A DNA stretch of 20,000 nucleotides from the IMG/VR virus record IMGVR_UViG_3300046171_000179; one strand, 5' to 3'. Numbering within the stretch: position 1 is the stretch's first letter; each line of letters opens with the position of its first letter. This DNA comes from an uncultured virus (IMG/VR IMGVR_UViG_3300046171_000179) (lineage: Duplodnaviria; Heunggongvirae; Uroviricota; Caudoviricetes; Crassvirales). The notes beneath the pieces are model-generated. The model was given only the letters and a program-made list of their open reading frames with translations. It had not been told where the DNA came from and did no database searches. Below, in pieces: positions 1 through 20,000 of this stretch. The translations under genes and the position numbers were made by a program.

Positions 1-43
1 CTGCAAATAAGGTAGAAAAATCTGCATAATTAATAATAATAAC

Positions 44-991
44 ATGGCAAAAAAACTTAGTAGAAGAGAAGAAAAATTAGCTGCAATACGTAAGGCAGAT
101 AGGGATCGCGATAGTGAGTTTGATAATCTAACTTTTGAAGAAGGTAGAGGAGCAATAAAAACAAGAGAAAGAGTCGGTCAATATAAAAGAAACAGACAAG
201 GGGCTAGAGATATGTCTGGCTCTAAAATAAAAAGAGGAGATCAAACTGAAACTTATAAAAAATCAGATGATTCAACAGAAACTTTTGATAGGTTAGAATC
301 TGGTGCAGATAAAAAAACAAGAAGTAAAAGAAAACAAAGAGCATTAGATAGAGAAACTTTAAGAGATGCTAGAAGAGAAAGAAGAGCGACTAGAATAGCG
401 GATAGAAAAGGTATGAGTGTTAGCCAGGCTCAAGACTTTATGAATAATCGTAAAGATAGATTAAATGCCGCTATGGGTGAATTTGGCAAAGGTTTATTTG
501 GAATAGAGCAAGATCTTAGTAGAATAAAAGATAGAGAATATAGAAAAAGAGGTAAAGGTACTAGGGCGGAAGATTATAAACCTTTTGCTGATTCAAACAC
601 TAGAACTAAAAGTACATATTACGATAATGTTATTGGAAAAGAAGATTTAAAAAAATCTAATGTAACTTTAGAGGGTGGTGAAATAAAAATACCTAAATTT
701 AAACCAATAAAAAAACCCGGTAAACCAAAAACAGAACAACCAAAACAAACTATTGAATTAACTAAAAGTAATTTAGAAAATACTTTAGACCCCACTACTG
801 TTTATTCAGCAAGAACAACTGGTAATACTTTTGATCCTTCTATTTTTACAGAATCTCAACAAAAAGAAAATAAAAAGAGAGATCAAGACATGGAAGGTGG
901 TGTTGACAAAGAGTATGTAGGTCCATTTAGTAAATTAGATAGAAGTACCATGCAGGAAAATATGTCGAGTATTAAAGGCAGAAGAGGATAA
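44..991 (+). CDS. Hypothetical Lys/Arg-rich, low-complexity protein (probably last gene of a convergent late/virion operon)
   Basis: 315-aa ORF with an A-rich leader (TAATAATAATAAC-ATG); highly charged, no recognisable motif; ends just before the hairpin terminator. Confidence 0.75.
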   Translation: MAKKLSRREEKLAAIRKADRDRDSEFDNLTFEEGRGAIKTRERVGQYKRNRQGARDMSGSKIKRGDQTETYKKSDDSTETFDRLESGADKKTRSKRKQRALDRETLRDARRERRATRIADRKGMSVSQAQDFMNNRKDRLNAAMGEFGKGLFGIEQDLSRIKDREYRKRGKGTRAEDYKPFADSNTRTKSTYYDNVIGKEDLKKSNVTLEGGEIKIPKFKPIKKPGKPKTEQPKQTIELTKSNLENTLDPTTVYSARTTGNTFDPSIFTESQQKENKKRDQDMEGGVDKEYVGPFSKLDRSTMQENMSSIKGRRG

Positions 992-993
992 AT

Positions 994-1032
994 AAAAAAA
1001 GGGGAGCAAACCATTACGGCAAGCTCCCCTTT
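994..1032. terminator. Intrinsic terminator between convergent transcription units, probably bidirectional
   Basis: Stem AAAGGGGAGC (998-1007) pairs with GCTCCCCTTT (1023-1032); A7 run at 994-1000 gives a U-tract on the minus strand; lies between two converging stop codons. Confidence 0.85.
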
Positions 1033-1046
1033 AACTGTTTATAATA

Positions 1047-1271
1047 TTAACCTAATATTAATCCGATTATAATACCAGCTATAGGACCTAACACTGCCCA
1101 CAGCTCTAATATTCTAATCTTCTTTAACTCTGCATTTGTAAAAACATTATCAGACGTATCTAATATAACATCTCCAGCTTTTTGTTTAAGCTCTTCTGTT
1201 TTTTGTTTTAACTCTTCTTCTAATTGTTTAATTTGTTTTTTTGCATCCGCAAAAGTAAATTTACTAGCCAT
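1047..1271 (-). CDS. Small coiled-coil protein with C-terminal membrane anchor
   Basis: Heptad-like IKQLEEELKQKTEELKQK followed by hydrophobic LWAVLGPIAGIIIGLILG. Confidence 0.7.
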   Translation of the reverse strand: MASKFTFADAKKQIKQLEEELKQKTEELKQKAGDVILDTSDNVFTNAELKKIRILELWAVLGPIAGIIIGLILG

Positions 1272-1292
1272 TGTTTTAGTTTTAATTATTAA

Positions 1293-3035
1293 TTATCCAT
1301 CACAGGATATACAGTTTGGATCCATAGCTTTAGCAGCTATATCACCTCTTAGAACTGATTCAGTTCTCATATAATAAAGAGTTTTTATACCCCTTTTCCA
1401 AGCTTCAAAATGGACTTTATTAACCCATCTTGGCTCAGCCTCCGCAGGAAATGCTAGATTTAATGATACTGATTGATCAATATAATCTTGCCGTATTCCA
1501 GCTTGTCCAACTAACTCCAGTTGGTTTATCTCTTTAAACGTTTTATAAACGTTCTTGACAGACTCGCCTTCTTCTTGAGTTAGTCGTCCGAGGTGGTCGT
1601 AAAACCATCCATCGAGTTCTTTAATTCCTTGAATGGATCCACCATCTTCCAGAATTTTATCCCAAGTTTCTTTGGTATCAATACCAACTTTCTTAAGTAC
1701 TTTCCTAAGTTCATTGTTTTTTCTTATAAATGTTCCTTTAGCTGATTGTTCTGTAAAAACATTAGCTGCCCAAGGCTCTATGCCTGGCGATATGTTACCA
1801 CTTAATTTACTATTAGAAACTGTAGGCGCTACAGATCTTAAATGTGTATTTCTAAAACCTGTACCTACACACCACAAAGGCTCACCATATATCTCAGCAA
1901 GCTTACGTGATGCTCTTTCTGTTTCAATTTTAATCTTACTGAATATTTCTCTAGTTTTAAACTGAGCTAAAAGCCCTTCAAAAGCTATTCCCTTCTTCTG
2001 TAACAGCGTGTGCCAGCCTAATACACCTAAACCTATGGCTCGGCCTTTTTCCGCTGATCTAATAGCGTTTTCAAAGCCTTTCATATTCTTAGCTTTTTGT
2101 ATAAACTCCTCCATTACACCATCTAAAAACCATGTAGCATCATAGATAAGATTAGTATTTTTCCACTCATCGTATTTAGCAAGATTTAAAGATGACAAGC
2201 AACAAACAAAACTGTGGCTTTCATCTGTATGTAGTGTTATTTCACTACATATATTAGTCATATGTACCTTTAAGCTATTCGACTTGTAAGCAGGTGGATT
2301 AGCCTTGTTCGTATTACCTTTAAAGAGGATATACGGCTCCCCAGTAGCTTTACGTTTTTGGAGTAGCTTGGACCATCTTTGTCGTGCTTCTTGATCTCCG
2401 CTCTCGAGCTTTCGCATAAACTTATCGCCAACGACAGCACACTGATGTAGGTTAAGAGATTGCCTGTTGACGTCACCTTTAGGTTCTCTAATTTCCAACC
2501 ATTCATCAAAATCAGAGTGTTCGATATTGAGATTAACGGATGCAGCTCCTCTACGTACTGATCCTTGATTGGTCGCGAGTATAGTTGAGTCATAGATTTT
2601 GCAAAAAGGGACAACTCCATCTGATGTTCCATTACCTGTAATTTTAGATCCGGCAGGGCGTATCATATTGATGCCTATACCTACTCCGCCGCCGTGTTTA
2701 GCAAGTAGCATCATTTCTAAGTTCTTGTTACCTATATCATTTATGCTATCAGCAACATCAATACCAAAACAAGAGATAGGTAAACCTCTGTCTGTACCTG
2801 TATTAGATAACACAGGTGATGCTAAACATAGCCAGCCTTTCCAGATGTAGTCAAAAAACTGTTCTGCTAGCTCTGGTTTATATAACCTTCTAGCAACAGC
2901 ATTTGAAACACGCGTGTAAGCTTCTCTAGGTGATTCACCCATCAAAAGATATCCACCGATAATAGTTTTCTTATAAACATCAGTATCACCCCAGTTAGGA
3001 TAATCTACACCTTTTTTCCAATCGTTATTCCACAT
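1293..3035 (-). CDS. nrdA: Class I ribonucleotide reductase large subunit, no ATP cone
   Basis: Motifs ISCF, GGGVG, NQGSVRRGA, NICSEI (NxCxE), VCCLSSLNL, APTVSNS, TLYY and C-terminal CISCDG. Confidence 0.97.
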   Translation of the reverse strand: MWNNDWKKGVDYPNWGDTDVYKKTIIGGYLLMGESPREAYTRVSNAVARRLYKPELAEQFFDYIWKGWLCLASPVLSNTGTDRGLPISCFGIDVADSINDIGNKNLEMMLLAKHGGGVGIGINMIRPAGSKITGNGTSDGVVPFCKIYDSTILATNQGSVRRGAASVNLNIEHSDFDEWLEIREPKGDVNRQSLNLHQCAVVGDKFMRKLESGDQEARQRWSKLLQKRKATGEPYILFKGNTNKANPPAYKSNSLKVHMTNICSEITLHTDESHSFVCCLSSLNLAKYDEWKNTNLIYDATWFLDGVMEEFIQKAKNMKGFENAIRSAEKGRAIGLGVLGWHTLLQKKGIAFEGLLAQFKTREIFSKIKIETERASRKLAEIYGEPLWCVGTGFRNTHLRSVAPTVSNSKLSGNISPGIEPWAANVFTEQSAKGTFIRKNNELRKVLKKVGIDTKETWDKILEDGGSIQGIKELDGWFYDHLGRLTQEEGESVKNVYKTFKEINQLELVGQAGIRQDYIDQSVSLNLAFPAEAEPRWVNKVHFEAWKRGIKTLYYMRTESVLRGDIAAKAMDPNCISCDG

Positions 3036-3171
3036 TTTTTTTATTTTTATTGTATTCTTCTACAAACTTTAAAGCATCATCTAAATGCTTTTCTTCCCAA
3101 TGAATTCTATATTCATATCCGCCAGGAAAAACAGCATCACACTGACTACATTTTATTATATTCTTAGGCAT
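3025..3171 (-). CDS. 48-aa C2H2 zinc-finger protein (not in the ORF track)
   Basis: Hand translation MPKNIIKCSQCDAVFPGGYEYRIHWEEKHLDDALKFVEEYNKNKKNVE fits C-x2-C-x3-F-x5-Y-x2-H-x4-H; overlaps both neighbouring genes and fills the gap between them. Confidence 0.75.
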   Translation of the reverse strand: MPKNIIKCSQCDAVFPGGYEYRIHWEEKHLDDALKFVEEYNKNKKNVE

Positions 3172-3517
3172 TGTATAAATATATAGTATATCCTATCATT
3201 ACATTAATATTTACAGCTACTAAATTCCATTGTTTAGCTAACCAAACTTGAGGAATAGATATTAAACCGCCTAATATATAAATAATTGGACCTATATTAC
3301 CAGAGCTTAATATATAAGGAGCTATCATAATAAAAGCAGTTCCCATATAACCAAGTCTTTGAGCTAATCTTTCTTTAGCACTTAAACGCCTGTCCTGTAC
3401 AAGTAATCTTAAAAAGCTTTTTTTCCATCTAAACTCACATCTCATACAGGTTTTTTTACCAGTATGTTTAAACTTAGATTCTTTCTTTTTTTTCTTACAT
3501 ATATTACACTCTCTCAT
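3164..3517 (-). CDS. Small membrane protein with N-terminal Cys4 motif and about three TM helices containing a PQ motif
   Basis: CNIC...CMRC, then hydrophobic segments with ISIPQVW; likely start at 3517, a TAATG overlap with the nrdB stop. Confidence 0.7.
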   Translation of the reverse strand: MRECNICKKKKKESKFKHTGKKTCMRCEFRWKKSFLRLLVQDRRLSAKERLAQRLGYMGTAFIMIAPYILSSGNIGPIIYILGGLISIPQVWLAKQWNLVAVNINVMIGYTIYLYNA

Positions 3518-4485
3518 TACCAAATATCTTCAAAATCTTCTCCTTCATTTGCTTTGGAATAATCTGTGGGACGTACAGCAAAAAAGTCAGTATGAGTGTG
3601 GCCACCAGTGAGATGGTAAAACCAATCGAGTCTGCTTGCTGCTTTGTCATCGTACTTAAAGTACTTCCCGAGGTGCTTGTATCCAAGCTCAAGCAGTTTT
3701 TCATTAAGTCTTTTTCTAATAAATTGTTTGAGATCGTAGGCTTTAAGGTTTTCAATATCTCCTTGTTCGAACATTTTATCAATGTATCGCTCTTCTGCTT
3801 TAAGCATTGCTTCTGCTGCATTTGTAACATCTTTTTTACAGTCTTCTAATAAATGATTATCTTCTTGACACATGTGTCTAAATAATTGGCAACCCATTTT
3901 ACTGTGTAGTGATTCATCGCGAACAGACCACTTCATTTGTTGACCAATACCTTTTAAAAGGTTTCTTAATTGGAAGCTATATAACACAGCAAAAGCAGAA
4001 TATAAACTAACTCCTTCAGCAAAAGCGCTAAAAATAGCCAACGATTTTGCAATACCAACTCTATCAGTTCCTTCATAGCTAACTAAGGTATTAAAACGTT
4101 CCATTGTAGCTTCATCTTGTAAGAAAGCTTCAAAATCTTCTAGGCCTAATGTTTCATTAAGATAACTATAAGCAACCGCGTGTATAGTTTCTTGGCTACC
4201 AAACATCATAGCCATTTGTTTTATCTCATGCTTAGGAAACCACGATACAACTTTTTGGGTCCAATAATCAGATACCGCACACTCAGTTTGCGCAAATCCC
4301 AAAAGTATATTTCCAACCAAGTTCTTCTCTGCTTTGGTAAGCTTTTCGTTCCAATCCTTGACATCACCTGACATCGGTATCTCGGTATGAAGCCAGAATG
4401 CTTGAGCTTGTTTAAGCCATCCCTCAGTATAGTACTCTGGATATTCAAACGGTTTGTATGCAATTCTTTCATCAAATAATCCCAT
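3517..4485 (-). CDS. nrdB: Class I ribonucleotide reductase small subunit
   Basis: Ferritin-like ligand motifs QTECAV, ETIHAVAY, AEGVSLYSAF, RDESLH; C-terminal DFFAVRPTDY; same operon as nrdA. Confidence 0.97.
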   Translation of the reverse strand: MGLFDERIAYKPFEYPEYYTEGWLKQAQAFWLHTEIPMSGDVKDWNEKLTKAEKNLVGNILLGFAQTECAVSDYWTQKVVSWFPKHEIKQMAMMFGSQETIHAVAYSYLNETLGLEDFEAFLQDEATMERFNTLVSYEGTDRVGIAKSLAIFSAFAEGVSLYSAFAVLYSFQLRNLLKGIGQQMKWSVRDESLHSKMGCQLFRHMCQEDNHLLEDCKKDVTNAAEAMLKAEERYIDKMFEQGDIENLKAYDLKQFIRKRLNEKLLELGYKHLGKYFKYDDKAASRLDWFYHLTGGHTHTDFFAVRPTDYSKANEGEDFEDIW

Positions 4486-4704
4486 TTATACTTCTAGTTT
4501 TTTATCTTCTTGTTCTTTTTTCTTTTCTTCAAACATTTTAGTTAATTCTTTTAATGCTTTTTTATAACCTGGTAAAAGTTTAACTAACTCAGTTGTACCA
4601 ACTGATATATCTTTCATTGTATTTAACTCTTGGATAATTCTATTTAATACATTACCCATTGTGTCTATTTTATTAGACATTTCTATTAACTTATTTTCTT
4701 TCAT
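4486..4704 (-). CDS. Hypothetical protein, coiled-coil
   Basis: 72-aa ORF abutting the nrdB start; ATGA overlap with the upstream ORF. Confidence 0.7.
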   Translation of the reverse strand: MKENKLIEMSNKIDTMGNVLNRIIQELNTMKDISVGTTELVKLLPGYKKALKELTKMFEEKKKEQEDKKLEV

Positions 4705-4850
4705 ATAAATAATTTTTTACCTAATATTAAAGGACTAGCATCTTTGTTATGATTAACTTCATAATGACTATCAAACTCTTTAATTAATATAGGTTTGTTT
4801 TTAAATCTTCTAGGATATTTCTCTAGTATATATTGTTTTAATTTATCCAT
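4701..4850 (-). CDS. Small hypothetical protein (49 aa)
   Basis: Hand translation MDKLKQYILEKYPRRF...GKKLFI; overlaps both neighbours. Confidence 0.6.
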   Translation of the reverse strand: MDKLKQYILEKYPRRFKNKPILIKEFDSHYEVNHNKDASPLILGKKLFI

Positions 4851-4980
4851 AATAAACTGTTATACATAATTCCACAAAAGGTAAATAAAAAACATGTTCT
4901 ACAAATGTTTCCTCTGGATAACTTCTCATACCTATGAGCATTCCAGGATATAATCCAACACTAATTTCCCATCCTGTCAT
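4843..4980 (-). CDS. Small hypothetical protein (45 aa)
   Basis: Hand translation MTGWEISVGLYPGMLIGMRSY...ITVYYG; tightly packed in the operon. Confidence 0.6.
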   Translation of the reverse strand: MTGWEISVGLYPGMLIGMRSYPEETFVEHVFYLPFVELCITVYYG

Positions 4981-5164
4981 TTTTCTGTTCTTTTAAATAG
5001 TAGTTTAACATAGTCATGTGAAACTTTATACGTTCAGCGTAATGCTCACGTAGTGTAAAATCCGTGTTTGTTTCCGATAGATTCGATGTCAGAATATCTG
5101 ATTGGTCCATTTTTTGATTTTATATAATTATTAATATCTTTTTGTAATATTCTACGAGAATACA

Positions 5165-5617
5165 TTATCCTTGCTTCTTTCTTTTTTCTTTGATCAGAAT
5201 CATCGTGTAGTCTACTTCCTTCTGGTTTTGCGGCTTGTAAAGCGTCTTTCCAATCTTGTTTTTCGTGAGCCATAGTTTAAATAATTTCCATCTTATAGGG
5301 AAAGACTCATTAGCCCTTCCCTTACATTCTATTATGTAGTCTTTTCCAACAAAGTCAGGTGTATACTTAATTCCCAACATTTTCTTTTGCCCTCTGTTAG
5401 TATATTCACCCTTTCCGTTCGCTTGTTTTTCAAAAGATTCATTGTTAAAATTAAATCCTTCGATAAGCTGGAAAACTTCATTTTCATATCCTTCAAATAA
5501 TTTGTTTTTTTTAAGAGCCATATAAGTATATCTCTCTAAACCTGATGCAAAGTTAATACCATCATAAGTAATTTTCTTAGATTGTACTGGTCCTTTTTTT
5601 CTAGATCTTTTTTTCAT
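5165..5617 (-). CDS. PD-(D/E)XK endonuclease, T7 endonuclease I-like / Holliday junction resolvase-like
   Basis: FASGLE...YE...YTPDF...IIECKG pattern. Confidence 0.8.
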   Translation of the reverse strand: MKKRSRKKGPVQSKKITYDGINFASGLERYTYMALKKNKLFEGYENEVFQLIEGFNFNNESFEKQANGKGEYTNRGQKKMLGIKYTPDFVGKDYIIECKGRANESFPIRWKLFKLWLTKNKIGKTLYKPQNQKEVDYTMILIKEKRKKQG

Positions 5618-6492
5618 TAAGTTCTGTTTGATACAAACGAAGGAGGTGGTCCTGGATCTGGATAATCAGACAAACTGTCTTTTGGATCTGCATAAACAAA
5701 AGTAGGATCATTATCTTTTACAAAAGTTCCATTAACCATTTTACCCGTACGTTTAGATATAACATCATAAGCTGAGCTTATACAACTTTCTATATGTACA
5801 CCTCTCATGTAAGCTAAGTTTGTTAACACCACAACCATGTCTCCTATAGCGTCTATAACCTCAGGTTGATCATTTTTTAACAAAGCTTTAGCTAACTCTC
5901 CTGCCTCTTCTTGAAGCTTAACATATTGTGTAGTAGCATTACCTTTATCATACAAGCCTCTTTCTTTAGCCCATTGTCTTATTTTTTCAAACATTTTCAT
6001 AGGTTTTTTCTCACAACCTTGTTTTTGAAAAGGACCAGCTTCGTGCATGGCTTTGTTATAAACATAACAACGGTTATTATTAAACATAGATGTTTTAACG
6101 TTATCTAATATCCACTCTATTTTATCTGTAGCATTTATATTTACAGTTCCGTGTGGTGTTTCCCATTGTAAATCACCTAAAAATCTACCATCAATATCTT
6201 CTTTAGATATAGCAAATGTAGTTGTTTGCTCTGTTACGTTTACTTTTTTCATTTCTTTATTAAATAATTTATCATAAGGTTTCATATCTACTTTATAGCC
6301 TAGATCTTTCTGTAAAGTTCTTTCAGCTTTAGCAGCTTCTTTTATATCGTCTGTTTCAAATAATATTTCATATTCACCAGGTTTATAACCTTGTTCTTCT
6401 TCAACACGTTTTTTTATGTTTTTAGTACAACCTATTTTTTTACCAAGTATATGATATATTTTATATTTACCTTTTTTTACCTCTATATTCAT
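5617..6492 (-). CDS. MazG-like NTP pyrophosphohydrolase with an N-terminal GIY-YIG-like domain
   Basis: C-terminal IRQWAKERGL...KLQEEAGELAKA...DAIGDMVVVL (EExxE...D all-alpha NTP-PPase motif); N-terminal YKIYHI...KIGCTKNIKKR...AE. Confidence 0.8.
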   Translation of the reverse strand: MNIEVKKGKYKIYHILGKKIGCTKNIKKRVEEEQGYKPGEYEILFETDDIKEAAKAERTLQKDLGYKVDMKPYDKLFNKEMKKVNVTEQTTTFAISKEDIDGRFLGDLQWETPHGTVNINATDKIEWILDNVKTSMFNNNRCYVYNKAMHEAGPFQKQGCEKKPMKMFEKIRQWAKERGLYDKGNATTQYVKLQEEAGELAKALLKNDQPEVIDAIGDMVVVLTNLAYMRGVHIESCISSAYDVISKRTGKMVNGTFVKDNDPTFVYADPKDSLSDYPDPGPPPSFVSNRT

Positions 6493-6494
6493 GT

Positions 6495-6833
6495 TTAATC
6501 TTTATATAGTTCAATAACGTAATAAATATTATTTTTACCTTTAACTATAGCCTCTCCTATTTTAGGATATATACTATAGTTGTATCTATATATATTATCA
6601 TTGTTATATTGATAATCAATTAAAGCGTTTGAATCAGAACTTGATTTAAAACTGCTTTTAACTTTACCATAATATGGCGTGTAATATATATCATTATATG
6701 ATTTACCAACTATTACAGCGTCTTGTACTCGTTCTTGGTAAAAGTCATCATATATATCTATAGTTGAATAACTATAATCTGCTTGAAATTGAGCAAATGT
6801 AAATATTGGGAGTAGTAATAATAATAGTTTCAT
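6495..6833 (-). CDS. Secreted/periplasmic hypothetical protein with Sec signal peptide
   Basis: MKLLLLLLPIFTFA|Q signal peptide with Gln at +1. Confidence 0.7.
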   Translation of the reverse strand: MKLLLLLLPIFTFAQFQADYSYSTIDIYDDFYQERVQDAVIVGKSYNDIYYTPYYGKVKSSFKSSSDSNALIDYQYNNDNIYRYNYSIYPKIGEAIVKGKNNIYYVIELYKD

Positions 6834-6838
6834 ATTTT

Positions 6839-7090
6839 TTAATTTTCATTGTTACGATTAATCATAGCTTCTTCTATCTCATCTTGTAAACATCTTTTAG
6901 CTGCTTCAAGATATAATATAGCGTCCATCATCTCTTCTTGAACGTCAATAATAAATCTATTAAGATCTTTATCTTCACCCTTGATCTCTTCCATCATGGT
7001 TGCACCATATTTCTTTTGACCTGTTAAACTGCGTTGGTCCATTTTTTTTAATACAGTCTGTACTATTTCGTCTTTTGTTTCTATTTGCAT
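6839..7090 (-). CDS. Small all-alpha NTP-pyrophosphatase (MazG-superfamily)-like protein
   Basis: GQKKYGAT...VQEEMMDAILYLE pattern; start moved to the ATG at 7090 (MQIETK), 4 nt after the upstream stop. Confidence 0.6.
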   Translation of the reverse strand: MQIETKDEIVQTVLKKMDQRSLTGQKKYGATMMEEIKGEDKDLNRFIIDVQEEMMDAILYLEAAKRCLQDEIEEAMINRNNEN

Positions 7091-7094
7091 ATTA

Positions 7095-7733
7095 TTATAT
7101 TTTATTGTTATAAAGATGTAAATTGTGTGCGTAATGATAATATTCTCCAACGTCTACAGATACTCTATCTGCAACCATTTTTTGTAGATATGAAAAACAG
7201 TATTGATCAATACAAAAGCCAAACCAGAGATCATTAGATCGCATCAGAACAGCCATGTTTAGTTTGTTATTCAATATAGTAAACTGAACAGCATAAGTAC
7301 AAGGAGTATCCTTACGATATAAGGCATGTTCTTTACCATCGTAAATACTTATAGCTGCGTGCCTAGTATCTTTATCATGTTTTAACTTAGCTATAACATA
7401 ATCTAATTGATAGTTACGTTCCCATTGATATCCATAATTAGAATTAACATGACGATCTATAGACATACGCTCCCATATAGCAGGTACTTTGCCATATAAC
7501 TCTCCAAGCTTATCAATATTATTATCACCTGATAGATACCACTTCCATTCAGCTTCAGCATAATCTATATTAAAGTTTCTTTTTTCATTAGTTATAATAT
7601 TATCTAATGGATCAGATAAAGTAAAACCAACATTAAATAAAGCTTTAGTATCGCCAAAGTTTACACCGTCAGATATTATCTTGTGATAAAAATAATTAAA
7701 AGCATCGTTAGCACAGTGAAATTTAGTTTTCAT
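7095..7733 (-). CDS. Thymidylate-synthase-family enzyme, dCMP hydroxymethylase/methyltransferase-like
   Basis: AEWKWY, VNSNYG, DTRHA, catalytic PC, MRSNDLWFGFCIDQ, NLHLY; Asp where ThyA has the dUMP-specifying Asn. Confidence 0.85.
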   Translation of the reverse strand: MKTKFHCANDAFNYFYHKIISDGVNFGDTKALFNVGFTLSDPLDNIITNEKRNFNIDYAEAEWKWYLSGDNNIDKLGELYGKVPAIWERMSIDRHVNSNYGYQWERNYQLDYVIAKLKHDKDTRHAAISIYDGKEHALYRKDTPCTYAVQFTILNNKLNMAVLMRSNDLWFGFCIDQYCFSYLQKMVADRVSVDVGEYYHYAHNLHLYNNKI

Positions 7734-8025
7734 AAAATGATATTAAGTATTTAAATATAATTGCACTAAAACATAGATAATAAAACAAACCAACAATTTT
7801 AGATATATTATAATATAAAGAATAGTATTTACTTTTTAGCATTATTGTTTCTAAATTAAATAGAATAAATAATAATATACTAAATAATATTATTGCAGGT
7901 TTCAAACCATTAACTTGTCTTAAATCTACATATATAATCAATGATGTTACTGTAAATATAATAATAATTATTGAAAATAAAAAGTTTTTTAAGCTTAAAT
8001 AATTAAACTTTCTTCTGTTTATCAT
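7723..8025 (-). CDS. Hypothetical membrane protein (about 3 TM)
   Basis: Three hydrophobic stretches; very AT-rich; overlaps both neighbours. Confidence 0.55.
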   Translation of the reverse strand: MINRRKFNYLSLKNFLFSIIIIIFTVTSLIIYVDLRQVNGLKPAIILFSILLFILFNLETIMLKSKYYSLYYNISKIVGLFYYLCFSAIIFKYLISFYEN

Positions 8026-8305
8026 AATAGTATTTATATGCGTTCATAACTTCATCCCATATCTGTTTCCAATCATAATGATGTTTAGACTTATAAACTT
8101 TTTTATGTTTACCAGGTTCTGATACACCAACGTGCCATTTACCGTTTTTATTAGTAACAGGTATTGGAGATATTATTATACCTTGTTTTACTCCCCAACT
8201 ATACCACACGCGTTGTTCATCGCTCATCATCCACTCATCGTCTAATAAAAAACCAGACTTTTTTTTCTTAGCAAGCTCTCTTGCTTTTAAAGTACCTACA
8301 CTCAT
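8003..8305 (-). CDS. Hypothetical protein
   Basis: 100-aa ORF starting immediately after the primase-helicase stop. Confidence 0.75.
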   Translation of the reverse strand: MSVGTLKARELAKKKKSGFLLDDEWMMSDEQRVWYSWGVKQGIIISPIPVTNKNGKWHVGVSEPGKHKKVYKSKHHYDWKQIWDEVMNAYKYYYDKQKKV

Positions 8306-10015
8306 CTATCCTTCCCAAGGCATTGAATCTAACTCTTGTTGATACGGTATGTAGTCGCCTGAGTCTTTATTCCATTTAAAGTGTGCCTCTGCTTGGTTTT
8401 CTCCAAGGTTTTGAAACTTAACTTTAAGTACTTTAACCTTAACTGTTTTATTAGTGTAATTCCTATGAACAAGAAGCCCGTGATAACTAGCATCATACCA
8501 CTCACCACCTCCTTTAATAGAATACATTGTCGGTTCATCCATTGTTCCATCATCTTTCTTATACATTTTAGTTGGGTGAGCTACAACAATAACAAGTACA
8601 TCATGCTTTTTTGCAAAAGCTTCTATACGTGTTAAGTATTCCATCGTTGCATCAGGTATACTCATTGCACTAGCTCCGTTCATTTTTACTTTATTATATG
8701 GATCTATAACTAAACACTTTATACCTTTACGTTTAACTAATTCAGCACCTTTGTTTAGCACAGAATCAAGATCATATCTTTCATTTTCTATAAAGTAAAA
8801 GTTATCATCTACTAGTTCTGTAACTTGATTCCACTTATCTGTACCTATATCTTCTTTCTTAGGCATCCAACCTCCTATCTTACGTATTAATTTATGAGTA
8901 TGTAAGAATGTAGGTTTGTTCTCTGGTGAAGCAAATGCTGTTTTCCAGCCGTACTTCATTTGGTAACCCACCACCATTCGATCAACAAAATCAGACTTCC
9001 CACTGCTAGGAACGCCTGTAACGGTGATGAATTGCCCTGTGTAAGTAGAGAATATGCTATCAAAGTTATCAAGACCGACTTGATAACCAGGTTTAAAACC
9101 TTCATGAATAAATTCTTGTAGTTCATCATTTACATCTTTTAAGGTTACTACATTTTCAAGAGGAACAGGACTAGCTGTATCAACAAGACGCTTGAGCATA
9201 GTATTGCCGTAGCGTAACATATATTCATTAGCATCTTTACAGTCGTTAAAGTCAACTGTATAACATACCTCTGCTCCGAACCGTCTAATGAGTTCTTGCT
9301 GTAGATTTTGTCCTGCTTCATCTTTGTCAACTGCAATGATAATTTTGGATTTGTCATCGAAATATTCAATGCAATTATCAAGGTAATCAAGGTTAAGGCG
9401 GTTAAGAGTAGCTCCGTTTGGTACACTGACCACACTGTCGATCTTAGAATCCACAAAAGATAAAGCATCCATTTCGCCTTCCACAATAACAACATAATCA
9501 CGGCCAATAGTACTATCAATATTATAGAATACTTTTTCGGCACCTTTAACAAGTTTAAAGTTTTTTCTACCATCTCTATATTTTATATTTATAAGTTCGT
9601 TATTAATAAAATAATTAAATTGAATAGTGTTCTCAACTTTAGAGGTCTGTGGCATCCACTCAGAACCTTCAGATATTCTCATCTTAATAAGTGTTCGTTG
9701 TGAAATGCCTCTGTCCTCAAACCATTTAACAGCTCTATCGCTTATAAGTACATTATTATGCCATTCAGGTTTTGTATATACTTTATTTACATCTCCTTTA
9801 CGTTGAAAGGTATGTAACTGAAATACCTCATCACAATTCATACAAGTACCAAGACCACGTTCCCAATCATACATAGCACATTTTGCTTTACGATTCTCAG
9901 GTTTTCTATCAGCAGAGCAAAGAGGACAAGTGCCCTCTTTTTTCCCTACTTCAAGATCATACTGATTGAACTGGTCAATAGTAAATCCGTTGATCTCTGT
10001 ATTGTTAATTGTCAT
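8306..10015 (-). CDS. Bifunctional primase-helicase (T7 gp4/Twinkle type)
   Basis: Zn-binding CPLC...CMNC; TOPRIM IVEGEMDALS and DKDEAG; Walker A GVPSSGKS; Walker B LVIDP; VAHP and KVKF SF4 motifs. Confidence 0.95.
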   Translation of the reverse strand: MTINNTEINGFTIDQFNQYDLEVGKKEGTCPLCSADRKPENRKAKCAMYDWERGLGTCMNCDEVFQLHTFQRKGDVNKVYTKPEWHNNVLISDRAVKWFEDRGISQRTLIKMRISEGSEWMPQTSKVENTIQFNYFINNELINIKYRDGRKNFKLVKGAEKVFYNIDSTIGRDYVVIVEGEMDALSFVDSKIDSVVSVPNGATLNRLNLDYLDNCIEYFDDKSKIIIAVDKDEAGQNLQQELIRRFGAEVCYTVDFNDCKDANEYMLRYGNTMLKRLVDTASPVPLENVVTLKDVNDELQEFIHEGFKPGYQVGLDNFDSIFSTYTGQFITVTGVPSSGKSDFVDRMVVGYQMKYGWKTAFASPENKPTFLHTHKLIRKIGGWMPKKEDIGTDKWNQVTELVDDNFYFIENERYDLDSVLNKGAELVKRKGIKCLVIDPYNKVKMNGASAMSIPDATMEYLTRIEAFAKKHDVLVIVVAHPTKMYKKDDGTMDEPTMYSIKGGGEWYDASYHGLLVHRNYTNKTVKVKVLKVKFQNLGENQAEAHFKWNKDSGDYIPYQQELDSMPWEG

Positions 10016-10016
10016 A

Positions 10017-10082
10017 TTAATCTTCGATTAAAGTTATATTCCCGTCGCTGTCGGTATTAATACTAATATAATCTTCTTCCAT
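10017..10082 (-). CDS. Putative 21-aa acidic peptide
   Basis: MEEDYISINTDSDGNITLIED; TAATG overlap with the SSB stop; ends 1 nt before the primase ATG. Confidence 0.45.
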   Translation of the reverse strand: MEEDYISINTDSDGNITLIED

Positions 10083-10411
10083 TAGAAAGGAAGGTCAGGA
10101 TCTGAACCAGCATTTGAGATACTTTGTAAAGTCTCTACATTACTTTGCTGAGGTTCACCTTCTCTAGGAGTTACCGCTACATTATTACCGTTAGTCCAAA
10201 CAACTTTTACATTACCTAAAAATGTTTTAGGAGCTTTAGCATCTCTTTCATCTTTAGTTTGTTCAGTTTGTATATAACCAGCATCTCCGTATTGGCCTAG
10301 CTCATCGTTAAGTACGATAGTAATAGGATAGTATTTACCTTTTTTACCTTCATATATCTTAGACTTATCAATCTTAGTTAGATCAATATTAGCTGAAATT
10401 AAACTTGCCAT
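10082..10411 (-). CDS. Putative single-stranded DNA-binding protein
   Basis: Beta-rich core, disordered tail ending DLPF; lies between the exonuclease and the primase-helicase. Confidence 0.75.
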   Translation of the reverse strand: MASLISANIDLTKIDKSKIYEGKKGKYYPITIVLNDELGQYGDAGYIQTEQTKDERDAKAPKTFLGNVKVVWTNGNNVAVTPREGEPQQSNVETLQSISNAGSDPDLPF

Positions 10412-10579
10412 TTAGTATGTATTTATAGTGTTAAACATTCTTCGCATCTGATCTTTTGTAGCACCTGTAGTTCTACGTAGATTATCAACAGCCTTAGTAT
10501 GCGATTGGTTGCTGTAAAAATTATTCACGCTTGTGTTAACTCCTGTTACATCACAAACTCTTTTTCTTGTTCTTGCCAT
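10412..10579 (-). CDS. Small hypothetical protein (55 aa)
   Basis: Hand translation MARTRKRVCDVTGVNTS...MFNTINTY; stop abuts the SSB ATG. Confidence 0.65.
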   Translation of the reverse strand: MARTRKRVCDVTGVNTSVNNFYSNQSHTKAVDNLRRTTGATKDQMRRMFNTINTY

Positions 10580-10588
10580 AAAATTAAA

Positions 10589-11320
10589 TTAAAGTGTTTT
10601 GGAGATATAATATTGGCTAAAATCTCCTTCGCCATTTACAAAAAACTCATTATATGCTTGAGCTGCTTTAGCAACTTTGTTTTGACCTGATTGTAGGAAC
10701 TGATCACTACAGTCAAATAAACCTAGCTGCATAGTCTTTTTATCGACAACTATAAATATAAGCTCATAGCCAAACATCTTAGAATATATATAAGCTTGAC
10801 TGTCGTAGTTATATTTATATGCTGAACTAGCAAATGAATTTATATTATTTGTTGTTTTAAGATCTACTATTAGTTGATGACTATGATTTATGATATCAGC
10901 TTTGCCTTTCCAATTTAAGTCTTCTAACTTAGTTACACCAGGCACTTCATATTCAACGTTACCCTCACGTATCATATCATAAAACAATTCATTATCTAAT
11001 ACTTTCTCTCGCATCAACTCAATATGATCAGCTTCATGTTCTAACAGGCATATATCTTCGCCAGCTAACTCTTTGTAAGCTTTTGTATTTCTAGTTGATG
11101 ATTTTATTATCTTATACTTATCAAGCTTTTCAGGCTCTAGTATAGTCGTATGGAAATAACCACCTACAACAAATGCAGGATTTGGTGGCGATGGCTTTTT
11201 AAAATCGAGAGGATTATTTAATAGCGCTGATATGTCACTGTTACTAAGATATTGTTTACCAAAATCTCCGTAATAATGTTCATCATCTCTTAACTTCTCG
11301 ATTATATCTTTTTTATCCAT
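10589..11320 (-). CDS. PD-(D/E)XK exonuclease (RecE/exonuclease VIII-like)
   Basis: LSNSDI, GGYFH, KGKADII...IVDLKTT, YDSQAYIY motifs; adjacent to ERF. Confidence 0.85.
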   Translation of the reverse strand: MDKKDIIEKLRDDEHYYGDFGKQYLSNSDISALLNNPLDFKKPSPPNPAFVVGGYFHTTILEPEKLDKYKIIKSSTRNTKAYKELAGEDICLLEHEADHIELMREKVLDNELFYDMIREGNVEYEVPGVTKLEDLNWKGKADIINHSHQLIVDLKTTNNINSFASSAYKYNYDSQAYIYSKMFGYELIFIVVDKKTMQLGLFDCSDQFLQSGQNKVAKAAQAYNEFFVNGEGDFSQYYISKTL

Positions 11321-11900
11321 TCAATTGTGTTAAAGCTTCAGCTGTTATAGAATATTTTTCTTGTAATGTCTTCATTAAACCTCCATTAGCTAAGAACTTT
11401 TTAGCTTGATCTATATTTTTCATATCTATAATAGGTTTCTTATCAGCCATTATCTTATTTTCAAGAGCGTTAACTTTAGCTTTTAAAGTTTGTCTTGCTA
11501 CATCTTTCCCATGCGTATTAGTTGCATCTGAATCAGCTGTATCATCTATAAGTAATAGATTACCTAATGCATATTTCTTACCGTAAGATGATGCTGAACC
11601 AAACTTCTGAGGCATCTGCATACCTTTTTGGTTAAGATCAATACCTACTACAGCAGTACCTTCAACTTGATCGCCTGTTTCAGCATCTACAATTGTAGCT
11701 GTACTATGTAATATAGGAAACTCACCTAATGTTAAGTTTTCTCTTATTGTAAAATATACTCCATGTTCTTTATTAAAAGGTTTTAAAGCTTCTAATATAT
11801 CTTCAGCAGATCTAAACATGTAATTACCAAAGCTATTTTTTCTAGACTTTTTAGCTTTGAACTCTGCTTGTATTGTACTAAGTTTTTCTCTAATGTTCAT
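11313..11900 (-). CDS. ERF-family single-strand annealing protein
   Basis: NSFGNYMFRSAEDILEALKP and QKFGSASSYGKKYALGNLLLIDDTADSD, typical of ERF. Confidence 0.9.
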   Translation of the reverse strand: MNIREKLSTIQAEFKAKKSRKNSFGNYMFRSAEDILEALKPFNKEHGVYFTIRENLTLGEFPILHSTATIVDAETGDQVEGTAVVGIDLNQKGMQMPQKFGSASSYGKKYALGNLLLIDDTADSDATNTHGKDVARQTLKAKVNALENKIMADKKPIIDMKNIDQAKKFLANGGLMKTLQEKYSITAEALTQLNG

Positions 11901-12003
11901 TTGATTGAATTATTTCGTAATTAATATACATACCATTTTTATAATATGTCCTGATACCATCACCCTCGGTGTATGTATCAATGTCTGTTATATAATCTTT
12001 CAT
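11890..12003 (-). CDS. Small hypothetical protein (37 aa)
   Basis: MKDYITDIDTYTEGDGIRTYY...; ATGA overlap with the upstream ORF. Confidence 0.45.
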   Translation of the reverse strand: MKDYITDIDTYTEGDGIRTYYKNGMYINYEIIQSNEH

Positions 12004-12362
12004 ATTAAATCATATATAACTCCATTCTTCTTAAATAATCTACGTTTAGCGTAGTTATCTATCTTGCCAAATACAGTATGACCATCAACGTAGTCATTAT
12101 TATATTCATCATACTCATTATATATCTTAGCTTTTTTAGATACACCTTTACCTGTTAATTGATAACTGTTAATTGGTATATATTTACCTGATGATACAGG
12201 TGATACAATGCTAAAATTATAATTTGCCTGTTTTTCTCTAGGCGCATTATCTTTGTAAGGATTAGGAGGTGAATCCCCTTGCCTTACATATTGTAATTCG
12301 TCAATAGCTGTGAAACAGCTTTTATATTTAGTCTTAAACTTATACATAGTATTATAGTGCAA
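12000..12362 (-). CDS. Hypothetical protein
   Basis: ORF in operon orientation; start uncertain. Confidence 0.65.
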   Translation of the reverse strand: MHYNTMYKFKTKYKSCFTAIDELQYVRQGDSPPNPYKDNAPREKQANYNFSIVSPVSSGKYIPINSYQLTGKGVSKKAKIYNEYDEYNNDYVDGHTVFGKIDNYAKRRLFKKNGVIYDLI

Positions 12363-12380
12363 TTATTTGTTAAAGGGACC

Positions 12381-13157
12381 TTAATCCTGATATATTTTTA
12401 AATTTTTTGCAGAGTACTCATGTACTTTTGACTGCGAGCGTATACCATTAGTAGAAACATAGTAAGCTAACTCATTTAAAGCATCTTCATTGGATCTTAA
12501 TCTTTTTAAGAGCCTTTGTTTTTGCTTTTTTACACTTTCCATGTTGCCACCATAGTGTTTAGCAATATCAGCTATTTTTTTAGGTTTAGAATAAATATCA
12601 TCTAAACCATAAAACATTTGCATCATGCCTGAATACTTAGGTATATATTTTTTTAACCATCCTATAAGGTAATCGCCTAGTTTATCATGCTCATAATTAT
12701 ATACGTCATCTTCAACCATAGAGATTACATCGCTATCAAACCATTGAGGAAATAATACAGATATAAAACCAAATCCATTTGTATGTCTCTTTTTATCTTT
12801 ATTATTCCAAATGCCTTTTATAGGTCTACCAGATCCATCGACATTTTCTTTTATTCTATCTCCAACAATACCTTTAATACTGATACTCAAGAACTTACTA
12901 ACTGTTTTATTCTTGTCTAATTTTGATTCTAACTTATTTATATAGTTCCAATCAATATTACTCCAAGCTGTTAGTAATGCTAAATATGCCTCTTGATTTA
13001 GATCATTAATATTCATGACACCAATAGCTGAATAATCTTTTGAATAACTATTTGCTATTTTAGTTGCCATCTTAAAATAATCAGAAGGTATATTAGATTT
13101 TATATTATTAACTGTTTGCCGGTTGATAGCATAGATTTTCTTATTAAAATTTTTCAT
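12381..13157 (-). CDS. Phage-encoded sigma-70-like transcription factor
   Basis: Region 2-like DLNQEAYLALLTAW; region 4 HTH-like YGL...IADIAKHYGGNMESVKKQKQRLLKRLR. Confidence 0.75.
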   Translation of the reverse strand: MKNFNKKIYAINRQTVNNIKSNIPSDYFKMATKIANSYSKDYSAIGVMNINDLNQEAYLALLTAWSNIDWNYINKLESKLDKNKTVSKFLSISIKGIVGDRIKENVDGSGRPIKGIWNNKDKKRHTNGFGFISVLFPQWFDSDVISMVEDDVYNYEHDKLGDYLIGWLKKYIPKYSGMMQMFYGLDDIYSKPKKIADIAKHYGGNMESVKKQKQRLLKRLRSNEDALNELAYYVSTNGIRSQSKVHEYSAKNLKIYQD

Positions 13158-13369
13158 ATATGTAATAATTTTAATCTTCTACTATATTTTCTTATTAAAG
13201 CAGCTCTGTGTTTAAGCTCTTTTACAGGTATTCTATTCCTAGCTTCTCCTGTTAATACAATTTCTATAATTTCTTCACGTAGAGAGTAAATTTGATTCCA
13301 AAGATACTCTCTGTGTTTAGAAGCTCTAGATCTAGTATCAATTCTTATATTTCCTATTTTTATTAGCAT
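13154..13369 (-). CDS. Hypothetical basic protein
   Basis: 71-aa ORF with ATGA overlap to the sigma gene. Confidence 0.65.
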   Translation of the reverse strand: MLIKIGNIRIDTRSRASKHREYLWNQIYSLREEIIEIVLTGEARNRIPVKELKHRAALIRKYSRRLKLLHI

Positions 13370-13456
13370 CTTTCTTTGGTTTTCTAAATGCGTTGATCTT
13401 AGATCTTATGTTAAATACATCTGTTGATGTAAGATGTTTATATATTTGATATCCTT

Positions 13457-13624
13457 TCATACGTAGTTCCAAATTGAGTCTATTTTTTCGACATAAGTTA
13501 TACCGCCTTGATTAAAATGTAGATTCTTATGTTTATCAAAGCTAGGTGGTAATTCTCCAATAGCATAAGGTTTAAATTCAATTACTTTTCCAGTTGTTAA
13601 ACTTCTTAGTTTTCTTGTTTTCAT
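13457..13624 (-). CDS. Small hypothetical protein (55 aa)
   Basis: MKTRKLRSLTTGKVIEFKPYAIGELPP...IWNYV; TAATG and ATGA overlaps. Confidence 0.6.
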   Translation of the reverse strand: MKTRKLRSLTTGKVIEFKPYAIGELPPSFDKHKNLHFNQGGITYVEKIDSIWNYV

Positions 13625-13761
13625 TAATATAAAGGTTTAGTTAAATTTTCTTCTGTTTCCCAATGCTCAACAATATGTTCACCTGTTGAGTCATCAATAT
13701 AATATGTTCTATCGTGTATAGTTATAAATACACAGTCTTCTGATCTTACATCTATTATCAT
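13624..13761 (-). CDS. Small hypothetical protein (45 aa)
   Basis: MIIDVRSEDCVFITIHDRTYYIDDSTGE...; coupled overlaps. Confidence 0.6.
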   Translation of the reverse strand: MIIDVRSEDCVFITIHDRTYYIDDSTGEHIVEHWETEENLTKPLY

Positions 13762-13922
13762 GTTTTCTTTTTAATTGTTAATCCTTGTTTACCGAATATA
13801 GTAGTATAACCAAACTCATATCCGTCTTCTAACTCGTATTTAATGTTCTTAGCTGGTGGTTTATTTGCACCACCACCCATATATTTGTCTATTAAATACC
13901 TTTTTATCTCTTTTTTATTCAT
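13758..13922 (-). CDS. Small hypothetical protein (54 aa)
   Basis: MNKKEIKRYLIDKYMGGG...; overlaps the ligase stop. Confidence 0.55.
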   Translation of the reverse strand: MNKKEIKRYLIDKYMGGGANKPPAKNIKYELEDGYEFGYTTIFGKQGLTIKKKT

Positions 13923-14772
13923 AATCACGAACGCTTTTGAAGAGAGGATGTCTGTAAGAGCCTGATGGTGTACGTTGGAAATAAGTAAACGTTGCTGTTT
14001 TGCCTATATACCACTCAGCAATGTCATACATTTTTGTTAGTATAGGCATTTTATCCATCACTGGCATTCCGAACTCGACACCGTTAGCGTCTCGTGCAAG
14101 AAATTTGCCGATCGTGCCAGTACGTTTGCCTTGGCCTTCCACCCAGCCGATGATCGTTGCTTCTGTATCGTGGAAATCTTTGAACTTTTGTAAATTGTAA
14201 CTGCGTTTGTTTTCATATGGTTTGTTATTACGTAAGATTGAGCCCTCGTAGCCTAGCTCGAGAAATCGTTTGTGCCATTCAGTGGCTGATTCAATAATTG
14301 ATACTTCATGCGTTTCAACTGTTTTGCAATATTGCAATGTAAATTCTTTATGAAGTTTTTTAATACATTCATTTCGGTATCGAAAAGTAGAATCAATACC
14401 GTCAATTGGCATAAATATGTCATAATTATGAAATTGTATTACTTTAGCTTCTTTACGTTCAGCATCAGATGGTGATTGTTTACGTACAAGAGAGATAATT
14501 TTGTTAAAGTTATCTTTGTAATTGTGATTATATAACTCACCGTCTAGCACGACGTGAGGATATTTGTTAAACAATGGTCGTAGTTCATCTGTTATATGCT
14601 GAACGTTCATAAATCTTTTATGGTTACGTGAAAACGCACCGTGATAGGTAATATAGCAACGCACACCATCCAGCTTCGGTTGAATAAAAGAATCTTTGTC
14701 AAATTCTTTTTTACCTACTGGATGAGCAAGCATTACCTTAAAGTTTGTCATAGTCGGCTTTGATTTTATCAT
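13915..14772 (-). CDS. ATP-dependent DNA ligase (minimal adenylation + OB domains)
   Basis: Motif I QPKLDGVR, III LDGELY, IIIa YDIF, IV YEGSILR, V LQKFK, VI YRHP. Confidence 0.95.
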   Translation of the reverse strand: MIKSKPTMTNFKVMLAHPVGKKEFDKDSFIQPKLDGVRCYITYHGAFSRNHKRFMNVQHITDELRPLFNKYPHVVLDGELYNHNYKDNFNKIISLVRKQSPSDAERKEAKVIQFHNYDIFMPIDGIDSTFRYRNECIKKLHKEFTLQYCKTVETHEVSIIESATEWHKRFLELGYEGSILRNNKPYENKRSYNLQKFKDFHDTEATIIGWVEGQGKRTGTIGKFLARDANGVEFGMPVMDKMPILTKMYDIAEWYIGKTATFTYFQRTPSGSYRHPLFKSVRDYE

Positions 14773-15034
14773 ATATTTCTTGTAATTCTTGTAATAATTC
14801 GTATTTTTCTTCTTGTATTAACTTTTCTTTAGTTAACATCAGCTCTGTAAGCTGTCTAGCAAGAGTGTCTTTTTCACTATATTTAGCATTGCCAAATGCA
14901 TCTATATCTTTATGTAAGAACTCTTCAGCTGGCATAACCCTTACGTTAGGGTCTTGTTCAAAGTTAAAGTGTAGATTATCTAACACTTTCTTTGCTATCA
15001 TATCAGATAGCTCGTTTAGTTGTTCAGGCGTCAT
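14738..15034 (-). CDS. Hypothetical protein with C-terminal UVR (UvrB/C)-like helical hairpin
   Basis: KEKLIQEEKYELLQELQE resembles the UVR pattern; weak. Confidence 0.6.
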   Translation of the reverse strand: MTPEQLNELSDMIAKKVLDNLHFNFEQDPNVRVMPAEEFLHKDIDAFGNAKYSEKDTLARQLTELMLTKEKLIQEEKYELLQELQEIYDKIKADYDKL

Positions 15035-15302
15035 TTGTTTGTTTTAGTGCTTCTTCTTCTGCTTCTATTTCTTTTGCTCTTCTTAAGTCATCCATATATC
15101 TGTTATCAGTATAATCTCTTAATTCTAAGATAAAGTATTCTACTATATCTGATAAGTCAAAACCATCTTCTATAAGTGGTCTACATGATTCTACGTTCAT
15201 TTCCATACGATATCCACCGCCCATGAGTTCTTTCATGCGTTTTATCTTGTTATGGTAAGTTATGTAGTTGTCTAAGTCTTTTGTTATTTTTGGATCAATC
15301 AT
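15024..15302 (-). CDS. Hypothetical protein
   Basis: 92-aa ORF overlapping its neighbours. Confidence 0.7.
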   Translation of the reverse strand: MIDPKITKDLDNYITYHNKIKRMKELMGGGYRMEMNVESCRPLIEDGFDLSDIVEYFILELRDYTDNRYMDDLRRAKEIEAEEEALKQTNDA

Positions 15303-15630
15303 TGTTTTTGTCGTTTAATTCTTCTAAGTAATCTTGTACTTCGCCTTCAGGTAAATACTGTTCGAAGTCAGCTATCCATATTACTGCAGGATCACCGTCA
15401 TAGCTTTCATTGTCAGCTGTTTCTTTGATTCTGTCTATAACATCTTCAAAGCTAGGTTCGTAGTAATATACATCATATTCCCAGTCTAATTGTCTAGGAT
15501 CATTAGACATTACGTGCAATTCATAGCCATCAGCAGTATTCCACGTGCCTATTTCTAGGTTTGGTGTACCGCGATAGTCGTCTGTTAAGTTTACGTTTAG
15601 AGCTTCGCCAAGCTTCTCATATATATCCAT
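15295..15630 (-). CDS. Highly acidic hypothetical protein
   Basis: 111 aa with 30 D/E against 6 K/R (hand count). Confidence 0.75.
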   Translation of the reverse strand: MDIYEKLGEALNVNLTDDYRGTPNLEIGTWNTADGYELHVMSNDPRQLDWEYDVYYYEPSFEDVIDRIKETADNESYDGDPAVIWIADFEQYLPEGEVQDYLEELNDKNND

Positions 15631-15632
15631 AT

Positions 15633-15773
15633 TTATTGTTGTAATTGATTAAACATTTCAGTTATTTCTTTTGTTATATTATCACAATTAGTATTGTTTT
15701 GTAACGTACTTTTTGTAATTTTATTATGATGAAACTTATAAGTGCCATCATTCCAGTTTATAGTTATTTTCAT
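15633..15773 (-). CDS. Small hypothetical protein (46 aa) containing a promoter repeat
   Basis: MKITINWNDGTYKFHHNKITKSTLQNNTNCDNITKEITEMFNQLQQ. Confidence 0.45.
   Translation of the reverse strand: MKITINWNDGTYKFHHNKITKSTLQNNTNCDNITKEITEMFNQLQQ
15675..15714 (-). promoter_or_regulatory. Repeated early-promoter motif, copy 5
   Basis: Minus strand AAAAAGTACGTTAC-N14-TGTGATAATATA. Confidence 0.8.
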
Positions 15774-15778
15774 ATTTA

Positions 15779-16012
15779 CTAAGTTGTAAGTTGTTCTTCA
15801 CTATTACATAAAAATCTTATTTCTTTCCAAACTCTTAAATTTCTTATAGCGTGAGACGCTAATCCAGCTGTTTGTTCTTCATCAATACCTGCTAAGCCTT
15901 TATGTCTATTTTTAAAATAGTAATTAGCTTCATATTCAAGATGATGAATTTTAGAATAAATCTTGTTATGTATTCTTTCGTTTATATATTTTTGCGTTTC
16001 TTGTTTATTCAT
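15779..16012 (-). CDS. Hypothetical protein
   Basis: 77-aa ORF in the early region. Confidence 0.65.
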   Translation of the reverse strand: MNKQETQKYINERIHNKIYSKIHHLEYEANYYFKNRHKGLAGIDEEQTAGLASHAIRNLRVWKEIRFLCNSEEQLTT

Positions 16013-16111
16013 AATGCTTATCTAGCAATTTATTGGCAGTTTCCATACTGATCTCATTGATCTCATATAGATGCCATATTAATTTAGTCATATTTATTTA
16101 TTTAAAGTTAG

Positions 16112-16184
16112 TTGCGCAGGGAGGATTCGAACCTCCGACCTCAAGGTTATGAGCCTTGCGAGCTGACCTCTGCTCTACTGCGCT
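16112..16184 (-). tRNA. tRNA-Met(CAT), initiator (fMet)-like
   Basis: AGCGCAG-TA-GAGC AGAGGTCA GCTC-G-CAAGG CTCATAA CCTTG-AGGTC-GGAGG TTCGAAT CCTCC-CTGCGCA-A; 1:72 mismatch; followed by CTA, so CCA is not encoded. Confidence 0.93.
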
Positions 16185-16191
16185 AAAATGT

Positions 16192-16305
16192 AGGACCTCA
16201 CCAACGGTTTTATTTACCCACGCGTTGGTACGTTGGCTTTTTGGTCCTGTTTGTGTTACGTGAGTCTTGTTATCTACTCAATTAAGGCGCTCATTCATCT
16301 AACAC
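16192..16305 (-). ncRNA. Two tandem stem-loop structures in the tRNA 5' leader
   Basis: GTGTTA/TAACAC enclosing TGAGT/ACTCA; AGGACC/GGTCCT enclosing ACCAACG/CGTTGGT; GC-richer than flanks, no ORF. Confidence 0.45.
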
Positions 16306-16412
16306 TGTTTTTTTAATATTGATTTTGTTGCCATTGTGTAATACCTGAGTTATATCGCTCATAGTATTGACGTTCTAACGCTTCTATTTGAGCGCTAGTT
16401 ATTTTAGCTATT

Positions 16413-16694
16413 TTATTTACCTTGTGCTTCCTCTTTTTCATTTATTGATTCGTTTATTATATGTTCTGCTATTTCATGATAATTTACTTCAGATAAAAAT
16501 GCGTGAGCATAAGAATCTTTTAGTAAATCTTTTTTTAATTCTGGACCATCACCAAATACAGCGTCTTCAACTAATTCTTTTACATAGTCAGCATCAACAT
16601 GCTCACATTCATACCAGTCATAACCGTCTATTATTTCTAAATTAACTCGCCATGTAGCGTAATTAGTCCATCCATTGTGTCTTTTATCACTCAT
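16413..16694 (-). CDS. Conserved phage hypothetical protein (NGWxNYxTW motif)
   Basis: N-terminal HNGWTNYATWRVNL pattern recalled from phage early proteins; acidic. Confidence 0.75.
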   Translation of the reverse strand: MSDKRHNGWTNYATWRVNLEIIDGYDWYECEHVDADYVKELVEDAVFGDGPELKKDLLKDSYAHAFLSEVNYHEIAEHIINESINEKEEAQGK

Positions 16695-16846
16695 TATTGA
16701 TTCATTTTAAAGTATTCTCTTATTTGATTCATCTTTGATAAACCTATGTCATATTTACTATATACGTAATTGACTTTTTGATCTATATTTAGATGCGTTT
16801 GATAACTAATTACATTATCAAGTATATTTATTTCTGTATTTGTCAT
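16694..16846 (-). CDS. Small hypothetical protein (50 aa)
   Basis: MTNTEINILDNVISYQ...; TAATG overlap with the next gene. Confidence 0.55.
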   Translation of the reverse strand: MTNTEINILDNVISYQTHLNIDQKVNYVYSKYDIGLSKMNQIREYFKMNQ

Positions 16847-16955
16847 AATTTATTTTTTAATTTTAATAGCTTTTCTCTCATTTCAAGAGGAGTAAGACCA
16901 GATTTACCTGAATTAAAGATAAATTGATTCATTATTGCTATTTTTTTAGCTTCTG

Positions 16956-17102
16956 TCATAATGCTAAAGTTAGTATATGATTTATTACTTGTTTTGCATT
17001 ACCTTCAACTGTAGTTTCAGTGTCATATAAACCTTTGTATGTTAGTTTATAAGCTTTTGGTATCACTCTTTCAAATTGAGTATCAAATTTATTACCTGCC
17101 AT
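16956..17102 (-). CDS. Small hypothetical protein (48 aa)
   Basis: MAGNKFDTQFERVIPKAYKLTYKG...; ATGA overlap with the next ORF. Confidence 0.6.
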   Translation of the reverse strand: MAGNKFDTQFERVIPKAYKLTYKGLYDTETTVEGNAKQVINHILTLAL

Positions 17103-17119
17103 TTTTATTTATTTATAAT

Positions 17120-17170
17120 TAGAGAGCATGGCGGGAGTCGAACCCGCACCTTAGTACCGTAGCATGCTCT
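17120..17170 (-). ncRNA. Anticodon-less tRNA-like element 1 (acceptor stem + T-arm)
   Basis: GAGCATG-CTACGGTACTAAGGT-GCGGG TTCGACT CCCGC-CATGCTC-T-CTA. Confidence 0.75.
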
Positions 17171-17186
17171 GTTGTCTGTACAGACC

Positions 17187-17381
17187 TTATTTTCTTCGCC
17201 AAGCTTTGTGAACTTGATCACTTAATTCTTGACTGACTATTTGTACTTCTAATACTTGTTTGTTTGCGATAATAGGTATATAACTTACTTTTTTAGTGTT
17301 TGAACACTCTACACAGTTATTATAACCTAGTTTTATTCTTACTGGATGAATTATATCACCACATCTACAATGTTTTTTCAT
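17187..17381 (-). CDS. Small C4 zinc-finger protein, DksA/TraR finger-like
   Basis: CRCGDIIHPVRIKLGYNNCVECS resembles C..CG..I...R......C..C. Confidence 0.65.
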   Translation of the reverse strand: MKKHCRCGDIIHPVRIKLGYNNCVECSNTKKVSYIPIIANKQVLEVQIVSQELSDQVHKAWRRK

Positions 17382-17398
17382 ATATTATTTGTTACATA

Positions 17399-17438
17399 TA
17401 TATTATCACAAACTATTTTATTTTGTAACGTACTTTTT
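17399..17438 (-). promoter_or_regulatory. Repeated early-promoter motif, copy 4
   Basis: AAAAAGTACGTTAC-N14-TGTGATAATATA, 17 nt before the ATG at 17381. Confidence 0.85.
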
Positions 17439-17640
17439 ATAACTTACCTAAATTGTCAAAGTCACCTTTTTCAATCATTTCTTGTAATACTTCTAATTTT
17501 TCTGTGTGAGAACATGTGTCATAGCCAAATTCACCATGTAATTCTTCTGCTGTAATGTCTAACGTTTGTAGTAACCACCTTGCGTGATCTTTAACCATCT
17601 TTTGTTTTACATTAAATTCTAAAAATGTTTTATTCATCAT
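17437..17640 (-). CDS. Hypothetical protein
   Basis: 67-aa ORF containing GEFGYDTC; ATGA overlap. Confidence 0.65.
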   Translation of the reverse strand: MMNKTFLEFNVKQKMVKDHARWLLQTLDITAEELHGEFGYDTCSHTEKLEVLQEMIEKGDFDNLGKL

Positions 17641-18134
17641 AAGTTATTTAATAATTTTACTAATTTATCTTCAATCGAAGCAACACCATCGCTAAAACCT
17701 TTGTTATAAAGGTCATTATTGTAATCATTTCTTGTTAAATATGATTTAATATTTAAAGCTTTGTGCTCTTCATACGATTTTAATATTTTATTTTTACGTA
17801 ATTCTACAGCATATTCACCACAATTTTTATTATTAAAATTTTGTAAAGCGTTTATTGCTTCTGAAATATCATTATATTTAATTCTAGCAACACCTGAAAT
17901 AGTTTTTTTAACACCATCATAATCATATTCACGATTTATTTCTTCGCGTGAATTTATTTGATATAGTCTATCACCTATTTTATTGTCTTCTTTGTAATAT
18001 TCGCCATTTCTAATACCTTCGCGAGTAACAGTTACTCTAGCATATTGGTGATTAGCATAGCCAATACGACCATCTGCCATACGGAAATATATACCTGTTG
18101 GCGTGGTTTTTATTGGTTTTAATTTTTCTAACAT
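17637..18134 (-). CDS. Hypothetical protein
   Basis: 165-aa ORF. Confidence 0.75.
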   Translation of the reverse strand: MLEKLKPIKTTPTGIYFRMADGRIGYANHQYARVTVTREGIRNGEYYKEDNKIGDRLYQINSREEINREYDYDGVKKTISGVARIKYNDISEAINALQNFNNKNCGEYAVELRKNKILKSYEEHKALNIKSYLTRNDYNNDLYNKGFSDGVASIEDKLVKLLNNL

Positions 18135-18139
18135 TTATT

Positions 18140-18331
18140 TTATATTAATTTATAATAATTCTTAATAGTATTCACGCTTGCTTTATTAAAAGCGTGTACT
18201 CTTTCTCTATATTTCTCGTCAGAGCAATATTTCTTCATAGCATTTACACTTGTAATACCATGATCTTTACCGTATTTTTCTTCGAACGTTGCTATTTGAA
18301 GCAACTTTTCACTCATCATTTTACTTGTCAT
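18140..18331 (-). CDS. Hypothetical protein
   Basis: 63-aa ORF; ATGA overlap. Confidence 0.65.
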   Translation of the reverse strand: MTSKMMSEKLLQIATFEEKYGKDHGITSVNAMKKYCSDEKYRERVHAFNKASVNTIKNYYKLI

Positions 18332-18474
18332 ATTTTATATTTTTTCATAAAGTCACATATATCACCTACTATTTTGTGTTCTTTACTATTTATAATGTTT
18401 TTATTTTTAAAACAGTAGTTGTATATATAGTCGTTAAACACTTTATTTAATAGTTTCTTTTCTACTTTATTCAT
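18328..18474 (-). CDS. Small hypothetical protein (48 aa)
   Basis: MNKVEKKLLNKVFNDYIYNYCF...; first ORF after promoter copy 3. Confidence 0.55.
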   Translation of the reverse strand: MNKVEKKLLNKVFNDYIYNYCFKNKNIINSKEHKIVGDICDFMKKYKI

Positions 18475-18490
18475 ATTATATATTTACAAT

Positions 18491-18530
18491 TATATTATCA
18501 CAATATAATTTATTTTGTAACGTACTTTTT
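18491..18530 (-). promoter_or_regulatory. Repeated early-promoter motif, copy 3
   Basis: AAAAAGTACGTTAC-N14-TGTGATAATATA. Confidence 0.85.
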
Positions 18531-18746
18531 AATTTCTTCTTGAAATTCTAAAATACAGTGAGCTAAATCATCTTTATCCCACTCTATTAATTGCTCGTAA
18601 GTTAAAGGTGAAGACATATATTCTTCTTCCCATATTTCATCTACAATTTTACATATTTCTTCTTGTAACTTATCACCTTTATACTTATATTGTAATTCAG
18701 AGTGATTTTGTATTACTTCGTTATATATTTCTTCTTTATTTCTCAT
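18510..18746 (-). CDS. Acidic hypothetical protein
   Basis: 78-aa Glu-rich ORF; C-terminal KKYVTK is encoded by the promoter repeat. Confidence 0.65.
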   Translation of the reverse strand: MRNKEEIYNEVIQNHSELQYKYKGDKLQEEICKIVDEIWEEEYMSSPLTYEQLIEWDKDDLAHCILEFQEEIKKYVTK

Positions 18747-18747
18747 A

Positions 18748-18861
18748 TTATTTTAAAGTCATCGTTATTAATTCAAATTCTTTATTTGTTATTGTACCTT
18801 CCATTAAAGCAAGGAACTCACGAGATACATCTCGACCTGTATATTTATTTATTATAGTCAT
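18748..18861 (-). CDS. Small hypothetical protein (37 aa)
   Basis: MTIINKYTGRDVSREFLALMEGTITNKEFELITMTLK. Confidence 0.55.
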   Translation of the reverse strand: MTIINKYTGRDVSREFLALMEGTITNKEFELITMTLK

Positions 18862-18872
18862 ATTATTTATTT

Positions 18873-18916
18873 TAGTTGAGTAGTGAGAATCGAACTCACC
18901 TAAACCATTTACTCAA
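18873..18916 (-). ncRNA. Anticodon-less tRNA-like element 2 (acceptor stem + T-arm)
   Basis: TTGAGTA-AATGGTTTAG-GTGAG TTCGATT CTCAC-TACTCAA-CTA. Confidence 0.7.
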
Positions 18917-18971
18917 TTGTCTGTTCGTTTAAGGAAAGAACACACTTCAACACCTTTTATTTATTTATAAT

Positions 18972-19205
18972 TTACACAAGAGTTTTTAATTCTCTTACAA
19001 AAGTTGGTAAATTATTTGTGTTTGTATAAGTTTTATACTTTGTCCAACAATTCATATTTTCAAACTTTTCTTTTAATTGATTGAAAATCACATGTTGATT
19101 ATATGTATATTCTACACCTTTTTTATTTACAAATACACACACTTGTTTATTTTCTATACCTTTTACACTTATTACAAAGCGTTTTACATTTTTTATATTA
19201 CTCAT
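18972..19205 (-). CDS. Hypothetical early protein
   Basis: 77-aa ORF directly after promoter copy 2. Confidence 0.7.
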   Translation of the reverse strand: MSNIKNVKRFVISVKGIENKQVCVFVNKKGVEYTYNQHVIFNQLKEKFENMNCWTKYKTYTNTNNLPTFVRELKTLV

Positions 19206-19240
19206 ATTATTATTATTTATTATTATTTATTTATTACATT

Positions 19241-19280
19241 TATATTATCACATTTTTAAATAAATTGTAACGTACTTTTT
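19241..19280 (-). promoter_or_regulatory. Repeated early-promoter motif, copy 2
   Basis: AAAAAGTACGTTAC-N14-TGTGATAATATA. Confidence 0.85.
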
Positions 19281-19474
19281 TGTATATTATTTTTATTTAT
19301 AAATGTTAAACCTTTTAAATTAAATTCTATAACATTATTTAAAGTTTGTTTATCTTTTAATTTTATATTTTGTAAATCATTTATATTAAAACCAATGTAA
19401 ATTTTATTATTTAATTTAATTTTTTTAGTATTTAGTATTTGTGATTTATAATGTTTAGTATATAATTTTCGCAT
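19256..19474 (-). CDS. Hypothetical early protein
   Basis: 72-aa ORF directly after promoter copy 1; very AT-rich. Confidence 0.55.
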   Translation of the reverse strand: MRKLYTKHYKSQILNTKKIKLNNKIYIGFNINDLQNIKLKDKQTLNNVIEFNLKGLTFINKNNIQKSTLQFI

Positions 19475-19497
19475 TTTATTTATATTTTATTTACATA

Positions 19498-19537
19498 TAT
19501 ATTATCACATATTAAAGTTATTTGTAACGTACTTTTT
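19498..19537 (-). promoter_or_regulatory. Repeated early-promoter motif, copy 1
   Basis: AAAAAGTACGTTAC-N14-TGTGATAATATA. Confidence 0.85.
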
Positions 19538-19640
19538 TATATAAATATATAAAATGTCCCTTTTTGAATATTTTGCACTATAATATAATAGATACTATTA
19601 ATATCTTAATAAAACTATACTATTATTGATAATATAATAA

Positions 19641-19868
19641 TGACATAATATTATATGACACATTGACATATAACTTATTATATATCATGACATATTGTCA
19701 AAAGCAAATACTATATTATATTAATATAACTATGACATAATGACATGTATTAAACAAAGATTACATATATCTTAATATAATGTATATATCTTTGTGTATA
19801 TGATAACATATGAGCATATTTATTGAATATATGATAATGATATGATATATTTACATGACATATTGTCA
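19641..19868. repeat. Cluster of TGACA direct and inverted repeats in an AT-rich non-coding block
   Basis: TGACA-N3-TGACA at 19656-19668 and 19733-19745; TGACA-TAT-TGTCA at 19688-19700 and 19856-19868; single TGACA at 19641. Confidence 0.7.
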
Positions 19869-20000
19869 CATCGATATGTTATACGCAATAAAACTGTTAG
19901 TTTGTTGCAAATAATATAACAAATGTATTGTTTTATTATTAATATGGGGGTACTTTTTATATTGGTTTTTCTAACTGATTGATATTCAGTATAGTATATG

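Follow-up and report, generated by a model that had tools for sequence, protein, structure and literature searches.

The 20,000-nucleotide stretch of viral DNA analysed here (the window) carries a gene of the thymidylate synthase fold close to a MazG-type pyrophosphatase gene, which raises the question of which nucleotide the enzyme modifies, what it makes of it and whether the product takes the place of cytosine in the phage genome. The gene and its diagnostic residues are:

7095..7733, minus strand: thymidylate-synthase-fold gene, predicted dCMP 5-hydroxymethylase, 212 residues (PF00303, PDB matches, residue table)
7206..7208, minus strand: Asp176, equivalent to E. coli Asn177 and T4 Asp179, dCMP specificity (sequence and alignment)
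7308..7310, minus strand: Asp142, hydroxymethylase marker equivalent to E. coli Leu143 and T4 Asp145, three residues ahead of the catalytic Cys145 (alignment)
7434..7442, minus strand: Ser98-x-Tyr100, equivalent to T4 Ser94/Tyr96, completing the published hydroxymethylase signature

The sequence features given for this protein in the initial annotation, RSNDLWFGFCIDQ, VNSNYG and YAEAEWKWY, are all present at 7095–7733 on the minus strand. The protein matches PF00303 with an E-value of 5e-24, and its top solved relatives are the Streptomyces CMP hydroxymethylase MilA (5b6d, E 3e-18) and T4 gp42 (1b49, E 2e-14), all ThyA structures scoring lower. The Asp proposed for the dCMP-specificity site is Asp176, which aligns to Asp179 of gp42, and the NSNYG motif is indeed found in gp42 as well. 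The catalytic set of the fold is complete (C145, R165, S166, D168, H206, Y208) and the residues E62, W87, S98, Y100, R124, D142, C145, T146, R165, S166, D168, D176, H206 and Y208 are the same as in gp42 (1b49/1b5e, 6a9a/6a9b), so that the window protein has equivalents of D179, D145, S94, Y96, C148, D171 and S169 of the T4 enzyme. In PMC6400193 the hydroxymethylase signature is given as an Asp or Glu three residues before the Cys plus Ser-x-Tyr, and the D145N mutation of gp42 abolished activity. Counting against a gp42-type enzyme, the second phosphate-binding Arg (Arg124 in gp42) is replaced by His125. Both proteins have a short C-terminus and a linked NTP pyrophosphatase, the tail after Tyr208 being 4 residues in the window and 28 in gp42, compared with 55 in ThyA and 61 in Xp12, so the C-terminal lid of ThyA is absent.

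Could this nevertheless be an ordinary thymidylate synthase misread from one residue? Its match to PF00303 and the names given to such genes would fit, as would its being the only ThyA-fold gene type in 17/17 near-complete relatives, with no second ThyA, and the lack of a ThyX match in the 15 near-complete relatives searched. However, in place of the ThyA marks Asn177, Leu143, His147, Trp83 and the tail, the window has five independent features, Asp176, Asp142, Thr146, Met90 and no tail, that depart from ThyA towards gp42, making this explanation extremely unlikely.

A dCMP methylase, yielding 5-methylcytosine DNA or dTMP through deamination, deserves more thought, since Asp176 permits dCMP and the methylase of Xanthomonas phage Xp12, which shares the Asp at 177, has Asn at 143, so that Leu is not required there. 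Methylases are nonetheless marked by Asp177, a non-acidic 143 and a long tail, the latter two also seen in Xp12, whereas Asp142, Ser98/Tyr100, Met for Trp83 and the missing tail of the window protein all match the hydroxymethylases; moreover, its lineage discarded a true ThyA-like methylase type for the present gene, as described below. Xp12 also has DHFR and dCMP deaminase genes beside its methylase, whereas each was found in 0/40 contigs related to the window, so the route from dCMP through m5dCMP to dTMP, raised earlier as an alternative, is unlikely. Overall we regard a methylase as very unlikely. Comparison with ThyA, gp42 and the phage dCMP methylases, by profile matches and residues, thus favours the gp42 type: the enzyme is well supported, from its residues, as a dCMP-specific C5-modifying enzyme, and the product, first put as 5-methyl- or 5-hydroxymethyl-dCMP, is narrowed to the latter by Asp142, Ser98/Tyr100 and the lack of a lid (signatures in PMC6400193 and PMC13326640). 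The gene is predicted to encode a dCMP hydroxymethylase and not a methylase.

The signature residues are invariant in 79/79 homologues from 80 synthase-selected loci and in 120/120 among the protein matches listed, so they are not due to chance. Rules of this kind are imperfect, one study having confirmed 5/7 predicted methylases. The flavin-dependent 5hodCMP synthases RB69 gp48 and DLP3 gp80 (PMC13326640) resemble the window protein in Asp at 177, an acidic 143 and a short tail, but their mark, D169N, present as Asn at 169 in RB69 gp48, is not shared by the window, where Asp168 is kept. The Kuttervirus enzyme has Asn at 177 where the window has Asp176. MilA, the best-scoring PDB match, has Asp at both positions, but its Ala176 and Lys133 correspond to Ser166 and Arg124 in the window, which is the deoxyribose type. 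Motif searches of the supplements of PMC8670742 and PMC13326640 returned nothing, though alignments there, possibly present as pictures, may still cover the family, and a search for literature on the window's phage family or BF503-type phages found no relevant paper.

The surroundings of the synthase gene show how it came to be there:

8306..10015, minus strand: primase-helicase flank, placing the phage in the methylase clade
6840..8009: imported block, holding the small gene, the synthase and a 100-residue hydrophobic ORF (7723–8025)
6839..7090, minus strand: small two-helix protein of 83 residues, family without assigned function, start at 7090 set from homologues
6495..6833, minus strand: 112-residue ORF with hydrophobic N-terminus and no family (no Pfam or PHROG match)
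5617..6492, minus strand: 291-residue fusion of a T5orf172/GIY-YIG-like domain (about residues 9–76), a conserved middle (84–150) and a MazG-type NTP pyrophosphatase (165–260)
5617..5712, minus strand: C-terminal tail of the fusion, scar of a deleted methylase-type small gene (tail match, and a break in the DNA alignment with relatives of the methylase type)
5165..5617, minus strand: Holliday-junction-resolvase-like flank (phrog_190), methylase-clade type

The window phage is a recombinant, with primase, resolvase and MazG genes from the methylase clade and synthase and small gene from the hydroxymethylase (hm) clade. By median identity the synthase is closer to its hm-clade counterparts (68%) than to those of the methylase clade (28%), as is the small protein (72% and 39% respectively), which shows the hm state at 9/9 diagnostic columns, whereas the resolvase-like gene has a median identity of 84% to the methylase clade and 64% to the hm clade. 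The primase tree reported is a quick tree; the fusion groups with the methylase-clade background by tree and identities, its MazG domain having no clade-diagnostic column. With blastn the window has no match to the methylase-type L125, L141 and L127 across 6847–8009, and matches the hm-type L008, L014 and L025 at about 6853–7734 (L025 only at 7090–7734). The old small gene persists as a tail fused to MazG: in 8/8 switched genomes the best match of the fusion tail is the tail of the methylase-type small protein of L140, with 0/200 shuffles as high. From this make-up it follows, for one event, that the small gene and not MazG tracks the modification type. The 112-residue ORF, matched in 2/81 loci and overlapping DNA (6786–6839) that matches the methylase-type L125, L141 and L127, is probably a variable insert of the recipient background, outside the pathway.

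The sister allele (for example L177, 6434–7264) is a natural counterpart of ThyA N177D, with Asp at 177 and 43% identity to E. coli ThyA. Among the synthases of primase-selected relatives 63/70 are of the methylase type (Asp177, non-acidic 143, long tail) and 70/70 carry Asp177, and the synthase occurs with the MazG gene in all 63 primase-selected loci that have at least 3.5 kb downstream. G060 (129 kb), which has both alleles and looks like two joined genomes, was left out of all counts.

The initial annotation had placed two MazG-family pyrophosphatases beside the synthase, of which the one at 5617–6492 was borne out (PF01503, E 6e-6; PF03819, E 2e-4; MazG fold). Its MazG domain matches 1vmg (E 1e-7) and twelve MazG-type chains by fold (Z 10.4–8.1), and E195, E196, E199, E211, D214 and D218 of the acidic motif EExxE...ExxD are invariant in the 57 sequences aligned; the fold matches span dCTPases, PRA-PH and dGTPase alike. 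The first half, missed earlier, is a T5orf172/GIY-YIG-like domain (PF10544, E 5e-6, above the cut-off) with Atlas neighbours of the T5orf172 type and the motif Y10, Y13, G21, R29 and E57 in 133/138 sequences; the fold matches listed for the fusion, filled by the MazG domain, include no GIY-YIG chain. T4 uses the gp56 dCTPase/dUTPase where the window has this MazG/PRA-PH-type enzyme fused to a GIY-YIG-like domain, and EndoII of T4 prefers DNA with unmodified cytosine.

The small gene is real and conserved, with an EExxD-like motif (QEExxD..Y and GxxKYG kept in 126–127/127 sequences), and its family exceeds 3,000 clusters at 50% identity, but its putative assignment as a MazG-family or all-alpha NTP pyrophosphatase gained no support from comparisons of sequence, profile or fold. 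The PDB profile search had no match when built from 56 sequences and one, by chance, when built from 105; Pfam gave just a weak EncFtn-like match and none significant, PHROGs matches to unknown-function families alone, and hhalign against the MazG fusion a probability of 1%. The protein, with predicted helices at residues 8–36 and 43–82, was modelled as a monomer into a generic hairpin (pTM 0.38) for which Foldseek found nothing in the viral search at E 0.001 and VIA-align only coiled coils (best Z 6.2), and its Atlas neighbours are without Pfam families. Neither this gene nor the MazG family is peculiar to phages that replace a base: the former also occurs in elemoA and MW202828, both synthase-less, and the latter in some 1100 phage records, among them those of Staphylococcus phage K and of S. 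thermophilus phages. The small gene is likely the allele-matched partner of the synthase, and is a candidate for an allele-matched nucleotide enzyme.

Does the modified nucleotide reach the DNA? T4 has the gp1 kinase and glucosyltransferases, whereas no kinase, glucosyltransferase or polymerase was recognised here, and the earlier statement that it lacks a glycosyltransferase and a kinase agrees with a scan of its 35 ORFs. The dNMP kinase model PF21448 matched 0/30, having also missed Xp12, VPE25 and BF503P2, and no kinase family was recognised in Pfam scans of the relatives. PolA and PolB were each found in 0/15 genomes, the PolB model having missed phi14:2 and crAss001, both of which encode PolB. 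In E. coli, related hydroxylases without their own kinase led to incorporation at trace level only; together with the lack of a recognised kinase this means that replacement may be partial. With no kinase or polymerase recognised, and with the MazG and small-gene families common in synthase-less phages, the module might instead reshape nucleotide pools, draining dCTP and poisoning either the host's replication or a defence based on dCTP depletion, with the cytosine of virion DNA staying mostly plain. We think this quite unlikely, since both alleles have independently kept Asp177 and since palindrome avoidance is relaxed in all 17 genomes counted with either allele: strong avoidance of a C-containing four-base palindrome was seen in 0/17 of these as against 9/10 Bacteroidota phages without one, a comparison in which the genomes are related and the hosts differ and from which G062 (63% complete) was left out. 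In MW202828, the nearest synthase-less relative, which carries ThyX in place of the synthase, GATC and CCGG have been lost. As exceptions, phi18:3 avoids nothing and BF503P2 avoids CTAG and GATC; in G054 and G055 there is partial avoidance of CATG and GATC. Neither six-base palindromes nor dinucleotide ratios separated the groups well, and a search for relatives of the synthase-less G053 found none. The proposal that cytosine is replaced as an anti-restriction measure therefore gains indirect support, through the missing avoidance. 5-Hydroxymethylcytosine is a known shield of DNA against host nucleases. In MetaGPA, PF00303 proteins with Asp177, PF01503 and ligase domains are found on cytosine-modified contigs.

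If 5-hydroxymethyl-dCMP is made, a transferase so far unrecognised, of the phage or its host, may modify the base further once it is in DNA, as happens in T4 and in carbamoylating phages. The same synthase type does accompany transferases in other backgrounds. The closest cultured homologue, gp42 of Bacteroides phage BF503P2 (OP172671; 46% identity, same signature), sits in a synthase–carbamoyltransferase–kinase–dUTPase cluster predicted to be of the 5-carbamoyloxymethylcytosine type of PMC8670742, and unlike the window BF503P2 has a carbamoyltransferase, a kinase-like gene, PolA and a second synthase homologue. Among same-signature homologues, that of VPE25 adjoins an annotated beta-glucosyltransferase, another hydroxymethyl-acceptor enzyme like the BF503P2 carbamoyltransferase, and those in small phages have a weak T4-glucosyltransferase match nearby. 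The window's relatives have many conserved small genes without a family and, in 3/10 hm genomes, JmjC, cupin and methyltransferase genes together with one that weakly resembles GT29. However, G001, which among near-complete genomes is the closest relative, lacks this cluster, no glycosyltransferase or other transferase family is conserved across the 10 hm-type genomes scanned, and the swap from the methyl allele, which offers no acceptor, brought in only about 1.2 kb. Further modification therefore seems unlikely.

The reading we favour, and consider probable, is that a gp42-type dCMP hydroxymethylase provides hydroxymethylcytosine that replaces much or all of the cytosine in the DNA, with dCTP cleared by MazG and/or the small protein, in a module swapped into a methylase-clade lineage. 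Judging from the residues, Cys145 would add to C6 of dCMP, methylene-tetrahydrofolate would supply the carbon and Asp142 would activate water in place of hydride transfer to give 5-hydroxymethyl-dCMP. Host kinases would probably phosphorylate this product and the host polymerase would probably insert it at replication, so that unglycosylated 5-hydroxymethylcytosine may stand for much or all of the cytosine in the phage DNA and let it escape restriction. The MazG domain and/or the small protein would remove dCTP (and dUTP), giving dCMP back to the synthase. Unlike T4, the window belongs to a Flavobacteriia podovirus, and its module appears to be interchangeable with a second allele across a large marine family of these podoviruses. 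Trees, the DNA mosaic and the scar show that the lineage stems from the clade with the ThyA-like dCMP methylase, acquired the hydroxymethylase along with its small gene, kept the GIY-YIG/MazG gene and deleted the old small gene.

Pre-replicative cytosine modification is already known and the enzyme class is not new. The locus is a natural experiment, in which two non-orthologous synthases predicted to yield different bases occupy one place and a lineage has been caught after the switch, and the swap names a small unannotated gene as the synthase's likely partner, a claim that can be tested. A bolder extension, which we hold tentatively and find doubtful as a whole, is that synthase and small gene form a swappable two-gene switch by which Flavobacteriia phages of a highly abundant marine family turn their whole genome from 5-methylcytosine to bare 5-hydroxymethylcytosine or back, relying on host kinases and polymerase. 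The small protein might then found a new family of modification-matched nucleotide enzymes, acting either as a gate telling dCTP from 5m-/5hm-dCTP or in place of the missing kinase step; the GIY-YIG/MazG fusion might be a one-gene EndoII and gp56 that spares any C5-substituted cytosine. If the favoured reading is right, a large ocean phage family has modified cytosine without a kinase, transferase or polymerase that can be recognised. This would matter for how Flavobacteriia restrict phages, for methylome calling in marine viromes and for the habit of annotating such genes as thyA. The synthase family is large, 8000/8000 scored candidates having passed. In databases, genes of the 212-residue type carry 'thymidylate synthase' annotations.

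The cassette lies on the minus strand.

7095–7733 (−): TS-fold synthase, 212 aa
6839–7090 (−): small gene, 83 aa
5617–6492 (−): MazG fusion, 291 aa

All three motifs quoted for the TS-fold protein in the initial annotation are present in the synthase. Against solved structures it scores higher with MilA and T4 gp42 than with any ThyA. When aligned with E. coli ThyA, T4 gp42, RB69 gp48, the Xp12 methylase, a Kuttervirus enzyme and the homologues from VPE25 and BF503P2 (two in the latter), Asp176 takes the position of Asn177 (dCMP), Asp142 aligns with Leu143 of ThyA, and Ser98 and Tyr100 are the equivalents of T4 Ser94 and Tyr96. Thr replaces His147, Met replaces Trp83, and only four residues follow Tyr208 (ThyA 55, Xp12 61, gp42 28). 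The single departure from the hydroxymethylase pattern is His125 for the second Arg. Earlier work marks hydroxymethylases by Asp145, Ser94 and Tyr96, with activity abolished by D145N (PMC6400193), links N177D to dCMP, L143D/E to selectivity against methylation and D169N to hydroxylases (PMC13326640), and Ser166 with Arg124 to the deoxyribose type (PMC5175136). Unlike the D169N hydroxylases, the window's enzyme keeps Asp168. Taken together, the signature residues, the short tail and these rules predict 5hm-dCMP as the product; of the 5-methyl- or 5-hydroxymethyl-dCMP originally proposed, the hydroxymethyl form is thus favoured over the methyl. All homologues (79/79) from the 80 loci selected on the synthase, one of which is cut, carry the signature unchanged, as do the 120 protein matches listed of 8000 scored. 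The enzyme class, dCMP hydroxymethylase, is already known.

The closest cultured homologue (46%) is in Bacteroides phage BF503P2, where L081:14651–20681 holds a carbamoyltransferase (E 4e-62), a kinase-like gene (weak match), a dUTPase and a pair of Asp177/Asp143 homologues of the synthase, one of which lacks the conserved Glu58 and Trp80 equivalents. This phage is well suited to checking 5-carbamoyloxymethylcytosine. VPE25 has an annotated beta-glucosyltransferase two genes from its homologue. At 12 of the 80 loci, all in smaller phages of about 30 kb, a PLP-dependent enzyme gene (PF00291) precedes the same synthase type.

Hydroxymethylase and MazG behind PF00291: L019, L020, L035, L047, L049, L054, L060, L062, L064, L068, L079, L080

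The full cluster runs from PF00291 through a 300-aa gene without known family, a weak T4-glucosyltransferase-like gene and DUF6378 to the hydroxymethylase and MazG; the glucosyltransferase match, below cut-off, and DUF6378 occur in nine of the 12. It is a candidate for an undescribed hmC hypermodification cluster. The partners in BF503P2, VPE25 and these loci need a hydroxymethyl acceptor. Among contigs with modified cytosine, one study reports PF00303 with Asp177, PF01503 and ligase domains (PMC8670742).

A different allele occupies the same site in other relatives. Among 74 loci selected on the primase alone, the synthase and MazG gene were found in 63/63 with enough downstream DNA. Asp177 is present in 70/70 synthases of these loci; seven are from the window's subclade and 63 are a different protein of 260–310 aa as called, 43% to E. 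coli ThyA (one compared) and 23–30% to the window's synthase. These natural N177D ThyA proteins (L177:6434–7264 and 62 other loci) have Leu143 and a full tail, with His147 in 61, and are predicted dCMP methylases in genomes where neither DHFR nor deaminase was found.

The window combines the hydroxymethylase (hm) allele with a methylase-type background. In a quick primase tree (68 rows, each 450 aa or longer, SH-aLRT support) two clades each have support of 100, one of 38 hm-type rows, the other of 28 methylase-type rows, the window and locus L006. Grouping all hm-type rows was rejected (AU p 0.006, on a 22-row subset picked after the tree was seen).

Table. Median identity (%) of window proteins to the methylase/hm clades
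Primase: 83/65
Resolvase: 84/64
NrdB: 86/83
MazG fusion: 61/56 (best 83/61)
GIY-YIG part: 75/54
MazG domain alone: 69/75 (best 91/83)
Small gene: 39/72
Synthase: 28/68

DNA similarity to methylase-type loci L125, L141 and L127 ends at 6839–6846 and restarts near 8010. The order is synthase–MazG–small in 60/63 methylase and 59/70 hm loci, the remainder being incomplete, and synthase–small–MazG in 8/8 of the window's subclade. In these eight switched genomes MazG bears an extra C-terminal tail, a scar resembling the tail of the methylase-type small protein L140 (score reached by 0/200 shuffles). By this match the old small gene is deleted, which fixes the direction as methylase to hydroxymethylase; redundancy alone could explain the loss. 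The small gene has nine clade-separating columns, with the hm state at all nine in the switched genomes; the MazG domain has none, and switched MazG genes scatter among methylase-type ones in the tree. From this single event we infer that a match to the synthase is required of the small gene but not of MazG, while an unsampled donor with synthase and small gene adjacent would explain their co-import. Host enzymes cutting 5mC DNA may have driven the methylase to hydroxymethylase switch. A literature search covering few subscription papers found no paper on this phage family. G060, a 129-kb contig, bears both alleles, the methylase one split, and is probably two genomes joined.

Of the two MazG-family pyrophosphatases first proposed, the 291-aa gene does have a MazG domain; for the small gene every NTP-pyrophosphatase homology test was negative or uninformative. 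The fusion begins with a T5orf172/GIY-YIG-like domain (Tyr, Gly, Arg29 and Glu57 conserved), which may parallel T4 EndoII; an origin as a domesticated homing endonuclease is equally plausible (T4 segF adjoins gene 56). The MazG domain stands alone in four loci of small-phage background, and in one close relative (L003:2894–3755) the fusion is divided into two ORFs. MazG-family genes are frequent in phages that give no hint of base replacement (1101 records). Beginning at 7090, the small gene has a predicted fold of two helices; its family numbers 3354 clusters at E 0.001. It occurs in elemoA and MW202828, both without a ThyA-fold gene, whereas in G054 (92% complete), which has the synthase, it was not detected. 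MazG and/or the small protein would remove dCTP.

The alternative route from dCMP through m5dCMP to dTMP lost ground, as dCMP deaminase and DHFR were found in 0/40 contigs (one, G053, without synthase) with T4 and Xp12 controls positive. A second ThyA-fold gene type was absent from 17/17 near-complete hm-type contigs, the gene being present twice in two. ThyX, PolA and PolB were each found in 0/15 genomes, the PolB negative being weak because its model also missed two phages that encode PolB. No DNA polymerase was recognised in 15 near-complete 62–72 kb genomes (G001, G016, G018, G021, G036, G040 and others), which do encode primase-helicase, ligase, ribonucleotide reductase and GroEL/GroES. 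The dNMP kinase PF21448 was found in 0/30, T4 being the sole positive. Pfam scans of 10 genomes (101 cluster representatives and 150/152 singletons of 70–900 aa) and of 117 further proteins, from five methylase-type genomes and the 12 small-phage loci, gave no kinase or conserved transferase. Host enzymes would phosphorylate and incorporate the modified nucleotide, and the phage DNA would carry bare 5hmC. Three of the 10 genomes, all hm-type (G017, G018, G023; L121:5315–8450, L110:12622–13653), have a JmjC, cupin, weak GT29-like and methyltransferase cluster apart from the synthase.

If C is modified, restriction sites with C need not be avoided. The minimum observed/expected over 12 C-containing 4-base palindromes is 0.51 in the window and 0.50–0.75 in 17/17 family contigs bearing either allele, against at most 0.05 in 9/10 Bacteroidota phages that lack a ThyA-fold gene, five only partly read (Fisher p 2e-6, overstated since genomes are related). 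The cut-off of 0.1 was chosen after the first results; all four genomes added later fitted (methylase-allele G061 0.58 and G064 0.61; synthase-less G059 0.05 and MW202828 0.00). Partly read comparison phages gave 0.36 (T4), 0.40 (Xp12) and 0.73 (VPE25). Counter to the pattern, BF503P2 avoids CTAG (0.00) and GATC (0.09), and in G054 and G055 both CATG and GATC are partly avoided (0.2–0.3). The exception among the ThyA-fold-less phages, Cellulophaga phage phi18:3 (0.63), has a homologue of the window's MazG domain and may use another protection. Hosts with few restriction systems would yield the same relaxed pattern; on our preferred reading, 5hmC would shield the DNA from restriction.

The phage genome has 31% GC, and the window also encodes a primase-helicase, ERF, a PDDEXK exonuclease, class Ia ribonucleotide reductase and an ATP-dependent ligase. 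IMG/VR relatives are 60–70 kb contigs with a crAss-type muzzle protein, P22-like portal and GroEL/GroES. The terminase is nearest to that of MW202828 among deposited records (62%) and, among cultured phages, to Flavobacterium elemo phages (45%), then Cellulophaga podoviruses (36%), which points to a host in the Flavobacteriia. One hm-type genome, G022 (L114:14290–16152), has a class II ribonucleotide reductase in place of nrdAB. A DenV-like pyrimidine-dimer glycosylase match (PF03013; L118:8431–8943) is present in 9/10 hm-type genomes, and was not seen in G001 or five methylase-type genomes. Three further reading frames were noted in the window.

44–991 (+): lysine/arginine-rich ORF, on the opposite strand, where the virion region starts
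12381–13157 (−): sigma-factor-like gene (phrog_351)
4843–4980 (−): 45-aa ORF of no family between resolvase and nrdB, kept in 63/81 loci
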